From positions 1 to 40,712 of the forward strand of contig JACQCJ010000058.1 in assembly GCA_016201685.1 (NCBI GenBank): 40,712 nucleotides of DNA. Reading direction: 5' to 3'. This DNA comes from Candidatus Peregrinibacteria bacterium. Lineage in GTDB: Bacteria > Patescibacteriota > Gracilibacteria > Peribacterales > Peribacteraceae. Below the pieces are notes generated by a model that ran no database searches, was not told where the DNA came from, and saw only the letters and a list, made by a program, of their open reading frames with translations. The translations under genes were made by a program, and so were the position numbers. Positions within the stretch are counted from its first letter, which is position 1. Each line of letters begins with the position of its first letter. This document shows, piece after piece, positions 1 to 40,712 of this stretch.

Positions 1-123
1 AAGATGGAACGGGAGGTGCGAGCATGGACGAAGAAACGCAACGAGCATCGCTGCTGCATCACCTGGAAATTCACGAAGGAGAAGGCCGCGAAAACATTTC
101 CTTCTCTATATACAGAAACTTAG
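1..123 (+). mobile_element. C-terminal 40 codons of an IS630/Tc1-mariner-like transposase ORF entering from the left window edge (partial)
   Basis: Frame +1 is open from nt 1 to TAG 121-123: KMEREVRAWTKKRNEHRCCITWKFTKEKAAKTFPSLYTET*. The tail pattern W..RN....I.W.FT.E.A......LY resembles IS630-family transposase C-termini (from memory). Only a fragment is visible. Confidence 0.4.
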
Positions 124-390
124 AGAATGATGTACTAGGACTTTGACACTCGGCTTGCCGCGCAAAAACCGATGGACGCCTCGAACATGGTGCCGTTCTT
201 GACGGCACAGGTCGTAGAACAGCTTTCGGCTGTCCATAGCGACCTCCTTTCATTTGTAAGAAGACATCCTCAGCAACAGATAGACACGGAACATCCGTGC
301 AAAGATCTTCAGCCTTTGTTGCCAAGGAACTTGATTATAGTACAACTAATTCAATATTTGTCAATGACATCCAAATCCACTTTCTTGGCT

Positions 391-1296
391 TTAGGATGCG
401 GCAATTGAATACTTCTTCACCAGATACAGCGGATGCCAGCATTCCTTTGCTGTGCGAAGGCCGGGTATCCCCAAGTCTTCCTCTCGATTGAGCTCGGTGT
501 ACTGCAGAGGGACCGCTTTTACAAACTCATGCAGGACCAATGGATAGAGACCGATGAATGCCTTGTTTGCATGTTCAAACTGCTCGAGAAACATCGTGGG
601 ATTCAGAGCATTGCCTATGGCGAACGCTTCGAGTCTTCCCTTGATGCGGATGCCGACGCCGAGAAGTTTGAGTGCCTCGAAGTTCTTCATTGCGAGATGC
701 AGCGACGAGATCTCATCGAGCGCGGAATTCATCCCCGGCCGCTCCTCGCTCTCCATCCACCGGTCGAGCACCGAAACACACTCCTCGTGCAGCAATCCGT
801 TCAAAGGAACGACGTCTGGATCAAATGGTAGACACTTCTTGATGAGATTGCGCTTCGATGCGTATTTGCTCCCTACAAGCGTGCGCAGCCCCTCGAGACT
901 GTACACATAATCGAAGCGCGTCGGCTCTTCCTTCAGCGTCAAGCCGAGCCCCTGCAGCTTCTGCGCCAGTGGCTCATCGATATAGAGGAAAATATAGCCT
1001 CGTGATGGCGGAAGAAGATCACGGATGATGCGTTCCGGCTCAGGACCGATCGGCGGATACCACTTGCGCGTCTCGTTTCTCTTCTGGAAGCAAATCACAA
1101 GGTGGCCTTCGACCTCCGTGAAGAGATGGTTGCGACTCTCTCCCCACAGGAACATCTGCGAGAAACACATCTCGCAGACTCGCTGCGGATACGTTTCAAA
1201 ATACCGCTGCAGTGCGGCGCGGTCCTCCAGCCTGACGGGTCGCATCGATGGAAGCGGGGGCTGCATCAGCATCGATAGAATCAGTGGCAAAGACAA
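391..1296 (-). CDS. Stand-alone DUF2156 / aminoacyl-phosphatidylglycerol-synthase C-terminal-domain-like protein (aa-tRNA-dependent transferase fold)
   Basis: 301-aa ORF, soluble, with no membrane flippase part. Length and motifs (FLWGE, YPPIGP, FDYVY, GSKYASKRN, EEDLGIPGLRTAK) match my memory of the LPG_synthase_C/DUF2156 family. Its longest start overlaps the stop of the upstream ORF (1281-1296). Confidence 0.65.
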   Translation of the reverse strand: MSLPLILSMLMQPPLPSMRPVRLEDRAALQRYFETYPQRVCEMCFSQMFLWGESRNHLFTEVEGHLVICFQKRNETRKWYPPIGPEPERIIRDLLPPSRGYIFLYIDEPLAQKLQGLGLTLKEEPTRFDYVYSLEGLRTLVGSKYASKRNLIKKCLPFDPDVVPLNGLLHEECVSVLDRWMESEERPGMNSALDEISSLHLAMKNFEALKLLGVGIRIKGRLEAFAIGNALNPTMFLEQFEHANKAFIGLYPLVLHEFVKAVPLQYTELNREEDLGIPGLRTAKECWHPLYLVKKYSIAAS

Positions 1297-2960
1297 TGGT
1301 CTTTCCCTTCATGCACCGTATTCCATTCCTCGCGCTCGGCGAGAATCTTGCTGCGCAACCCGGTGCCGGCGAGGATGCGTTCCGGCTTTACGCTTGCGAG
1401 CGTTTGATCGCGTTCCTCGGAGGGATAGAGGACCGTGTACATTTCCGGCAGCATCGACTGCATCGCCTCCGTGAGCATGATTCTGCGGGAGAGATCGACG
1501 TAGCGTTCGAAGGAGGTATCGGCATCTTCGAGTATCATATCGACGCCGGTCGCGGGGACGATCTCGTTCTTTACGGTTTTGAAGTACGTGAGCACCATGC
1601 CGTCGCCGCCGAGCTCCTTGGTTTGGATCGGCATGATCGCATCGGCCTCTTCGTTCTCGCCCATTGCACGCAGCATGCGCGCCCACGATTGCTTCACGAG
1701 GGTAAGGTCATGCACTTGGCAGAAACCCCCGAGGCACTTGAAGCCGTAGTAGAGCGCGACCGCGAGATAGCACGTCAACATGCTTGGGAAAATCCGGCCT
1801 CGTTGCAGAGCGTTCCCCACTCCCTCAGGCGTACACGGAACGGCGATGGTGCCACCGAACGAGCGCAGGACGCCGTTCTCCAGCTTGAGCCGCACGCGGT
1901 GGTTCTCGTCGTCCAGCGCCCAGAAGAGATAGGTTCCCCATTCTTTCTCGAGCGAGAATGCGCCGGGAAGATTGTTGAAGTGCTCGTGCACGAGGGGCGT
2001 GCATGCGGGATCGAAAAGAAAGCGGTGGAGGAGCGACGTTGGATCATCCAGATGCTTCTGCAGGAGAAGTTCCTTCACGAGTGTCTCGATCTCCAGATAG
2101 AGCAGATCCGGAATCGTCTGCGCGGGACGATGCCAGGTGGCATGGAACAGTTTCGGCCACAGCGCATGATTGATCATGGTGATTTGGCTGCAGAGATCGG
2201 GCGCGGCCAAGACGTCCGGGCGGGCAAATTCCCGTTCCAGAAGTGCACGGATTTTTTCTCCTCGTCCGGCTGCGATGTCCCCTGCCTTCTCTCGCTTGAG
2301 CAGCTGCGATTCAGCCTTCGTAATATCGTCGCGCGTGAAGGCGCGCGTACCGTAGACCGTCGACATTTTCACGGTATCAGGAAGAATGGGGAGCCGAATG
2401 AGGTTCCCGGAACCGTTCATCCCGCCATGGAACAACATACCGCGCGGGTAGCCGGAGGCGTTGTTGAGAGAGACACTCGAAAATGAGAAAACGACAAGGT
2501 GGCGCATTGCCGGATCCATGAGGCCGAGATACGGGATGGCGGAAATGATGTTCGCATTCACCCAGAACGGATGATCGATGGTGCTGTGATGGTCGGTGGT
2601 GGAGACGAGCGGGAGACGCGCGAGTTGTCGAGCAACGTGATCGGCCGTTTCCTTCCCCAGCCGCTTCTCGATGATCTGTCGCGCGACCTCGATGAGTTCC
2701 GGCTTCCTTTCGTCCAGCAATGGGCTGGGGTTCACATCGAGGAAATCTTGCGCGTAATGATGAAGCGTCTTCCCCCCGTGCTTCTGCATGATCTCCCCCA
2801 GGATCGGGCGACGCTGCCAGATGCGTTCGCGGAGAATCTGCAAGATTTCCTGGAGCGAGGGCACCGGAGAAGATGCTGCTTGGGGATCATCTCTCCAGGG
2901 AGGTGTATCGGTGGTGTCGAGAATGGCGTCGAGAACACGCGGGTTCAAGACAGGCTTCAT
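1281..2960 (-). CDS. Hypothetical protein, 559 aa, no family recognised; co-oriented and overlapping with the DUF2156 gene
   Basis: Long ORF with protein-like composition (TTDHHSTIDHPFWVNANII, LNNASGYPRGMLFHGG, LGGFCQVHDLTLVK). The opposite-strand ORF 1248..2486 looks like a GC-driven antisense artefact (R/G/E-rich). Confidence 0.7.
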   Translation of the reverse strand: MKPVLNPRVLDAILDTTDTPPWRDDPQAASSPVPSLQEILQILRERIWQRRPILGEIMQKHGGKTLHHYAQDFLDVNPSPLLDERKPELIEVARQIIEKRLGKETADHVARQLARLPLVSTTDHHSTIDHPFWVNANIISAIPYLGLMDPAMRHLVVFSFSSVSLNNASGYPRGMLFHGGMNGSGNLIRLPILPDTVKMSTVYGTRAFTRDDITKAESQLLKREKAGDIAAGRGEKIRALLEREFARPDVLAAPDLCSQITMINHALWPKLFHATWHRPAQTIPDLLYLEIETLVKELLLQKHLDDPTSLLHRFLFDPACTPLVHEHFNNLPGAFSLEKEWGTYLFWALDDENHRVRLKLENGVLRSFGGTIAVPCTPEGVGNALQRGRIFPSMLTCYLAVALYYGFKCLGGFCQVHDLTLVKQSWARMLRAMGENEEADAIMPIQTKELGGDGMVLTYFKTVKNEIVPATGVDMILEDADTSFERYVDLSRRIMLTEAMQSMLPEMYTVLYPSEERDQTLASVKPERILAGTGLRSKILAEREEWNTVHEGKDHCLCH

Positions 2961-3219
2961 ACGAAAGGGGTAAGGCTTCGCTCTCTGCTCAGCGGAGGTT
3001 CCTTCAAGTACTAAAATAAAACAAAAACATATTATTGTACAACCTATTCTGGCATTGCGAAAAAATCAAGAGTCTCCCGTCAAAAACGTCTAGACGTCGT
3101 AAAGGGCGCGGGGATTCGTTTTCGAGGGGTACGGCGATGGTGACCTTCACATTCTTCGCTGATTCCCGTCACGATTCCTTGGAACGAAAGACGTACGGGA
3201 AAACCCCTGTGTCGTTCTG

Positions 3220-3486
3220 TCAATCATGGTGTCGGGAAATGTGCCATCGGATCCACCAACGCTTCATCCATGGCAGCGAGAACATCGAGAGGAAGAACCC
3301 ACCCGAAGGAATGAGCGCTTGCAGAAGGGGAAAGGGAAGTCCGAGGCTCCACAACACAATCAACGCAATGCCGTAAGTCATGACGACAATCGTCAGACGT
3401 CGCGTCCAGGAGAGCTCCCATGCCTTCTCTCGTTCCACTCGTCGGTTGCGCTCCAGAATTTCCGCGATCTGCGCTTCCACATTCAT
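3220..3486 (-). CDS. Small membrane protein (88 aa, two hydrophobic helices)
   Basis: ORF MNVEAQIAEILERNRRVEREKAWELSWTRRLTIVVMTYGIALIVLWSLGLPFPLLQALIPSGGFFLSMFSLPWMKRWW has an amphipathic N-terminus followed by 2 TM segments. No family recognised. Confidence 0.5.
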   Translation of the reverse strand: MNVEAQIAEILERNRRVEREKAWELSWTRRLTIVVMTYGIALIVLWSLGLPFPLLQALIPSGGFFLSMFSLPWMKRWWIRWHISRHHD

Positions 3487-3506
3487 ATCGCCATTCTATA
3501 CTCTTT

Positions 3507-3614
3507 TGGGCGGGACGACCCGCCTACGCTTGCGAGCTACGGCGAGGTTGCTCGCAGATACCGAATCTTCCGAATGTCTGTGGTGATAATGACTCTGGTC
3601 GGGACGACTGGACT
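3507..3614. repeat. Left copy of a 108-bp direct repeat; contains an orphan copy of the last 19 nt of tRNA-Pro
   Basis: Matches 6861-6968 at a constant offset of 3354 nt, with 2 mismatches by my count (3510, 3553). It ends with TGGTCGGGACGACTGGACT (reverse complement of the tRNA-Pro 3' end) and diverges at 3615. Confidence 0.9.
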
Positions 3615-3845
3615 TCCTTCGGCTCATCCTCGCTCCGCTCGGCTTCGCTCAGGATACACTTCTCGTCCAGTCGCTGTCTTCAGAGTGAATTCTCGAAGGC
3701 GAGATATGATTTTGAATTCTGGTCGGATTGACAGACCAAAGGCAGAAACGTTCTGCATGTTCCAACGCGCGTTCCTGAATATCAAGAACACCATCCAGAA
3801 CAACGGTATCGTGCGACCTATCGAACGCCTTACGCTGGCATTTGC

Positions 3846-5108
3846 CTACGTAGAGATACCTGTTCTCCTGCCCTGCCAACGCGAGAATCCTTGAAAGATA
3901 AGAAGTGAGATCACGGAGACGGGCAAAGAAACTACCGATGTCGCCGGTGTGAGTGTTCCGGTGACCAGCAGTGGTACAAAACTCAAAGCAGCAAGGACAA
4001 CGCTCAGTGTCACAGCTTGATCCGACAGCTTCCAGAAGAGCGAGCCGAAGGTGGGGGGGAAGAGCGCGAGGCTCAAACTGGCGAGCGAGAGACCCAACGC
4101 AATAATATCTTTGTACAAGATTCCAATGATGACACCGACGACTATGAAGAGTGTGATGAAGAATCGGGTCATCCGGCGCATAGAAGATGCACTGAAGCGA
4201 TGTGTGCGGTGTTGGAGGTCTCGCGTAAAGATCGTGGAAACCACGAACGTGACTGTGTCCGATGAGGATAGACAGACTGCGTAGAGCAGCACCATACCAA
4301 GCTCCTTCAATCCACGTGGGAGGAGCGTAGAAAACCCTGCCACGAGCGCATTGTTTGGAGCGATGTCCGGCAACAATTGTTTTGTGACGAGTCCGATCAC
4401 TGCCAACACAAGAGCAAGGAGAGGCAGAATGAATGTGCCGTACATGAGGCCACGCTTCATCGTCGTAATATCGCGTGCGGCGAACATGCGCTGCCACAAA
4501 TCCGGCTGCACCATGATGCCGAAGACGCCAATCACCAAGAAGCCAATGAGTGTACCAGCATCCATCTTTCCAATGAGTTGCACGTCTGCTGATGGAATAC
4601 TCGTTCTTCCAAAGAGATACGCTGCGACCATCACGGTCATGAATATCATGACAAGGAGCTGAAATACATCCGTGTGTACGACTGCCTTGAACCCCGCAAG
4701 CAGAAGATAGGTGAGGATGATCAGGCCACCGATGGCGACGGAGAGCTGGTAAGGTATAGGGAAAATGGCCGACAGTACTTGCGCACTCACGATGAAGTTC
4801 ACCGTCAGCCAGAAGAAAAACGCGATGATGAGAACTACGGAGTATGCAAGTCCACTGCGACGACCGATAGTGTGCAGGAAGTACTCTGGCATGGTGTATA
4901 CCTTGAGTCCATCTGCCTTCTGTTTGATGCGCGTTGCAAATTGCCGGAGACAGAAAAAACCAAGTCCAAGCCCTATGAAAAGCCAAATCGCCGAGAAACC
5001 AAACTGATAGATATAGGCAATGTAGATGGAAAGCGTGGCTCCATCGAAGAAGCCTGCGCTCATTGTCGCCGCAAGCTGGAGACCCATCACATTGCGGTCC
5101 GCAATCAT
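3846..5108 (-). CDS. Sodium:solute symporter family (SSF) transporter, apparently missing its first TM helix
   Basis: 420-aa polytopic ORF. Upstream in the same frame the SSF-typical LFIGWIASRKETEEGF precedes M1 but is cut by an in-frame TGA at 5163-5165, and no TM1 is encoded in any frame. Family call rests on overall SSF-like TM pattern and motifs. Confidence 0.65.
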   Translation of the reverse strand: MIADRNVMGLQLAATMSAGFFDGATLSIYIAYIYQFGFSAIWLFIGLGLGFFCLRQFATRIKQKADGLKVYTMPEYFLHTIGRRSGLAYSVVLIIAFFFWLTVNFIVSAQVLSAIFPIPYQLSVAIGGLIILTYLLLAGFKAVVHTDVFQLLVMIFMTVMVAAYLFGRTSIPSADVQLIGKMDAGTLIGFLVIGVFGIMVQPDLWQRMFAARDITTMKRGLMYGTFILPLLALVLAVIGLVTKQLLPDIAPNNALVAGFSTLLPRGLKELGMVLLYAVCLSSSDTVTFVVSTIFTRDLQHRTHRFSASSMRRMTRFFITLFIVVGVIIGILYKDIIALGLSLASLSLALFPPTFGSLFWKLSDQAVTLSVVLAALSFVPLLVTGTLTPATSVVSLPVSVISLLIFQGFSRWQGRRTGIST

Positions 5109-5148
5109 AAATCCTTCCTCCGTCTCCTTCCTCGATGCAATCCAACCA

Positions 5149-6840
5149 ATGAACAGTTCCTGTCAGCTTTGCTCCGACTCTTTTGAGATCACGCAGAATG
5201 ATCATATATTCCATGAACGTGTTTCGCCGGTTCTCAACGGAAAAAACTACCTCATTTCTCCTCCAAATCTATGCCCCTCTTGCCGTATGCGGCGGAGAGC
5301 GTCGTTCCGTAACGAACGCAGTCTCTACGTACGGACGTGCAACCTCTGCAAGAAATCAATAGTGTCCATCTTCTCGCCGGACAAGACGTATCCGGTCTAT
5401 TGCATCGACTGCTGGTGGAGCGACCGTTGGGACTCCATGCAGTACGGGCGGGCGTTTGATTTCAATAGCTCTTTCTCTGAGCAATGGGGGAAATTATTCG
5501 ACGCCGTTCCAAAGCTTGGTCTATTCCAGCTTCCTGGTGAAGTGAACAGCGCGTACACCCAGGACAATACGGGAGTGAAAAATTGTTACATGACGTTCGA
5601 TGGGGAAGGCGGCGAAGATTCATACTACGGCGAGACGTTCATCAAGATCAAAGACTGCTGCGACTTCCTGGGGCTGCAACAAACTGAACTCGCCTACGAG
5701 TGCGTGCAGTGCCAAGACTGCTACAGCATCACCTTCTCGCGCTTCTGTAGGAATTGTTCCGACTCCGCATTCCTCCTCGATTGCCAGGCTTGCAAACACT
5801 GCTTGGGATGCGCAAATCTCTCGCAAAAAGAGCTCTGCATATTCAATGTTCAGTACACGAAGGAAGAATATGAAAAGAAAGTACTCTCCTACGAACTTCA
5901 TACTCGCAAAGGGCTGGCGCAACTGCGCTCCGAGGCCGAACGTTTCTTCCTCACGCAACCGAGGAAGGCCTGTAGGAATATGATGAGCGAAAATGTGAGC
6001 GGCGATGATCTCATACAGTGTAAAAACGTCCTGGACTCATTCGACTGCATTGGCCTGAGCGATTCCCGGTACTGCACTCACACGTACGGAGCATCGGACT
6101 GCCAAGATGTGGATGGCTGGGGTAATGGCCTCACGGTTGCGTACGATTCATCCTATGTCGGTGGCGGAGCGCAGAATGTAGCCGCGTGCTTTTACGTGGG
6201 CATGGGGGCAAGCAATGTGTACCACAGCGCTTTCTGCATACAGAACGTTGCTAACATCTTCGGTTCCATCGCCCTGATGCATAAGGAGTACTGCATCCTC
6301 AACAAGCAATATACGAAAGAGGAGTATGAGACGTTGACGCCGAGGATTCTGGAACATCTGCAGAAGTCCGGCGAATTGGGGCAGTTTTTCGGAACCGAAC
6401 TCTCGGCCTACGCGTACAACGAATCCGTGGCGCAGGATTACTTTCCATTAAATGAGAAGCAGGCAAAAGAACTGGGATTTACATGGTATTCGGCGGTGAA
6501 AGAAATTCCTGCCGTAAAGAAAATCATCGATGCTTCCGCTCTTCCCGAGTCCATAGACGATGTACCCGATGATGTGCTCAACTGGGCAATTCGCTGCCGA
6601 GTGACCGAACGTCCTTTCCGCATTCAAAATGCGGAACTGAACTTCTGCCGCAAGATGCACATTCCGATTCCACAGTATCACTTCGATGTGCGTCACGCCG
6701 CACGACTCTCTCTACGAAACCCACGCCAAATCTGGCAGAGGCAATGTCAGAAATGTGAGAGGCAGATTGATACGACCTACGCACCGGAACGCCCAGAGAT
6801 CATCTATTGCGAGGAATGCTACCTGAAAGATATATATTGA
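5149..6840 (+). CDS. Cys-rich zinc-ribbon protein (563 aa) with related N- and C-terminal CxxC...CxxC modules and a duplicated Cys-rich core
   Basis: ATG at 5149 (MNSSCQLCSDSF...). The tracked start 5026 would overlap the divergent transporter. N-terminal module LCPSCRMRRRASFRNERSLYVRTCNLCKKSI..YPVYCIDCW resembles the C-terminal module RHAARLSLRNPRQIWQRQCQKCERQI..IIYCEECY. Internal repeat: C(I/L)xNxQYTKEEYE occurs twice. Confidence 0.75.
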   Translation: MNSSCQLCSDSFEITQNDHIFHERVSPVLNGKNYLISPPNLCPSCRMRRRASFRNERSLYVRTCNLCKKSIVSIFSPDKTYPVYCIDCWWSDRWDSMQYGRAFDFNSSFSEQWGKLFDAVPKLGLFQLPGEVNSAYTQDNTGVKNCYMTFDGEGGEDSYYGETFIKIKDCCDFLGLQQTELAYECVQCQDCYSITFSRFCRNCSDSAFLLDCQACKHCLGCANLSQKELCIFNVQYTKEEYEKKVLSYELHTRKGLAQLRSEAERFFLTQPRKACRNMMSENVSGDDLIQCKNVLDSFDCIGLSDSRYCTHTYGASDCQDVDGWGNGLTVAYDSSYVGGGAQNVAACFYVGMGASNVYHSAFCIQNVANIFGSIALMHKEYCILNKQYTKEEYETLTPRILEHLQKSGELGQFFGTELSAYAYNESVAQDYFPLNEKQAKELGFTWYSAVKEIPAVKKIIDASALPESIDDVPDDVLNWAIRCRVTERPFRIQNAELNFCRKMHIPIPQYHFDVRHAARLSLRNPRQIWQRQCQKCERQIDTTYAPERPEIIYCEECYLKDIY

Positions 6841-6860
6841 TTTTGGCTTCCATTAGCCAT

Positions 6861-6968
6861 TGGTCGGGACGACCCGCCTACGCTTGCGAGCTACGGCGAG
6901 GTTGCTAGCAGATACCGAATCTTCCGAATGTCTGTGGTGATAATGACTCTGGTCGGGACGACTGGACT
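6861..6968. repeat. Right copy of the 108-bp direct repeat; overlaps the 3' end of the intact tRNA-Pro
   Basis: See 3507-3614. Positions 6950-6968 are the tRNA-Pro 3' end. The 12-mer GGTCGGGACGAC occurs twice inside the repeat (6862-6873 and 6951-6962). Confidence 0.9.
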
Positions 6969-7026
6969 CGAACCAGCGACCTCTTGCACCCCATGCAAGC
7001 GTTCTAGCCAACTGAACTACGTCCCG
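6950..7026 (-). tRNA. tRNA-Pro (anticodon GGG), CCA encoded
   Basis: The reverse complement folds as a cloverleaf: CGGGACG-TA-GTTC-AGTTGGCTA-GAAC-G-CTTGC-ATGGGGT-GCAAG-AGGTC-GCTGG-TTCGAGT-CCAGT-CGTCCCG-A-CCA. Anticodon loop is AT-GGG-GT. Confidence 0.9.
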
Positions 7027-7102
7027 AAAATGACAACCGAATGTTGAAGAGAAAGAACAAAGGGGAAACTTGTCCTGATGTTGAGAGTATACAGACCTCA
7101 TC

Positions 7103-8380
7103 TCAGAACGGCGACTCATACACCGCACTCTCCCCCAATTCCTCCTCGATGCGCAGGAGCCGGTTGTATTTGCACAGGCGGTCGGTGCGCGAAAGGGAGC
7201 CGGTCTTGATCTGTCCCGTCTGGAGCCCCACCGCCAAGTCGGCGATGAAGGTGTCTTCGGTCTCGCCGCTGCGGTGACTCACGACCGCTTTCCATCCAGA
7301 CTTTTGGGTTGTCTGAATGGCATCCACGGTTTCGCTCACCGTACCGATCTGGTTGAGTTTGATGAGGACGGCATTGGCGGCCTTCTTCGCGATGCCCTGC
7401 TCGATCCGCGCGACGTTCGTGACGAAGAGATCATCGCCCACAAGCTGGAGCCGGGAACCGAGTTTCCGTTGCATCAACGCGAAGCCTTCCCAGTCATCTT
7501 CGCTGTGGCTGTCTTCGACGGACACGATAGGATAGCGCTTCGCGAGTGCGTGGTAATTCTCGACGAGCGCGGCGGCATCCATTCCTTTTCCATCGACGGT
7601 GTAGAGGCCGTTTGCGCAGAATTCCGTGGCGGCGGCATCGAGCGCGATCGTCACCTTCCCTTCGTACCCGGCCAGCGCGATCGCTTCGACGAGGATGCTG
7701 CACGCGTGATCGGCGTCCGCCACGTGCGGGGCGAACCCTCCCTCATCGCCCACCGCGATCACGTACTGGAAGTTCGTGAGGATGTCCTTGAGGGCGTAGA
7801 ACACTTCGGCCCCGGCTCGAAGCGCTTCATGGAACGACGAGAGACCCGTCGGAACGATCATGAATTCCTGGAAGCTCAACCCCGAATCGGCATGCACGCC
7901 GCCGTTGAGGACGTTCATCAGCGGCACGGGCAGCGAGACAGAATCCAAACGAGAGACACCGAACTGGTCCGCGAGCGAAGTCCACAGCGACCGGCGCTCG
8001 CTCGCCGCCCGCGCGCGGCACACGGCCATCGAGACGCCGAGGATCGCATTGGCACCGAGGCTCGCTTTATTCGCCGTCCCATCGAGGTCGACGAGCAGGC
8101 GATCGATTGCGCGGTGATCGGCGCTGTCTCTCCCCGTGAGTGCCTTCGTGATCGGCCCCTCGACGTTCGCAACGGCCTTCAGCACGGACTTCCCCCGGAA
8201 CTTCTTCGGATCGCCGTCGCGCAGTTCGAGCGCTTCGTGGCTCCCCGTCGAAGCCCCCGATGGAACCGCCGCCCGCCCGAAGCTTCCATCGCTGAGCAGA
8301 CAATCCACCTCCACCGTCGGCGTGCCGCGGGAATCGAGGATTTGACGTGCATGGATGATGGAAATGCAAACCATACTCAT
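7103..8380 (-). CDS. eno: Enolase (phosphopyruvate hydratase)
   Basis: MSMVCISIIHARQILDSRGTPTVEVD...SGASTGSHEALELRDGD...SHRSGETEDTFIADLAV..GQIKTGSLSRTDRLCKYNRLLRIEEEL. 425 aa from the ATG at 8378-8380. The tracked 815-aa ORF merely runs on upstream with no stop. Confidence 0.95.
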   Translation of the reverse strand: MSMVCISIIHARQILDSRGTPTVEVDCLLSDGSFGRAAVPSGASTGSHEALELRDGDPKKFRGKSVLKAVANVEGPITKALTGRDSADHRAIDRLLVDLDGTANKASLGANAILGVSMAVCRARAASERRSLWTSLADQFGVSRLDSVSLPVPLMNVLNGGVHADSGLSFQEFMIVPTGLSSFHEALRAGAEVFYALKDILTNFQYVIAVGDEGGFAPHVADADHACSILVEAIALAGYEGKVTIALDAAATEFCANGLYTVDGKGMDAAALVENYHALAKRYPIVSVEDSHSEDDWEGFALMQRKLGSRLQLVGDDLFVTNVARIEQGIAKKAANAVLIKLNQIGTVSETVDAIQTTQKSGWKAVVSHRSGETEDTFIADLAVGLQTGQIKTGSLSRTDRLCKYNRLLRIEEELGESAVYESPF

Positions 8381-8401
8381 GAAAGAGGAAAAAAAGGCAA
8401 C

Positions 8402-8429
8402 GTCATCCTGAGCGGAGTCGAAGGGTGAC
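8402..8429. repeat. REP-like hairpin unit GTCATCCTGAGC-N4-GTCGAAGGGTGAC
   Basis: GTCATCCTGAGCGGAGTCGAAGGGTGACG lies just upstream of eno. The same CCTGAGC..TCGAAGG core recurs at 20903-20925, 22095-22113, 32714-32737 and, in the opposite orientation, at 35143-35168 and 36251-36278. Confidence 0.7.
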
Positions 8430-8565
8430 GGGCGTGGAGAGAGGAAATGGCAACCATAGTCATGAGAGAACAAATCGATGAATGAAAAACAACGGAATGG
8501 TAACAGGGGCGATGGCAATGGAGAAGATGCGTGATGGAGAACGAGAGAATGTTCGTCTTGCTCCG

Positions 8566-9816
8566 TCATACTGCTGTTCCACGCCCCACCGTGCTGAACT
8601 GTCCGAGCGACTGCGGCCCCGCGCCCACGCGCACGTAGTCCCGCATGAGCTCTTTGGCATCCTCGGAGGAGGCGCTCTGCGCGAGCCGCGTGAACGCGAG
8701 AAAATCCCCCTTGTTGTCGATCATGCGGGAGACCTGCTTCGCCACCGTCGGATCGTGGATCTCCAGTGACGCGAAGAGCTCTCTGCGCTGTTCCGCCGTC
8801 AGCGTCTTCCCTCGTTGCCGCAGCGTGCGGACGGCATCCCGCAATTCGGTGGAAGGTTGCTCCTGCATCTGCTCGATCAGCTTCGACCACGCTTCTCCCC
8901 GGATCCCGTACGCGAGCAGGATGCGTTCTCCCGGGCCGCCGATCTTCGTCAGGCCCGAAGCCAGACGGATCGTCCGCTTGTCCTGCGGCTCCAGGAGGGC
9001 GCGCCCGCCGCCCGCGGCAAGCCCCGCGACTCCCAGGTACATCGCCGGGACCGTGAAGTCGTTCTGCCCCGAGAGCGCGCTCGCGGCGCCCGTGAAGAGC
9101 CCGAGCGAGCCGGTGGTGATGAAGGTGATGAGGCGCGCGAACTTGCCCAGGTTCTCGCCGGCTTTCTTTTGGGCGGGGCCGGTCGCAATCACGGAGCGCG
9201 GGTAGGCGGGCGACGTGCCGAGCACGCGCTCGTACCCCTGGATGTACGCGAGCACCTCTCGCAGCGCGGCCCGCTGACTGCCCTGCACGACGCCCGATTG
9301 CATCCATCCCTCGATGCGTTCGCGCCCGGTGCGCAGCGCCCACGCGAAGTGGATCGGGTTGAACGTCGCTTTGCCTTCCTCCGGCTGCGCGTAGCTCGCT
9401 CTGTCCTCGATGCCCTGGATGATCGAAAGCGCCTGATGCTGAAGGCTCTCGGGCAACTGCGCGCTCGAGAGCACTCCCTCCAGTCGTTCGGCATGCGCCG
9501 CTCCGCGCGCGCTCTGGGAACGCACGCGCCCGGCAGCCCCTTCGGACCATTCCTTCTGCTCGGCGAAGAGCCGGTTCTGAATCTCCTGCCGCATGGGGAG
9601 GAACGCTGCATTGTTGATCGCTTCAGGGGAGCTGAAGAGGCTCGCGCGTCCGAGCGTCGACCGTGTGCGGACATTCCATCGTTCCCGATTCTCGCGGACT
9701 CGCAAGCGTTCCATCTGCCATCCGACCGCAAGGCCCGGCGCCGTGAGTCCCCGCCGATTGAGGAAGAAGTTCCCGGGGCGGAAGTCTGGGCCGGCGGGAC
9801 GCGAGAAGTTGCGCAT
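8566..9816 (-). CDS. Hypothetical protein (416 aa) with a central hydrophobic/Gly-rich segment; downstream partner of the VirB6-like gene
   Basis: ATG at 9814-9816 lies 14 nt after the stop of 9830..11623 (the tracked start 9975 would overlap it). Contains LITFITTGSLGLFTGAASALSG...AMYLGVAGLAAGGG. No family recognised. Confidence 0.55.
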   Translation of the reverse strand: MRNFSRPAGPDFRPGNFFLNRRGLTAPGLAVGWQMERLRVRENRERWNVRTRSTLGRASLFSSPEAINNAAFLPMRQEIQNRLFAEQKEWSEGAAGRVRSQSARGAAHAERLEGVLSSAQLPESLQHQALSIIQGIEDRASYAQPEEGKATFNPIHFAWALRTGRERIEGWMQSGVVQGSQRAALREVLAYIQGYERVLGTSPAYPRSVIATGPAQKKAGENLGKFARLITFITTGSLGLFTGAASALSGQNDFTVPAMYLGVAGLAAGGGRALLEPQDKRTIRLASGLTKIGGPGERILLAYGIRGEAWSKLIEQMQEQPSTELRDAVRTLRQRGKTLTAEQRRELFASLEIHDPTVAKQVSRMIDNKGDFLAFTRLAQSASSEDAKELMRDYVRVGAGPQSLGQFSTVGRGTAV

Positions 9817-9829
9817 GCGGATGAAAATG

Positions 9830-11623
9830 CTATGGCTGCGGCTGTCGCTGCTGCGCTGCTTGCCGCAACTGCGCTTTCTGTTGGGGGGTGAGCCGTTGCT
9901 CCATGGCATGGATGATCGCTTCCATGATCTGTCCGCCCGAGAGGCGACTGAGTTCCTGGTTCTGCCGCATGGCATTCATGATGGCATCGAAGTCCCCGTT
10001 GCTGTTTGGGTTCGCCGCGAGGTTGTTGATGTTGAGTTCGACGCGGGGAATGATCGTCTGCGCGGCTGCGCCTTGTTTCTCGAGAACTCCCGCCGGGGTT
10101 CTGTTGAGGATCTTGCCGATCGTATCGGGGCCGAGCGTTTCGCCTGCGTTGATGCGGCCCAGCCACTCCTTGGGATTGGCAAGCTTTCCTGCCTGGTTCG
10201 CAGACATCTTTCCTCCTCCCGGTGCGGGAAGAATGGGCAACGAGAGTGGAGCTTTCCAAGCGAGCTTGCCGAGGTTTGTCCCGAAGCCCTGGATTTGCTC
10301 GACGATACGCGCGCTAGACTTTTGTGTCTTCAGCGCCGTGAACACGCCGATCCAGATGATGGTGAGGCCGTTGAGCATCCAGAAGAGCTGCCCGATCGTC
10401 GCCACGCCCGCGAAGAGGGGAATGGCCGTGGCGAAGGCGGTGAACCCGGGCGGAGCCGCCGCGACGGAACCCACATTGAGGATGATGAAGCCCACGGCGA
10501 AGGGCACCCCGACGACTGCGGGCAGGAAGACTGCGCTGATGAAGTGGCCCATCAGCAAAGACTTCAATTCGAATTCTCCGCTGATCTTCTTCAGATCGAT
10601 AAACGAACCTTCCATGACAAATGCGAGTGCCACGAACGGCATGAAGGACATCGTGATGAGGAGGATGGGAATGCGGAACAGGAAGGCGACGACGAGCGCC
10701 AGGATGGGGAAGAAGAGCGCGACGTGGAGCAGGAGGACCATAGCCGATCTGATGATGAAGCTGAGCATGAGGCGCGGCGAGACGGGCTCTCCGCCGTTGG
10801 CGGCCCGCGGGTCGCTGATGGTCGCGAGCGTTTTGAGTCTCGCGTAATTGATCACGAGGCCATTGAGGACCTGCGATTGCATGCCGATGTTCCCGGGTTT
10901 CGTCGCGGGCACCGACTGGTAGCACACGAGCGGCCGAAGGGGGCAGTCCCATCCGTCTTCGCCGTCCGTGATGTCGTTCGTGTCCTCGAAGAACACGACG
11001 TTCGTCACGATGTCGCACGGTCGTGGCGGACCCACTCCGTCGGGCGGAGGGATCACGCAGCCGTTGGGAGAGAGCATGTTCGGGATCTGGTAGACGGTGT
11101 AGGTGAGAATCTGCGACACGTCGAAGAGCACGCGAGGGATGAACCACGTGAAGTTCACGAGCACGATCGCGATGACGAATTTCGGCAATGCCTTCTTCGC
11201 TTCTTCCAGATGAGCCGGCCGAACGGCAATGTAGATGGCCGTCACGATGAGAAAAATGGCGAAGCCGACATTCACGAGATCACGCGAGAGCTGCCAAATC
11301 TCATGGATCATCATCAGCAAACTGCCATCCTGGCCGCCGGGCTGCGTTCCAAAGATGAATGCCGGATCCATAATGATATTGAGCGCGTAGAAGAGGACCC
11401 AGGTCAGGAAGTTCATCGATGTGATGATGACACCCATCACCATAGCCATTTGTGTCATCATCGAGTCCGCAGTGTTCGATTGAGCATGCGCGATAGGAAT
11501 GCGTACGCCCTCCCCCCCCATATGCATGATGAAGAGCAAGATGGTCACCGCCCCGAGGCAACGCAGAAGGCGTTTGAGTGTCGACATTCCGACAATGATA
11601 GCACTTTTTGGCTTCTCTCTCAA
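9830..11623 (-). CDS. Large polytopic membrane protein, TrbL/VirB6-like (type IV secretion-like channel component), with signal peptide and Gln-rich tail
   Basis: 597 aa. Signal-like N-terminus ending IAHAQ, at least 7 TM segments, a 4-Cys exposed loop (PNGCVIPPP..RPCDIV..WDCPLRPLVCYQ), and the block IWQLSRDLVNVGFAIFLIV..KKALPKFVIAIVLVNFTWFIPRVLFDVSQIL, which I associate with VirB6/TrbL-like proteins of uncultivated bacteria. The family call is inference. Confidence 0.45.
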   Translation of the reverse strand: MREKPKSAIIVGMSTLKRLLRCLGAVTILLFIMHMGGEGVRIPIAHAQSNTADSMMTQMAMVMGVIITSMNFLTWVLFYALNIIMDPAFIFGTQPGGQDGSLLMMIHEIWQLSRDLVNVGFAIFLIVTAIYIAVRPAHLEEAKKALPKFVIAIVLVNFTWFIPRVLFDVSQILTYTVYQIPNMLSPNGCVIPPPDGVGPPRPCDIVTNVVFFEDTNDITDGEDGWDCPLRPLVCYQSVPATKPGNIGMQSQVLNGLVINYARLKTLATISDPRAANGGEPVSPRLMLSFIIRSAMVLLLHVALFFPILALVVAFLFRIPILLITMSFMPFVALAFVMEGSFIDLKKISGEFELKSLLMGHFISAVFLPAVVGVPFAVGFIILNVGSVAAAPPGFTAFATAIPLFAGVATIGQLFWMLNGLTIIWIGVFTALKTQKSSARIVEQIQGFGTNLGKLAWKAPLSLPILPAPGGGKMSANQAGKLANPKEWLGRINAGETLGPDTIGKILNRTPAGVLEKQGAAAQTIIPRVELNINNLAANPNSNGDFDAIMNAMRQNQELSRLSGGQIMEAIIHAMEQRLTPQQKAQLRQAAQQRQPQP

Positions 11624-11828
11624 GAGAATGCCTGGTAGAGGTTCACAAATTCTCCCGAAGCAACGCGCACGAACACAAACTGTGCATCACGACATAAAAC
11701 GGGAAGAAATGCGAGTATAAATTGTATTCATGATTAGGAGAAAAATACGGTGGTAGAGCGTTTTTCTTCTCTTCGTAAAGCAAAAAAGACATGTATACAT
11801 CTCTTGAACGAGTTCTTGAGTACTTTTC

Positions 11829-11858
11829 TTGCACTCTGGATACGCATCTGAGTAATGT
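11829..11858 (+). promoter_or_regulatory. Putative sigma70-type promoter for the wHTH gene
   Basis: TTGCAC (11829-11834), 18-nt spacer, TAATGT (11853-11858). ATG 11869 follows after 10 nt with no SD. Confidence 0.35.
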
Positions 11859-11868
11859 TTGTGAACAC

Positions 11869-12456
11869 ATGTCCTCCACAACGCTGAAAGCACTGTTCAG
11901 TTCGCAAACGAGAGTCAAGCTGCTCTCCACCTTTCTGCTCCATCCCGAGCAGGAATACTTCATCCGGGAACTTACGCGTCTGCTGGGGGAGCAGATCAAT
12001 TCCATCCGACGAGAGCTGGAAAATTTGCGCAGGATCGGTCTCGTGAAGGCGCGCCATCGCAACCGCAAGAAGTACTATCACGTGGAAAGCGAGTTCCCGT
12101 TCTTCCTGGAACTCAAGAGCATCTTCTCCAAAGAGATCCAGGCCGAGAGCCCGGCAATCGGCAGCCTGAAGAAGCTCCCCAATATCCAGCTCATTCTCTT
12201 GGCGGGGTCCTTCACCGGCACCGAGAGCAAAGTGGATCTGCTCGTCGTCGGCACGATGAAGAAGGAAATCCTCGAAGCACTGCTCCTCCAGGAGCCCAAC
12301 CTCCGTCACGTGAAGTACTCGATCTTCCCGGAGGCGGATTTCCTCTACCGCTTGAGCCTCAAAGACCGCTTCATCCTCGAGATCCTCAATGACCCGCGCC
12401 ATCTGATCGTCCTCAATACGATGCAGAAGGAAATTGAAGAAGCGATGGGAAAATAA
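11869..12456 (+). CDS. Winged-helix (ArsR-like) DNA-binding protein with C-terminal nucleotidyltransferase-like domain
   Basis: MSSTTLKALFSSQTRVKLLSTFLLHPEQEYFIRELTRLLGEQINSIRRELENLRRIGLV is a typical wHTH. The C-terminal LILLAGSFTGTESKVDLLVVG resembles a minimal NT fold. The tracked start 11791 is possible but lies upstream of the predicted promoter. Confidence 0.65.
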   Translation: MSSTTLKALFSSQTRVKLLSTFLLHPEQEYFIRELTRLLGEQINSIRRELENLRRIGLVKARHRNRKKYYHVESEFPFFLELKSIFSKEIQAESPAIGSLKKLPNIQLILLAGSFTGTESKVDLLVVGTMKKEILEALLLQEPNLRHVKYSIFPEADFLYRLSLKDRFILEILNDPRHLIVLNTMQKEIEEAMGK

Positions 12457-12547
12457 GAAACAAGGAACAAGTCGCAAAAAAATGGACACACTGTTTTTGT
12501 ATCTTGTATCTTGCTTCGTGTACCTTATTTTTGGCCTGGGAAAGACC

Positions 12548-12576
12548 TTTACAAAGATCCATCCTCTCTCTAAACT
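12548..12576 (+). promoter_or_regulatory. Putative promoter of the rplS-fusion gene
   Basis: TTTACA (12548-12553), 17-nt spacer, TAAACT (12571-12576). ATG 12589 is 12 nt downstream with no SD. Confidence 0.4.
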
Positions 12577-12588
12577 TTCCGCACTTCC

Positions 12589-14088
12589 ATGCCCTCCGCC
12601 ATTCTTCATCGACAGGCCGCAGCGTACGTGAAGAAGTTGCCCGAGATCGCTCCGGGGTACACCGTGCGCGTGCATGAGCGCATTAAAGAAGGGGAGAAGG
12701 AACGCGTGCAAATCTTCGAGGGGCTCGTGATCGGCGTCCATCGCGGTCACAGCGCGACCGATGCGACGTTCACCGTCCGCCGCATCGCGTCGGGGATCGG
12801 CGTCGAGCGGATCTTCTCGATCCATTCGCCGATGGTCGAAAAGGTCGATGTGCGCAAAGTCGCCAGGGTTCGTCGCGCGAAGCTCTCGTTCCTCCGCGGG
12901 CGCCGCGGTAAATCCGCGCGCCTGAGCGAGCGGTTCACGAGTGCCGACGAATTCGCGATCGCCGTGCAAGCGTCTGAGAAGGAGGAAGCGTCTGTTTCGG
13001 CGGAGGAAAGTGTTTCTTCAGAGCAGAAGTCTCGTGAGGATCATCTGCGACGGTATACTCGTTCCATGCTTCTCCTGCTCGTGGGAAATTACGGGGTCGG
13101 CAATCTCGGCGATGAAGCGTTGAAAGACTACTTCCTCTCGCGTTTTCCGGAGGTCGATTGGACGGTCGTGTCGGCTCATCCTCAAGGTGAACATGATGTA
13201 CCGCGCCTGCCGCTCGGGTTTCGTTCCTTCTTCGCCACGCCGTGGCCGCGCACACTGAAAGCCCTCTGGTCCTGCGATGGCGTTGTGTTCGGCGGAGGAG
13301 CGCTCTTCACGGAGAGCGAGTCCCGTTTCGCCGTTGTGCTGTGGTGGTCGCATGCCGCTTTCGCGATGGCGTTTCGAAGGCCCATCCTTCTCGCGTTCCA
13401 GGGTATCGGCCCGTTTTCGACGCGACTCGGCCGATGGATGACGCGCTTCGTCCTGCGTCGCGCCCGATTCATTTCCGTCCGCGATCCGCTCTCGGTCAGA
13501 CGCGTTTGTCATCTCTGTCCGGGAATTCCGGTTACGGAGTCCTTCGATCCTGTCTTTGCGGTGTCTCGCGCCTTGGTGCCGCGGTCGATTCGTTCTCCGC
13601 GGTCGCTGGCCCTCATTCCACGTGCAACAATCTCGGCATCGTTTGAGAAGCGGGTCCGTGATCTCCTGCGCCAAGGCGACGTCACGAGTGTGCGCATCCT
13701 CTCCCTGCAGCCCGATGATCTGCGAGAATCGGAAACGTGCCGAATGCTCGCGACGAAATTCTCCGCGGACGTCGTCCCCATCCGGTCCCTCGCGGACCTG
13801 ATCTCGGCCATCGAAGAATCGCGTCTCGTCCTCTCGCAGCGTTACCACGGGGCCATCGCGGCGCTGGCGCTTCGCGTTCCGTACCTGATTGTGGAGCAGA
13901 CGGATGGCGACAAATTCGCGTCGCTTCGTCCCTGGAGCGGGAAGATCGTGGATCATCAGACGATCGCCGAATTGCAGAGGCGTGTGGATGAGGGAGAGAG
14001 GGGATTGCGGGAGGCTCTTGTTGCTCTTGGACGCTTAAAAAATTCCTCAGATCATCCTTCGATACGCGCCGCCGCGATGTCAGGCTGA
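12589..14088 (+). CDS. rplS: Ribosomal protein bL19 continuous in frame with a polysaccharide pyruvyl transferase (CsaB-like) domain
   Basis: aa 1-115 are PGYTVRVHERIKEGEKERVQIFEGLVIGVHRG...FTVRRIASGIGVERIFSIHSPMVEKVDVRKVARVRRAKLSFLRGRRGKSARLSER (bL19). An acidic Ser/Glu linker follows. From M160 (ATG 13066) MLLLLVGNYGVGNLGDEAL...RDPLS...SQRYHGAIAALALRVP is pyruvyl-transferase-like. There is no stop between the two parts. Confidence 0.85.
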   Translation: MPSAILHRQAAAYVKKLPEIAPGYTVRVHERIKEGEKERVQIFEGLVIGVHRGHSATDATFTVRRIASGIGVERIFSIHSPMVEKVDVRKVARVRRAKLSFLRGRRGKSARLSERFTSADEFAIAVQASEKEEASVSAEESVSSEQKSREDHLRRYTRSMLLLLVGNYGVGNLGDEALKDYFLSRFPEVDWTVVSAHPQGEHDVPRLPLGFRSFFATPWPRTLKALWSCDGVVFGGGALFTESESRFAVVLWWSHAAFAMAFRRPILLAFQGIGPFSTRLGRWMTRFVLRRARFISVRDPLSVRRVCHLCPGIPVTESFDPVFAVSRALVPRSIRSPRSLALIPRATISASFEKRVRDLLRQGDVTSVRILSLQPDDLRESETCRMLATKFSADVVPIRSLADLISAIEESRLVLSQRYHGAIAALALRVPYLIVEQTDGDKFASLRPWSGKIVDHQTIAELQRRVDEGERGLREALVALGRLKNSSDHPSIRAAAMSG

Positions 14089-14149
14089 GTAGCGAGGCAC
14101 CGCAGTGCCGAGCGTATCGAAGTGCGACAAGCGGCGCTACTCAGGATGA
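14052..14149. repeat. Expanded REP-like element with interleaved inverted repeats, spanning the 3' end of the pyruvyl-transferase ORF and the intergenic region
   Basis: TCATCCTTCGATACGC (14052-14067) pairs with GCGTATCGAAG (14112-14122). CTGAGTAGCG (14085-14094) pairs with CGCTACTCAG (14135-14144). There is a central hairpin GGCAC-CGCA-GTGCC (14096-14109) and an outer TCATCC/GGATGA pair. Confidence 0.7.
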
Positions 14150-14164
14150 CAAAGCAGTAGAAAG

Positions 14165-14192
14165 TTGAATCGAGATCTCGCTCAAGTATACT
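14165..14192 (+). promoter_or_regulatory. Promoter of bcp with leaderless geometry
   Basis: TTGAAT (14165-14170), 16-nt spacer, TATACT (14187-14192), then 7 nt to ATG 14200. Confidence 0.5.
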
Positions 14193-14199
14193 CTGCGCC

Positions 14200-14649
14200 A
14201 TGGCTCTCACGAAAGGGGACCGCGCACCGGCATTCGAAGCACTCGATCAAGCAGGAAAAATTCACACTCTCCAGGAATACCGCGGGCAATGGCTCCTTTT
14301 GTATTTTTATCCGAAGGATGACACGCCCGGATGCACGGCGGAGGCGTGCGGACTCCGCGATCGTTTCGGCGATCTACAGAAACTTGCCGCAATCATCGGC
14401 GTGAGCGCGGATGATATCGAAAGTCATTCGAAGTTCGTTCAGAAGTATTCGCTGCCATTTACGTTGCTTGCGGATCCCGAGAAGAGAATCCTCGGCGCGT
14501 ACGGCGTGGGATCAGACTTCAAGAAGCGGGTCTCGTTCCTCATCGACCCAGCGGGAGTCATTCGGCAGATCTACGAGAAGGTCGATCCGGAGAAGCATGT
14601 AGCAGAAGTGGTGCAAAATCTCCGGGATTTGACGATGGGAATGGCATGA
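14200..14649 (+). CDS. bcp: Thioredoxin-dependent peroxiredoxin Bcp (PrxQ type)
   Basis: LTKGDRAPAFEALDQAGKIHTLQEYRGQWLLLYFYPKDDTPGCTAEACGLRD...FTLLADPEKRILGAYGV. Contains the canonical PxxxTxxC peroxidatic motif. 149 aa. Confidence 0.9.
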   Translation: MALTKGDRAPAFEALDQAGKIHTLQEYRGQWLLLYFYPKDDTPGCTAEACGLRDRFGDLQKLAAIIGVSADDIESHSKFVQKYSLPFTLLADPEKRILGAYGVGSDFKKRVSFLIDPAGVIRQIYEKVDPEKHVAEVVQNLRDLTMGMA

Positions 14650-15938
14650 GCTCGCTATACTCCCATCCTATGGACACCGCCCCCCTCGCCTATCGGATGC
14701 GCCCGCGCACGCTCGACGAGTTCGTGGGACAGGAGCACGTGGTGGGGGAGGGGACGGGGCTGCGCACCGCGATCGAGCATGATCAGCTCTCCTCCGTGAT
14801 CCTGGCTGGACCGCCGGGGACGGGGAAGACGACGCTCGCGCACATCATCAGCGATGCGACCAAGGCCGCGTTCGTCCAGATCAACGCCGTGTCGAGCGGG
14901 ATCAAGGAATTGCGGGCCGTCTGTGACGAAGCTCTCCGCTTGTTCGAGAGTTTCAAGCAGCGAACGGTCCTCTTCATCGACGAGATCCATCGCTTCAATA
15001 CCGCACAGCAGGATGCCCTTCTTCCATTTGTGGAAAGCGGCACCGTGATCCTCATCGGCGCGACCACGCAAAATCCGTATTTCGACGTGAACAAGGCGCT
15101 CGTCTCGCGGTCGCACGTGTATCTTTTGAAGCCGCTTTCCCCGGCAGATCTCGTTTCGATCCTTCGTCGAGCCGTCGACGACGAACGCGGCTATGCGGGG
15201 AAGATCACGATCGACGATGATGCGTTCACGCACATCGCATCCAGGAGCAACGGCGACGCGCGCATCGCACTCAATCTGCTCGAACTCGCCGTCCTCACGA
15301 TCGGCTCCTCGGTGAGTCTCCGTGACGCCCAGAAGCTCCTCAAGGAACGCCGCGAACGCTACGATGCTTCCGGGGAGGATCACTACGATACGGTCTCGGC
15401 CTTCATCAAGACGATCCGCGGGAGTGATCCTGACGCCGCGCTCGTGTGGCTGTTCTCCATGCTCGATCGCGGGGAAGATCCGCGTTTCCTCTTTCGGCGC
15501 ATGGCGATCCTCGCAAGTGAAGACATCGGCAACGCTGATCCGCGGGCGCTTGCGATCGTGGTTGCAGCTTGGCAGGCCTTCGAACTCGTGGGGCCGCCGG
15601 AGGGGGAATTTTTCCTCGCTCACGCGTGCGTGTACCTCGCGCAGGCGCCCAAGAGCAACGCCGTCACGCGTGCCATGGGAGCGGCGAAGGCCGCATTGCG
15701 CTCGCTCTCCTCCGTCGAAGTGCCTCTCCATCTTCGCAATGCGCCGATGAAGGGGATGAAATCGCAGGGCTACGGGGTGGGATACCAGTACCCGCACGAT
15801 GCTCGGGATGGCTTTGTGCGGGAGAACTACTTTCCGATCGGCATGTCGCCCACTGTCTTCTACGACCCGACGGATCGCGGTTTCGAGTCGGAGGTGCGGG
15901 AGAGGCTTTCGCGCATTCACTCGGTTGTCCGCCGGTAG
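14646..15938 (+). CDS. rarA: Replication-associated recombination protein A (MgsA/RarA AAA+ ATPase)
   Basis: PLAYRMRPRTLDEFVGQEHVVGEG..LRTAIEHDQLSSVILAGPPGTGKTTLAHII...VLFIDEIHRFN..QQDALLP.VE.G...LIGATT.NP...LRNAPMKGMKSQGYGVGYQYPHD. ATGA overlap with the bcp stop. Confidence 0.92.
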   Translation: MSSLYSHPMDTAPLAYRMRPRTLDEFVGQEHVVGEGTGLRTAIEHDQLSSVILAGPPGTGKTTLAHIISDATKAAFVQINAVSSGIKELRAVCDEALRLFESFKQRTVLFIDEIHRFNTAQQDALLPFVESGTVILIGATTQNPYFDVNKALVSRSHVYLLKPLSPADLVSILRRAVDDERGYAGKITIDDDAFTHIASRSNGDARIALNLLELAVLTIGSSVSLRDAQKLLKERRERYDASGEDHYDTVSAFIKTIRGSDPDAALVWLFSMLDRGEDPRFLFRRMAILASEDIGNADPRALAIVVAAWQAFELVGPPEGEFFLAHACVYLAQAPKSNAVTRAMGAAKAALRSLSSVEVPLHLRNAPMKGMKSQGYGVGYQYPHDARDGFVRENYFPIGMSPTVFYDPTDRGFESEVRERLSRIHSVVRR

Positions 15939-15966
15939 TTGCAATATTCTTAAAAAAATGTACAAT
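15939..15966 (+). promoter_or_regulatory. Putative promoter of the 15980 membrane-protein gene
   Basis: TTGCAA (15939-15944), 16-nt spacer, TACAAT (15961-15966). ATG 15980 is 13 nt downstream. Confidence 0.4.
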
Positions 15967-15979
15967 ATAAATAACACCC

Positions 15980-16564
15980 ATGCAGTCCCAGATGAGTTCC
16001 CTCCGTCGTTTCGCGCATCGGCACGATGTGACTCCGGCATTTCATGCGGCGTATTTCGTACTGACGATTCTGGTTGCAGCACTGCTCAACCTCGGTTGGT
16101 TCGCTCTGCTGATCGTCCTCCACATGGCATTGGACACGGTGAAGTATCGAGACATGCATCGACTCTCGTGGCCGAAGACCGCGCACGCGGTGCTGCGCGA
16201 GAGCTTGCTGGACTGCACGCTGCTCATCCTCGCGCTCGACGTCGAAGTGTACCTCCGCGGCGCTTCGGGCATCGTCGCCCTGAGCGCTCTCTTCCGCGGA
16301 GAACAAGCGCTCCTCGAAGGGCTCTTCGTCTTTCTGCCCAAGGTGGAGGTCCTGGTGCACGTCACGAACGTCCTCTCCACCGTTCGATCCCACTTGCGCA
16401 TTGCGAATCTCGATCATGCCAGCCGCTGGTCGATGATCGAACGCGTCTCGCTCGCAGGAGCGACCGCGGGTCTGCTGCTCTTCATGCTTGCGCCGCTCTC
16501 CTCCGGAGTGCACGAGTCCTTCCTCGCAGCCGTCTCCAATGAATTGTTGTTATGGAGATTGTGA
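15980..16564 (+). CDS. Hypothetical membrane protein (194 aa)
   Basis: Several hydrophobic helices (AFHAAYFVLTILVAALLNLGWFALLIVLHMAL, LLDCTLLILALDV, AGATAGLLLFMLAPL). No family recognised. Confidence 0.6.
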   Translation: MQSQMSSLRRFAHRHDVTPAFHAAYFVLTILVAALLNLGWFALLIVLHMALDTVKYRDMHRLSWPKTAHAVLRESLLDCTLLILALDVEVYLRGASGIVALSALFRGEQALLEGLFVFLPKVEVLVHVTNVLSTVRSHLRIANLDHASRWSMIERVSLAGATAGLLLFMLAPLSSGVHESFLAAVSNELLLWRL

Positions 16565-16566
16565 AT

Positions 16567-16902
16567 CTAGAGTGATGAGAGCGTTTTCTGCAGTGCGTTT
16601 TTGAGCTCGGGGAGATCCTCTTCGTATGTCTGCCACAACGTTTACAAATCGGCTTCGAAATAATGATGGATGAGTTTGTTGCGCATCCCGATAATGTCGC
16701 GAAAGGGAATGGCAGCATGTTTCGTGCGAAAGTCGTCAGTCAAATTACCTGCCGCTTCACCGAGAATTTCGAAGAGACGAACAATGGCATGCATGCGCAT
16801 TGGTTCGCTGACGAACTGCGCATACGAAATATCATGAAGAATCACGTCGATCTCATCGATAGCATCTACCATATGCCGTATGAAAACTTCATCGGTGGTC
16901 AT
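16567..16902 (-). pseudogene. hepT: HepT (DUF86, HEPN-type RNase toxin) interrupted by an in-frame TAA at 16642-16644
   Basis: The 86-aa ORF ends ...GMRNKLIHHYFEADL* (RX4HXY motif present). The same frame continues after the TAA as TLWQTYEEDLPELKNALQKTLSSL*, which is the expected HepT C-terminus. The ATGA start overlaps the upstream MNT stop. Confidence 0.75.
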
Positions 16903-17204
16903 GTGACGGCCTCGAAAATCGATTCTGCTTCGCGTAAGACATCGGAGCGAAAGTACTTACTCAAGCTCATCGGAGTGGAGAGGTCAACTTTGCTTCCCAA
17001 TGCATCACTCAACTCTCTCTCCATGCGCACGATCTTCAGCATACTCATCGGTCTGGAGAACTCGATCAAGAGATCGATGTCACTCTGCGTATTCGCATCG
17101 CCGTGCAATTGCGAACCGAACAATGCTATGCGACGCACGTTCCCGCGGTACGGGGAATGCATGAGCGCTTTTCGCAATTGTTTCTGAATGTCCTCCTTTT
17201 TCAT
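16899..17204 (-). CDS. mntA: MNT-type nucleotidyltransferase antitoxin (MntA-like)
   Basis: 101 aa from the ATG at 17202-17204: ...RRIALFGSQLHGDANTQSDIDLLIEF.. has the GS(X)n DxD minimal NT motif. It is paired with the downstream DUF86 gene. Confidence 0.85.
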   Translation of the reverse strand: MKKEDIQKQLRKALMHSPYRGNVRRIALFGSQLHGDANTQSDIDLLIEFSRPMSMLKIVRMERELSDALGSKVDLSTPMSLSKYFRSDVLREAESIFEAVT

Positions 17205-17211
17205 GCTGATG

Positions 17212-17217
17212 AGTGTA
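17212..17217 (-). promoter_or_regulatory. -10 box for the mntA-hepT operon (leaderless geometry)
   Basis: The minus strand reads TACACT, then 7 nt (CATCAGC), then ATG (17204). Confidence 0.35.
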
Positions 17218-17256
17218 TCACGCTCTGTGGCTGCGATGAAACAACAAGGAACGACT

Positions 17257-18282
17257 TTATTCTTCCGGAATTCCATTGGGGAATAGTTCCCGCTCAATCG
17301 CTTTGGTTCGCTCGCACCAGTCCTTCGCATCCTCCGCCAGCGATGTGTTGCCGTAGCGGCGTGAGAAATCCGCGAAGCGCTCCTCGAGTGAGACGATGCG
17401 GTCCACCGCCAGCCGCTTATCGGCGTAGAAGAGGAGCTTTTGCTCAATCGTCGCTTCGATGGATGGGGGAAGAGTGAGGCCGTGCGTTGCGACGATGGTT
17501 CCCAGTGCTTCGAAGCCTCCTTCCCGGAGGAATTTCTCGCATGCGGCTTCGTGGTGCATTCCGGAATAGTGTTCTTTGAGTGAGCGCCAACGTTCGCGCT
17601 CTTCGTCCGTTGCGCGGAATCCCTCGGGGCTTGCGCCGTTGCGGAAGTCGATGCTCCGCAGCAGATCGTGGACGCGGGCCGCTCGCCGCAATGCCTCCCG
17701 ACGCACGATCATCGCTCTGGTCTCCATCAGCAATTGCGCGCAGCGATCGACGAACGCGGCGACGGCATCGCAGTGCGCGGCGATGTGCGGGGGCAGCGCC
17801 ATTTCCCTGCGCCATTCGTTGATTTCTTCGTTCGTCGGAAGCGGGAGATCTTCGAAGGAGCAGGAGAGTGTGCGTCCGTTCTTGTGATGATCGTTGAGCG
17901 TCACGCACAGAGAAGGATGGATCAGTTCCCGCCAATTGGAGCCAAGGCGGCCGGGCCACTCGATGCACCGGATCGCTGCTTGATGGTCGCTCTCAAGGAC
18001 GAGTCGCTTCGCATCCGCTTCGGAGAGTCTGTACAGATCGATGTGGGTCAGCATCCCGTGCGCAGTCGCGTACCGTTGTTCGAGCGCGTACGTGGGACTC
18101 GTCACGGCGCCGCGAACGCCGAGTGCTTGGGCAAACCCCCGGAGGAACGTCGTCTTGCCCGCGCCAAGGTATCCTTCGAGAGCAATGGTGAGAGGAAATG
18201 TGTACAGCGTGTGCGCCAACGACCGCCCTGCGAGATGTGTGGAATCGGCATCCGGAAGCCAGAATGTGCAGAAATCGATCAT
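17257..18282 (-). CDS. tsaE: tRNA t6A37 biosynthesis ATPase TsaE fused to a C-terminal HD-domain
   Basis: N-terminus: LTIALEGYLGAGKTTFLRGFAQALGVRGAVTSPTYALEQRY....HIDLYRL (TsaE/YjeE signature). C-terminal half: HIAAHCDAVAAFV...RVHDLLRSID...IVATHG (HD-like). Start chosen at MIDFCTF (18282) because the longest start would abut the divergent gene. Confidence 0.8.
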   Translation of the reverse strand: MIDFCTFWLPDADSTHLAGRSLAHTLYTFPLTIALEGYLGAGKTTFLRGFAQALGVRGAVTSPTYALEQRYATAHGMLTHIDLYRLSEADAKRLVLESDHQAAIRCIEWPGRLGSNWRELIHPSLCVTLNDHHKNGRTLSCSFEDLPLPTNEEINEWRREMALPPHIAAHCDAVAAFVDRCAQLLMETRAMIVRREALRRAARVHDLLRSIDFRNGASPEGFRATDEERERWRSLKEHYSGMHHEAACEKFLREGGFEALGTIVATHGLTLPPSIEATIEQKLLFYADKRLAVDRIVSLEERFADFSRRYGNTSLAEDAKDWCERTKAIERELFPNGIPEE

Positions 18283-18310
18283 TGACCAAATACGTGTTAT
18301 ATGATAATAT
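18282..18310 (+). promoter_or_regulatory. Near-consensus sigma70-type promoter for the M23 peptidase gene
   Basis: TTGACC (18282-18287), 17-nt spacer, TAATAT (18305-18310). ATG 18328 is 17 nt downstream. Confidence 0.5.
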
Positions 18311-18327
18311 GAGAATGTAAACAAACT

Positions 18328-19779
18328 ATGACATCACGCACTCCACGAGGGACGGGATTTGCCACGAAAGCGATGCATCGGAGACGCGAGCCGACGGCAC
18401 TGCACTTCCTCTCCGAGCGGACGACATTCTGGATTGCCGCGCTCTCGGTGATCGCGTTCGTGACGGGAAACATGATGGCGGCGAACGGATGGTACCTGTT
18501 CTGGAAGTCGGTGCTGGGTGACTTCGATGATAGCGGGATTTATTACGATGGCCCAACGTCGCCTGTTCCGGAGTTTCCGAATCCCTTTGAATGGTCGAAG
18601 TACGGAGGTGACTTTCATGCCAATACGTTCCGAGAAGCACCGAAAGATGTTCTCCAGCCTTTGCCGATATACGTTCCGTGCGATCAGCGTGCTTCGAATG
18701 ATACATTGGCCAATAACATTTATTCCGTCGATTTCCGCGGAAAGTATCTCACTGGTTGCGGAAACGGGAGTCATCCCGGCATCGATATTCGTCTCCCCGT
18801 GGGAACGCCCGTGGTGTCCATCATGAATGGCATTATTCATAAAGTCGGAAATGATCCGGCGGGCTACGGCAATTATCTTATCGTGAAGTATCCACGAGTC
18901 CCCGATCCGCGCGATCCTTCCAAGAATACAGTGCTCTATGGAGTCTACGCCCATCTGAGTGCGACCCTCGTGGCCGAGGGAGATATCGTCAAAAAGGGTC
19001 AGGAGATCGGTGCGAGCGGGGAATCGGGGGATGCCACGGGACCGCACCTCCACCTTGCACTGCAGTACGCCGCGAAACCCTACTGGCCCTTCACTTCAGC
19101 GGATGCGAAGGCCGCAGGAATGACTTTCGATCAAGCCGTGAATGCCGGTCTCAATCGTGACAACATCTTCGATAATGCAACGAATCCGCTGCTCTACGTT
19201 CAGGCGAACTACCCCGTGGTCGTCGGCAGCGCATCGTCCACGACGGTCGTTGCGCGCGCCTCTACACGCGTTTCTCCTGTGAGGTCGCAGACCCCGTCCT
19301 TGCAGACCTTCGCGCAGCAGCGCTTGGCATTGAGAAAAGCGAGGCAACAGCATGCGATGCTTGATCGTTCGGCCGTGGTGGACAGTGTTCCCGTCGTGTT
19401 TCCTCTTGCTTCCTCGACCCCAAACTCGACGGTTGTTGTGAGCCCACCCACTCCGCTGCCTGTTGCCGCTGGCACCTTCAGCTCCATCGAGATGGTCGTG
19501 GGATCCACCTTCACGCCGGGAGAGTGGATGCCGCTGCGTTTGGTGCTTCTGGATGAACAAGGACACGTCGTCGAGCATCCATCCTTCACGACTGATCTCT
19601 ATATGCGCACGGCCTACGGCAGGGCCACCTTCGATCCACCCGTGCTCTCGACGTTCAATTTCAAGAACGGCGTTGCGGATCTTCGCATGAAAGGAGAGGG
19701 CAATAAGACGGTTGTGATTGTTGTCATGCCGCAGAATATGTTGATCAACAAGCCGATCCGGTCGGCGATGGCACGATGA
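18328..19779 (+). CDS. Membrane-anchored M23 (LytM-type) metallopeptidase with extended C-terminal domain
   Basis: TM anchor FWIAALSVIAFVTGNMM. M23 core: GSHPGIDIRLPVGTPVVSIMNGIIHKVGNDPAGYGNYLIVKY...GVYAHLS...GDIVKKGQEIGASGESGDATGPHLHLAL. Confidence 0.85.
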   Translation: MTSRTPRGTGFATKAMHRRREPTALHFLSERTTFWIAALSVIAFVTGNMMAANGWYLFWKSVLGDFDDSGIYYDGPTSPVPEFPNPFEWSKYGGDFHANTFREAPKDVLQPLPIYVPCDQRASNDTLANNIYSVDFRGKYLTGCGNGSHPGIDIRLPVGTPVVSIMNGIIHKVGNDPAGYGNYLIVKYPRVPDPRDPSKNTVLYGVYAHLSATLVAEGDIVKKGQEIGASGESGDATGPHLHLALQYAAKPYWPFTSADAKAAGMTFDQAVNAGLNRDNIFDNATNPLLYVQANYPVVVGSASSTTVVARASTRVSPVRSQTPSLQTFAQQRLALRKARQQHAMLDRSAVVDSVPVVFPLASSTPNSTVVVSPPTPLPVAAGTFSSIEMVVGSTFTPGEWMPLRLVLLDEQGHVVEHPSFTTDLYMRTAYGRATFDPPVLSTFNFKNGVADLRMKGEGNKTVVIVVMPQNMLINKPIRSAMAR

Positions 19780-19836
19780 GATTCCTTGACAAGCGGCTGG
19801 TCGCAGAAAAGCGCCAGAATCCACGTTTCCAATTTC

Positions 19837-19902
19837 CAAACAATTCAACAAGAGACCAGGTTTGAAATCTCAAACGGTTCTTGATGATTGATGAATTGTT
19901 TG
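19837..19902. repeat. 66-nt palindromic MITE-like repeat (CAAACAATTC...GAATTGTTTG), copy 1
   Basis: Its reverse complement matches 32644-32708 at about 86% by my hand alignment. Termini are inverted repeats CAAACAATTCA.CAA / TTGATGAATTGTTTG. It is intergenic. Confidence 0.8.
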
Positions 19903-19980
19903 AGCGAAGTCATACTTTCTCTCCCAACAATTTCTCGTCAACCTTCACTCCATGACGTTTTGCGAGTTCCACGAACATCG

Positions 19981-20280
19981 CTACCTGTTCCTTTTATTGA
20001 AAGCAAGTTTATATTGTTTGCCTGAACGAAAATGCAAATAAAGATAGGACAATGGCGTGAGCGCGGACCAGTAGGAAGGCGCGGCCTTGGCGGATTCAAT
20101 TTCAGAAAATGGATACTGCTTTGTTCTCCAAAGAACATTGTTCGTCATCCCACTTTCGTCAATTTCCACTGCCGATGTTTTCCTTAGAGCCCACAGGAAT
20201 GGTGAGAGATATTCCCACCATCGAGGGATAATGGGGGTGACTTCTTGTAGTACTCCCATGAGCAAACGCTTTTGAGGCAT
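19981..20280 (-). CDS. Hypothetical protein (99 aa) in an AT-rich patch; possibly the frameshifted remainder of a TM-anchored protein
   Basis: ORF MPQKRLLMGVLQ...VEIDESGMTNNVLWRTKQYPFSEIES...LYLHFRSGKQYKLAF. The overlapping ORF 20159..20353 in another frame starts with a TM helix (MNLITFYVFLLGFTLQSVY), which could be its original N-terminus. Confidence 0.35.
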   Translation of the reverse strand: MPQKRLLMGVLQEVTPIIPRWWEYLSPFLWALRKTSAVEIDESGMTNNVLWRTKQYPFSEIESAKAAPSYWSALTPLSYLYLHFRSGKQYKLAFNKRNR

Positions 20281-20495
20281 TGTTAGAGAGAAACTTGTAT
20301 ACCGATTGTAGTGTAAAACCTAACAAGAAAACATAAAAAGTGATCAGATTCATCTGAGGAGCGGTTATTGACTGTCTTTCAGGAATTATCTCTTCTCAAT
20401 CTATTTGTCGGTTGGTCGCACGAAAGTTGGTCAGAGTCTTCTTGCAATTTTTCTCCGACCTCGGTTCCGAAGCAATTTCCTCGATGATCTCTGCA

Positions 20496-20843
20496 TCACA
20501 GGAATCCTTGTTCATCGATCATCGGCAGCAAGTGGATCGCGGGTTCCTCATAGGGATGCACCTTTCTGGCTGCGGCAAGAATTTCTCTGACCTTCTTCTT
20601 CGGCGTCGCAGGGATCACGACTTCGATCCGTTCCTCTTCCACCTCTTCGAGTTTTTCTGTTTTTCCAATCGCAGGATGCGCGCCCTTCTGCGGCCGAAAT
20701 CGCCCGGTCCCGCGCATCGAGAACGAACAGCTGTCGTAGTGGCCGATTCTGCCCGCACCCGCCGCCGCGAGCGCATTGCGGACGATCTGCGCATGCGTCA
20801 CGGGAACGTAGACGATCAGGTGGTAGAAGGGGAGGCGAGACAT
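20496..20843 (-). CDS. YqfO/NIF3-insert-like PII-fold protein (COG3323-type)
   Basis: FYHLIVYVPVTHAQIVRNALAAAGAGRIGHYDSCSFSMRGTGRFRPQKGAHPAIGKTEKLEEVEEERIEVVI......AARKVHPYEEPAIHLLPM matches the family pattern as I remember it. Confidence 0.7.
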   Translation of the reverse strand: MSRLPFYHLIVYVPVTHAQIVRNALAAAGAGRIGHYDSCSFSMRGTGRFRPQKGAHPAIGKTEKLEEVEEERIEVVIPATPKKKVREILAAARKVHPYEEPAIHLLPMIDEQGFL

Positions 20844-20846
20844 GAG

Positions 20847-20932
20847 AATTGCGAAGGGCGAAGGGCGAGTTGCGAATGACGAATTGTGAGAGCGGCCATG
20901 TCATCCTGAGCCTGTCGAAGGGTGGCCGCCGA
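20847..20932. repeat. Composite MITE-like element: GCGAA-rich arm plus 43-nt hairpin core (copy A)
   Basis: GAATTGCGAAGGGCGAAGGGCGAGTTGCGAATGACGAATTG followed by TGAGAGCGGCCATGTCATCCTGAGCCTGTCGAAGGGTGGCCGC (20888-20930). The reverse complement of the core matches 35137-35179 at 41/43. Confidence 0.85.
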
Positions 20933-20942
20933 TTCTGTGACA

Positions 20943-22001
20943 TTATTCGTGCTGTTTCTTGGGACGAGAATACCAGGAGAGGAACAACATCAGAGCGAAG
21001 AGCACGAGGGCGGCGAGGAACTTCTGGAACGTGGAGAGGAAGAGGGCGCTCAGCCCGAAGAGCGTGCCGATGCCAGCCGTGAGCGCGATCACCTGGCGCG
21101 GTGTCCATCCTTTGAGAAGCAGCCGATGATGCAGATGCTCGTCCTTGGCATCGCCCCGGACGATGGATTTCCCTTTCAGGATGCGACGCGCTATCACGAG
21201 GACGAAGTCGATGAGCGGTACGCCGAGCACCAGGAACGCCGTCGCCACCTTCCCGCCCGAATAGATGGTGAGGATCCCGATGAGGAGGCCGAAGAACATC
21301 GCACCCGTGTCGCCCAGCACGGCTCTGGGCGGCGGGAACGTGAAGAGAAGGCTCGCGCCTGCGATGCCGGCGAGAACGAAGGCGAGTATGGCCAACGAAG
21401 GCTGATCGACTCTCGCGCTTACGGCCAAGAGACCGATCGTCAAGAAGGCGATCATGGAGAGGACGCTCACCTGTCCCGGGATGCCGTCGAACCAGTTGAG
21501 GGCGTTGATCGTGAGGCCGAGCCACAGCACCGTGAAAATACCGCTCCACACGGGGAGAGATCCGAAGATGGGAACGGTCACGGTCAGGCGATCGAGTGGA
21601 ATGATCGGGCCGCCGATCGCGATGCTCGCCAAAGGATTCGTGAGCGTGTAGATGCGCGCCCCGCTCACAAAGATGAGAAGGGCGACGGGTGCGTGCACGC
21701 CCGCGCGGACAGTGGGGGGGAGGGGAGTGCGGTCATCGATGATCGTTGTGACGGCGAGCAGAAGAACGCCGATGAGGATTCCTCGCGCCTCCATTGTCCC
21801 CTCCGCGAGAGCCGGGAAGAAGATCAGGAAGGTGAGGACGGCGATGATCCCGAGCGGGTAGGGGAGTCGCTCTCGTGCCAGACCATACCGCTTGGGAAAA
21901 TCGAGGAGACCGAGGCGCGGAAATACCCGTATGGCGATGGCATTCAGCGCCACGGCAACGGCGAAGGCCAGGAGGAACAGCTCGAAGAAGAGCATCGTCA
22001 T
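20943..22001 (-). CDS. Glycosyltransferase family 4 polyprenyl-phosphate sugar-1-phosphate transferase (WecA/MraY family)
   Basis: About 10 TM segments. DDRTPLP, NALNWFDGIPG (NxxNxxDGxDG), AVLGDTGAMFFG, HLHHRLL motifs. Start taken at MTMLFFELF (22001) because the longer start runs into the upstream repeat. Confidence 0.85.
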   Translation of the reverse strand: MTMLFFELFLLAFAVAVALNAIAIRVFPRLGLLDFPKRYGLARERLPYPLGIIAVLTFLIFFPALAEGTMEARGILIGVLLLAVTTIIDDRTPLPPTVRAGVHAPVALLIFVSGARIYTLTNPLASIAIGGPIIPLDRLTVTVPIFGSLPVWSGIFTVLWLGLTINALNWFDGIPGQVSVLSMIAFLTIGLLAVSARVDQPSLAILAFVLAGIAGASLLFTFPPPRAVLGDTGAMFFGLLIGILTIYSGGKVATAFLVLGVPLIDFVLVIARRILKGKSIVRGDAKDEHLHHRLLLKGWTPRQVIALTAGIGTLFGLSALFLSTFQKFLAALVLFALMLFLSWYSRPKKQHE

Positions 22002-22038
22002 GATGATGAAGTTCTCGGTCAATGATGACAAGAGGGGA

Positions 22039-22133
22039 ATGGCGAGTTGCAAATTGCGAGTTGCGAATTTCTTCCATCATTCGCAATTTGCCTGCCCTGA
22101 GCCGAGTCGAAGGGCCCTTCGCCCTTCGCAATT
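22039..22133. repeat. Composite GCGAA-arm / CCTGAGC..TCGAAGG element (copy B)
   Basis: GGCGAGTTGCAAATTGCGAGTTGCGAATTTCTTCCATCATTCGCAATTTGCCTGCCCTGAGCCGAGTCGAAGGGCCCTTCGCCCTTCGCAATTCC. Same building blocks as 20847-20932 and 35136-35234. Confidence 0.75.
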
Positions 22134-22145
22134 CCTAAGCTCCAT

Positions 22146-22174
22146 TTGTTTCCTCCTCCCATGCTCGATACACT
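22146..22174 (+). promoter_or_regulatory. Promoter of pgk with leaderless geometry
   Basis: TTGTTT (22146-22151), 17-nt spacer, TACACT (22169-22174), then 7 nt to ATG 22182. Confidence 0.45.
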
Positions 22175-22181
22175 GTCAGTC

Positions 22182-23378
22182 ATGGTCAAGTACCGTACCC
22201 TCGATGATGCCGATCTGAAGGGCAAGCGCGTGCTCCTGCGGGCTGGCTTCGATGTTGCGATCGAAAAAGGGAAAGTGATGGATCTGGAGCGCATCGAGGC
22301 TCTCATTCCCACCATGAAGCGCATCCTTAAGAGCGGATCCCTCGTCATTCTCTCCCACCAGGGCCGCCCGAAGGGGAAGAAGCTTGTTGAATTCAGCCAG
22401 AAGCCGATCGTGCCCGTACTCGAGAAACTCCTCAAGCGCCCCGTTCGCTTCGCCGAGCGTTGCACGGGTGCCGCCACGGAGACGATGGCGAACGCTCTCA
22501 AGAACGGCGAGGTGCTCTTCCTCGAGAACCTCCGCTTCGATCCGGGGGAGGAGAAGAACGATACGGCGTTCGCCAAGAAGCTTGCGGCCCTCGGGGACAT
22601 CTACGTCAACGATGCCTTCACGAATTGCCACCGCGCGCATGCGAGCATGGTCGCGCTGGGCAAGCTCCTTCCGGCATTCATGGGCTTGCAATTGCAGAAG
22701 GAAGTGCACGAGCTCTCGCGCGTCACGGAACACCCCAAGCACCCCCTCACGCTCATCATCAGCGGCGCGAAGATGGAGACGAAGATTCCCGTGATCGAAC
22801 GGTTCTTGAGCAAGGGGGACGATATTCTGCTGGGCGGCTGCATTGCCAACACCTTCATCGCTGCGCGAGGGTTCGATGTTGGTGGATCCAAATACGAGGA
22901 AGATGCCATTGAGCATGCGATGGAGTTCATGCTGGAGGCGGAGAAGAAGGATCAGGCGGACATTCACGTGCCGCGAGACGTCGTGCTGGCGAGCGCAGCC
23001 GTCGAAGGGGCTCCGAAAATCGATTTGCCCGTGGAGGACATCGAGGGGGACATGAGCATCTTCGATATCGGCAAAGTGACGATCGAGCGCTACTGCCGCG
23101 TCATCGCCAAGGCGAAGATGATCGTCTGGAACGGACCCCTCGGACTCTACGAAATCAATCGCTTCTCCCACGCCACCAAGCGCATCGCCGAGGCCGTTGC
23201 GGCGGCGACCAAGTGCGGTGCCACCTCTATCATCGGCGGCGGCGACACGATCGATTTCCACGTACGCTACCGTTATCCCCTCGATGTCTACAGCTTCGTG
23301 AGCACCGGCGGGGGCGCGATGCTGGAATTCATTGCGGGGAAGCCGTTACCGGCTCTTCAGCCACTCGTCATTCGCTGA
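22182..23378 (+). CDS. pgk: Phosphoglycerate kinase
   Basis: MVKYRTLDDADLKGKRVLLRAGFDV.....RIEALIPTMKRIL..GSLVILSHQGRPKG...FLENLRFDPGEEKND..FAKKLA.LGDIYVNDAFTNCHRAHAS...IIGGGDT. 398 aa from ATG 22182. Confidence 0.95.
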   Translation: MVKYRTLDDADLKGKRVLLRAGFDVAIEKGKVMDLERIEALIPTMKRILKSGSLVILSHQGRPKGKKLVEFSQKPIVPVLEKLLKRPVRFAERCTGAATETMANALKNGEVLFLENLRFDPGEEKNDTAFAKKLAALGDIYVNDAFTNCHRAHASMVALGKLLPAFMGLQLQKEVHELSRVTEHPKHPLTLIISGAKMETKIPVIERFLSKGDDILLGGCIANTFIAARGFDVGGSKYEEDAIEHAMEFMLEAEKKDQADIHVPRDVVLASAAVEGAPKIDLPVEDIEGDMSIFDIGKVTIERYCRVIAKAKMIVWNGPLGLYEINRFSHATKRIAEAVAAATKCGATSIIGGGDTIDFHVRYRYPLDVYSFVSTGGGAMLEFIAGKPLPALQPLVIR

Positions 23379-23581
23379 TGAGTTCCTGTTTCGGTGTTTT
23401 TTGCGGTATGGTTCCGTGGTGCAGCAGACAGAGACATCCATCCTTCGGCCCGGTGAAGAGCGAGAGCTTGCGGATGAGAGCGGTGTGAAGATGGGACCGC
23501 CAGACCCAGAAAAAATCCAGAATTTTGGAAAAGTATCGATCCGAAGAATCTTTGACTTCATTCCCTTTCTCTTTTTCTTGC

Positions 23582-25168
23582 ATGTCTTCGAAGTCATTCA
23601 CCATCGTGTTCCGTAAGGAAGAGGAGTCATGGCATACATTCATCCGGAAGATCCATGATGTCGAAGGAGAGCTCTTGATCGTGCTCTCTCCCGGCGATGC
23701 GAATGCGCTCTTGATGGCGGATGAGCGCGATGCATTCTTCGAGGAATGTGCGAAGATTCGCTACCGCTTGCGCATTGCGGTCAGGCATCGCCTCCTCGCA
23801 CGGGAGATGGGGCTGCTCGGAATTTCTGCAGAACGCTCGACGCGGAGCCTTCGCCGATCCCTGAGAGAACATCCACAGATGGAGGAAGCCTTGCGTCATT
23901 TTTCACCCCACATGTGGCGGCAACAATGGCGTTCCCGGCTCCAGGGCGCGGGCCTGCTCTCCGTGCCCAGAGTCCGCATCGCGATTCTCATCGGTCTGAG
24001 TTTCGTGCTTTTCCTCTTCGTCGTGCTTCGCCTGCTTCCCTCCGCGCAGGTGCGTGTCTGGCCGCGGCAGGACACGATCAGCGAGACGATGAACATCTAT
24101 CTTCTGCTCTCCGGCGCAACGATCGGAGAACCAACGCGCGTGCGGACCCTGCCGCTGTATCCTTTCGATGTCACCGTCCATACTTCCCTGACCTTTGATC
24201 AGATCAGCAAAGTGTTTACCGGAACCGACGCGGAAGCGCCGATGACGATCTACAACGTCGGGACCGGAGAGTTCATCCTTCGGAAGGGGAGTCGTCTCGT
24301 GAACCAGGCCGGGATGGTCTTCCACATTGCTGCTTCCGTCGATGTCCCCGCGGGGGGGCACGTCACTGTCAAGGCAAAGGCCGATCCACAGGATCTCTAC
24401 CGTGAGAACATCGGCGAGCGCGGCAACGTTCCTGCAGGTCTGCGATGGGATTTCGTCGGCTTGAGTCCGGACGACCGCAAGGTCTTGTACGCTGTGAACA
24501 CGGGACCGGGCAAGGGGGGGATGACGGCTTCGAAGTCGGTGTTCCTGCCAAGCGATCTCCAGAGTGCCGTCGATGCCCTCAAGCAGTCGCTCCTGGCACA
24601 AGCCAAGAAGCTCGTGGAAGAACACCGCCACATCGCCAATGCGCAGGATCGGACTCGAAGCTTCGAATTCCTCACCAAATCGGATGTCACGCATCTCCGC
24701 TACAGCGGGTTCGTGCTGCCGGTGGAATCGCTGAATCATGAAGCCGCGACTGTGACCGTGTCCGGCAATCTCACGTACCGCGTGTTCGCTTACGATATAC
24801 AGCAGATACTCTCCATTCTGCGCAGCGAGAATGCCGCTCACCTCTTGGAGGGCAAGCAGCTCATGCAGGATTCCCTCACGCCGGACCGCTTGCGCGTCTA
24901 CGTGATCGCCTACGCCGACGATCTGACGTGGATCAAGATCACGACGGACCTTGCGGGAACCGAGGAATTCATTCTTGATCCCCTCACGCTCGCGGGCGCG
25001 CGCTTCAGCAAGCGGCTGCGCGAGCAGATCGCCGGGCTTTCCGTCCGCGATGCGCTGCGGATCGTCCGCAATCTTCCCGAGATCCAGAAGGCCGAGATCA
25101 GCGTGTGGCCGCCCTGGAGCCGCATCGTGCCGATGATTCCGACCAATATTGAGATTGTTCCTCAATGA
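23582..25168 (+). CDS. Hypothetical single-pass membrane protein (528 aa)
   Basis: Cytoplasmic N-terminal region, TM helix IAILIGLSFVLFLFVVLRLL, then a large beta-rich ectodomain starting VRVWPRQDTISETMNIYLL. No family firmly recognised. Confidence 0.65.
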   Translation: MSSKSFTIVFRKEEESWHTFIRKIHDVEGELLIVLSPGDANALLMADERDAFFEECAKIRYRLRIAVRHRLLAREMGLLGISAERSTRSLRRSLREHPQMEEALRHFSPHMWRQQWRSRLQGAGLLSVPRVRIAILIGLSFVLFLFVVLRLLPSAQVRVWPRQDTISETMNIYLLLSGATIGEPTRVRTLPLYPFDVTVHTSLTFDQISKVFTGTDAEAPMTIYNVGTGEFILRKGSRLVNQAGMVFHIAASVDVPAGGHVTVKAKADPQDLYRENIGERGNVPAGLRWDFVGLSPDDRKVLYAVNTGPGKGGMTASKSVFLPSDLQSAVDALKQSLLAQAKKLVEEHRHIANAQDRTRSFEFLTKSDVTHLRYSGFVLPVESLNHEAATVTVSGNLTYRVFAYDIQQILSILRSENAAHLLEGKQLMQDSLTPDRLRVYVIAYADDLTWIKITTDLAGTEEFILDPLTLAGARFSKRLREQIAGLSVRDALRIVRNLPEIQKAEISVWPPWSRIVPMIPTNIEIVPQ

Positions 25169-25173
25169 GCGAA

Positions 25174-25231
25174 AATGACCGATGACCGATGACCAGTCGT
25201 TGGTCATTGGTGCTCGGGTGATTGGTCATTT
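25174..25231. repeat. Imperfect palindrome built from GACCGAT/ATTGGTC heptamers
   Basis: AATGACCGATGACCGATGACCAGTCGTTGGTCATTGGTGCTCGGGTGATTGGTCATT, followed by a T-rich tract. It may also act as terminator for the upstream gene. Confidence 0.6.
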
Positions 25232-25243
25232 CCTGTTTGTTGT

Positions 25244-25272
25244 TTGCACTTGTCGGACCAAAGAGATAGATT
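25244..25272 (+). promoter_or_regulatory. Promoter of the small zinc-ribbon gene (leaderless geometry)
   Basis: TTGCAC (25244-25249), 17-nt spacer, TAGATT (25267-25272), then 8 nt to ATG 25281. Confidence 0.4.
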
Positions 25273-25280
25273 CGGATCTT

Positions 25281-25526
25281 ATGCAGGAAGTCCGAATCGA
25301 ACCCATCGATGAGACCGCTCAAAAGCTGCCTTGCCGATGTGGGAAACCGGGTCACGGATGGGATCGCATCGAAGATGTCGTCTGCTGTCCGGAGTGCGAA
25401 GAACAGCTTGCTGTCGGCGAGGCAGAACCGCTCACTCTACGCACGCGGCGGCGGGATGACTGCGTTGCGTGCGGCAAATCAGGAAGCATCTGTTTGCGGA
25501 CTGCGTATCCGCCGAAAGAAAAGTGA
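25281..25526 (+). CDS. Small Cys-rich (zinc-ribbon-like) protein, 81 aa
   Basis: MQEVRIEPIDETAQKLPCRCGKPGHGWDRIEDVVCCPECEEQLAVGEAEPLTLRTRRRDDCVACGKSGSIC... has CxC, CCxxC and CxxC pairs. It has its own promoter upstream and a terminator at 25623-25652 downstream. Confidence 0.45.
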   Translation: MQEVRIEPIDETAQKLPCRCGKPGHGWDRIEDVVCCPECEEQLAVGEAEPLTLRTRRRDDCVACGKSGSICLRTAYPPKEK

Positions 25527-25622
25527 TCGCCGCGATCGATCTTTGTGGAGAGCACATTCGTGCGCTTTTCGGCAGGCGTCTCGGTCCCTATGCATTTCGT
25601 CGGCTTCGTCGGAGCTTGAATC

Positions 25623-25652
25623 TCGCTGGCGTTCCACGCGAGCGAATTTTTT
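25623..25652 (+). terminator. Rho-independent terminator
   Basis: TCGCTGGCGT-TCC-ACGCGAGCGA (10-bp stem with 1 mismatch, 3-nt loop) followed by ATTTTTTG. Confidence 0.6.
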
Positions 25653-25709
25653 GCTCCATGAACCTTTCTACGACGATCAAGGCCATGCTTTGCAACCAAT
25701 TTCATTCGA

Positions 25710-25738
25710 TTGAGCGCCACATTCAGCTCCGCTATCAT
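25710..25738 (+). promoter_or_regulatory. Putative promoter of the DUF218 gene
   Basis: TTGAGC (25710-25715), 17-nt spacer, TATCAT (25733-25738). ATG 25753 is 14 nt downstream. Confidence 0.35.
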
Positions 25739-25752
25739 TTTTGTCCTTCCGC

Positions 25753-26373
25753 ATGCAGTTTTCCCGTGTTCGCCGCCGCATCGTCGTCGCAAGCGTGAGC
25801 GCGTCGCTCTTGGTTGTGTTGATCTATGTCACGACGATCGGATGGGTGCTCGCGCACGAGAGGGGATCGGCCCACCTCCCCGCCGAGTGCGGCATCGTCT
25901 TCGGCGCGACGGTTCACGTCGTGTGGAATGAGGCGGGAACGACGATCATCGGATCGGAGGCGGGCCCGGGCATCCGGCGAAGAATTGACACGGCCATTGA
26001 TTTATATCAAAAAGGCCTTATTCACCGTCTTTTCCTCACAGGAGGAAAAGGGGAGGGGATGATCCAGAGCGAAGCCGAGGTGATGCGGCGGCTTGCGGTG
26101 CGAAGCGGCGTTCGAGCAGGGGATATCGTCACGGAACCCGCCTCGCGATCCACGAAGGAAAATCTCGAAGACGTTCGTCCACTCGTGGCTACGTGTTCCT
26201 CGGTCATCGGGATCAGCGACGGCTACCATCTTGCGCGAATCGAGTTTCTTGCTCGTCAGCAAGGCTGGAACTTGACAACCTATCCATCCGAAGTTCAGAC
26301 ATCATTATCCTTCGAAACGGCCAGCGTTCTGCGCGAAGCGGCCGGAATTCTGTATTACATGGTGTTACGGTGA
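25753..26373 (+). CDS. YdcF/SanA-like DUF218 family protein with N-terminal TM anchor
   Basis: IVVASVSASLLVVLIYVTTIGWVL anchor. GIVFGA...RRIDTAIDLYQKGLIHRLFLTGGKG....SEAEVMRRLAV..GV....I..E..SRST.EN...GISDGYHLARI is the typical DUF218 core. An alternative TTG start lies at 25741. Confidence 0.8.
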   Translation: MQFSRVRRRIVVASVSASLLVVLIYVTTIGWVLAHERGSAHLPAECGIVFGATVHVVWNEAGTTIIGSEAGPGIRRRIDTAIDLYQKGLIHRLFLTGGKGEGMIQSEAEVMRRLAVRSGVRAGDIVTEPASRSTKENLEDVRPLVATCSSVIGISDGYHLARIEFLARQQGWNLTTYPSEVQTSLSFETASVLREAAGILYYMVLR

Positions 26374-26392
26374 TAGGAATTTTTCATTTGCC

Positions 26393-26414
26393 AAAGCAGA
26401 ATCGATTCTGCTTT
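26393..26414 (+). terminator. Perfect 22-nt palindrome AAAGCAGAATCGATTCTGCTTT (terminator of the DUF218 gene, or a recombinase site)
   Basis: Lies 20 nt after the stop at 26371-26373 and is followed by TATGTTG. It can also be read as an 11-6-11 dif-like site (26390-26417) about 300 bp upstream of the xer-like gene. Confidence 0.4.
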
Positions 26415-26717
26415 ATGTTGAATTCTTTTGAATCGCCCTGTGGAAAACTCCTGCGATGGAAGAGCGAAAGGAAAAGTGCGACGTTCGCAGTATTTTTTAG
26501 ATTTTTATTTTCCTTTGCACTTCGCCATCGATGTCCTCAAATATTCAGATCTCAAGGTCATCTCATACCCAAGAGTTCCGAAACGAGCCTCTACGGGGCT
26601 GTTTTGAGGGAAGTGCCAATTTGAGAAGGATTTTGGCCTCAATCAGCTGATCCTCTTTTGAACAGATTCTGGCAATGTCTTCTTGATATTCAAGATAAGA
26701 TGCATTATGTTGAAACT

Positions 26718-27659
26718 ATGAAACTACAATTCCACTCCCCTCTGGCCAGCGCCATCAACCGCTATTTCTCTTTTTTGAAGTCGGAAGAAAACAAATCGAC
26801 ACTCACCGTCCAAAACTATCGTCAGTCGCTGGATCTTTTTTTGACACAATCCCCTCTTCAGGATGTAAAAGGCTTTTCAAAAGAAGCCGTCCGCGCTTAC
26901 AAGGAGAAATTGCATGAATTCCGCACGAGACAGGGGAAGGAATTATCCATCCGGACAAAAAATCACCATTTGACGGTGTTGCGTGCTTTTCTTCGGTATC
27001 TGATACAAGAAGAAGAATTGGATACCTATCCGCCAGACCGAGTGAAGCGATTCAAAGAAGAGCAGAGGAAAGTCAAAGTGTTGTACATCGATGATCTGAA
27101 AAGGCTGTTGGAAGCGCCCGATCATGAAAGCAAGGATGGAAAGAGAGACCGGGCCATATTGCAACTTTTTTTCTCCACGGGTTTGCGTCTGGCTGAATTG
27201 CGGTCGCTCAATCGCAAAGATCTGAATTTTCAGACACGCGAGATCAGCGTGCGCGGCAAACGAAACAAACTCCGGGTCGTGTTTCTCTCGGATGCCGCCG
27301 TTGACGCATTACAAACGTATCTGAATGTTCGCCTTGATCATCTTCATCCGCTTTTCATTCATTATAACGATAAGGCTGCGCAGGAGATGCCCCCGGGGGA
27401 GAATTTTCGCCTGACCAGTAATGCCATTTACCGCATTGTGAAGAAATACGCCCGAATGGCGGGGATCGTTTCCGATCCTTCTCCTCATACTCTGCGCCAT
27501 TCCTTCGCGACTAATCTGCTCCAAAACGGCGCCGACCTTCGTTCCGTTCAAGAAATGCTCGGTCATAAAGATCTCTCGACAACGCAGATCTATACGCATG
27601 TCACCGATCCTCAGTTGAAAGAGGCCCACAGGAAGTTTCATGGCCTTCGTAAGGAATAA
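26718..27659 (+). CDS. Tyrosine site-specific recombinase, XerC/XerD-like
   Basis: N-terminal SAM-like domain (TVQNYRQSLDLFL, NHHLTVLRAFLRYL). Catalytic core: RDRAILQLFFSTGLRLAELRSL...ISVRGKRNKLRVVFLS...PHTLRHSFATNLLQNGADLRSVQEMLGHKDLSTTQIYTHV (R..HxxR..Y). Start taken at MKLQFHS (26718). Confidence 0.88.
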   Translation: MKLQFHSPLASAINRYFSFLKSEENKSTLTVQNYRQSLDLFLTQSPLQDVKGFSKEAVRAYKEKLHEFRTRQGKELSIRTKNHHLTVLRAFLRYLIQEEELDTYPPDRVKRFKEEQRKVKVLYIDDLKRLLEAPDHESKDGKRDRAILQLFFSTGLRLAELRSLNRKDLNFQTREISVRGKRNKLRVVFLSDAAVDALQTYLNVRLDHLHPLFIHYNDKAAQEMPPGENFRLTSNAIYRIVKKYARMAGIVSDPSPHTLRHSFATNLLQNGADLRSVQEMLGHKDLSTTQIYTHVTDPQLKEAHRKFHGLRKE

Positions 27660-27675
27660 TGCGCATTCTCACACT

Positions 27676-28034
27676 ATGGAAAAGGCAAGAAAAGGTATGG
27701 TTGGCATCTATCAGATTTGGCGAATGGCACTCATATCAACAGAGCATTGCAGGAATCTTGGAAGAAGCATGGTCCGGTCTCTTTTCAATTTTCGATTCTG
27801 GAGATCATCGGTGATACAGATGCTCTTCCGGAACGTGAGATCCATTGGCTTGAAAAGACAGGAGCACTCACTCTTGGCTTCAATACGAAAACCGATCAAT
27901 ACAAGGATCGAACATTGATCAGTGTTCATAGAATGACAAAGAATCAGAAAACTCATGGAATTTTTCAAAGCGGGAGGCGGGAAAGGAAGTTCATAAAAAA
28001 TACCACGGACGAAGCGAGAAACGGGTCACCCTGA
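27676..28034 (+). pseudogene. Decayed GIY-YIG (homing-endonuclease-type) nuclease gene
   Basis: The GIY motif is in one frame (MEKARKGMVGIYQIW, from 27676). The later part of the domain is in another frame (27717-: ANGTHINRALQESWKKHGPVSFQFSILEIIGDTDALPEREIHWLEKTGALTLGFN). The YIG..R segment between them is absent. Confidence 0.5.
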
Positions 28035-28075
28035 GCCCGCCAGCCCTAGCCGTTCGGACGGGTCGAACGGGTGAC
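28024..28075. repeat. REP-like inverted-repeat element GGGTCACCCTGAGC...GTCGAACGGGTGAC
   Basis: GGGTCACCCTGAGCCCGCCAGCCCTAGCCGTTCGGACGGGTCGAACGGGTGAC, with terminal inverted repeat GGGTCACCC / GGGTGAC. It sits between two relic copies of the xer 3' end. Confidence 0.65.
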
Positions 28076-28139
28076 GAATCCCAGTTGAAAGAGGCGCATA
28101 GAAAATACCACGGTAGGAGCGAGTAGAGGGTCACCTCGA

Positions 28140-28781
28140 TTATCGTGCGCCTCCTTCTGTGCACGGCACCGTGGGATCCGCGATGCAGTTCTCCGTGGGC
28201 GGCTTGCCGCGTTCGGGACAGGTGCGCGAGTAGAGACAGGCATCGCTGGCCATTCCGCTCAGCGCTCGTTGAATGCGCGGGGTGTCCCGCCACGATTCAG
28301 CGACGCCATAAGCGCTGTAGTAGACCAGAATCTGATCATCGTCCTTGAACATGTAATTCCGGACGAAGGGAATCTCCACGCCGTTCACGAACATTCTGGG
28401 ATTGGGCAACCAGGTACAGTCATAAGGGGGGCTGCTTGTCTTGTGGAAAACGCAATCGAGTTCAAACCCGATTGAATGGAGGAAATCGCCGAAACCGAGC
28501 CCAGTCTTGTGTCGGTGGATCACGTGCCCGTTCCCATCGTGGAGGTGAATGTACAGGCGGGGATCAACTGGTTTGAGTTTCGCCTCTTTCTCTTCCGTCA
28601 TCATGTACTCCGGGGCGGAGAAATCGATTTTTTCCCATCCGTCCCACACAGCAAAATCCGCATGCGCGTGGTTGGGATCGGGATTCTTCGCGGGCTCGGC
28701 GACGATCGAAACGGAGGAAACATACATAATGACCACGACAGAGCCGATGAGAAGCAGGAACGCCCAGACAAGATGACGCAT
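28140..28781 (-). CDS. Secreted/anchored His- and Cys-rich protein of unknown function (213 aa)
   Basis: N-terminal anchor LVWAFLLLIGSVVVIMYV. HAHADFAVWDGWEKIDFS...YIHLHDGNGHVIHRHKTGLGFGDFLHSIGFEL. 6 Cys in the C-terminal half. I recall similar uncharacterised proteins in uncultivated bacteria and archaea, but no named family. Confidence 0.65.
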   Translation of the reverse strand: MRHLVWAFLLLIGSVVVIMYVSSVSIVAEPAKNPDPNHAHADFAVWDGWEKIDFSAPEYMMTEEKEAKLKPVDPRLYIHLHDGNGHVIHRHKTGLGFGDFLHSIGFELDCVFHKTSSPPYDCTWLPNPRMFVNGVEIPFVRNYMFKDDDQILVYYSAYGVAESWRDTPRIQRALSGMASDACLYSRTCPERGKPPTENCIADPTVPCTEGGAR

Positions 28782-28825
28782 AATCGAAAGTGAACGCGGT
28801 CAGAAGGATACACCATTCAAAGGAA

Positions 28826-29344
28826 TCATTCCTCAATGATGATCTGTCCGCGCATGGTCGTGTGCCCCGAGCCGCAGGGAATGGAACAGAAGAAGTCGAA
28901 GGTGCCCGCGCGGTCGGTGGGCAGATCGAAGGTGGCCTTCGCTCCCGGCGTGAGCGTCTCGTTGATGCCAAGATCCGGGGCGGCGAAGCCGTGGGGAACG
29001 TCGAGGGAATATGCCACGATCGTGACCTTCTGCCCTTTCTTCACACGAATGATCGCCGGCGAGAATTTCCACTGCTGCGCGGTGACTTGAATCACCTTCA
29101 CCGAGGGCGAACTTTGCTGCGCGGTCGCGCTCGAGCGGGAACTCTGCATCGAAGCGCTGCTGTGCCGCGTCATTGCTGATGACGAACTGCTCTCCATCAT
29201 CGATGCGCTGCTCGTGGAGATATCGATGGAGGAAGAATGCGATTGATCGGAGGTTGGCGGCGTCTCAGCTGGAGTACAGGCGGAGAAGAGGAGAAGGAAT
29301 GCAAGGGGGCCGATGAGGAGGAATTTCTGGGGGGGCATAGGCAA
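28826..29344 (-). CDS. Cupredoxin-domain lipoprotein (type-1 copper site-like ligands)
   Basis: Lipobox LLLFSAC, a Ser-rich linker, then VIQVTAQQWKFSPAIIRVKKGQKVTIVAYSLDVPHGFAAPDLG...GTFDFFCSIPCGSGHTTMRGQIIIE (His...Cys..His..Met pattern). Confidence 0.75.
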   Translation of the reverse strand: MPMPPQKFLLIGPLAFLLLFSACTPAETPPTSDQSHSSSIDISTSSASMMESSSSSAMTRHSSASMQSSRSSATAQQSSPSVKVIQVTAQQWKFSPAIIRVKKGQKVTIVAYSLDVPHGFAAPDLGINETLTPGAKATFDLPTDRAGTFDFFCSIPCGSGHTTMRGQIIIEE

Positions 29345-29426
29345 TGGGAACGATGCATCATCCTAAAACAGAAACGCCGGGGAGGCAATGAAGATGGATA
29401 CTTTTTCCCGTCCAAGGCGTGTCTTG

Positions 29427-30032
29427 TCATCTTCGAAACGGGATGGAATGACGAAGCAGTAGGAGATTGCGAAAGAGAAGCGCCACGACAAGACCGTCCG
29501 AGCAGGTTACGTACAGAGGAAAGAGCGCATTTGCGATGGTCCATTGATGCACATTCACGAGCGCAATCGCCCCACCCGCGAACCAGAGAATCCACGCCAA
29601 GAGATTCTCCGAAGCAGGATTCTTGATCGCTTTGCGGAAGGTGGAAAGCCAGGCGAAGAAATCGATGCCAAGAATGAGCAGATGCGGAAGCAGGGGCGAC
29701 GATATGAGCCACCAGAGAATGGCGCAGGCAAGAGCCCCGACAAGACACCAACGATCAACGATCGTCACCCCCTTCTTGCCGTAGGGAATTGCAAGCGCAC
29801 TGATGATCACCTGTCCGGCAAACGATCCGAAAGCGACTCCCACCGCTGCAGTCGAACCGAGTTTGACATACGTCAACGCAAGAAGAAGACCGACTGCGGA
29901 CCAGATCCACCAGGAGACTCTGCTCGGTTGCGTTTGGCCTCGGAGAATTGCGGCGATGTACGGTACGAACGCGAGTACGCTCAGCATTCCTGAGAGGATG
30001 TTCAGCATTGCAGAATTGTATACTCGTTTCAC
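29427..30032 (-). CDS. Hypothetical 6-TM membrane protein (201 aa), possibly PQ-loop-like
   Basis: Hydrophobic helices throughout. LSVLAFVPYIAAILRGQTQPSRVSWWIW is reminiscent of PQ-loop/SemiSWEET repeats. Weak call. Confidence 0.55.
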   Translation of the reverse strand: MKRVYNSAMLNILSGMLSVLAFVPYIAAILRGQTQPSRVSWWIWSAVGLLLALTYVKLGSTAAVGVAFGSFAGQVIISALAIPYGKKGVTIVDRWCLVGALACAILWWLISSPLLPHLLILGIDFFAWLSTFRKAIKNPASENLLAWILWFAGGAIALVNVHQWTIANALFPLYVTCSDGLVVALLFRNLLLLRHSIPFRR

Positions 30033-30250
30033 TCAATAATCTCACAAAATCTGGAGAGCCAGCAAACTCTCCAAAGAATACTCCGTAGCTTTCATGCGTC
30101 GTCATGTGAGGAAATGGAGAAAAAGGATGTTCATTGAAAATTGAGAAAATGAAAGCAAAGGAATATACACGGACGAAGGCTGCCTGAGCGCCCTTCTTTT
30201 TCTCAATGAGAGGAGCTAACATCCGCATCGCTGCTTTCAATCATTCCACT

Positions 30251-30326
30251 GCCACGGTAGCTCAGTTGGTAGAGCACAGGACTCATAAGCCTGGGGTCGT
30301 CGGTTCAATCCCGACCCGTGGCACCA
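30251..30326 (+). tRNA. tRNA with CAT anticodon (elongator Met or lysidine-modified Ile2; not initiator-like), CCA encoded
   Basis: GCCACGG-TA-GCTC-AGTTGGTA-GAGC-A-CAGGA-CTCATAA-GCCTG-GGGTC-GTCGG-TTCAATC-CCGAC-CCGTGGC-A-CCA. It lacks the three G-C pairs at the base of the anticodon stem that initiators have. Confidence 0.88.
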
Positions 30327-30492
30327 TTCGACTCGCAGTTCGTGTGCGAACTGCTCGCTCACGGTAAACCACGATCACTATTTGCAAGCGAGGCAAATGA
30401 CAGTGAGCGAAGCGCCGCAGCGCGAAGTCGAACTGCCCTACAAAACAACACACAAACCGTCTGGTATCATCACTGCCATACCCTGGTTCACC

Positions 30493-30720
30493 ATGAGCGC
30501 CGTCGAATGGTTCGTCTACATCGCACAAGCTCCGACAGGCCGGTACTACACTGGCATTACGACTGATCCCAAGAGACGCAATCAAGAGCATAACCGTGAT
30601 GAAGGTGCGAAATTTGCACATGATCAAGATGCACTGAGACTCCTCTACACATCGCCTCCTTTTCCAGACCAATCCGCGGCCAGGTTTCGAGAAGTACAGA
30701 TCAAAGGTTGGACACGCTAA
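30493..30720 (+). CDS. Small GIY-YIG nuclease family protein (YhbQ/UPF0213-like)
   Basis: MSAVEWFVYIAQAPTGRYYTGITTDPKRRNQEHNRDEGAKFAHDQDALRLLYTSPPFPDQSAARFREVQIKGWTR has (W)FVYI...YYTG...R..EH...E..IKGW.R. Confidence 0.75.
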   Translation: MSAVEWFVYIAQAPTGRYYTGITTDPKRRNQEHNRDEGAKFAHDQDALRLLYTSPPFPDQSAARFREVQIKGWTR

Positions 30721-30784
30721 GAGTACGTTGTACCTCATCATTTTATCTCACTACCACAGCCAAAATGCGCTATAGTTCTCCACT

Positions 30785-31720
30785 ATGTCGCTTTGCGCTG
30801 TCACAATCGGAGCAGATCTGAAAATCACGGAAAAGGGCGATGTCGCCATTATGGAACTCAATGGTACCAATGCATGGATGGAGGGGTTTCGTATTTTGTA
30901 CGGTGGCGCGCTTATTGCTCAGCGCCGTGAATTCCTCGAAGCAGAGAGAGCAAGAATGAAAAATAGTATGCGTTGGCTTTTCTTCCACGAACATCCTGCA
31001 TATGCAAAAGCTCTGCATCGGGAAAACGAACCACTCGGCGATCCGCACAACGCTTGGAATCCTCATGGACTGAGCATCCTCTGCAAAGATAAGGGCAGTC
31101 AGCGATGGTGTATCCCCGAACAGTATTCACCCCCGCATGAGGTTTTTCGGGGAGAAAATCGGGGGGCTCTCATGGAATTCATCACGAAATTACAAAGCGG
31201 TAATGGTAGCTTAAACGGCAATCCTACACTGCTCAATCTCTCACGTTTTCCCTATCTTGTGGCAAAGGAAAGTTGGGGCACAGTGGGAGGAGAAGGTGTG
31301 AACATGTATGGCATTCACGATGTAGACGAAATCCTCAGATTTGCTGAAGGTAAAGAATGGTCAATTGTTGTGGAAGGCTTTGTACCTTCCCGTCCTCTGT
31401 ATCACAACAAAACGAACCAACTTCACGAAGGGGCCATGCGATTACATGTAGATTATTTGGTCGATGAGGAGCGACAAACGCTGCAGACCTTGTTTGAGAA
31501 ATCATATTGGAAACTCTGTGGAGCGCCTTTGCAGAGCAGTGAACAATTCTCTGATTGGTGTATATCGCATTCAGGAGGTTACGTTGCAGATCTCCTCCAG
31601 CCAGTGTCCTCCGATGATCACAAGGCTGCGAAAGAAGCATTGGATGCTACGATGCGAAACTTGCTCTTGCTCGATCCAGATCTATTGAACCATGTGGAGC
31701 ATGAAGGCGTCTTACTCTGA
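30785..31720 (+). CDS. Hypothetical protein (311 aa) with ATP-grasp-like motifs in an unusual order
   Basis: LVAKESWGTVGGEGVNMYG (KPxxGxxGxGV-like), WSIVVEGFVPS, EGAMRLHVDYLV and SHSGGYVADL are in the normal order. However, the GxDxxxxxxGxxxxxExN-type motif that normally ends the fold is at the extreme N-terminus (IGADLKITEKGDVAIMELNGT). Confidence 0.55.
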   Translation: MSLCAVTIGADLKITEKGDVAIMELNGTNAWMEGFRILYGGALIAQRREFLEAERARMKNSMRWLFFHEHPAYAKALHRENEPLGDPHNAWNPHGLSILCKDKGSQRWCIPEQYSPPHEVFRGENRGALMEFITKLQSGNGSLNGNPTLLNLSRFPYLVAKESWGTVGGEGVNMYGIHDVDEILRFAEGKEWSIVVEGFVPSRPLYHNKTNQLHEGAMRLHVDYLVDEERQTLQTLFEKSYWKLCGAPLQSSEQFSDWCISHSGGYVADLLQPVSSDDHKAAKEALDATMRNLLLLDPDLLNHVEHEGVLL

Positions 31721-31761
31721 TGGTCAGTATGTAAACTGTAACCCCCACATCACCACCTCTC

Positions 31762-32073
31762 TCACACCACGATACCATCCTTCTTGATCTCCATCGCGAG
31801 TGTTGAGTACTTGTCCTCCAGATGTTCGGGGTAGAACCAGATGGGCTGAAGTTTGTAACTGATGGGATAGCGCAGCTTCCGAATATCGTGCATCTCTTGC
31901 AAACGATCACCTTTGAATGACGTACCCACCACGGCGATGTCTACGTCGCTCTGATCATGCATCTCATTCCTGGCCACGGAACCGAACACAATGAACGCGG
32001 ACATGGGGATGCGAGCTTCCTGCAATGATTGCTTGTACCGCCTTGCCAAATCGAGTGCCTCTTCTTGTGTCAT
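31762..32073 (-). CDS. Minimal nucleotidyltransferase (MNT-type antitoxin-like)
   Basis: IPMSAFIVFGSVARNEMHDQSDVDIAVVG (GS...DxD). 103 aa. ATGA overlap with the upstream HEPN gene. Confidence 0.85.
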   Translation of the reverse strand: MTQEEALDLARRYKQSLQEARIPMSAFIVFGSVARNEMHDQSDVDIAVVGTSFKGDRLQEMHDIRKLRYPISYKLQPIWFYPEHLEDKYSTLAMEIKKDGIVV

Positions 32074-32456
32074 ACGAAGAGACTCGAAAGAATTCGCTCA
32101 GTCTTCTGCAACCATTTTCCGGCATTTGCTGCCGTTGCATTTGAGGAAAACCATTGATCATCACCGTAACGAGAGAGAATGGCGAAATCCGTAATCTCCT
32201 CAAAGTCATCTCTTTCATGTTGCTTTCGGTTGCTCTCCAGCAAATCCGCGAGCTCATTCAGATCGTGCGTAAACGGTGCGGCCTCGTCTTTTTTCAGAAT
32301 GTACCTGGCCTTCAGCGCCAATTCCAAAGCCAAATGACAGTGGAAGAGCACTTCTCCATACACATCCGGCTCCTTCTTCTCGAAGAGAATACGTGCGGCT
32401 TTCAGTTCTGAACGTGCTCTCTCTTGCCAATGAGTAGCAGCTTCATCCTGCGTCAC
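32070..32456 (-). CDS. HEPN domain protein (toxin-like partner of the NT gene)
   Basis: 128 aa, GTG start. WQERARSELKAARILFEKKEPDVYGEVLFHCHLALELALKARYIL....APFTHDLNELADLL has the HEPN helix pattern with the (T)HDL motif. Confidence 0.85.
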   Translation of the reverse strand: MTQDEAATHWQERARSELKAARILFEKKEPDVYGEVLFHCHLALELALKARYILKKDEAAPFTHDLNELADLLESNRKQHERDDFEEITDFAILSRYGDDQWFSSNATAANAGKWLQKTERILSSLFV

Positions 32457-32462
32457 GCACCC

Positions 32463-32471
32463 ACTATACCA
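32463..32471 (-). promoter_or_regulatory. Extended -10 promoter for the HEPN-NT operon (leaderless geometry)
   Basis: The minus strand reads TGGTATAGT, then 6 nt (GGGTGC), then GTG (32456). Confidence 0.35.
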
Positions 32472-32643
32472 CAGAAAATGATGAGAAACCCGAAGCCAAG
32501 GAACGAGGCGATCGCAGAAAGCATCAAGCTGCCCGCCCGAACGTACCGACCCGCCAGACCGCTGTCGGGCTGGCGTTCGGACGGGCGGACAAGACTCCAG
32601 CCGTTCGAGGCCCTGACGGGCCCTCAGGCCCGGAACGGGTGTT

Positions 32644-32708
32644 CAAACAATTCATCAATGATCAAGAACATCTTGAATATTCAAACCTGGTTTCTTGATG
32701 AATTGTTT
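32644..32708. repeat. Palindromic MITE-like repeat (CAAACAATTC...GAATTGTTT), copy 2
   Basis: See 19837-19902. It is immediately followed by a CCTGAGCAGAGTCGAAGGGTGA unit (32714-32737). Confidence 0.8.
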
Positions 32709-32777
32709 ACATGCCCTGAGCAGAGTCGAAGGGTGATTTGGTGCTTGGTGCTTGGTTTTTTTTCTGCGACTCTCCCG

Positions 32778-32783
32778 TATACT
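32778..32783 (+). promoter_or_regulatory. -10 box of the hydrolase gene (leaderless geometry)
   Basis: TATACT, then 7 nt, then ATG 32791. No convincing -35. Confidence 0.35.
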
Positions 32784-32790
32784 CTCCGCA

Positions 32791-33531
32791 ATGAAAGCTC
32801 TCCTCCTCTGCCTCCACGGCTGGGGCGGCTCGAAGGAGTCGTTCACGGAACTCCGTGTGGCCCTCAAGGATGCGGATATCGAAGTGCTGACGCCGGATCT
32901 CCCGGGATTCGGCGATGAACCGGAGCCCAAGCGGCCATGGACCGTGGAAGATTACGCCGATTGGGTGGAGAAGTGGCTCACGGATCGCTTCAGTCGCGAG
33001 CATCTGCTGCAGGAACAATTTCTCCTCCTCGGACATTCCCACGGCGGGCGCATCGCAATCACGCTCGCGGTGCGCGGGCGACTGCCCATCGATCACCTGT
33101 ACCTGTGCGCGGCGGCGGGCATCCGTCGTCCCCGCCATCTCAAGCGGATCATCGGCTTGGCGCTCGCCAAGGCCGGGAGAATCTTCCTGGCGATTCCGGG
33201 ATTGAAGATCCTTCGGCCAATCGGGCGCTTGCTCCTCTACCGCCTCGTGCGCGTGCACGATTACGAGCGCGCGAGCCCCGTGATACGTCAGACCCTGATC
33301 AACGTCACAGCGGAGGATCTCCGTCCGCTCCTTCCGAAGATCCATCTCCCCACCGACATCTTCTGGGGAATGGATGACCGCATGGTTCCCGTGAAGGACG
33401 CGAAGCTGATGCATGAGAGCATTCGCGGCAGCCGCCTGCACCTCTACAAGAACGTCCGCCACGCCGTCCATCGGGACCGTGCGACGAATATTGCGGAAGT
33501 GATCGTACGTGATTTGGTGAGGGAAGGGTAG
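32791..33531 (+). CDS. Alpha/beta hydrolase fold protein
   Basis: MKALLLCLHGWGGSKESF..., nucleophile elbow LLGHSHGG, and a C-terminal ...NVRHAVH histidine region. 246 aa. Confidence 0.85.
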   Translation: MKALLLCLHGWGGSKESFTELRVALKDADIEVLTPDLPGFGDEPEPKRPWTVEDYADWVEKWLTDRFSREHLLQEQFLLLGHSHGGRIAITLAVRGRLPIDHLYLCAAAGIRRPRHLKRIIGLALAKAGRIFLAIPGLKILRPIGRLLLYRLVRVHDYERASPVIRQTLINVTAEDLRPLLPKIHLPTDIFWGMDDRMVPVKDAKLMHESIRGSRLHLYKNVRHAVHRDRATNIAEVIVRDLVREG

Positions 33532-33557
33532 GCTACAATTCCCCCATCGCTGAATCC

Positions 33558-35123
33558 GTGCTCCTCATCGGCCTCGTCCTCCTCGCATCGCTCTCCCCTC
33601 TCTGCACCGCCGCAGCACTCTGGCAGATGAAGGAGTGGCGATGGGACAGATTGCTCGAGCACCTGCGACGCGAAGGGATCCTCCGGCAGCTCTTCGGGTG
33701 GCTGCGTCCGGCGGTCGCGGCTGCCTTCGCCTGGATCTTTCTCCTGCGGTTGCTCCCGCTCGAGCACTGGGTGCTCCTGTTCCTGACCACACTCGCCGGG
33801 CTCTCCATCATCCAATTCGGTCTGCGGAAACAACGCTTGCCGATCCTCACCCGGAAGGCCGTCGTGCTCGTCGCCACGAGTGTGCTTCTGACGGCGATTG
33901 CTGCGTTCGTCTTGACGCTCCATTTGAACAGATTGGGCGCCAACGTCCTGCTCCCCTTTCTGCCCCTCCTGCAGCCATTCTTCGTGATGCTCTCCTGGCT
34001 CCTCTGGCGTCCCGTCGATTTCATCTTGAAGAAGCGCGTACTCGATCGGGCGCAGGATCTTCGAGCACTGGAGAATAATCTGACCGTGATCGGGATCACG
34101 GGGAGTGTCGGGAAGACGACGACGAAGGAGATCCTGGCCCACGTGCTTGCGGAGCTTCCCGCCATCGCGACTCCGGCATACGTGAATTCGGAGATGGGCG
34201 TTGCGCACTGGCTGATCGAAACCTTCTCGAAGCCGGACCATCCGAAGACTCTGATCATCGAAATGGGCGCGTACCGCGAGGGCGAGATCGCGCTCCTGAG
34301 CGCCATTGCGAAGCAGACGATCGGCGTCGTGACGTACGTGGGATCGCAGCACCTCGCACTCTTCGGCTCGGAGGAAGCGCTCGTGCGAACCAAGGCGGAA
34401 ATCATCACGCATCTTCCTCAAGACGGCCATGCGTTCCTCAATGGAGACAATGACGCCGCGAGGAAGATGAAGGAACTCTCGCCGTGCCCCGTGACGATCG
34501 TGGGGACCGGCGGCAGCTGCGACATCGAAGCGTTCGACGTGGAGGAGACGCCGACCGGGATTCGCTTCCGCGTGGAGGGGAGGACGTTTTCCCTTCCTTT
34601 CCACGGCACACATAACGTGACGAACGTGCTTCTCGCGATCGCCGTGGCCAGGCATCTGGGGATGACGGATGACGCGATCGCAGCGCGCCTGAAGACGTTC
34701 ATCCCTCCACAGCACACCTTCAGCGTCCGGGCAGAGCGGAATGTCACGATCCTCGACGACACCCACAATTCCAGCGCCGCGAGCTTCCGCGCCGCCATCG
34801 CCTGGGCCCGCACCCAACCGTTCGAAGCAAAGACGCTCCTCGCCTCCGGGCTCATCGAACTTGGCGACCAGTACGAGCCGATCCACCGCGAACTCGGCGC
34901 GCTCGCTACACACGTGTTCAGTCGCGTCATCTTCCTCGACGAAGAAAGTGCCAAGATGTTCCAACAAGGATTCGGAAAGCCGGTGGAAGTGCTCCGCAAG
35001 CAGGTGCTACGAGTGTCTTCCGGATCATTGCTCGTGTGCATTGGAAGAATGCGACCGTCGACCATCAATCGGTTGCTGCCTTCTGAAATTGTTGCCACTG
35101 AAAAACGTGAAATGACTTCATAA
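33558..35123 (+). CDS. murF: Mur ligase, MurF-like (UDP-MurNAc-tripeptide:D-Ala-D-Ala ligase), with an N-terminal ~150-aa multi-TM segment
   Basis: GTG start. 4 hydrophobic helices, then VIGITGSVGKTTTKEIL...EMGAYREGEI...GVVTYVGSQHL..FGS.E.....K.EI......G.AFLNGDN...HNV.N.LLAIAVA..LG...........F.P...........ILDDTHNSS (Mur ligase central and C-terminal domains). Confidence 0.8.
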   Translation: MLLIGLVLLASLSPLCTAAALWQMKEWRWDRLLEHLRREGILRQLFGWLRPAVAAAFAWIFLLRLLPLEHWVLLFLTTLAGLSIIQFGLRKQRLPILTRKAVVLVATSVLLTAIAAFVLTLHLNRLGANVLLPFLPLLQPFFVMLSWLLWRPVDFILKKRVLDRAQDLRALENNLTVIGITGSVGKTTTKEILAHVLAELPAIATPAYVNSEMGVAHWLIETFSKPDHPKTLIIEMGAYREGEIALLSAIAKQTIGVVTYVGSQHLALFGSEEALVRTKAEIITHLPQDGHAFLNGDNDAARKMKELSPCPVTIVGTGGSCDIEAFDVEETPTGIRFRVEGRTFSLPFHGTHNVTNVLLAIAVARHLGMTDDAIAARLKTFIPPQHTFSVRAERNVTILDDTHNSSAASFRAAIAWARTQPFEAKTLLASGLIELGDQYEPIHRELGALATHVFSRVIFLDEESAKMFQQGFGKPVEVLRKQVLRVSSGSLLVCIGRMRPSTINRLLPSEIVATEKREMTS

Positions 35124-35135
35124 TTCCTACAGGGT

Positions 35136-35234
35136 CGCGGCCACCCTTCGACAAGCTCAGGGTGACATGGCCGCTCTCAGGTTCTTACAATTTTGAATTC
35201 TGATTCGCAATTCGCCACTTGCAATTCGCAATTC
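35136..35234. repeat. Composite MITE-like element (copy C, inverted relative to copy A)
   Basis: GCGGCCACCCTTCGACAAGCTCAGGGTGACATGGCCGCTCTCA (35137-35179) followed by ...GATTCGCAATTCGCCACTTGCAATTCGCAATTC. The core matches the reverse complement of 20888-20930 at 41/43. Confidence 0.85.
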
Positions 35235-35246
35235 ATCCCTCAATCA

Positions 35247-36569
35247 ATGTCTCTCTTCTCTCCCATCCACCACACGTTCGCCCCTCTTGCAGACGCACGG
35301 CTGCGCCGCTGCGCCCGCGCACTCTCGTACCTGCCATGGCGCTACAAGCGCGGACCGTACAGTGAAAAACTCCGAAGGGCGCTCGAGGAGAAATTCGGGG
35401 GAAGAGCCTTCCTCTTCTCCACCGGCCGCGAGGCGCTCTTCGCGTTTCTTCAATCGATTCCCTCAAAACCCGGCGACGAAGTGATCATCCAGAGTTACAC
35501 CTGCGTTGTCGTCCCAAATGCCATTCATGCCGCCGGACTCAAGACGGTCTACTGCGACATCGAACGCGACACGCTGAGTCTGGATTGCGAAGAGATCGAA
35601 GTGCTCATCACGCCGAAGACGTGTGCGATCATTTGCCAACACACCTTCGGCATTCCCGCGGACACCAAGCGCCTGCGGGAAATCTGTGACCGTCACGGGA
35701 TTCTGCTCATCGAAGACTGCGCGCACGTGATCCCGGATGAAACCGGACCACGCGACATCGGAACAGAGGGCGATGCGCTCCTTCTCAGTTTCGGCCGAGA
35801 CAAAGCCATCTCCGGCATCACCGGCGGGGCCATCATCAGCCGCGTTGCCTCGGCGAATCCCACGCTCGAGCGGATGGCCAAGCACGCGCACGATCTCTCC
35901 TTCTTCACGATTCTGCGGCTGCTCGAATACCCGAACATCTACGGCTGGGCGAAGCTCTTCTACGGCCTTGGGATGGGCAAATTCTCGCTCTTCCTGCACT
36001 CAAAGATCGGAGCGCTTCGACCCATTCTAACAAGCGACGAAAAACATGGCCGCATGCGCACGGTCCTCCACCGCATCCCCGACGTCTGCGCCGCCCTCGC
36101 CCTCGAACAACTGGAGCGTCTACGGGAACTGAATGATCATCGGAGGATGTTGACGAAGTTTTTCCTTGAGGAAGGAAAAAAGAGAAGATGGCCGATGCTA
36201 CATTGCTTCTGTCCTGGTGAGCGCGTCGAACCATGGACAGAAGCAAAATTGTCGACCCTTCGACGGGCTCAGGGTGACAATTTGATAGTTGTTCAGGAAT
36301 CTCCCCTCCAAAAATTCCCCCTCTTCGTCCGCGGCGCCGAAAAAATCCGCCGCGCGCTCAAGAAAAAAAATATTCATCTCCACGACGGCTGGACGGGCTG
36401 TGTCGTGTGCCCCGCCTCCGTGCACCTCCCCGATACCGGCTATGAAATGGGCAACGATCTGGCGGCCGAAGCCGTCTGCGAAGAAATCCTCAGCTTGCCG
36501 ACGCATCCGACGATGAGTCTGAAGCAGGCAAAAGAGCTTGTGGAAGCCCTGGATCATCTGCTTCAATGA
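35247..36569 (+). CDS. DegT/DnrJ/EryC1/StrS-family PLP-dependent sugar aminotransferase, carrying an in-frame repeat-derived insertion
   Basis: STGREALFAFLQSI...GDEVIIQSYTCVVVPNAI..AGLKTVYCDI......IICQHTFGIPAD...I.....GILLIEDCAH.....LLLSFGRDKAISG (Schiff-base Lys). Residues around ..EAKLSTLRRAQGDNL.. are encoded by the REP core at 36251-36278. Confidence 0.85.
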   Translation: MSLFSPIHHTFAPLADARLRRCARALSYLPWRYKRGPYSEKLRRALEEKFGGRAFLFSTGREALFAFLQSIPSKPGDEVIIQSYTCVVVPNAIHAAGLKTVYCDIERDTLSLDCEEIEVLITPKTCAIICQHTFGIPADTKRLREICDRHGILLIEDCAHVIPDETGPRDIGTEGDALLLSFGRDKAISGITGGAIISRVASANPTLERMAKHAHDLSFFTILRLLEYPNIYGWAKLFYGLGMGKFSLFLHSKIGALRPILTSDEKHGRMRTVLHRIPDVCAALALEQLERLRELNDHRRMLTKFFLEEGKKRRWPMLHCFCPGERVEPWTEAKLSTLRRAQGDNLIVVQESPLQKFPLFVRGAEKIRRALKKKNIHLHDGWTGCVVCPASVHLPDTGYEMGNDLAAEAVCEEILSLPTHPTMSLKQAKELVEALDHLLQ

Positions 36570-36575
36570 CGCGCT

Positions 36576-37166
36576 ATGGCTGCGCCGTTCTTCACGCTCA
36601 AAGGGAAGACGCTCGTCCTCATCGATTGGGCCAATATTTTCCATGCACAGCGTAAGAACGGATGGGCGGTCGATACTCGAAAGCTCCTTGCTCTCTTCAA
36701 AGAGCATCCGGAAATCCATGACATCGTCCTTTTCCATGGAACCGATCAGCACGAAAAATCGCAGTCCTTCCTCCGGGAACAAGCGGCCATCGGCTATCGC
36801 ATCGTGACGAAGGCCGTGAAGAAAGTGCCGGTGACGGTGGACCATGAGGGCAATCCGCTCCCAGAGGCAATCCTGCGGCGCAAGTGCGACTTCGATGTCG
36901 AAATCGCCAAGGAAATTCTCCTGAATCTCGACCGGTATCAGGGTTTCATTCTCATGAGTGGTGATGGAGATTACGCCCCCATTCTCGACGTGCTTCGCGA
37001 GCGCCGGACGCAAACAATCCTCGTGTTCCCGAAGGGCGGCTTGGGACGAGAATACACGGAAAACCCGCTCAGGAAGCATGCGATTTTTCTCTGCTCGCTT
37101 GAACGTCTGCGTCCCTTCATTGAGTTCAAAAATATCCCGGCGGGACCGAAATCCCGTCGGGCGTGA
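36576..37166 (+). CDS. NYN-domain (LabA/DUF88-like, PIN-fold) putative nuclease
   Basis: LVLIDWANIFHAQ...VLFHGTD....SFLREQAAIGYRIVTKAVKK......RKCDFDVEIAKEILLNLDRYQGFILMSGDGDYAPILDVLRERRTQTILVF. ATG lies 6 nt after the DegT stop. Confidence 0.8.
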   Translation: MAAPFFTLKGKTLVLIDWANIFHAQRKNGWAVDTRKLLALFKEHPEIHDIVLFHGTDQHEKSQSFLREQAAIGYRIVTKAVKKVPVTVDHEGNPLPEAILRRKCDFDVEIAKEILLNLDRYQGFILMSGDGDYAPILDVLRERRTQTILVFPKGGLGREYTENPLRKHAIFLCSLERLRPFIEFKNIPAGPKSRRA

Positions 37167-37223
37167 TTGATTTCAGTATAGCCGCGGATAGGAGCGAGTC
37201 AAATCTTTTTGAGAGCCCGCTGC

Positions 37224-37412
37224 GGCTGGACGGGCTGTGTCGTCTGCCCTGCCTCGGTGCATCTCCCCGATACCAGCTACGAACTGGGCAACGATCCGGC
37301 TGCCGAAGCCCTCTGCGAAGAAATCCTCAGCTTGCCGACGCATCCGACGATGACGACGAAACAAGCGAAGGAATTGGTGGACGCTTTGGATCTTGTCCTT
37401 CAGAAAAAATGA
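37224..37412 (+). pseudogene. Orphan, diverged duplicate of the DegT aminotransferase 3' end (last ~60 codons)
   Basis: GWTGCVVCPASVHLPDTSYELGNDPAAEALCEEILSLPTHPTMTTKQAKELVDALDLVLQKK* compared with the DegT C-terminus GWTGCVVCPASVHLPDTGYEMGNDLAAEAVCEEILSLPTHPTMSLKQAKELVEALDHLLQ* (36387-36569). No upstream DegT body. Confidence 0.8.
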
Positions 37413-37442
37413 TGATTTTTGGCATACGTATGCTTCTTTTCA

Positions 37443-37853
37443 TCATGGAAGAAGCTTCAATGCTTTCTTGTTCGCGAGTCGGTACACGGTGAAATCCCGG
37501 CGATCCAGGGTGAACACTATATCGATCTTCTCACGCTCGGCGAGGTAGACAAGGCAGGCGTCGGCCAGTTGCACTCCTTGATCCGCATACTGCGTAAAGA
37601 ACGTCGAGAGCCACGACATGGCGGATGCATCGAGCGGAAGAAGCTGGAACAGTCCAACCTCAAACCCGTCGAGCAACCGCTGCACGGCCGCCAGATCCGT
37701 ACGCAGCAACCATGCCGCCTCCGTGATGACCGGCCAACAGGTGAGGAGTGGAGGCGAAAGCTTGCGGAGTTGCTCGACACATGCGGTGTGGTGAGCATCC
37801 CGCTGCGAGAGAATGGCAACCAACGGCCCCGTATCGACAAGGACCCGGCTCAT
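37443..37853 (-). CDS. vapC: PIN-domain ribonuclease toxin VapC
   Basis: MSRVLVDTGPLVAILSQRD.H........L.....PLLTCWPVITEAAWLL.....VQLADACLVYLAEREKIDIVFTLDRRDF has the conserved D..E..D..D positions. Start overlaps the antitoxin stop (37850-37853). Confidence 0.85.
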   Translation of the reverse strand: MSRVLVDTGPLVAILSQRDAHHTACVEQLRKLSPPLLTCWPVITEAAWLLRTDLAAVQRLLDGFEVGLFQLLPLDASAMSWLSTFFTQYADQGVQLADACLVYLAEREKIDIVFTLDRRDFTVYRLANKKALKLLP

Positions 37854-38095
37854 GATTGGCCGAAGCCATCGAGATGCTTCTGGTTCGTGCTGAGATCGCT
37901 CGGGCCGCTTTTCATGGCCTCGATGAGCCCGGCTTTCCGCGCCAAAGCGTAGCAGCTACGGGTGGTGGTGCGAGCGGTCCGATGAGGGGTTGGCGAGACA
38001 GTCACCTGTACCCGCTCATGCTCGCGCAGCTTGAGCGGCTGCAATGGACGGAGTACGCCCTGCTCGTAGACGGCTTGGAGAGTCTTCGGATTCAT
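37850..38095 (-). CDS. Antitoxin, DUF104/AF2212-like N-terminal domain (VapB-type partner)
   Basis: MNPKTLQAVYEQGVLRPLQPLKLREHERVQVTV is the family's AxYEnGvLkPLxxLxLxE pattern. 81 aa. Confidence 0.65.
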   Translation of the reverse strand: MNPKTLQAVYEQGVLRPLQPLKLREHERVQVTVSPTPHRTARTTTRSCYALARKAGLIEAMKSGPSDLSTNQKHLDGFGQS

Positions 38096-38101
38096 GCCTC
38101 T

Positions 38102-38107
38102 ATTCTA
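38102..38107 (-). promoter_or_regulatory. -10 box for the vapBC operon (leaderless geometry)
   Basis: The minus strand reads TAGAAT, then 6 nt (AGAGGC), then ATG (38095). Confidence 0.35.
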
Positions 38108-38218
38108 CAACACAATACTCTGGCATCCCACTCATTCCCGAGCAAAAAGCTCATATCTCAGGCCTCCTCGTACCACAGCACAGATCTCTCTTTCCGCTTC
38201 CAAATTATGCTAATTTTG

Positions 38219-38227
38219 TGTTATAAT
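38219..38227 (+). promoter_or_regulatory. Extended -10 promoter (TGTTATAAT) about 185 nt upstream of the next plus-strand gene
   Basis: Perfect TGnTATAAT at 38219-38227 in an AT-rich spacer. The downstream gene (ATG 38413) has a GGAGG SD at about 38403-38407. This implies a long structured 5' UTR or a small RNA. Confidence 0.35.
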
Positions 38228-38412
38228 GCTATTTGGATCTTTGACATCACATTCACCTCTACAGATCTCTTTTCGCGAAACGCGGACGAGTCTTTCTGGC
38301 ACGTTGCCAGTCGGATAAACCCGCTTCACAGTTACTCCATGAGCACCTTCTTTTGAAGTCACGCCTGTGGGGGACGTGATGACGAAAGGAGATCTTGTGG
38401 AGGGAGGTATCT

Positions 38413-38829
38413 ATGAACAGTTTTGTTCGGGTGGCAGCGACCCTTATCGCTGTGTTCGTTTGTGCACAGAATCTGCAGGCTGAATCGATCGCTGCGTCCT
38501 ACTCTGGCAGTACTGGCAAGGTGACCGTCGCGTTCGACGACAGCTCGGAGACTACGGTTTCCATCACGGTGAACGGCACGATTACGGGCTTCAGTACCGA
38601 CAAGGAATCGAAGCTCGAGCCGAAGTGGACCTCGGTCAAGAATTACTTCACGGCCTCCGGTCGGACCTGGAAGGCCTACGGCCCTCTGGCCTCCGAAAAG
38701 CCGCTCGAGGTCTGCGGGCACTATTTCCACTTCACGGTGCTCCGGGCCAACGGTTCGACGTACAACGTGCCGGGCTTCTACAATGGATCATTCCTCGCGA
38801 TTGATCCGAAGAAGTTGCCCAAGAACTAG
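38413..38829 (+). CDS. Secreted hypothetical protein (138 aa) with signal peptide
   Basis: MNSFVRVAATLIAVFVCAQNLQA-ESI... is a signal peptide, followed by a beta-rich mature part. SD GGAGGGAGG lies upstream. Confidence 0.6.
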   Translation: MNSFVRVAATLIAVFVCAQNLQAESIAASYSGSTGKVTVAFDDSSETTVSITVNGTITGFSTDKESKLEPKWTSVKNYFTASGRTWKAYGPLASEKPLEVCGHYFHFTVLRANGSTYNVPGFYNGSFLAIDPKKLPKN

Positions 38830-38845
38830 CTGTCAACTTTCCCCC

Positions 38846-38887
38846 ACAAAAAATCCCTCATCCACTACTCAGTGGCATGGGGGATTT
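38846..38887 (-). terminator. Strong hairpin between convergent genes; Rho-independent terminator for the minus-strand operon
   Basis: 38851-38861 pairs with 38877-38887 (11 bp), there is a bulged C at 38876, and an inner CCACT/AGTGG stem with a 4-nt loop. On the minus strand it is followed by TTTTTGTGGGGG. It overlaps the TAA of the 278-aa ORF. Confidence 0.45.
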
Positions 38888-39722
38888 AGAAGCGATCATT
38901 ATCAATTCGCTGAACTCCGTCGTCCGGAAGCGGCCCAAATATATCATCCAAATTGCGATCAGCAACAATACTATCACTGGCTGGTTGACGCTGGGGAGGC
39001 GTTGGAGTCGGTCTTACTGGCGCCGGCTCCGTTTGATTCGGCTGTTCAGGAAGTTCCGTGCGCGGAGGGCGTCCAGCTCCCATCTGTTCAAGCAGTGCCA
39101 GACGCTCATTCTGCTCGCGTTCCAGCTCCGCTTGATGCTGCTGCTGCTCCAATGCAATGATCCGCGCCATCTGCTCATCGTCCACGACGTGCTCTTCGCC
39201 TTGAGAATCGATTACGAAACTGTTGCTGCCTTCCATGGGTATGGACACCCCGTCTTCGTCTTCATCGTGTGCATGCAATTCATAGATCCCCACGGTGCCG
39301 TCGCCGTGCTCGATGCGAACGGTGGCGTAATGACCGTGTTCGACGGGAAAATCAAATTCGTGACCGTCGAAATGCAACACGTCGTCTTCATCATCCCATT
39401 CGATTCCCGCGGCGTTGCGCATGCCAAATCTGCCGCCCAGCCGCTCAACGTTTGGCCGGAGATTCGGCGTGAAATCATGGATGCCGGCGACGAAGCGACT
39501 GACGATGCCATGGATGGAGTCGCTCAATCCCCTGCCGACATTCGTCACTTCGCGGCGGGTCTCGGGCGATTGCGTCTGCCACACATCCTTCATGCGCTTC
39601 TCGAAATCGTGCATGATCTTCGAGAAGTTTCCAAATTCCGGAAGTTGCGGCAAGCCCTCGGGGCCTTTCTCGAACGATTGCCGGGCGAGGAGACGGTGTT
39701 CGGAGTGGAAGTGGATGTGCAT
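38886..39722 (-). CDS. Hypothetical acidic/His-rich protein (278 aa) with Pro/Gln-rich C-terminal region
   Basis: Protein-like composition (HFDGHEFDFPVEHGHYATVRIEHGDGTVGIYELHAHDEDEDG; coiled QQQHQAELEREQNERLALLEQ). The opposite-strand 392-aa ORF is R/L/G-rich and judged an artefact. Confidence 0.5.
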   Translation of the reverse strand: MHIHFHSEHRLLARQSFEKGPEGLPQLPEFGNFSKIMHDFEKRMKDVWQTQSPETRREVTNVGRGLSDSIHGIVSRFVAGIHDFTPNLRPNVERLGGRFGMRNAAGIEWDDEDDVLHFDGHEFDFPVEHGHYATVRIEHGDGTVGIYELHAHDEDEDGVSIPMEGSNSFVIDSQGEEHVVDDEQMARIIALEQQQHQAELEREQNERLALLEQMGAGRPPRTELPEQPNQTEPAPVRPTPTPPQRQPASDSIVADRNLDDIFGPLPDDGVQRIDNDRF

Positions 39723-39749
39723 GGTTTGTGTGGGAAACGGAGAAACCGA

Positions 39750-39971
39750 TCAGGCGGCTTTGGACGACGTGCGCACGGCGATGGCTTCGACGGTGCTGCG
39801 CGCCTGCGAGACTGCTTCTTTGGCGCCCTCGTACGCCACATGCAACTGCGCCGAAATACCGTCGCGGGCACCGGGGCTGAGCGACTGCGCGATGGAGAGG
39901 AGGTACTGGATGAGCGCTTTGGGCAAAAACGTCGAGGAGATCACCTGGGCATGGAAGTCGGCGAGAGTCAT
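39750..39971 (-). CDS. Small hypothetical protein (73 aa), upstream of the 278-aa ORF
   Basis: MTLADFHAQVISSTFLPKALIQYLLSIAQSLSPGARDGISAQLHVAYEGAKEAVSQARSTVEAIAV is helical. There is a 27-nt gap to the next ORF and a promoter-like TGCTATACT upstream. Confidence 0.4.
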   Translation of the reverse strand: MTLADFHAQVISSTFLPKALIQYLLSIAQSLSPGARDGISAQLHVAYEGAKEAVSQARSTVEAIAVRTSSKAA

Positions 39972-39995
39972 AGGTGCGGTGTGGATGTTGCTCCC

Positions 39996-40004
39996 AGTAT
40001 AGCA
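39996..40004 (-). promoter_or_regulatory. Extended -10 promoter for the 39971 operon
   Basis: The minus strand reads TGCTATACT. ATG 39971 is 24 nt downstream. Confidence 0.35.
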
Positions 40005-40032
40005 AAAAAGCGGTTGGAGGGGAATGGGGGAA

Positions 40033-40298
40033 TGTGTGTTGTTTTTGTTCTGTAGGTGACCTCACCCCCTGCCCCTCTCCTTTTCTTGGGTTGTCCTTTT
40101 TTCGGGAATGAAAGATATTCTTGAAGATTCAGAGGAAGGGGGGTGTTTTGTTTGTGTTGTATGGAAGCAAAAACATACAAAACATTCCCCTCTCCAGCTC
40201 TTCGAAAAGAGTATCACTTCCTCCATTTTCGGCACAATCAATCCTAAAGGCTGGAGAGGGGTTAGAGGTGAGGTCACCTACAAAACAACAAACAAAAA
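40033..40298. repeat. About 265-bp MITE-like element bounded by ~45-nt terminal inverted repeats
   Basis: Left arm TGTGTGTTGTTTTTGTTCTGTAGGTGACCTCACCCCCTGCCCCTCTCC (40033-40080). Right arm GGAGAGGGGTTAGAGGTGAGGTCACCTACAAAACAACAAACAAAAA (40254-40298). Partial arm-like copies occur inside (40138-40168) and at 30436-30460 (CCTACAAAACAACACACAAACC). Confidence 0.75.
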
Positions 40299-40363
40299 TC
40301 AATCAAAAATCAATAACCTCGAGATGATTGGATCCCTCCCTGCCCTCCTCTACGCTATCTGCA

Positions 40364-40712
40364 ATGACAGTCTCCGCAGCCACCAATGCCCACGAGTGGG
40401 ACGCCTTCCTCATCGGTCAGCGTTTCCGCCCGTTCCTCCAGAGCTGGACAATGGGCGAAGTGTATCGGGAGATCGGCCAGGAACCGGTTCGCCTGGAGGT
40501 TCGAGAAAACGGGAGGATCGTCGGCATCTGCTTCGGGCATGTTGTTCCCGCTAAGCGAGGAAAACATTTGGCCATTCCCTATGGACCAATTTGCGAAGGG
40601 CGAATTGCGAAGGGCGAATTGGACATTGATTCGCAACTCGCAACTCGCAACTCGCAATTCTTCCCATGGATTGATTCTTTGAAAGAAATTGCCAAAGCAC
40701 ATCGCTGTTCCT
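40364..40712 (+). CDS. FemAB-family (aa-tRNA-dependent peptidoglycan interpeptide-bridge transferase-like) protein, 5' part; runs off the right window edge
   Basis: This frame is not in the ORF track because it has no stop before the edge: MTVSAATNAHEWDAFLIGQRFRPFLQSWTMGEVYREIGQEPVRLEVRENGRIVGICFGHVVPAKRGKHLAIPYGPI[CEGRIAKGELDIDSQLATRNSQF]FPWIDSLKEIAKAHRC. The bracketed part is encoded by the GCGAA repeat. Confidence 0.65.
   Translation, partial: MTVSAATNAHEWDAFLIGQRFRPFLQSWTMGEVYREIGQEPVRLEVRENGRIVGICFGHVVPAKRGKHLAIPYGPICEGRIAKGELDIDSQLATRNSQFFPWIDSLKEIAKAHRCS
40588..40660. repeat. GCGAA-heptamer palindromic element inside the FemAB-like CDS
   Basis: AATTTGCGAAGGGCGAATTGCGAAGGGCGAATTGGACATTGATTCGCAACTCGCAACTCGCAACTCGCAATTC. 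Two inverted arms of tandem (G)CGAA(N)T units, the same family as 20847-, 22039- and 35190-35234. Confidence 0.8.

Follow-up and report, generated by a model that had tools for sequence, protein, structure and literature searches.

How did two genes come to be flanked by copies of a tRNA gene's 3′ end, with no integrase beside them? The question is raised by a locus in an uncultivated groundwater bacterium (a Candidatus Peregrinibacteria/Peribacteria MAG), which we analysed in a window comprising the whole of a 40.7-kb NCBI contig. A preliminary description had reported a 108-bp direct repeat bracketing a two-gene cassette next to tRNA-Pro(GGG), and had seen in it the mark of site-specific integration. 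We refer below to the bracketed segment as the islet; the coordinates of its parts and of the neighbouring genes are collected in Table 1.

A repeat search of the 40.7-kb contig recovers the repeat with one base more than described: it is 109 nt long with 98% identity, the copies being spaced 3354 nt apart and differing at two positions, 3510 (g) versus 6864 (t) and 3548 (c) versus 6902 (a). As the contig holds only two long direct repeats, the match is far above chance. Judged against two related loci (L014 and L025), each copy carries one derived base. As described, the tRNA-Pro(GGG) gene is intact, ARAGORN and Rfam agreeing on it, and its final 19 nt lie within the right copy; these 19 nt (tail a) form the inner end of that copy, and L014 and L045 each have a tRNA-Pro of the same sequence (100% identity). 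The repeat starts 3 nt inside the T-loop, which is reportedly a classic crossover sublocation of tRNA-targeting integrases. In the left copy the corresponding tail c stands without a tRNA body, the similarity ending at position 3615 as described, again at the T-loop position, while the start codon of an 88-aa membrane-protein gene lies 20 nt beyond this copy.

Table 1. Features of the islet, its flanks and the rest of the window (coordinates on the 40.7-kb contig)
Feature	Position	Strand	Basis or remark
88-aa membrane-protein gene HY213_03300, outer flank	3220..3486	-	
Left 109-nt repeat	3506..3614	-	19-nt tail c (3596-3614), 76-nt spacer (3520-3595), 13-nt copy d (3507-3519)
Block X′ (105 nt), between copies e and c	3615..3719	-	Two exact 14-mers in order; alignment with L014
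Tail copy e, fifth, degenerate, GTCAATCCGACCA	3720..3732	-	10/13; missing from the preliminary description
Terminator-like hairpin behind SSF stop codon, 9 nt before copy e	3742..3756	-	
Sodium:solute symporter gene HY213_03305, 5′-truncated	3846..5162	-	Pfam SSF, 4.4e-20
Cys-rich 563-aa gene HY213_03310	5149..6840	+	Stop codon 20 nt from copy b
Junction of 92-nt deletion relative to sibling assemblies	5155..5156	.	blastn of L001 and L002 against window; L001 ORFs
Right 109-nt repeat	6860..6968	-	19-nt tail a (6950-6968), 76-nt spacer (6874-6949), 13-nt copy b (6861-6873)
tRNA-Pro(GGG), intact, CCA encoded	6950..7026	-	ARAGORN; Rfam RF00005, 63.4 bits
Enolase gene, conserved tRNA-side flank	7103..8395	-	Pfam; synteny in relatives
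XerC/XerD-type gene, sole recombinase on contig	26658..27659	+	Pfam Phage_integrase and SAM_1; NCBIfam best: XerC, XerD

Each repeat also contains a second acceptor-like motif, 89 nt from the first, which had been suspected of being a nested att scar. It is a real nested copy, best delimited as a 13-mer reading GTCGTCCCGACCA in the tRNA sense, exact in copy b and matched at 12 of 13 positions in copy d. (The motif of the tail copies may also be written AGTCCAGTCGTCCCGACCA.) The degenerate copy e would not stand by its match score, at which about 1.1 chance matches are expected in the region; we accept it because it is colinear with L014, the locus of the closest MAG, and the sequence CCGACCAGAATTCA at copy e is identical to the junction after copy b there. 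The adjoining block X′ likewise has a colinear counterpart in L014, where it lies between copy b and a third, degenerate copy (z = 8.7 for the local alignment relative to shuffled sequences). We considered whether X′ derives from the native flank seen downstream of the tRNA in L021, L050 and L056, and discarded this, the similarity not being significant (z ~2.5). The tail copies of the window thus number five; they are 13 or 19 nt long, all end in CCA, and each junction between blocks lies at the edge of one of them. Read in the tRNA sense, the order is tRNA, a, spacer, b, Cys-rich gene, SSF gene, terminator, e, X′, c, spacer, d and 88-aa gene.

What, then, is the part of the repeat that extends beyond the tRNA? 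The 90 nt past the tRNA are a conserved downstream module, made up of the 76-nt spacer and the second 13-nt tail copy, and the module is found once each in the relatives L014, L025, L045 and L050/L067. There the second tail copy is kept at 12-13 of 13 positions, although identity between the spacers is only 42-68%; a hairpin, which shows some covariation, extends into the second tail copy. Rfam returned the tRNA alone, both for positions 3000-7300 (E up to 1) and for five related loci (gathering score), so that the module belongs to no known RNA family and is no detectable pseudo-tRNA. Since it is single-copy in relatives, the long repeat is best understood as two copies of the module and not as an unusually long att core. 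The preliminary description was right that the repeat runs well past the tRNA; the extra 90 nt are conserved host sequence, and 109 nt of identity are not explained by a site-specific core alone.

Between the repeats lie, as first described, only two genes and no recombinase. Nor does a recombinase lie close by: the one such gene on the 40.7-kb contig, of Xer type, is 20 kb away and not part of the islet. The Cys-rich protein has more than 5000 homologues in CPR bacteria. It gave no Pfam match above cut-off, no NCBIfam match and one weak PDB sequence match (E = 0.042), and its fairly confident fold model (pLDDT 79.5, pTM 0.81) found no Foldseek match in PDB. One Pfam match below cut-off is to a treble-clef zinc finger. 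Elsewhere the divergent SSF/Cys-rich pair is a conserved chromosomal module: in L104 it is chromosomal and distant from any tRNA, with 40-43 nt between the genes and 82% aa identity in the Cys-rich protein, and in L004 the two genes have one extra gene between them. The L014 MAG has a Cys-rich orthologue (81% aa) at another place, beside tRNA-Ser, and L056 has Cys-rich paralogues within a few kb of tRNA-Pro. Cassette GC is 0.511 as against 0.558 for the contig (5th percentile), and cassette GC3 is 0.61-0.62 as against 0.65-0.80 in most other genes checked. The Cys-rich protein had only marginal matches in IMG/VR and the cassette DNA none among PLSDB plasmids or INPHARED phages; viral contigs that contain the tail motif share no other sequence with the locus.

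The preliminary description had further noted that the SSF gene lacks its first transmembrane segment (TM1), with an in-frame stop at 5163-5165. Translation bears this out and shows that the start is lost as well: the ORF from the ATG at 5108 encodes 420 aa, and leftover TM1 codons reach the stop. The loss is not, however, a feature of the cassette as it was acquired. Sibling assemblies otherwise 100% identical to the window do not have the 92-nt deletion responsible, and one of their contigs (L001) carries the full 451-aa SSF version. The deletion takes out the start codons of both divergent genes, the 40 nt between the genes and SSF codons 1-31, and the TM1 loss is a polymorphism. HY213_03310 has in the same way lost its native start codon and ribosome-binding site, and now has a new in-frame ATG at 5149-5151. 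Both islet genes, as they stand in the window, are probably disabled alleles. A code-25 reading of the in-frame TGA was dismissed, the 92-nt deletion accounting for the missing TM1.

Is the cassette native to this site? Both its genes are absent from the enolase/tRNA-Pro/559-aa gene neighbourhood in at least 10 related genomes. The order enolase, tRNA-Pro, 559-aa gene and LPG_synthase_C gene, without the SSF or Cys-rich gene, is seen in L006, L007, L009, L013, L014, L015, L021, L023, L027, L029, L045 and L064. In three of these (L021, L023 and L029) a homologue of the 88-aa gene directly follows tRNA-Pro on the same strand, after a gap of 11 to about 165 nt, which is the arrangement that the preliminary description had proposed to look for at orthologous loci. 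Its claim that the cassette was inserted at the tRNA-Pro 3′ end is supported by these data, in that all orthologous loci found lack it. Compared with L014, exactly positions 3733-6860 are missing, between copies b and e. The repeats do flank the cassette, as described, but the extra DNA relative to L014 is bounded by b and e and not by the long repeats. Searches with the flank found no near-identical strain with an empty site in the databases, the next best matches having 65-68% aa identity on contigs of less than 1 kb. Since even the closest relatives are distant, with enolase at 67-86% aa identity, whether the indel is an insertion in the window lineage or a deletion in L014 can only be inferred.

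Other relatives show what happens at the edges of the tail copies. In L050 and L067 the tRNA and module are identical and the sequences diverge right after copy b; past copy b, L050 continues into a flank that in L021 and L056 abuts the tRNA itself. These breaks indicate that the tail copies are real recombination joints. Tail copies also bracket small unrelated inserts: L015 has a GIY-YIG gene in such a position, and L071 an insert of 1.5 kb. Inserts bracketed in this way number at least five, are independent, and have no integrase at any of them; the related loci that we examined at tRNA-Pro(GGG) show no recognisable integrase, and at the tRNA-Pro(TGG) locus L062 phage-like genes are present with no integrase seen. 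The orientation of the tRNA flips between relatives, inverted repeats of ~71 nt surround tRNA-Pro in L025, and L014 and L032 keep a tail remnant ahead of the 88-aa gene. On this comparative sequence evidence, the 3′ end of tRNA-Pro(GGG) is a recurrent insertion hotspot in Peribacteria.

Taking these observations together, we think it moderately probable that the islet is a composite array at the tRNA-Pro(GGG) 3′ end, a relic of recombination between tail copies that is now decaying. The two-gene block would be a piece of an ordinary chromosomal SSF/Cys-rich locus, moved here by recombination at tail copies. The recombinase that we infer would most likely have been site-specific, with its crossover in the T-loop-to-acceptor region, and either encoded on an element since lost or acting in trans. 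The 109-nt repeat would exist because the inserted unit and the target each had the tail, spacer and tail module that is normal for the clade. Two orders of events may be envisaged. A related array may have given off the segment between its copies a and c as a circle that was then re-inserted, or a tandem double insertion may have been followed by internal deletion; what remained would be a recombinase-less, att-flanked, CIME-like relic. The Campbell-type insertion and loop-out put forward in the preliminary description are plausible, and homologous recombination between the repeats, at 98% identity, could still remove the islet. Decay is already under way, since part of the population carries the 92-nt deletion and, with it, two disabled start regions.

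The module lends itself to another explanation, which we consider rather unlikely: that homologous recombination did everything, a circle or duplicated fragment carrying the 109-nt module having recombined by a RecA-type (Campbell) event, or the second module having arisen or been homogenised through gene conversion, with no site-specific recombinase placing the cassette. At 98% identity 109 nt are ample for homologous recombination, the module is host sequence widespread in the clade, the inverted repeats of L025 show that long repeats do form around tRNA-Pro, and the lack of an integrase in the window (where the sole recombinase is of Xer type) and in related loci at tRNA-Pro is as this explanation would have it. 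The ends of the repeat and the other block joints, however, lie at the edges of 13- and 19-nt copies, which is unexpected for an arbitrary fragment, and unrelated inserts in other genomes are bracketed by the same tail copies; moreover, a circle already holding the module still needs a source.

It is unlikely, too, that the two genes are ancestral at this tRNA, having been there before the split from an L014-like relative and inherited vertically, with relatives losing them by deletion between b and e and gene conversion keeping the two modules alike. The L014 order (b, GAATTCA..., X′, degenerate c) does resemble the window array with the cassette removed precisely between b and e, the tail remnants before the 88-aa gene in L014 and L032 suggest that the array is partly old, and the Cys-rich paralogues of L056 lie near tRNA-Pro. 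Against this, the genes are absent from more than 12 loci of three arrangement types, and the Cys-rich orthologue of L014 is at its other locus beside tRNA-Ser. The two modules, furthermore, differ from each other at 2 of 109 nt and from the L014 spacer by about 40%, and the composition of the cassette is at the low edge of the contig.

A more far-reaching possibility, to which we give little weight, is that the tRNA-Pro(GGG) tail and the structured module serve as a landing pad for a recombinase encoded elsewhere, either the single Xer-type enzyme or one not recognised as such. The hints of this are the five or more bracketed inserts without an integrase, the conserved second tail, the covarying hairpin and the flips of the tRNA. 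Were it true, tail copies would be the places where small recombinase-less gene blocks are taken up, stacked, inverted and lost, and the locus would be a tRNA-anchored, integron-like or IMEX-like cassette platform in very small genomes.

The preliminary description had also raised the concern that the repeat was duplicated by the assembler. It is real: independent Logan contigs from two runs end 30 nt into a 37-nt stretch common to the copies, on both sides, and as far as that stretch the contigs of the two runs, L105 and L106 for the flanks and L001 for the cassette, are 100% identical to the window. The first and last 30 nt of L001 are identical and give a loop in the k = 31 Logan graph; graphs at this k cannot phase the two mismatches or separate an integrated cassette from a circle plus empty site. 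The 109-nt repeat and the five tail copies account for the contig breaks. It is very improbable that a 3.35-kb circle or a repeat-collapsed region was joined into the chromosome at the shared 109-nt sequence: the loop would fit either structure and the 92-nt indel separates the MAG contig from the Logan contigs, but the mismatches, 37 nt apart, are phased as (g, c) and (t, a), for which an assembler with k >39 needs supporting reads, the contigs of both runs agree with the window, and the segment encodes no replication function.

The composite array that we favour has parallels in known systems. Classical tRNA-targeting elements regenerate the tRNA, leave a repeat from T-loop to CCA, are absent from orthologous sites and are mildly atypical in composition. 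The islet is like them in each respect: it lies at the 3′ part of a regenerated tRNA with a repeat at its far end, and is absent from the orthologous site in relatives that share only 67-86% aa identity in enolase. It differs in having SSF and Cys-rich genes where an integrase gene would be expected near the att site, and a repeat that continues for 90 nt beyond the tRNA. CIMEs and tandem accretion at tRNA genes are described for the ICESt1/ICESt3 family of Streptococcus thermophilus (reviewed in PMC5704250). Like these, the islet has a tRNA 3′ end repeated on either side in the manner of attL and attR (the flanking tail copies, of 19 and 13 nt, are intact and att-like by sequence), contains no integration or transfer genes, and stands in tandem with further relics at this site. 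Unlike them, its clade shows no parent ICE/IME or integrase, it contains no ICE/IME gene remnants and has no match in plasmid, phage or viral collections, its cargo is two ordinary chromosomal genes, it measures only 3.1-3.35 kb, and its flanking identity of 109 nt includes a conserved host module.

A second parallel is found in the tandem ssrA islands of Dehalococcoides, which are inserted in mid T-loop and stacked, with 15 of them lacking an integration module and proposed to be CIMEs (PMC3146451). A module with a serine recombinase (DsiB) is present in many of the islands, and the repeats are 20 bp throughout (PMC3146451). Shared with the present locus are the many direct repeats of a small-RNA 3′ end downstream of the gene, the T-loop insertion and the stacking, whereas here there is no recombinase, the core has two lengths (13 and 19 nt), and the blocks, save for the cassette, are of 76-105 nt. 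Two further classes were set aside. An integron cassette array would require an adjacent IntI, of which there is none (the Xer-type gene scores 125 bits against a cut-off of 265 for integron integrases), and the joints are direct tRNA-tail copies and not attC sites. A transposon or insertion sequence does not fit a segment with no transposase, no terminal inverted repeats at the cassette ends and a flanking repeat of 109 nt.

The islet, then, has the look of a known kind of genomic islet in decay and not of a new mechanism. The genomes of CPR/Patescibacteria are small and, to our knowledge, descriptions of integrated mobile elements in them are few, so that documented routes of gene gain and loss are scarce. 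The locus is useful for annotation and as a test case for the detection of excision at the level of reads. More broadly, it provides a well-resolved case in which one tRNA gene appears to act as a hotspot of insertion, inversion and deletion across a family, and in which a transporter/Cys-rich gene pair, apparently relocated to tRNA-Pro, is being inactivated within one population.

The tRNA-Pro(GGG) gene lies at one end of a pair of direct repeats found by a repeat search of the window (109 nt, 98% identity, offset 3354 nt), the two copies differing only at 3510/6864 and 3548/6902. The right copy includes the final 19 nt of the tRNA gene, beginning 3 nt into the T-loop, and the left copy carries the identical 19 nt without any tRNA body. 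In both repeats the last 13 nt of the gene (GTCGTCCCGACCA, tRNA sense) recur 89 nt beyond the first copy. The preliminary description had recognised the repeat around the tRNA 3' end, a second acceptor-like motif in each copy and the presence between them of only two genes, a 5'-truncated SSF transporter gene and a divergent Cys-rich gene; all of this is real. Scanning for the tail motif gave five copies (a to e), all on the tRNA strand.

Features of the tRNA-Pro(GGG) locus and of the rest of the contig
Feature	Position (nt)	Strand	Remark
tRNA-Pro(GGG)	6950-7026	minus	intact, CCA encoded
Right repeat	6860-6968		
Left repeat	3506-3614		
Tail copy a	6950-6962	tRNA strand	within tRNA
Tail copy b	6861-6873	tRNA strand	13/13
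Tail copy e	3720-3732	tRNA strand	10/13
Tail copy c	3596-3614	tRNA strand	19/19
Tail copy d	3507-3519	tRNA strand	12/13
Spacer module (alignment A4)	6861-6949, 3507-3595		
Cys-rich gene	5149-6840		
Recombinase, XerC/XerD-type	26658-27659		sole recombinase on contig
499-aa ORF	12589-14088	+	L19 (residues 11-115), polysaccharide pyruvyl transferase domain (172-432)

Read in tRNA sense, the tRNA side of the array runs tRNA, copy a, a 76-nt spacer, copy b, 20 nt, Cys-rich gene, SSF gene; the far side continues from the SSF gene through a terminator-like hairpin, copy e, a 105-nt block (X'), copy c, a 76-nt spacer, copy d and 20 nt to an 88-aa gene. Every change of sequence block falls at the edge of a tail copy. 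By itself copy e is at chance level (~1.1 such matches expected); its support comes from L014, the locus of the closest relative, where the sequence is colinear with the stretch of the window that leads from e across X' to c (two exact 14-mers in matching order; local alignment z 8.7).

Comparison loci, from related genomes or Logan assemblies, carry L numbers; 27 were collected via the flanking 559-aa protein and 63 via the 19-nt tail. The window's relatives are Candidatus Peribacteria, and the gene order enolase, tRNA-Pro(GGG), 559-aa gene, LPG_synthase_C gene is kept at L006, L007, L009, L013, L014, L015, L021, L023, L027, L029, L045 and L064, none of which has SSF or Cys-rich genes in that neighbourhood. 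A homologue of the 88-aa gene lies 3' of the tRNA on the same strand at a distance of 11 nt (L029), ~118 nt (L021) or ~165 nt (L023), which is the empty-site arrangement that the preliminary description had envisaged. L014 (MAG GCA_964488295.1) has a tRNA-Pro identical to that of the window and continues past its single module as 'b, GAATTCA..., CTGAGCGAAGCCGA..., AGGAAGTCCGCTCGTC'; given its colinearity, what the window has in excess of L014 is 3733-6860, a segment of 3128 nt with copies b and e at its ends. In this MAG the Cys-rich orthologue (81% aa) is at another locus, L003, beside tRNA-Ser(GCT) and without an SSF gene. At L014 a 14-nt piece of the tRNA 5' end also adjoins the start of the 88-aa gene.

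Other cargo is found beside this tRNA. Tail copies bracket an unrelated insert with an 88-aa GIY-YIG gene at L015 and an unrelated 1.5-kb insert at L071, and the neighbours are a PIN toxin gene at L013, MgtE at L009 and different again at L007 and L005. The L015 arrangement (9142-9535), where the nuclease gene (9238-9504) has the tRNA-Pro 3' end on one side and, 375 nt downstream of that end, an 18-nt copy of it on the other, is a miniature of the window's. Relative to its enolase and 559-aa neighbours the tRNA flips orientation among Peribacteria (L005-L035, L045, L064, L096). At L025, ~71-nt near-perfect inverted repeats (~1140-1215, ~1530-1600) surround tRNA and module between two divergent 559-like paralogues. 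No integrase was seen in any related tRNA-Pro locus examined. At L062 (1209-1452) an exact 19-nt GGG-type tail copy lies 150 nt downstream of a tRNA-Pro(TGG) that has phage-like genes (AAA ATPase) on its flanks; here a different lineage may harbour a genuine integrated element that uses the same core.

A homologous spacer with an exact or near-exact second tail copy occurs singly in L014, L025, L045 and L050/L067; between genomes the spacers are only 42-68% identical, and the second tail copy matches at 12-13/13. The repeat does extend well past the tRNA, as first described, and given this single-copy module in relatives the extension is not foreign. L050 and L067 are identical across tRNA and module and diverge straight after copy b, where L050 has a ~100-nt element that adjoins the tRNA itself in L021 and L056; the module was thus itself inserted long ago, with duplication of 13 nt, and copy b is a genuine recombination joint. 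Directly after the tRNA-Pro tail the element (GGTGAATTCGAGC...GGCCCCGCATACGAGCGCAGCGAGTTGTGCGGGGCC; L021 ~9660-9776, minus; L056 38-140) is, by eye, highly conserved with scattered substitutions only; it has no match among Rfam families, and the enolases of the genomes sharing it are each only ~70-76% identical to the window's. Two hairpins form in the folded spacer module, the 3' strand of the second extending into copy b, with 84% of cells paired, compensatory changes in four pairs and a covariation score reached by 3/500 shuffles (five sequences only).

The Cys-rich family (~560 aa) counts >5000 members among CPR bacteria of the Peregrinibacteria and Gracilibacteria type, often in tandem paralogue arrays (L056, 3494-11567; L010; L104), and shows recurrent linkage to an SSF transporter (the window, L104, L004). 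The protein belongs to no known family, and its fairly confident AlphaFold model (pTM 0.81) gave no Foldseek match in the PDB. At L104 the SSF gene and a Cys-rich orthologue (82% aa) form the same divergent pair (43-nt intergenic region) among paralogues and TrmB-like genes, with no tRNA or tail copies, and L004 is similar; the cassette is thus a piece taken from a chromosomal module of an ordinary kind. Its composition is only mildly atypical (GC 0.511 versus 0.558 for the contig; GC3 0.61-0.62 versus 0.65-0.80 in most other genes checked).

In Logan contigs from SRR12113409 and SRR12113410 the cassette matches that of the window at 100% identity, apart from 92 extra nt between 5155 and 5156 (L001 1646-1737; L002 142-233). 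With these the SSF protein is complete (451 aa) and aligns from residue 1 with L004 and L104, and the Cys-rich gene starts MQRSC with a GGAG motif ahead. The window allele lacks both divergent start codons, the intergenic region, the ribosome-binding site and SSF TM1, the last as already reported; the Cys-rich frame stays open (MNSSC) thanks to a fortuitous new in-frame ATG at 5149-5151. Flank contigs from both runs match the window at 100%, so Logan contigs and window represent the same strain. The deletion most likely reflects variation within the population, and with it decay of the islet; a MAG error is the less favoured source.

The window is a complete NCBI contig of 40,712 nt from a 'Candidatus Peregrinibacteria bacterium' MAG (locus tags HY213_03295 to HY213_03310), and the rest of it carries housekeeping genes (L19, TsaE, PGK, Mur ligase, family 4 glycosyltransferase, M23 peptidase). 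The 499-aa ORF, which joins ribosomal protein L19 to the pyruvyl transferase domain, is either a fusion or the result of a lost stop codon. There are also a 180-nt direct repeat (85%; 36386-36565/37223-37402), inverted repeats of 66 nt, 12.7 kb apart (19838-19903/32643-32708), and 43 nt (95%; 20887-20929/35137-35179), and clustered short GCGAAGGGCGAAGG-type intergenic repeats (20846-20891, 22023-22068, 40588-40660).

Alongside what is directly seen (anatomy, absence at orthologous sites, single-copy module in relatives, tail-edge joints, deletion polymorphism), we infer that the two-gene block was brought in by recombination at tail copies. This was most likely site-specific, since every joint coincides with the edge of a core and the T-loop, where the 19-nt core starts, is reportedly a classic integrase sublocation in tRNA genes; the main rival is gene conversion or a Campbell event driven by homology alone. 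The simplest account of the 109-nt identity is that each partner already had the module that is normal for the clade. By one route, a related array would have released a circle by excision between its copies a and c, and this circle would have re-inserted at a 'tRNA, module, 88-aa gene' site; by another, two insertions would have occurred in tandem and a deletion between tail copies would have come later. Less likely are an assembly artefact and a long-standing vertical presence of the genes, lost in the relatives that now lack them. L001 spans 3511 to 6894 and the Logan contigs L105 and L106 go leftward from 3540, each of the three ending 30 nt into the 37-nt stretch common to both repeat copies between the mismatches. 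Such ends support the repeat independently, as they are expected if the window structure is assembled in a graph with k = 31; they also fit a circle plus empty site. In the contig the mismatches are phased as (g, c) and (t, a), which favours the integrated state.

Nearest among the systems already described are cis-mobilizable elements (CIMEs), which retain attL and attR but no longer have genes for integration or transfer and which form tandem accretions (PMC5704250), and the tandem ssrA islands of Dehalococcoides, bounded by 20-bp ssrA 3'-end copies with insertion mid T-loop, 15 of them without an integration module (PMC3146451). The locus has the sequence-level features of a CIME-like relic and would belong among those already known; it lacks the integrase of an integrative element, and neither an integron nor a transposon describes it. 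That tRNA-Pro in Peribacteria is a cassette platform served in trans is very doubtful; the idea draws on the lack of integrases around many tail-bracketed inserts, on how strongly the second tail copy is conserved and on a weak covariation signal in the hairpin reaching it. The 98%-identical repeats would permit the 3354-nt unit to loop out by homologous recombination, and its loss would restore the architecture seen at L014, L025 and L045.

Follow-up and report, generated by a model that had tools for sequence, protein, structure and literature searches.

The 40,712-nt stretch of Peregrinibacteria DNA analyzed here (the window) carries an intact gene for a XerD-like tyrosine recombinase, xer, followed on the same strand by a series of relics (Table 1). 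The conserved gene order PGK-hyp-DUF218-xer holds at this site, and xer itself is syntenic and 70-79% conserved across Peregrinibacteria. Two ATG codons, at 26703 and 26721, are possible starts, the mechanically called ORF beginning at a TTG at 26658. The product matches PF00589 at 1.3e-45 and PF02899 at 9e-09, and its catalytic residues (R156, K180, H256, R259, H282 and Y291) fall in invariant columns of the Xer alignment.

Table 1. Features of the xer locus and their positions in the window.
Feature	Position	Strand	Details
Putative left edge of the replaced block	26290-26373	+	last ~28 codons of the DUF218 gene (CDS 25741-26373)
AT-rich spacer 5' of xer	26374-26702	+	GC ~0.40; identity to L082 0.43-0.51
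xer, intact XerD-like tyrosine recombinase gene	26703-27659	+	Pfam Phage_integrase (1.3e-45) and SAM-like N-domain
Copy 1, working xer 3' end	27600-27659	+	ends ..THVTDPQLKEAHRKFHGLRKE, stop 27657-27659
Pseudogene of a predicted free-standing GIY-YIG homing endonuclease	27676-27982	+	homologues P0121-P0128, E = 6e-31 to 1e-20
Copy 2, xer tail relic	27983-28021	+	KEVHKKYHGRSE, AAA at the stop position
GC-rich inverted repeat, 53 nt	28023-28075	+	GGGTCACCC..GGGTGAC
Copy 3, probable relic of the resident xer 3' end	28071-28126	+	GTGACGAAT CC- CAG..QLKEAHRKYHGRSE, stop 28124-28126
Shared nine nt past the stop	28127-28135	+	AGGGTCACC after copy 3; CGGGTCACC after copy 2

Xer tails, nuclease relic and hairpin

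The end of xer is present three times in the window. The first-pass annotation had proposed this, and its three segments were borne out with small shifts of coordinate, their similarity in alignment being above that of shuffled sequence. Copy 2 follows without a gap on the decayed 3' part of the endonuclease gene described below. Copy 3, which bears a 1-nt deletion in a CCCC run, lies 13 nt from the stop of a convergent gene (28140-28781, - strand). Copies 2 and 3 are identical at 37 of 48 positions without gaps, the best of 200 shuffles reaching 30, and they have in common nine nucleotides beyond the stop position (GGGTCACC). The identity of copy 1 to copy 3 is 74% over 39 nt. When copy 3 was compared with xer 3' ends from the window and its relatives, z-scores of 4.4-12.9 were obtained (8.3-12.9 for the three functional xer ends); in 500 shuffles the observed score was never attained. 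Moreover, the peptide pattern KE[VAI]H[KR]K[FY]HG occurs three times in the six-frame translation of the window, versus an expectation of 3.7e-7.

Between copies 1 and 2, beginning 16 nt past the xer stop as an ORF separate from xer, is a relic (GC 0.43) which, judged from its homologues, is a GIY-YIG homing endonuclease gene (HEG), now decayed. The decayed GIY-YIG gene and its missing YIG..R part, both recognized in the first reading of the locus, were confirmed: a 79-nt deletion at 27717^27718 has removed the YIG..R segment, including the catalytic Arg, and shifted the frame. Near 27946 the reading frame is shifted again, by about +7 nt, and the C-terminal part has suffered a further deletion. 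In the profile check suggested for the two half-frames, neither the separate nor the stitched frames of the relic matched Pfam. The identification rests on sequence searches, which returned eight intact homologues of 140-166 aa.

These intact homologues score 45-54 bits against the Pfam GIY-YIG family (PF01541; cut-off 22.6), with a weak match to SegE_GIY-YIG as well. The family profile matches the catalytic domain of I-TevI (1mk0/1ln0) with E = 6e-18, and an AF2 model superimposes on the same structures with a Foldseek probability of 1.0 and an rmsd of 2.0-2.2 (TM 0.77-0.84 normalized to the I-TevI chain, 0.54-0.56 normalized to the model). The motifs GIYQI, Y[IV]GSS, NNR and RE[IL] are present in the alignment of the intact homologues, and GFN is invariant. 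The GIY and YIG motifs, the catalytic Arg and the conserved Glu and Asn are thus all present in the intact relatives, in contrast to the window copy, from which YIG and the Arg are deleted. Identity of this domain to annotated phage homing endonucleases is 41-44%. At a 50% identity threshold, the 140-aa GIY-YIG enzymes fall into roughly 35 clusters. A length of 140 aa is small for a sequence-specific homing endonuclease.

The catalytic domain is followed by a conserved C-terminal module of ~45 aa, with a strand-helix-helix pattern, a pLDDT of 37-62 and no match in Pfam. A ribbon-helix-helix assignment for this module has no Pfam support and low model confidence and is mentioned as no more than a remark; derivation of the module from the C-terminal region of Xer was rejected (profile-profile probability 2.6%). 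Only the last few residues of the HEG products are xer-derived: intact homologues end in remnants of the xer tail, such as ..RVTHPHLKEVQRKYHARG.. in P0124, ..KFHGKGE in P0127, ..KFNGR in P0122 and KMVHRKYHGK in L092. The HEGs have a GC content of 0.38-0.49, lower than that of any of their hosts. A search around the HEG found neither a group I intron nor any other Rfam family, and a second type of nuclease (HEG-B), used as a search query, matched only itself.

The inverted-repeat element previously noted between copies 2 and 3 is indeed present and measures 53 nt, 5 nt of its right arm overlapping the start of copy 3. Both of its ends are those of a 24-nt hairpin-forming repeat, GTCAYCCTGAGCYYGTCGAAGGGT, found at 20900 (+), 35143 (-) and 36255 (-), of which it represents a variant enlarged by an internal insert of 23 nt; with this variant, the family numbers four copies in 40.7 kb. 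Judged from the ORF list the other copies look intergenic, except the one at 36255, and no copy was detected in the other 99 loci scanned. The predicted fold (-24 kcal/mol, z = -1.05) is not better than those of shuffled sequences. The element may be akin to REP-like repeats, to judge from its ends, which recur in the further copies of this family; it differs from them in its insert, in a fold that is not significantly stable and in the small number of copies seen (four). No sign was found that the hairpin is a selfish insert which regenerated a 3' end, and any part of it in the second duplication is hypothetical. A 39-nt stretch inside the hairpin was also considered as decayed xer; it proved no more similar to xer than shuffles were, and it matches the local repeat family.

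The window compared with its relatives

The window can be compared with a close relative, L082, to which its flanks are 85-93% identical at the DNA level. In a gene-by-gene comparison the flanks show 86-90% nt and 87-91% aa identity, with protein values of 89.7% for PGK, 90.6% for hyp and 86.6% for DUF218. In contrast, window xer is only 71.5% (nt) and 78.5% (aa) identical to that of L082 overall, the DNA identity being 66-73% along its whole length. The change sets in upstream of xer: sliding identity is 0.79-0.91 up to ~26300 and then falls to 0.64 and 0.51, and the C-terminal 29 aa of DUF218 are 59% identical, versus 86.6% for the whole protein. The L082 spacer is equally long, yet essentially unalignable with that of the window. 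Third-codon-position GC is 0.54 in window xer, against 0.69-0.79 in the flanks and 0.73 in L082 xer. The AT-richness of this block relative to its surroundings, a further feature of the first-pass annotation, was verified for 26.3-28.0 kb (GC 0.40-0.52, versus 0.56-0.63 in the flanks).

The window xer is thus foreign. In view of its drop in identity relative to the flanks and its outlying third-position GC, the best reading of the block at ~26290-28070 is that a foreign xer allele, together with the nuclease gene, has taken the place of the resident xer. By comparison with L082, the whole of xer, the upstream spacer and the last ~28 codons of DUF218 would all belong to the foreign allele. No close donor was found, the best available match being 79% for Xer and about 70% for the HEG. 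The closest Xer relatives among which a donor was sought (P0002, P0010, P0004 and P0006) are all without a HEG, and among the matches listed in a scan of genome contigs with an Xer-alignment profile only distant Xers (33-46%) appeared, none from Peregrinibacteria. So divergent a donor would be expected to support homologous recombination poorly, which makes the formation of a left junction inside DUF218 hard to account for. No gene 3' of xer was found to be common to the window and any relative.

The affinities of the three tails are in part consistent with this reading. Copies 2 and 3 are closer to one another than to any other tail, and each has the look of the resident type. The ending HGRS occurs in one of 120 relatives, L082, and links copies 2 and 3 to it, the HGL.. 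type of tail seen in copy 1 being common among relatives. The first 30 nt of copy 3 match the L082 tail at 28 positions, a stretch in which copy 1 fits less well by eye; over the full length, copy 3 is ~79% and copy 1 ~72% identical to the L082 tail. In the stretch from QLKE to the stop, the two copies are equally close to L082 (33/45 each). Copies 1 and 3 also have in common a V-to-A change (KEAH) that is otherwise unique among 120 Xers, which would call for gene conversion or a parallel change and was unforeseen by the simple model. The assignment of copy 3 as resident is thus based mainly on its position, its first 30 nt and the rare HGRS ending.

In 10 of 10 independent loci with readable context, the HEG lies 11-133 nt 3' of a Peregrinibacteria xer, and the order of the genes is always the same. 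The relatives with zero, one or two insertions, and those with an intact GIY-YIG gene, that had been predicted from the window were all found. Four related loci (L081, L082-84, L102 and L103) have no GIY-YIG gene and a single tail; seven (L085, L086-88, L089, L090, L091 and the contigs carrying P0121 and P0126) have one intact gene; and three (L092, L093 and L100/101) have two GIY-YIG genes in tandem, which are paralogues. The xer reading frame is intact in every related locus and, as in the window, an intact xer ends upstream of the endonuclease ORF in L085-L093 and L100.

Extra xer tails were encountered only in loci bearing a GIY-YIG gene, and in most of these. Relics of the tail are located downstream in L085, L086, L089, L090, L092 and L100 (none in L091); in L090 they occur on both sides of the HEG, and L092 has two. 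Their sequences are diverged and their lengths range from 5 to 62 codons, the longest being that of L085. In L089, L086 and L100 the HEG reading frame runs into the tail relic. Codon differences between the tails of a locus are mainly synonymous (32 versus 11 non-synonymous in L085, 13 versus 1 in L090), which indicates that the tails are different functional alleles rather than decayed local copies. No diagnostic nucleotide distinguishing tails of HEG-bearing from those of HEG-less loci was found among the few sequences, which carry much synonymous noise; KEVH is intact in 4 of 9 functional tails at HEG-bearing loci versus 92 of 120 overall, a weak hint.

The first-pass annotation had interpreted the region as repeated selfish insertion at a point near the xer stop. 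The polymorphic HEG loci and their tails uphold the selfish insertion; the point insertion does not stand for the window, where the whole of xer is foreign.

Origin of the arrangement

The block at ~26290-28070 was probably left behind by a free-standing GIY-YIG HEG whose home in Peregrinibacteria is the 3' end of xer. The enzyme, composed of an I-TevI-type catalytic domain and a short C-terminal module, would cut HEG-less xer genes in their highly conserved 3' region. Mending of the break from a HEG-carrying donor would then copy in the HEG together with donor xer sequence, which supplies a working 3' end, and the recipient's own 3' end would be moved downstream as a dead stub. In the window, the conversion tract (or an equivalent recombination) would have spanned the whole of xer, the upstream spacer and the end of DUF218, such that the resident xer was replaced by a foreign allele of lower GC. 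Copy 3 would be the leftover resident tail, and copy 2 may be an older displaced tail that has since become fused to the end of the HEG, with the genome's own short repeat between the two stubs. The subsequent decay of the HEG, by the 79-nt deletion and the frameshifts, would represent the expected close of a homing cycle in which all targets are occupied. The cleavage of xer by the enzyme, this order of events and the origin of the second stub are what we infer from the arrangement.

The strict adjacency of the two genes might instead suggest that the GIY-YIG gene has been passed on vertically as an accessory to xer, e.g., a nuclease aiding the recombinase, which has often been lost and is decaying here, the tails having arisen by local duplication or recombination. 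The small size of the protein, without a recognized DNA-binding domain, would suit such a role. This alternative is nevertheless unlikely. Between L091 and L092, Xer is 95%, the flanks 73% and the HEGs only 53% identical; the HEG does not track host relatedness and, as far as pairwise identities in this small sample show, was not inherited along with its host. The gene is absent from the four closest Xer relatives examined, and its GC content is consistently under that of the host. Furthermore, the mainly synonymous differences between tails within a locus point to separately evolving functional alleles, and the window xer is itself foreign.

Local tandem duplication or replication slippage around the hairpin, with no mobile element and with the GIY-YIG relic as an incidental neighbor, would account for some of the peculiarities of copies 2 and 3. 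The two are spaced by 105 nt in a single open frame, are 77% identical, extend their likeness nine nucleotides past the stop, and are separated by a hairpin of the repeat family. A duplication of this kind may well explain the second stub alone. The similarity of the two 105-nt units ends after 48 nt. As a full explanation, slippage is already contradicted and has very little probability, since it fails to account for copy 1 versus copies 2 and 3, for the foreign xer allele, and for the restriction of multi-tail loci to HEG-bearing relatives.

It is well known that integrative elements can restore the 3' end of the gene they enter, and a tyrosine recombinase gene inside an AT-rich block, with direct repeats flanking the nuclease gene, recalls a small integrative element, or an IMEX-like element that exploits Xer, inserted at a site overlapping the end of xer, in which case the tails would be attL and attR. 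Such an origin is highly improbable here. Neither fixed-length att repeats nor a target body preserved upstream is seen at the locus: the relics are diverged in sequence and anywhere from 5 to 62 codons long, and the block replaces xer, its left edge lying inside DUF218, with no resident xer body upstream. In addition, this xer is a syntenic core gene of the phylum, and no dif-like palindrome was seen in the tail on reading by eye.

Finally, the contig is metagenome-assembled, the block boundaries lie in or beside conserved coding sequence and synteny with relatives ends right after copy 3, as might be expected of an artefactual join at xer or DUF218 between two co-occurring Peregrinibacteria populations; but the genome-specific short repeat occurs on both sides (left at 20900, right at 35143 and 36255), where flank GC is also alike, such that a double mis-join would be needed, and HEG loci with several tails were met again in assemblies made independently from other samples, so that the contig is probably not a chimera and an assembly origin is extremely unlikely.

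Within the homing explanation, the xer-tail stub carried by the HEG could possibly act as the right homology arm of a cassette of the form [xer 3' part]-[HEG]-[xer tail], a suggestion that we put forward tentatively. Both arms would then lie inside one gene conserved across Peregrinibacteria. Loci with two tails (L086, L089 and L100) would represent crossovers within the arm, and those with three (the window, L085, L090 and L092) repairs that missed it. If true, the cassette could home into genomes with unrelated DNA 3' of xer, and, as a side effect, the core gene xer would be exchanged horizontally on a large scale throughout an uncultivated phylum.

Comparison with known systems and implications

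In fungal mitochondria, mobile endonuclease ORFs (mORFs) are known to give rise to hybrid genes whose C-terminus is duplicated (Beaudet et al. 2013, PMC3630166). The described cases include atp6 of Allomyces macrogynus and atp6, atp9, cox2 and nad3 of Glomus sp. (PMC3630166, citing Paquin et al. 1994), the mORF of Glomus atp9 encoding a GIY-YIG enzyme (PMC3630166). Two mitochondrial genome papers (PMC4162613 and PMC5626475) offered nothing further for this analogy. In both the mORFs and the xer locus, an endonuclease ORF is situated just 3' of the host gene; the host ORF remains intact thanks to a replacement C-terminus of foreign origin, and a non-functional C-terminus, native in the mORF cases and probably so at xer, is displaced downstream. 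The copies differ mostly synonymously, and close relatives differ in whether they carry the element. On these grounds, the xer locus appears to be a bacterial-chromosome instance of the mobile-ORF architecture with C-terminal duplication, and a search of the available literature for a replacement plus displaced C-terminus in a bacterial chromosome found no report. Several differences are nonetheless evident. The mORF targets are organelle respiratory genes, in contrast to a tyrosine recombinase gene on the chromosome of a CPR bacterium. At the xer site the whole host gene has been exchanged, rather than the C-terminus alone, and as many as three tails, or two endonuclease genes in tandem, can accumulate. 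The endonuclease ORF, moreover, is not fused in phase to its host gene.

The xer-linked HEG also shares a homologous catalytic domain with the Seg proteins of T4-type phages and with I-TevI and, like the Seg genes, is intergenic and free-standing. Seg and I-TevI spread when a double-strand break is repaired and the markers beside it are co-converted, and the xer-linked HEG presumably spreads in the same way. Its product is shorter (140-166 aa versus about 220-245 aa for Seg/I-TevI) and has no recognizable DNA-binding module of the known I-TevI or Seg types, its activity being predicted from the sequence and the model. It resides on a cellular chromosome and in no intron, in contrast to the phage-borne Seg genes and the intron-encoded I-TevI.

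Within the same bacterial radiation, the rRNA genes of CPR bacteria are reported to carry insertions that encode LAGLIDADG homing endonucleases (PMC11270868). These are likewise homing-type selfish elements in highly conserved target genes; they differ in belonging to another enzyme family and in forming intervening sequences in rRNA genes, with no protein-coding host and no duplicated gene end (PMC11270868).

The reading of the relic as a HEG would account for GIY-YIG ORFs that end in Xer peptides, as well as for the label "group I intron endonuclease" given to genes without any intron. With the xer 3' end now in hand as a candidate for its natural target, the specificity of the enzyme becomes directly testable. 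Xer phylogenies, and inferences on dimer resolution based on xer, can be confounded by allele exchange in Peregrinibacteria. More generally, the locus would portray a selfish endonuclease that cycles through invasion, stacking and decay at one site in small CPR genomes and that can bring a foreign allele of a core gene into the genome; as such, the element would constitute evidence for DNA transfer between uncultivated episymbiotic lineages.

Xer tails, the nuclease relic and the hairpin

The recombinase gene xer matches Phage_integrase in Pfam (1.3e-45), together with a SAM-like N-domain, and every catalytic residue occupies an alignment column without variation. Conservation of the family is very high (70-79% identity to the best 120 relatives), and the C-terminus is nearly fixed: 0-20 variable residues come after the motif ..TTQIYTHVTNPQLKEVH[KR]K[FY]HG. 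The first-pass annotation reported three copies of the xer 3' end (tails), and all three are present, with similarity beyond that of shuffled sequence. Copies 2 and 3 share 37 of 48 ungapped positions (best of 200 shuffles, 30), and six-frame translation of the window yields three occurrences of the peptide pattern KE[VAI]H[KR]K[FY]HG versus 3.7e-7 expected. Aligned with 3' ends of xer genes from the window and its relatives, copy 3 gave z = 4.4-12.9 (8.3-12.9 for three functional ends). Copies 2 and 3, spaced 105 nt apart, occupy one open frame without a start codon, and one nucleotide of the CCCC run in ..AATCCCCAG.. is missing from copy 3.

Features of the xer locus and positions of the associated repeats
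Feature	Position	Strand	Remarks
xer	26658/26703-27659	+	intact XerD-like tyrosine recombinase ORF
Copy 1, working xer end	27600-27659	+	
GIY-YIG nuclease relic	27676-27982	+	DNA and protein alignments to intact homologues
Copy 2, xer tail	27983-28021	+	
Inverted repeat GGGTCACCC..GGGTGAC	28023-28075	+	single-copy in this form
Copy 3, xer tail	28071-28126	+	
Short hairpin-forming repeat GTCAYCCTGAGCYYGTCGAAGGGT	20900-20923	+	
Short hairpin-forming repeat GTCAYCCTGAGCYYGTCGAAGGGT	35143-35166	-	
Short hairpin-forming repeat GTCAYCCTGAGCYYGTCGAAGGGT	36255-36278	-	

A decayed GIY-YIG gene lacking its YIG..R part had been proposed between copies 1 and 2. Pfam was silent on the frames of the relic (no GIY-YIG match), while the stitched translation matched eight intact proteins of 140-166 aa (E = 6e-31 to 1e-20), PF01541 being present in 8/8. 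The missing part is accounted for by a 79-nt deletion at 27717^27718, which took out 26 codons, those for YIGSS and the catalytic Arg among them, and shifted the frame. A frameshift of about +7 nt near 27946 and a further deletion in the C-terminal helix region complete the lesions of this pseudogene.

The profile of the homologue family matches the I-TevI catalytic domain (1mk0, 1ln0) at 6e-18, and the AlphaFold model superposes on I-TevI with TM scores of 0.77-0.84 (normalised to the I-TevI chain) or 0.54-0.56 (normalised to the model) and an rmsd of about 2 Å. Annotated homing endonucleases of phages share 41-44% identity with the nuclease domain, and the enzyme is a member of the I-TevI/Seg branch of GIY-YIG nucleases. 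Since no intron or other RNA family was detectable around it, the gene is free-standing. An exhaustive profile search of 1.84 billion representatives suggests a small family, the best 70 matches including about 35 full-length clusters (50% identity). A C-terminal module, RTLISVHM-TKKxLExLKLGSMNKTIQHLLxFY, is conserved in the intact homologues (P0121-P0128, residues ~105-140) and decayed in the window (27900-27982); it had no match in Pfam, and its strand-helix-helix pattern, modelled by AlphaFold with low confidence, is reminiscent of ribbon-helix-helix DNA binders.

The element between copies 2 and 3 had been described as a REP-like hairpin whose insertion regenerated a gene end. By prediction it folds no better than shuffled sequence (z = -1.05), but both ends match the 24-nt repeat family of this genome, the 28023 copy having a 23-nt internal insert, so that "REP-like" seems a fair description of a repeat found at four sites, this variant included; nothing shows an insertion restoring a gene end. 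The right arm overlaps the first codons of copy 3 by 5 nt (GTGAC). The repeat was found in none of 99 other loci (0/99). Longer flanking complementarity (CGGCCA..TGGCCG) is seen at two copies. The 36255 copy lies inside a DegT/DnrJ-type aminotransferase ORF (35193-36569, + strand), which matches profile positions 20-192 of 360 only; this gene may be disrupted.

A foreign xer allele

In comparison with the close relative L082 (GCA_016178535.1), the proteins upstream of xer are 89.7% (PGK), 90.6% (hypothetical) and 86.6% (DUF218) identical and the flank DNA 85-93%, versus 78.5% for Xer protein and 66-73% for DNA along the entire gene. The window Xer is no closer to L082 than to the Xer of a genome with flanking proteins at about 52% identity. 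A calibration pair of related loci (L091/L092) exhibited the reverse pattern (flanks 73%, Xer 95%). Identity to L082 drops sharply near 26290, within the last ~28 codons of DUF218, and does not recover across the spacer or xer. The window xer has a third-position GC of 0.54, versus 0.69-0.79 in the flanks; in L082 xer has 0.73, and in five other loci it is within the flank range or no more than 0.08 under the lowest flank value. As the window gene is the sole outlier among these, the exchanged allele is that of the window, not that of L082.

The AT-rich block noted earlier is confirmed and extends from about 26290 to 28070, comprising the end of DUF218, the spacer, the foreign xer, the dead nuclease gene and a tail relic. 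It stops where copy 3 starts. The first part of copy 3 matches the L082 tail at 28/30, and the endings correspond (..HGRSE* and ..HGRSM*), such an ending being found in one of the 120 relatives, L082 itself. Copy 3, located 13 nt from the stop of a convergent gene (28140-28781), is read as the probable stub of the resident xer.

The surroundings were also compared. Synteny stops 13 nt past the copy 3 stop (window 28127 onward versus L082 4952-8951, L081 and L086). L081, L082, L086 and L103 have genes for TyrRS and a pseudouridine synthase 0.3-2.5 kb 3' of xer; the window contains none of the genes downstream of xer in L082, and none of four tested downstream genes of the window was found in the Peregrinibacteria loci compared. 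All relatives have a variable hot spot 3' of xer. Upstream, a 470-nt insertion relative to L082 (25211-25680), between the 547-aa hypothetical gene and DUF218, contains a small ORF rich in Cys (25182-25526), for which Pfam gave no significant match. A further small GIY-YIG ORF (30382-30720, + strand; PF01541, 4e-11), unrelated and possibly of the UPF0213 type, directly follows tRNA-Met (30251-30326).

Related xer loci

The order PGK, ~530-aa hypothetical gene, DUF218, xer is kept among relatives. DUF218 is absent between the hypothetical gene and xer in L103 and in the contig of the homologue P0121, so that the left neighbour of xer is likewise not fixed across the phylum. Comparison of relatives, as first suggested, revealed versions without a nuclease gene, with one intact gene and with two in tandem. 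All nuclease homologues with readable context (P0121, P0122 in L085, P0124 in L089, P0125 in L090, P0126, P0127 in L086-88, P0128 in L100/101, and those of L091, L092 and L093) are directly 3' of xer, 11-133 nt from its stop, while four related loci (L081, L082-84, L102, L103) have a single tail and no nuclease gene. Paralogous GIY-YIG genes form tandem pairs in L092 (2546-3400), L093 (192-1000) and L100/101 (L100 395-1284), at about 36-45% identity. In the first L100 copy Ala replaces the catalytic Arg (NNAF versus NNRL), and this copy may be inactive.

Most nuclease-bearing loci contain extra xer tails, although none was found in L091. In L085 the nuclease ORF ends in a short KFNGR*, after which comes an xer relic of 62 codons; in L090 the nuclease gene has a relic on each side, one of them between it and xer, and L092 has two relics. 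Elsewhere the nuclease ORF reads into a tail remnant (L089 ..TNTQLRVTHPHLKEVQRKYHARG.., L086 ..KFHGKGE, L100 ..HANPPTKESI). Because the tails within a locus differ mainly synonymously (32 synonymous versus 11 non-synonymous codon differences in L085, 13 versus 1 in L090), they are distinct alleles, evolved under selection in different genomes and later juxtaposed, rather than decayed local copies.

Probable homing and alternative explanations

The phenomenon is solidly supported, and homing is the best reading of the locus, with cleavage, target site and event order as we infer them. The enzyme would cut xer alleles without the nuclease gene, in their conserved 3' region, and repair would copy in that gene along with xer sequence of the donor, which would keep xer functional and leave the recipient's own end as a stub. 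The repeated selfish insertion originally proposed at the xer end survives as homing, but not as point insertion: in the window the exchanged tract spanned the entire xer gene, and the nuclease gene would have decayed afterwards. With only about 71% identity in xer, such a donor would be expected to recombine poorly, which counts against easy formation of the left junction.

Copies 2 and 3 are the mutually closest tails and both look resident-type, so that the second stub calls for renewed homing from a sister strain, a duplication in place around the hairpin, or gene conversion. Simple local duplication may explain copy 2 versus copy 3, but nothing else. A 14-nt patch, CAGTTGAAAGAGGC, is identical in the working tail (27612-27625) and the distal relic (28082-28095); it includes a V-to-A codon change (KEAH) common to copies 1 and 3 and unique among the 120 Xer relatives, which suggests a short gene conversion between copies or a parallel escape mutation.

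To be an assembly chimera, the contig would have to contain two mis-joins within the repeat landscape of one genome, and the repeat copies on either side of the block argue that it is indeed one genome. Site-specific integration at the xer end is contradicted by the varying relic lengths and the lack of a resident xer body. Vertical inheritance of the nuclease as a partner gene of xer is contradicted by the mainly synonymous tail differences, by nuclease GC (0.38-0.49, below every host) and by nuclease-host discordance: L091 and L092, with such similar Xer proteins, have nucleases only 53% identical, and the nuclease genes do not track host relatedness.

The architecture of the xer-nuclease locus is that of the endonuclease "mobile ORFs" of fungal mitochondria (Allomyces atp6; Glomus atp6, atp9, cox2 and nad3), in which the gene stays intact by virtue of a foreign C-terminus, with the native one lying 3' of the endonuclease ORF (PMC3630166). 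A paper on CPR homing endonucleases deals with rRNA-gene insertions (PMC11270868). A full-text literature search turned up neither a GIY-YIG homing gene at xer nor mobile-ORF architecture in CPR or other bacterial chromosomes. The locus offers a directly testable pair of enzyme and putative target.

Follow-up and report, generated by a model that had tools for sequence, protein, structure and literature searches.

Restriction-modification systems have been reported to undergo insertion with long target duplication (Nobusato et al., 2000, Gene 259:99; Furuta, Abe and Kobayashi, 2010, PMC2853133). The units concerned are small, selfish and nuclease-bearing, they are devoid of transposase and integrase, and they are enclosed by direct repeats of 46-423 bp that vary in length, are single in the genome with the empty site and frequently include a stop or start codon, which lets the target gene survive. 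A comparable arrangement is found in fungal mitochondria, for example in Endoconidiophora, where free-standing homing endonuclease genes reside beside C-terminal duplications of atp6 and cob, the order being gene, endonuclease reading frame(s) and partial C-terminal copy of the gene (PMC6279837). Integrative islands at the 3' ends of tRNA and protein genes likewise leave their target intact and are flanked by its duplicated 3' end. Long target duplications of variable length are furthermore generated by the insertion sequences IS1634 and IS1549, for which they amount to tens to hundreds of bp. Those of IS1630 from Mycoplasma measure 19-26 bp (cited in PMC2853133).

The locus analysed here resembles the first of these systems in all the features listed, the repeats being 35 to about 360 bp long across the loci of its module. 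Its cargo, however, consists of genes for a LabA-like NYN protein and a small antisense RNA in place of R and M genes, and it therefore constitutes a variant of insertion with long target duplication outside the restriction-modification cases. It also differs in its CPR hosts and in the ends of the insert, the right one being nearly constant and the left one ragged. In our judgement, with a probability of about 70%, this selfish module of NYN and small RNA was relocated into the end of a DegT gene by insertion with long target duplication. Unlike the insertion sequences mentioned above, which possess DDE transposases and terminal inverted repeats and occur in several copies per genome, the module has none of these: no terminal inverted repeats were found at the ends of the insert, and a scan for close-family NYN genes yielded one locus per genome assembly.

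The window, that is the whole analysed stretch of 40,712 nucleotides, is one metagenome-assembled contig. On its plus strand it carries an intact gene for a DegT/DnrJ/EryC1-family aminotransferase (35247-36569; Pfam PF01041, E = 3.2e-43), syntenic orthologues of which (55-77% identity) occur in Peregrinibacteria and Peribacteria in the order Abhydrolase - Mur ligase - DegT. The last 60 codons of this gene (copy A, 36386-36565) recur downstream on the same strand (copy B, 37223-37402) as an ungapped direct repeat of 180 nt with 85% identity, as established by local alignment and a repeat finder; alignment of flank against flank scores 112.5, while shuffles reach a maximum of 14. A preliminary description had given strand, identity and an offset of 837 nt correctly but had extended the homology through the stop codons. 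Homology ends at 36565/37402, three codons short of the stop codon of copy B itself, and the DegT stop codon (TGA, 36567-36569) therefore belongs to the inserted DNA. The pairwise alignment that had been called for fixes the junctions at 36565/36566 and 37222/37223; the insert (36566-37222) thus measures 657 nt, is abutted by a repeat copy at both edges and has the G+C content of its flanks, and the 837 bp formerly assigned to the cassette are the start-to-start spacing of the repeat copies. The stranded 3' fragment (37223-37412, plus strand) comprises copy B, which sets in without transition at the right-hand edge of the insert, and the original last three DegT codons with their stop. As noted before, it is still in frame, and its translation, GWTGCVVCPASVHLPDTSYELGNDPAAEALCEEILSLPTHPTMTTKQAKELVDALDLVLQKK followed by the stop, matches the last 37 positions of Pfam DegT_DnrJ_EryC1. 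Directly downstream, the vapBC pair already reported is present, VapC and VapB being encoded on the minus strand.

The insert is a 5'-truncated version of the NYN and small-RNA module. Homology with the closest relative's module begins exactly at 36566 (L010, position 4990) and extends to 37180 in BLAST; the conserved trailer motif continues past this point to the -35 element of a promoter at around 37202, or to around 37210 by eye. Furuta et al. (2010) recognised insertions of this kind by direct repeats of more than 30 bp abutting an insert of less than 20 kb, by the absence of any other mobility gene from the insert and by a repeat sequence that is single at the empty site of a related genome. 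At DegT, 180-nt repeats abut 657 nt, and the Pfam search of the insert, which contains NYN and the small RNA, revealed no recombinase, transposase or other mobility gene. Empty DegT sites, a search for which had been proposed, are present in the closest relative (L006) and in a more distant one (L008): both possess a single DegT 3' end, no NYN gene at this place and other genes directly after it. In L006, NYN resides about 20.7 kb from DegT on the same contig, next to a reverse transcriptase gene, and the DegT insertion site is seen in the window only, the other NYN orthologues being located elsewhere.

These findings also bear on the proposal that copy B is what is left of a decayed tandem DegT paralogue with NYN ancestrally in between, or that the arrangement is an assembly artefact. 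Although the preserved reading frame of copy B would agree with it, the tandem paralogues flanking NYN that had been named as speaking against an insertion were not seen in L006 and L008, where a single DegT is followed by other genes; relatives have NYN elsewhere, and copy B starts abruptly at the edge of the module. Copies with 85% identity cannot come from k-mer collapse, and the same architecture exists in independent assemblies with other targets, so that a decayed paralogue is excluded and an artefact is hardly credible.

The module was rightly taken for a discrete element that has moved, as is evident from the empty sites and from its distribution. In L010, L013, L020 and L027 it resides at a common site adjoining an RVT_1 gene, NYN orthologues occupy at least six different contexts, and orthologous cassettes (75-86% amino acid identity), a search for which had been suggested, were encountered behind other genes, several of them with long target duplications of their own. 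Long direct repeats surround 17 of 76 NYN loci, compared with 3 of 198 control intervals (odds ratio 19, p = 4e-8), and this enrichment holds even for NYN proteins with 35-46% identity. In L018 (138 nt, 96%), L016 (100 nt, 92%) and L045 (97 nt, 91%) the repeats directly adjoin the module; in L037, L033, L065, L088 and others they enclose it. They are 35 to about 360 nt in length and often span the stop codon of the neighbouring gene, the targets, which are left intact, being unrelated gene 3' ends including those of genes for an AI-2E transporter, HsdM and a DUF3800 protein. At 5 of 12 close-family loci no flanking repeat was detected. The repeats in L028, L088 and L015 are less clean, with neighbouring paralogues or 5' ends involved, and the L028 repeat was rejected as a clean target duplication on account of the neighbouring genes. 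A second empty site was sought for L018, where the neighbouring 363-aa protein has no homologues; DegT provides the one empty-site comparison in all. The right end of the insert lies 0-35 nt past the -35 box (7 loci), whereas the left end precedes the NYN start codon by anything between 10 and about 1000 nt. An 80-nt leader that accompanies the module at its usual site is missing from the copy in the window. It was dropped as a candidate regulatory 5' region, reading instead as a stranded C-terminal fragment (WSSKLDAIRTAMLSGMALA, followed by a stop codon) of a gene family with extra copies nearby, and is probably an older target duplication that was carried along.

The analogy with tRNA-targeting islands drawn in the preliminary description fails. 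In contrast to such islands the module has no integrase, its targets share no common core, targets and repeat lengths differ between loci, and the repeat copies are not identical. Site-specific integration between attL/attR-type repeats could in principle be catalysed in trans by a tyrosine recombinase, as it is for integrase-less cis-mobilisable islands, and a gene for an Xer-type enzyme is indeed present in the window (26658-27659). The earlier statement that integrases and transposases are absent accordingly holds for the surroundings of the cassette, which no recombinase adjoins, and not for the window as a whole. The direct repeats around the insert would be in line with such a reaction, yet their 85% identity leaves no identical core, no shared core was found at the junctions, the targets are unrelated in sequence with repeats of widely different lengths, and no recombinase lies in or beside any of the modules. 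We therefore see only a very slight chance for integration in trans.

More weight has to be given to the possibility that the module arrived at DegT together with a replacement 3' end. A segment consisting of T, module and T', or a looped-out circle of module plus one T, would have been imported from a closely related strain via Campbell-type or homology-facilitated recombination at DegT, in which case copy A would be partly foreign and copy B the resident 3' end. Copy B has in fact kept the ancestral residues P, L and T (in DP, YEL and TMT) that are lost from copy A, and its homology to L006 persists past the end of copy A (CAGAAAAAA versus CAGAAAGAA), as would be expected if B were native and A derived. 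At 15% divergence, dN/dS between the copies is 0.18, and the copy B lineage has undergone five synonymous and five non-synonymous changes (n = 10, p ~0.07 against neutrality, a weak test). These values fit poorly with a scenario in which the duplication arose purely in place and then decayed neutrally; they suggest that much of the divergence dates from a time when both copies were part of working genes and provide a weak codon-level hint that one of them may have been imported. In addition, direct repeats on both sides allow any structure to be excised as a loop and to re-enter in this manner. On the other hand, A and B are sister sequences: they resemble each other (85%) more than the lone DegT 3' end of L006, with which their identity is 80-82% (80% for copy A), and relative to L006 they have 6-11 derived sites in common. 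No donor with a DegT-NYN junction was found among about 76 NYN loci, and import would merely spread an existing insertion, leaving new target sites unexplained. The geometry is as much that of a 180-bp target duplication as that of an element supplying a new 3' end, as had been claimed, and import appears unlikely, albeit worth keeping in mind. A further possibility, namely that the two copies represent template and variable repeat of a diversity-generating retroelement (DGR), was considered because NYN usually adjoins a DGR reverse transcriptase; it was rejected since the 27 differences are not adenine-specific, with adenine at 5 of 27 sites in copy A and likewise at 5 of 27 in copy B.

The same footprint is seen at two further insertions in the window, which contain a GIY-YIG remnant and a transporter, respectively. 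The recurrence of the architecture at tRNA-Pro and xer, reported before, is borne out in terms of repeats. At tRNA-Pro, a repeat of 109 nt (98% identity) brackets 3245 nt. Behind xer, a stranded copy of the xer C-terminus follows a truncated GIY-YIG endonuclease-like reading frame, which has no Pfam match even at E <= 10 and matches NCBIfam TIGR01453 with 2.5e-8, below the family cut-off. This arrangement of xer, GIY-YIG remnant and xer fragment has the form of the fungal homing genes.

The NYN gene (36576-37166, plus strand) starts 6 nt past the DegT stop and encodes 196 amino acids, both as described before, and the protein matches Pfam PF01936 with 66.9 bits (cut-off 24.2; E = 3.5e-18). An AlphaFold2 model (pLDDT 87) predicts a PIN-like alpha/beta fold resembling that of a solved LabA-like protein, the best Foldseek match in the PDB being 2qip (LabA-like VPA0982; E = 2.9e-8, TM 0.62/0.74). 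Across 23 NYN orthologues four acidic residues (D105, D107, D130, D132) do not vary, and a fifth, D17, is nearly invariant, being conserved in at least 90%; these five may be the catalytic, metal-binding residues. To our knowledge, no biochemical role has been established for LabA-like NYN proteins, a family of thousands. The only Pfam family matched is PF01936 and the NCBIfam search was blank, that is no recognised homing endonuclease family (LAGLIDADG, GIY-YIG, HNH, His-Cys, PD-(D/E)xK, EDxHD) was detected in the protein. Exact-sequence look-up of the NYN and DegT proteins of the window returned no record, and a search for phage carriage in IMG/VR gave one distant match and none of the close NYN family. 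In the 2017 classification of the PIN superfamily, 2qip represents NYN.COG1432, COG1432 is listed as of unknown function, and no member of the LabA-like group had been studied as a nuclease (PMC5499597).

As the sole protein of the unit, with its acidic residues conserved, NYN might be a homing or transposing DNA endonuclease that cuts the target and renders the module an autonomous mobile element. The strong enrichment of long repeats even around distant NYN genes would agree with this, as would the identical footprint of the GIY-YIG remnant behind xer and the fungal homing endonuclease genes adjoining atp6 and cob duplications (PMC6279837). Unlike those fungal genes, however, NYN belongs to no recognised homing family, has no known DNA cleavage activity and has close orthologues at different targets. 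NYN domains are known or predicted RNases, the module is present as a single copy per genome, inspection by eye of four loci uncovered no common motif at the target junctions, the left end of the insert varies, and the tRNA-Pro island displays the same footprint with no nuclease inside. An endonuclease of this kind must therefore be considered doubtful.

NYN had been regarded as the only gene between the DegT copies, and a small RNA gene on the minus strand had been overlooked. The predicted RNA of about 41 nt (37127-37167, minus strand) consists of 5'-AUCACG, followed by a hairpin rich in G+C, whose loop is of the UUCG type, and by a U-run. It runs antisense to the final ~40 nt of the NYN coding sequence, the two genes being convergent. 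A promoter scan located a strong, near-consensus sigma-70-type promoter (37175-37202, minus strand; TTGACT - 16 nt - TATACT, 10/12 matches), and a minus-strand terminator is predicted at 37152-37134. The hexamers and their spacing, but not the spacer sequence, are conserved down to homologues with 35% amino acid identity (TTGACA - 16/17 nt - TGCTATAAT), and the element is present 3' of NYN at 78 of 107 loci, always in the same orientation. Among the minus-strand hairpins, 36 different stems occur, capped by GNRA or UUCG loops; compensatory changes occur at 7 of 9 stem pairs, and covariation amounts to 0.647 as compared to 0.253 in shuffles (0/500). Judged by these signatures the small RNA gene is real and conserved. 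A search of Rfam with the hairpin region yielded no match.

In Bacillus, the type I toxin-antitoxin pairs txpA/RatA and bsrG/SR4 possess convergent antisense RNAs that overlap at the 3' end. The module shows the same convergent layout of protein gene and small antisense RNA gene with 3' overlap as well as a location in toxin-antitoxin and defence islands, and, as is characteristic for type I systems, the antisense RNA is predicted to have its own promoter and terminator and to overlap the putative toxin gene. It deviates from such pairs in that the putative toxin is a 196-aa protein with a nuclease fold rather than a small membrane peptide, and in that the predicted RNA comprises little beyond a 6-nt leader and a terminator hairpin. 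Taken together, small RNA and NYN make the unit look like an addiction-type module, and we infer that it persists as a pair of toxin and antisense-RNA antitoxin.

The constant right end (7 loci), the variable left end and the variable duplication lengths would also suit retroposition, in which an NYN transcript ending at the antisense promoter is copied into DNA by a reverse transcriptase, such as that of the neighbouring DGR, and then inserted by target priming; the RVT_1 gene adjoining the usual site in L010, L013, L020 and L027 could be cited in its favour. Nevertheless, there is no A-tail, the antisense promoter is carried intact, many NYN loci lack a nearby reverse transcriptase and no bacterial retroposition of such kind is known, which makes this route very improbable.

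The insertion into DegT and the duplication of its 3' end are established by the data, and so are the empty sites, the movement of the module between loci, the surplus of long repeats flanking NYN modules and the conserved small RNA gene. Returning to relocation by insertion with long target duplication, the module would have left its usual site, beside the DGR-type reverse transcriptase in the closest relatives, and landed within the last codons of DegT, whereby 180 bp of the target were duplicated. DegT is kept whole by copy A and a stop codon from the insert, with the original 3' end stranded as copy B. NYN has lost its own leader and is now probably transcribed along with DegT. A double-strand or widely staggered break, followed by repair copying the target onto both sides, may have been the underlying event. 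That NYN itself made the break is not very likely, and host processes, alongside which the two other insertions with the same footprint in the window may be cited, are the more likely source; NYN as the catalyst of movement is conjecture. The more far-reaching notion that LabA-like NYN and the ~41-nt antisense RNA constitute an autonomous selfish element of a new class, NYN making the break that results in insertion at gene 3' ends with long target duplications and the small RNA restraining the nuclease, is rather improbable.

For restriction-modification systems, insertion with long target duplication has been on record since 2000 and still awaits a mechanism, and a unit of 650 nt with one protein offers a much simpler system for working it out. 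Long target duplications flank the module nineteen-fold more often than control DNA. In the streamlined genomes of the CPR, selfish cassettes seem to owe their survival to settling at the 3' ends of genes and restoring these ends; one 40-kb window contains three such cases. The LabA-like NYN protein emerges as the protein component of a two-gene module that is portable and whose other half, a conserved RNA, is absent from Rfam, and the combination of nuclease toxin and antisense RNA provides a concrete, testable hypothesis for these proteins. If NYN does make the break and the small RNA restrains it, this would explain mechanistically how insertion with long target duplication comes about and assign a first function to the large COG1432 family.

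Within the complete 40,712-bp contig, which belongs to a Candidatus Peregrinibacteria (CPR) metagenome-assembled genome, local alignment and the repeat finder both recover a single direct repeat at the DegT locus (36386-36565 versus 37223-37402). It is ungapped, 180 nt long, 85% identical and has a period of 837, in line with the preliminary description of a duplicated DegT 3' end on the same strand at an offset of 837 nt and about 85% identity. The flank-versus-flank score is 112.5, compared to at most 14 for shuffled sequence. Copy A makes up the final 60 codons of the gene for a DegT-family aminotransferase (35247-36569; Pfam E 3.2e-43); copy B is in frame and matches the C-terminus of that Pfam model. 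A gene for a 196-aa NYN protein (36576-37166; PF01936, 66.9 bits) lies between the copies, and the vapBC pair reported to follow the cassette is present downstream of copy B on the minus strand. Similarity of the copies ends at 36565/37402; past this point copy B alone runs on (CAGAAAAAATGA) like the closest relative (CAGAAAGAAG...), whereas copy A proceeds with ATGACGCGCTATG. The DegT stop codon therefore belongs to the inserted DNA. The cassette had been given as 837 bp; this value holds for the repeat period, but the inserted DNA amounts to 657 nt (36566-37222). Its G+C content equals that of its flanks, terminal inverted repeats are absent from its ends, and neither a recombinase nor a transposase is encoded in it. 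The window contains three copies of a short repeat element, CCCTTCGACnnGCTCAGGGTGAC (36256-36278, 35144-35166 and 20900-20922; chance expectation none). One copy is in frame within DegT, inside a 28-aa insertion that most DegT orthologues do not have and in place of which the closest relative carries a different, longer one.

DegT belongs to the syntenic core, with the gene order Abhydrolase - Mur ligase - DegT - ... - FemAB - ... - ArgRS. Empty-site alleles were found in two loci of relatives; all sequences compared are from metagenome assemblies. In L008 (DegT 62% identical in amino acids) FemAB directly follows DegT, and in the closest relative, L006 (77% amino acid identity for DegT, about 80-87% in nucleotides across the region), a nucleotidyltransferase-type toxin-antitoxin gene comes next. 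Both possess a single DegT 3' end to which copies A and B each align, and two ancestral tandem DegT paralogues are thereby ruled out. The matched empty site applies to the window's own insertion only. The toxin-antitoxin cargo 3' of DegT differs between the window (VapBC, 37413-38212) and L006 (nucleotidyltransferase-type, 5609-6185) while the flanks are homologous; by comparison of these sequences, the site downstream of DegT is a putative hot spot for cassette exchange.

Copies A and B are 85% identical to each other, and 80% and 82%, respectively, to L006. Since they have 6-11 derived sites in common, they are sister sequences. Private changes number 13 in A and 10 in B, and the conserved residues DP, YEL and TMT are kept in B and lost in A. 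A dN/dS of 0.18 between the copies and five synonymous plus five non-synonymous private changes in B, where neutrality expects about 76% non-synonymous (p ~0.07), weakly suggest, over the 180 nt compared, that both copies were still parts of functional genes when some of the divergence accumulated. In that case, recombination would have brought in one of them from a close relative. This hint would be explained if the structure had been imported, looping out through its repeats and re-entering a naive homologous site, a course of events that we consider possible though unlikely.

DNA similarity among NYN loci begins shortly before the ATG and continues for about 45 nt past the stop codon, and this tail is better conserved than the NYN coding sequence (92% versus 76%). 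It is laid out as AAAAATATCCCGG-stem-loop-stem-CCGGGCGTGAT, about 8 nt, TATAGCA, 13-17 free nt and GTCAAG. Read on the minus strand, it constitutes a near-consensus promoter (TTGACA - 16/17 nt - TGCTATAAT), followed after about 7 nt by AUCACG, a G+C-rich hairpin and a U-run. In the window, a scan tool predicts the promoter at 37202-37175 (10/12 matches) and a terminator at 37152-37134, both on the minus strand. Of 107 loci, 78 show the pattern, invariably immediately 3' of NYN and with a single orientation, and it persists at protein identities as low as 35%. The 60 distinct sequences comprise 36 different stems, with minus-strand loops of the GNRA or UUCG type, and seven of the nine pairs called by RNAalifold show compensatory changes. 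Pairing reaches 94% versus 75% in shuffles, and covariation 0.647 versus 0.253 (0/500 shuffles; slid controls at most 0.185). Furthermore, the excess of G-U pairs over A-C mismatches in the minus-strand reading (about 23:5) points to a hairpin belonging to a minus-strand RNA. Nothing in Rfam matches the hairpin region. The predicted small RNA (minus strand, ~37167 to 37127) would be antisense to the final ~40 nt of the NYN coding sequence, and the NYN module is, on this evidence, composed of two genes, NYN and a predicted small-RNA gene. The latter is bracketed by a 10-nt inverted repeat (37126-37135 / 37203-37212; TCAAAAATAT / ATCTTTTTGA), whose CAAAAA...TTTTTG pair recurs in NYN orthologues and which may represent just the tail of the terminator plus an A/T-rich promoter element upstream.

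In answer to the suggestion of looking for the same NYN cassette behind other genes, orthologues (75-86% amino acid identity) were located in several unrelated contexts: between the genes for a peptidoglycan-binding protein and carB, beside pilin genes together with a zeta toxin, and beside a reverse transcriptase. When 1.2-1.5 kb upstream of each NYN gene were aligned to 2.5-3 kb downstream, long direct repeats emerged at six of the 12 loci in the close family and at 11 of 64 others. The same score was reached in three of 198 control intervals from the same NYN loci, the window and DegT loci (odds ratio 19, p = 4e-8). Long flanking repeats thus appear to be a property of NYN modules. They abut the module on both sides in L018 (138 nt, 96%; 3' end and terminator of a gene for 132 aa on the minus strand), L016 (100 nt, 92%; the final 33 codons and the stop codon of an AI-2E transporter gene) and L045 (97 nt, 91%; an AT-rich organism with a 37% identical NYN); elsewhere the repeats reach over the 3' end of hsdM (L065), of a DUF3800 gene (L037) and of further genes, and less clean cases are L028, L088 and L015. 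One control interval of L045 away from NYN holds a 100-nt direct repeat (5986-6087 / 7392-7493, score 84.5); type I restriction-modification genes adjoin this locus.

The right copy begins 0-35 nt past the -35 box in the window, L018, L016, L045, L033, L065 and L091. On the other hand, the left insert end lies 10 nt (window), 24 nt (L016), 42 nt (L018) or, in the usual form, 80 nt upstream of the ATG, and up to about 1 kb where another gene is included. In the usual form, the 80-nt leader is itself the stranded C-terminus (WSSKLDAIRTAMLSGMALA*) of a different gene family, of which additional copies lie close by (L020 3409 and 8050, L028 3761, L012 6179). It probably represents an earlier target duplication that travelled with the module. 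Retroposition of the module would fit a constant right end, a ragged left end, variable duplications and a usual site adjoining a DGR-type reverse transcriptase, but nothing else supports it and we regard it as very improbable. In the closest relatives, module and reverse transcriptase gene stand tail-to-tail (L010 5781-6833, L013 1265-2314, L020 5789-6622, L027), and L003 has a bAvd gene in the vicinity. Ragged insert ends, the lack of a recombinase or transposase, a long duplication of the target, variable in length, that runs across a stop codon and spares the gene, and the empty site in a relative are best described as 'insertion with long target duplication' (probability about 0.7). The name was introduced by Kobayashi's group for restriction-modification systems with 46-423-bp repeats, mostly in competent species; the mechanism is not established and possibly begins at a double-strand break (PMC2853133). 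The NYN insert resembles these insertions in its footprint.

The like architecture proposed for two further sites of the window is present at both. A 109-nt direct repeat of 98% identity (3506-3614 / 6860-6968), which includes the final 19 nt of the tRNA-Pro(ggg) gene on the minus strand (6950-7026), brackets 3245 nt with an SSS-family sodium/solute symporter gene (3846-5108, minus strand), and an integrase was not found in this stretch. The xer-type recombinase gene (26658-27659; Phage_integrase family) is directly followed by a 105-aa ORF resembling NCBIfam TIGR01453 'group I intron endonuclease' (GIY-YIG; E 2.5e-8, below cut-off), which covers profile positions 38-130 of 215, is truncated at its N-terminus and has no Pfam match. 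Behind it, a copy of the xer C-terminus is stranded (GDESQLKEAHRKYHGRSE*; 28066-28122; QLKEAHRKYHG versus QLKEAHRKFHG); ORF and fragment together occupy 27717-28122. This case shares its architecture with DegT/NYN but features a recognised homing-endonuclease family, and resembles the free-standing homing endonuclease genes adjoining C-terminal gene duplications in fungal mitochondria (PMC6279837). That NYN itself makes the break gains from this parallel and from the strong enrichment of long repeats at NYN modules; nevertheless, wherever their activity is known NYN domains are RNases, and the tRNA-Pro island, which is among the three positive control intervals, shows this footprint while carrying a transporter and no nuclease, leaving the role doubtful.

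Judging from its model (AlphaFold2, pLDDT 87; best PDB match 2qip, E 2.9e-8), the NYN protein is a good LabA-like NYN, and of its conserved acidic residues D17, D105, D107, D130 and D132 four are invariant and D17 is nearly so. Nuclease activity of the NYN.COG1432 group has not yet been studied (PMC5499597). The L006 genome carries an orthologue (85% amino acid identity) about 20.7 kb along the same contig (L010), from which the window NYN diverges to an extent comparable to housekeeping genes (78% nucleotide identity), and a genome scan revealed one close-family locus per assembly. Together with the flank-like G+C content, these findings picture the NYN module as a resident that would seldom relocate, neither a proliferating insertion sequence nor a recent foreign import. 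The combination of a nuclease-fold protein with a convergent, strongly promoted antisense RNA, in the company of VapBC, zeta toxin, Panacea, restriction-modification and DGR genes, suggests that the two may form an addiction-type pair.

Follow-up and report, generated by a model that had tools for sequence, protein, structure and literature searches.

Palindromic repeats that lie in frame within protein-coding genes are an already known kind of insertion. According to the account of Ogata et al. (2000, 2002) given in PMC3733652, the Rickettsia palindromic elements (RPEs) are in-frame palindromic repeats in protein genes. In several species, GTAG- or CGTC-tagged REPs are also found within genes, and intragenic dimers of these repeats encode 20-30 residues (Di Nocera et al. 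2013, PMC3733652). In reduced genomes, such in-frame repeats make proteins longer and more diverse; they are also a source of error in annotation and alignment, and they point to loops in which an insertion is tolerated. The event described in the present study, an in-frame copy in a DegT-like aminotransferase gene, would not surprise a specialist; the case nevertheless adds several things to what is known. First, two sister genomes provide a clean pair of filled and empty sites. Second, it shows one protein loop that has been colonised independently by different repeat families. Third, it ties the copies found in Peribacteria to a hairpin family that is spread over many phyla.

The window, i.e. 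the whole stretch of DNA that was analysed (40,712 nt), belongs to a MAG of a groundwater bacterium that the source names of the nearest homologues assign to the Peribacteria/Peregrinibacteria (G000; 1.13 Mb, 106 contigs, 56% GC). The plus strand carries at 35247-36569 a gene for a DegT/DnrJ/EryC1/StrS-type PLP-dependent sugar aminotransferase of 440 aa; a TTG further upstream, at 35193, could serve as the start instead. The protein matches PF01041 (DegT_DnrJ_EryC1) with E = 3.2e-43, its AlphaFold2 model (alignment input of 19 homologues) has a mean pLDDT of 82.5 and a pTM of 0.86, and a Foldseek search with this model returned KabA, GDP-perosamine synthase and ArnB with a probability of 1.00 and TM values up to 0.83. 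The invariant residues of the 19-homologue alignment are intact, including K186 in an SFGRDKAISG motif, which we take to be the PLP lysine. Judged by the Pfam match, the predicted fold-type I aminotransferase fold and the kept lysine, the gene is a member of the DegT/DnrJ/EryC1/StrS family. We conclude that a copy of a REP doublet (REPIN/BIME-like) has very probably entered the C-terminal domain at a loop that tolerates insertions and is read through in frame in an enzyme that has stayed under purifying selection. A duplicated DegT C-terminal fragment was also observed at 37209-37412, with 81% identity to residues 378-440, downstream of a NYN-domain gene (36576-37166).

The insert occupies 36204-36284 on the plus strand, as limited by the DNA repeat boundaries, and its 81 nt amount to 27 codons (residues 320-346; CFCPGERVEPWTEAKLSTLRRAQGDNL). 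Two abutting hairpins make up this doublet. Hairpin A (36203-36246, plus strand), written out as CTTCTGTCCTGGT-GAGCGCGTCGA-ACCATGGACAGAAG, has a stem of ~15 bp with one bulge and the loop GAGCGCGTCGA at 36219-36229, and is formed in both the RNA and the DNA folds. Hairpin B (36247-36282, plus strand) has ~12 bp with one bulge, the stem AATTGTCGACCCT/AGGGTGACAATT and the loop TCGACGGGCTC at 36260-36270; it contains a G·T pair, in place of which the opposite strand would have a C·A mismatch. Because loop A is nearly the reverse complement of loop B, with one mismatch, A and B represent an inverted pair, and they differ chiefly in the stem triplets (TGG/CCA vs CCC/GGG). The doublet region is predicted to fold at -38.7 kcal/mol as RNA (z = -3.4), and the z-score as DNA is -4.8.

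The sequence-only reading had described a 28-nt REP-like unit at 36251-36278 (GTCGACCCTTCGACGGGCTCAGGGTGAC). This unit is contained in hairpin B, the second half of the doublet, and the claim that it is the whole element has to be replaced: the inserted element is the 81-nt doublet of two hairpins. The unit itself is real and far above chance, as its core CCCTTCGAC-N3-CTCAGGGTGAC matches exactly at 36256-36278 (plus strand) and was found 0 times in 100 dinucleotide shuffles of the window; genome-wide, there are 6 exact copies and 10 copies at no more than one mismatch. A further copy had been placed between genes at 35143-35168, where the core is indeed exact at 35144-35166 (plus strand). Among the sites that had been given as the same unit in opposite orientation, the one near 20903 stands (20900-20922, minus strand, one mismatch), whereas those near 8402, 22095 and 32714 are relatives only, with opposite orientation, a 12-nt loop and other stem sequences. 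In the 440-aa frame the 28-mer region is read as ..EAKLSTLRRAQGDNL.. and is stop-free, so the statement that the unit leaves the frame unbroken is upheld. Four of the six reading frames of the doublet are open.

Comparison with homologues likewise agrees with the earlier view that the segment has no counterpart in DegT-family proteins. The gap from W315-P to P353-LQKF spans 10 residues in 98 of the 120 closest homologues vs 37 in the present protein, and in the 19-homologue alignment extra residues at this position occur only in the G000 protein and in its same-genus relative. In the AlphaFold2 model, the pLDDT is below 50 over residues 320-348, between a helix (292-313) and a strand (356-360); the model has three other stretches of this kind, all of them far shorter (3-6 residues each). 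The 27 added residues are probably disordered, and from the alignment and the model taken together, the 27-residue segment is an insertion rather than native DegT sequence. A rival explanation, in which the 27 residues are native to this lineage's protein by descent, or result from faulty assembly, and resemble the repeat by chance, is extremely improbable. It could draw on the fact that the exact protein is present in one contig only, but the DNA matches to dispersed copies reach E = 2.5e-12, both flanks of the insert are contiguous DegT sequence in frame, the insert is missing from homologues, and if contigs had been wrongly joined at a repeat, one and the same gene would not be back in frame on either side of the junction.

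By these sequence criteria, the gene appears to have kept its function. The ORF has neither stops nor frameshifts, and a comparison with the orthologue in the same-genus genome G001 (80% identity), with the insert left out, yielded a dN/dS of 0.16 at a dS of 0.66. This ratio suggests that both insert-bearing genes evolved under purifying selection, although it is an average over the G000 and G001 lineages, and a very recent inactivating insertion could escape notice. We therefore considered whether the insertion inactivated the enzyme, the gene being a young in-frame pseudogene. The event postdates the split from G001, and the averaged dN/dS is thus blind to a recent relaxation; the closest copy of the repeat family is 79% identical. 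Against this explanation, which we regard as very unlikely, the frame is unbroken and no invariant residue has been lost (K186 of the SFGRDK motif included), G001 tolerates at this loop an insert that is longer still while its protein is otherwise conserved, and the synteny of the Mur ligase and DegT genes is kept in one relative. Moreover, the DegT copy reads CCA TGG at a position where its nearest relatives, on contigs C30 and C25, have CCATAG and the common form is CCATGA; either of these would give a stop in the DegT frame, and the DegT copy has a Trp codon there.

The repeat reading was further supported by a census of genome G000. A strict search (loop TCGAC-N2-4-G[CT]TC or its complement, a closing T..A pair and at least 6 paired positions) revealed 37 hairpins with one strand folded vs 0-4 in ten Markov-shuffled genomes, and 48 hairpins in 1.13 Mb with both strands. 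Hairpins of the A type with the exact CATGG..CCATG stem number 12, and when the sequences around the genomic copies are compared, another conserved hairpin appears ~40 nt upstream of the 28-mer unit. A+B doublets are present at ~10 loci, and full doublets were recovered by nhmmer with a 96-nt query on C30, C92, C25, C38, C40, C31 and C62 (E = 2.5e-12 to 2.5e-4; the three strongest at 2.5e-12, 1.4e-10 and 1.6e-8). The DegT copy is 79% identical, ungapped, to G000:C30:5513-5596, and the two have in common the copy-specific outer stem CTTCTGTC/GACAGAAG. About 17 of the 48 hairpins are inside coding sequences and ~31 outside, often just 3' of genes or between convergent genes, as assigned by a crude gene caller with manual checks; since the coding density is at least 77%, this represents a strong depletion from genes (binomial p ~1e-9).

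Several copies outside genes are found in the window. The B-type copy that separates the DegT gene from the Mur-ligase gene (35135-35176, minus strand) sits within the loop of another REP type (GAGCGGCCA...TGGCCGCGA), which also flanks the RAYT-like genes of this genome. The copy with one mismatch to the unit (20900-20926, minus strand) lies between genes, inside a GAGCGGCC..GGCCGC frame and downstream of a gene that we presume to be MraY/WecA-like from reading its translation. The member GTCATCCT-GAGCGGAGTCGA-AGGGTGAC (8402-8429, minus strand) is located upstream of a probable enolase start, and two further intergenic members are present on the minus strand at 22087-22118 (CCCTTCGACTCGGCTCAGGG) and 32710-32737 (CCCTTCGACTCTGCTCAGGG, both given as minus-strand sequence). 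In the C25 doublet copy, an insert was found within the loop. At 27985-28065 of the window, the loop of a B-type hairpin (GTCACCC-TGAGCC...GTCGAA-CGGGTGAC) encloses another palindrome, which is GC-rich. Short tandem motifs of the GCGAATT/GCGAAGG type (ttcgcaattcgccacttgcaattcgcaattc) flank several hairpins (35205-35235, 20850-20880 and 22050-22140), and a peptide related to these motifs, HVATRNSP, occurs in an extra segment of the TrmD of this genome.

In-frame copies were also observed in other genes of G000. They include PckA (C61), with ~48 extra residues vs the T. thermophilus PckA (1j3b); a MutY-like glycosylase (C92), with ~53 extra residues and containing HVMVSASNHDMRRIVALRRAQGDNS; the HisF of the HisA-HisF family (C78), with 8 additional residues vs the Pfam profile; a PurP-like protein (C72), with 19 additional residues vs the Pfam profile; a Pfam-confirmed GT2 gene (C91); and two membrane proteins (C30 and C84), which are long ORFs with a good coding score and without a Pfam match. 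The frame in which the doublet is read differs by gene, with VMVSSSNH in the C30 protein vs GERVEPW in DegT. Two other hairpin matches were dropped as insertions: the segment in TrmD resembles the native SILxRAQ motif of TrmD sequences, and the match in KsgA lies in a gene whose Pfam match has no net length gain. On C40 (299-1846), a CysRS-like ORF has ~130 N-terminal residues that are unlike CysRS, which suggests a disruption of the frame or a wrong start; a hairpin doublet is present at its 5' end.

The doublet family can be compared with the described systems. With the RPEs it shares a dispersed palindrome that lies in frame in genes and adds tens of residues at tolerated positions while the hosts remain intact, as is found in DegT, PckA, the MutY-like gene, HisF, GT2 and the two membrane proteins. 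The RPE-like colonisation that had been proposed is supported by the homologues, the model and the census, in which both coding and intergenic copies appear; the likeness is one of process. In contrast to the RPEs, the doublet is hosted by an unrelated lineage (CPR/Peribacteria), its hairpin is also found in many phyla, and its units are shorter, with two hairpins of ~36-44 nt, whereas RPE-1 exceeds 100 nt. The likeness to REP, BIME and REPIN sequences lies in short (20-40 nt), imperfect and dispersed palindromes in many copies, mostly extragenic and often at gene ends, and in the pairing of the units as inverted doublets. The length of the encoded segment is also similar, with 20-30 aa for intragenic REP dimers (PMC3733652) vs 27 aa for the doublet in DegT. 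However, the doublet is without the GTAG/CGTC tag at the stem end, since its stems begin with TGTC(A/G) and CGTC is only incidental in some loops; the doublet family conserves the loop TCGAC-N2-4-GCTC, while its stems vary and covary; and the RAYT-like genes of G000 are flanked by another REP type. Because it has no GTAG/CGTC tag and flanks no RAYT gene, we file the family as REP-like doublets of their own. Like MITEs, the doublet is small, non-autonomous and able to reside in genes, but no parent insertion sequence was found for it, terminal inverted repeats distinct from its stems were not seen, and the empty C30 site in G001 shows no clear target-site duplication.

This empty site is part of the differences between the sister genomes. 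In the gene for the C30 membrane protein, which holds the closest relative of the DegT copy, the doublet is filled in G000 and empty in G001, where 87 nt (29 codons) are missing between flanks of 82-86% identity; instead of a clear target-site duplication, a possible 5-nt AAGAG repeat is present on one side. In the DegT loop of G001 a different palindromic repeat of ~117 nt is found vs the 81-nt doublet of G000, and the two inserts show no homology at the DNA level in the alignment. The G001 repeat belongs to a second palindromic family (GGATGGTTYGATGGTGAGATGGTTGCAAAGCAAG ... CTTGCGAACCATC...) of ~100-117 nt, in frame in the loop at L020:1502-1617 (G001:C3:22963-23079). Near-full copies of it occur at 3 more places in G001 (77-79% identity), and in G000 nhmmer gives ~20 matches to this family, e.g. 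at C67:5241, C85:13238 and C82:38540. In a more distant DegT homologue (P0015), the same loop is occupied by a B-like hairpin in degenerate form, CCCTTCGGCTCCGCTCAGGA, with AACCAGAAACC repeats on either side. The MutY-like gene has the doublet in G000 and a different GC-rich hairpin in G001, and genomes G005 and G017 are also without the MutY doublet. The PckA of G000 carries a CATGGT/ACCATG hairpin plus a further unit, and that of G001 a single hairpin with the compensatory stem CATGCT/AGCATG. From these presence and absence differences between G000 and G001, the turnover of the doublet is recent. The different palindromes at the same sites in DegT, MutY and PckA, together with the nested hairpins, suggest that hairpins already present may be preferred as landing sites.

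The same data bear on the explanation that the insert has been co-opted, such that the mRNA hairpins regulate the gene (through pausing, stability or attenuation) or the loop gives the enzyme a new property. The stability of both hairpins as RNA (-38.7 kcal/mol, z = -3.4), the compensatory stem changes across copies, including those between the PckA hairpins of G000 and G001 (CATGGT/ACCATG vs CATGCT/AGCATG), and the presence of three different repeats in the same DegT loop across lineages are consistent with such a role. However, the loop sequence of the G001 DegT is unrelated, the insert peptide has a pLDDT below 50, the frames differ among genes (VMVSSSNH vs GERVEPW), so that no peptide is conserved, and most copies are outside genes. 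Co-option is considered very unlikely here.

The distribution of the hairpins extends beyond the sister genomes. Among 40 relatives scanned, the exact A hairpin is present in 10 of the 24 same-family genomes, with 0-46 copies each, the B type in 19 of these 24, and both types are rare outside the family; a reversed control pattern gave 0 matches in all 40 relatives. In a scan of one genome per species, the exact A hairpin was found in at least 120 contigs, for a cross-species pattern of 21 specified bases with an estimated chance expectation of ~0.5. The contigs listed include Nitrospirota, Alphaproteobacteria, Chloroflexota, Bacteroidota, Acidobacteriota, Elusimicrobia, Omnitrophota and Desulfobacterota-type lineages, and among the matches listed are cultured strains, e.g. 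of Devosia, Mucilaginibacter and Aminobacter. Most of the cross-phylum copies listed have an inverted B- or A-type partner within 10-60 nt, A+B doublets are also present in other genera and other phyla, and CGACTTCGCT is contained in the B-type loops of relatives. Covariation was evaluated at the next stem positions beyond the fixed CATGG/CCATG core in 113 cross-phylum copies. Outer stem pair 2 is paired in 76% of the copies vs a partner-shuffled mean of 47%, and pair 3 in 60% vs 45%; none of 2000 shuffles reached the observed pairing at these pairs, and several Watson-Crick pair types occur at both. This covariation suggests that the hairpin itself is the maintained unit. In Rfam, only two tRNAs reached the gathering score in the window and matches at the doublet were at chance level, and a literature word search with the loop sequences and the typical peptides (SLSNH, FDKLR) returned only primers and unrelated matches; within these two sources, no published description of this hairpin family was found.

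Our reading of how the doublet arrived in the DegT gene is as follows. A small non-coding palindromic repeat, composed of two adjacent hairpins with opposite loop orientation, was very probably inserted into the DegT loop, and, its length being a multiple of three and its frame stop-free, it is read through and adds ~27 residues. A trans-acting enzyme that recognises a hairpin with the conserved 11-12-nt loop may spread the element, copies in genes would survive only if they keep the frame, lack stops and do no harm to the structure, and a loop that already holds a palindrome may be a preferred landing site. In its broadest form, this proposal holds that the copies belong to a cross-phylum family of structured mini-elements, whose members have in common the conserved loop of 11-12 nt, stems that covary and a partner in inverted orientation; the family would be mobilised in trans by an unlinked enzyme and prefer existing hairpins, such that colonised loops serve as long-lived landing pads. 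We consider this possible but rather doubtful. If true, the replacement of palindromic families by each other at such landing pads would explain why the sister species differ in the repeats of DegT, MutY and PckA.

Two groups of G000 genes supply candidates for the mobilising enzyme, namely the six that encode RAYT-like Y1 transposases and those for small nucleases of the GIY-YIG type. The six RAYT-like genes are small (~145-170 aa; L014-L019, on G000:C93, C4, C34, C96, C61 and C89), and two motifs recur in their products, DHCHFLL (HUH-like) and RYIHxNPV. Every one of these genes lies between inverted GAGCGG..CCGCGG hairpins, a REP type of 21-22 nt that is different from the doublet and has ~20 clear short copies dispersed in the genome (e.g. 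GAGCGGGCATACTTGCCCGCGG); none of the six is flanked by A or B hairpins. A tblastn search with two RAYT-like proteins against 80 cross-phylum loci gave no match within 8 kb. An all-against-all blastp of the ORFs beside 120 cross-phylum copies revealed no recurrent gene next to the hairpins; only generic families (e.g. ABC ATPases and LysR) recur at these loci, none of them near the hairpins. Hairpins of the A/B family lie within ~100 nt of 2 of the 5 small GIY-YIG genes, which are small numbers. Hairpin pairs in the related-genus genome G014, which has 46 exact A-type copies, were considered as the flanks of an autonomous element and rejected: one pair forms an in-frame part of a ProC-like gene, the second surrounds a histidine-phosphatase-like gene, and there is no transposase in either case. 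This ProC-like gene (L157:771-1691; G014:C50) holds two in-frame A-type hairpins (..ACHGEPRRTMAC.. and ..SAHCDNAVSNHK..).

Further observations concern these enzyme families themselves. Two small GIY-YIG genes of G000 (C54:13370-13917, and C57, minus strand, ~7194-7358) share their frame with an apparent tRNA-derived sequence (..GGMAEWSKARDSKSRNP..GSNPSP..), and an A+B hairpin doublet lies immediately upstream of the gene on C54. In the 1068-aa ORF of a leucyl-tRNA synthetase, a Y1_Tnp domain (IS200/RAYT-like, PF01797, 63 bits) is present in frame at L013:1501-1842 (G000:C37:4514-4855), between ..GIEIHYDV.. and ..ITVFTTRPDT..; here a housekeeping enzyme appears to have taken up a complete transposase-like domain.
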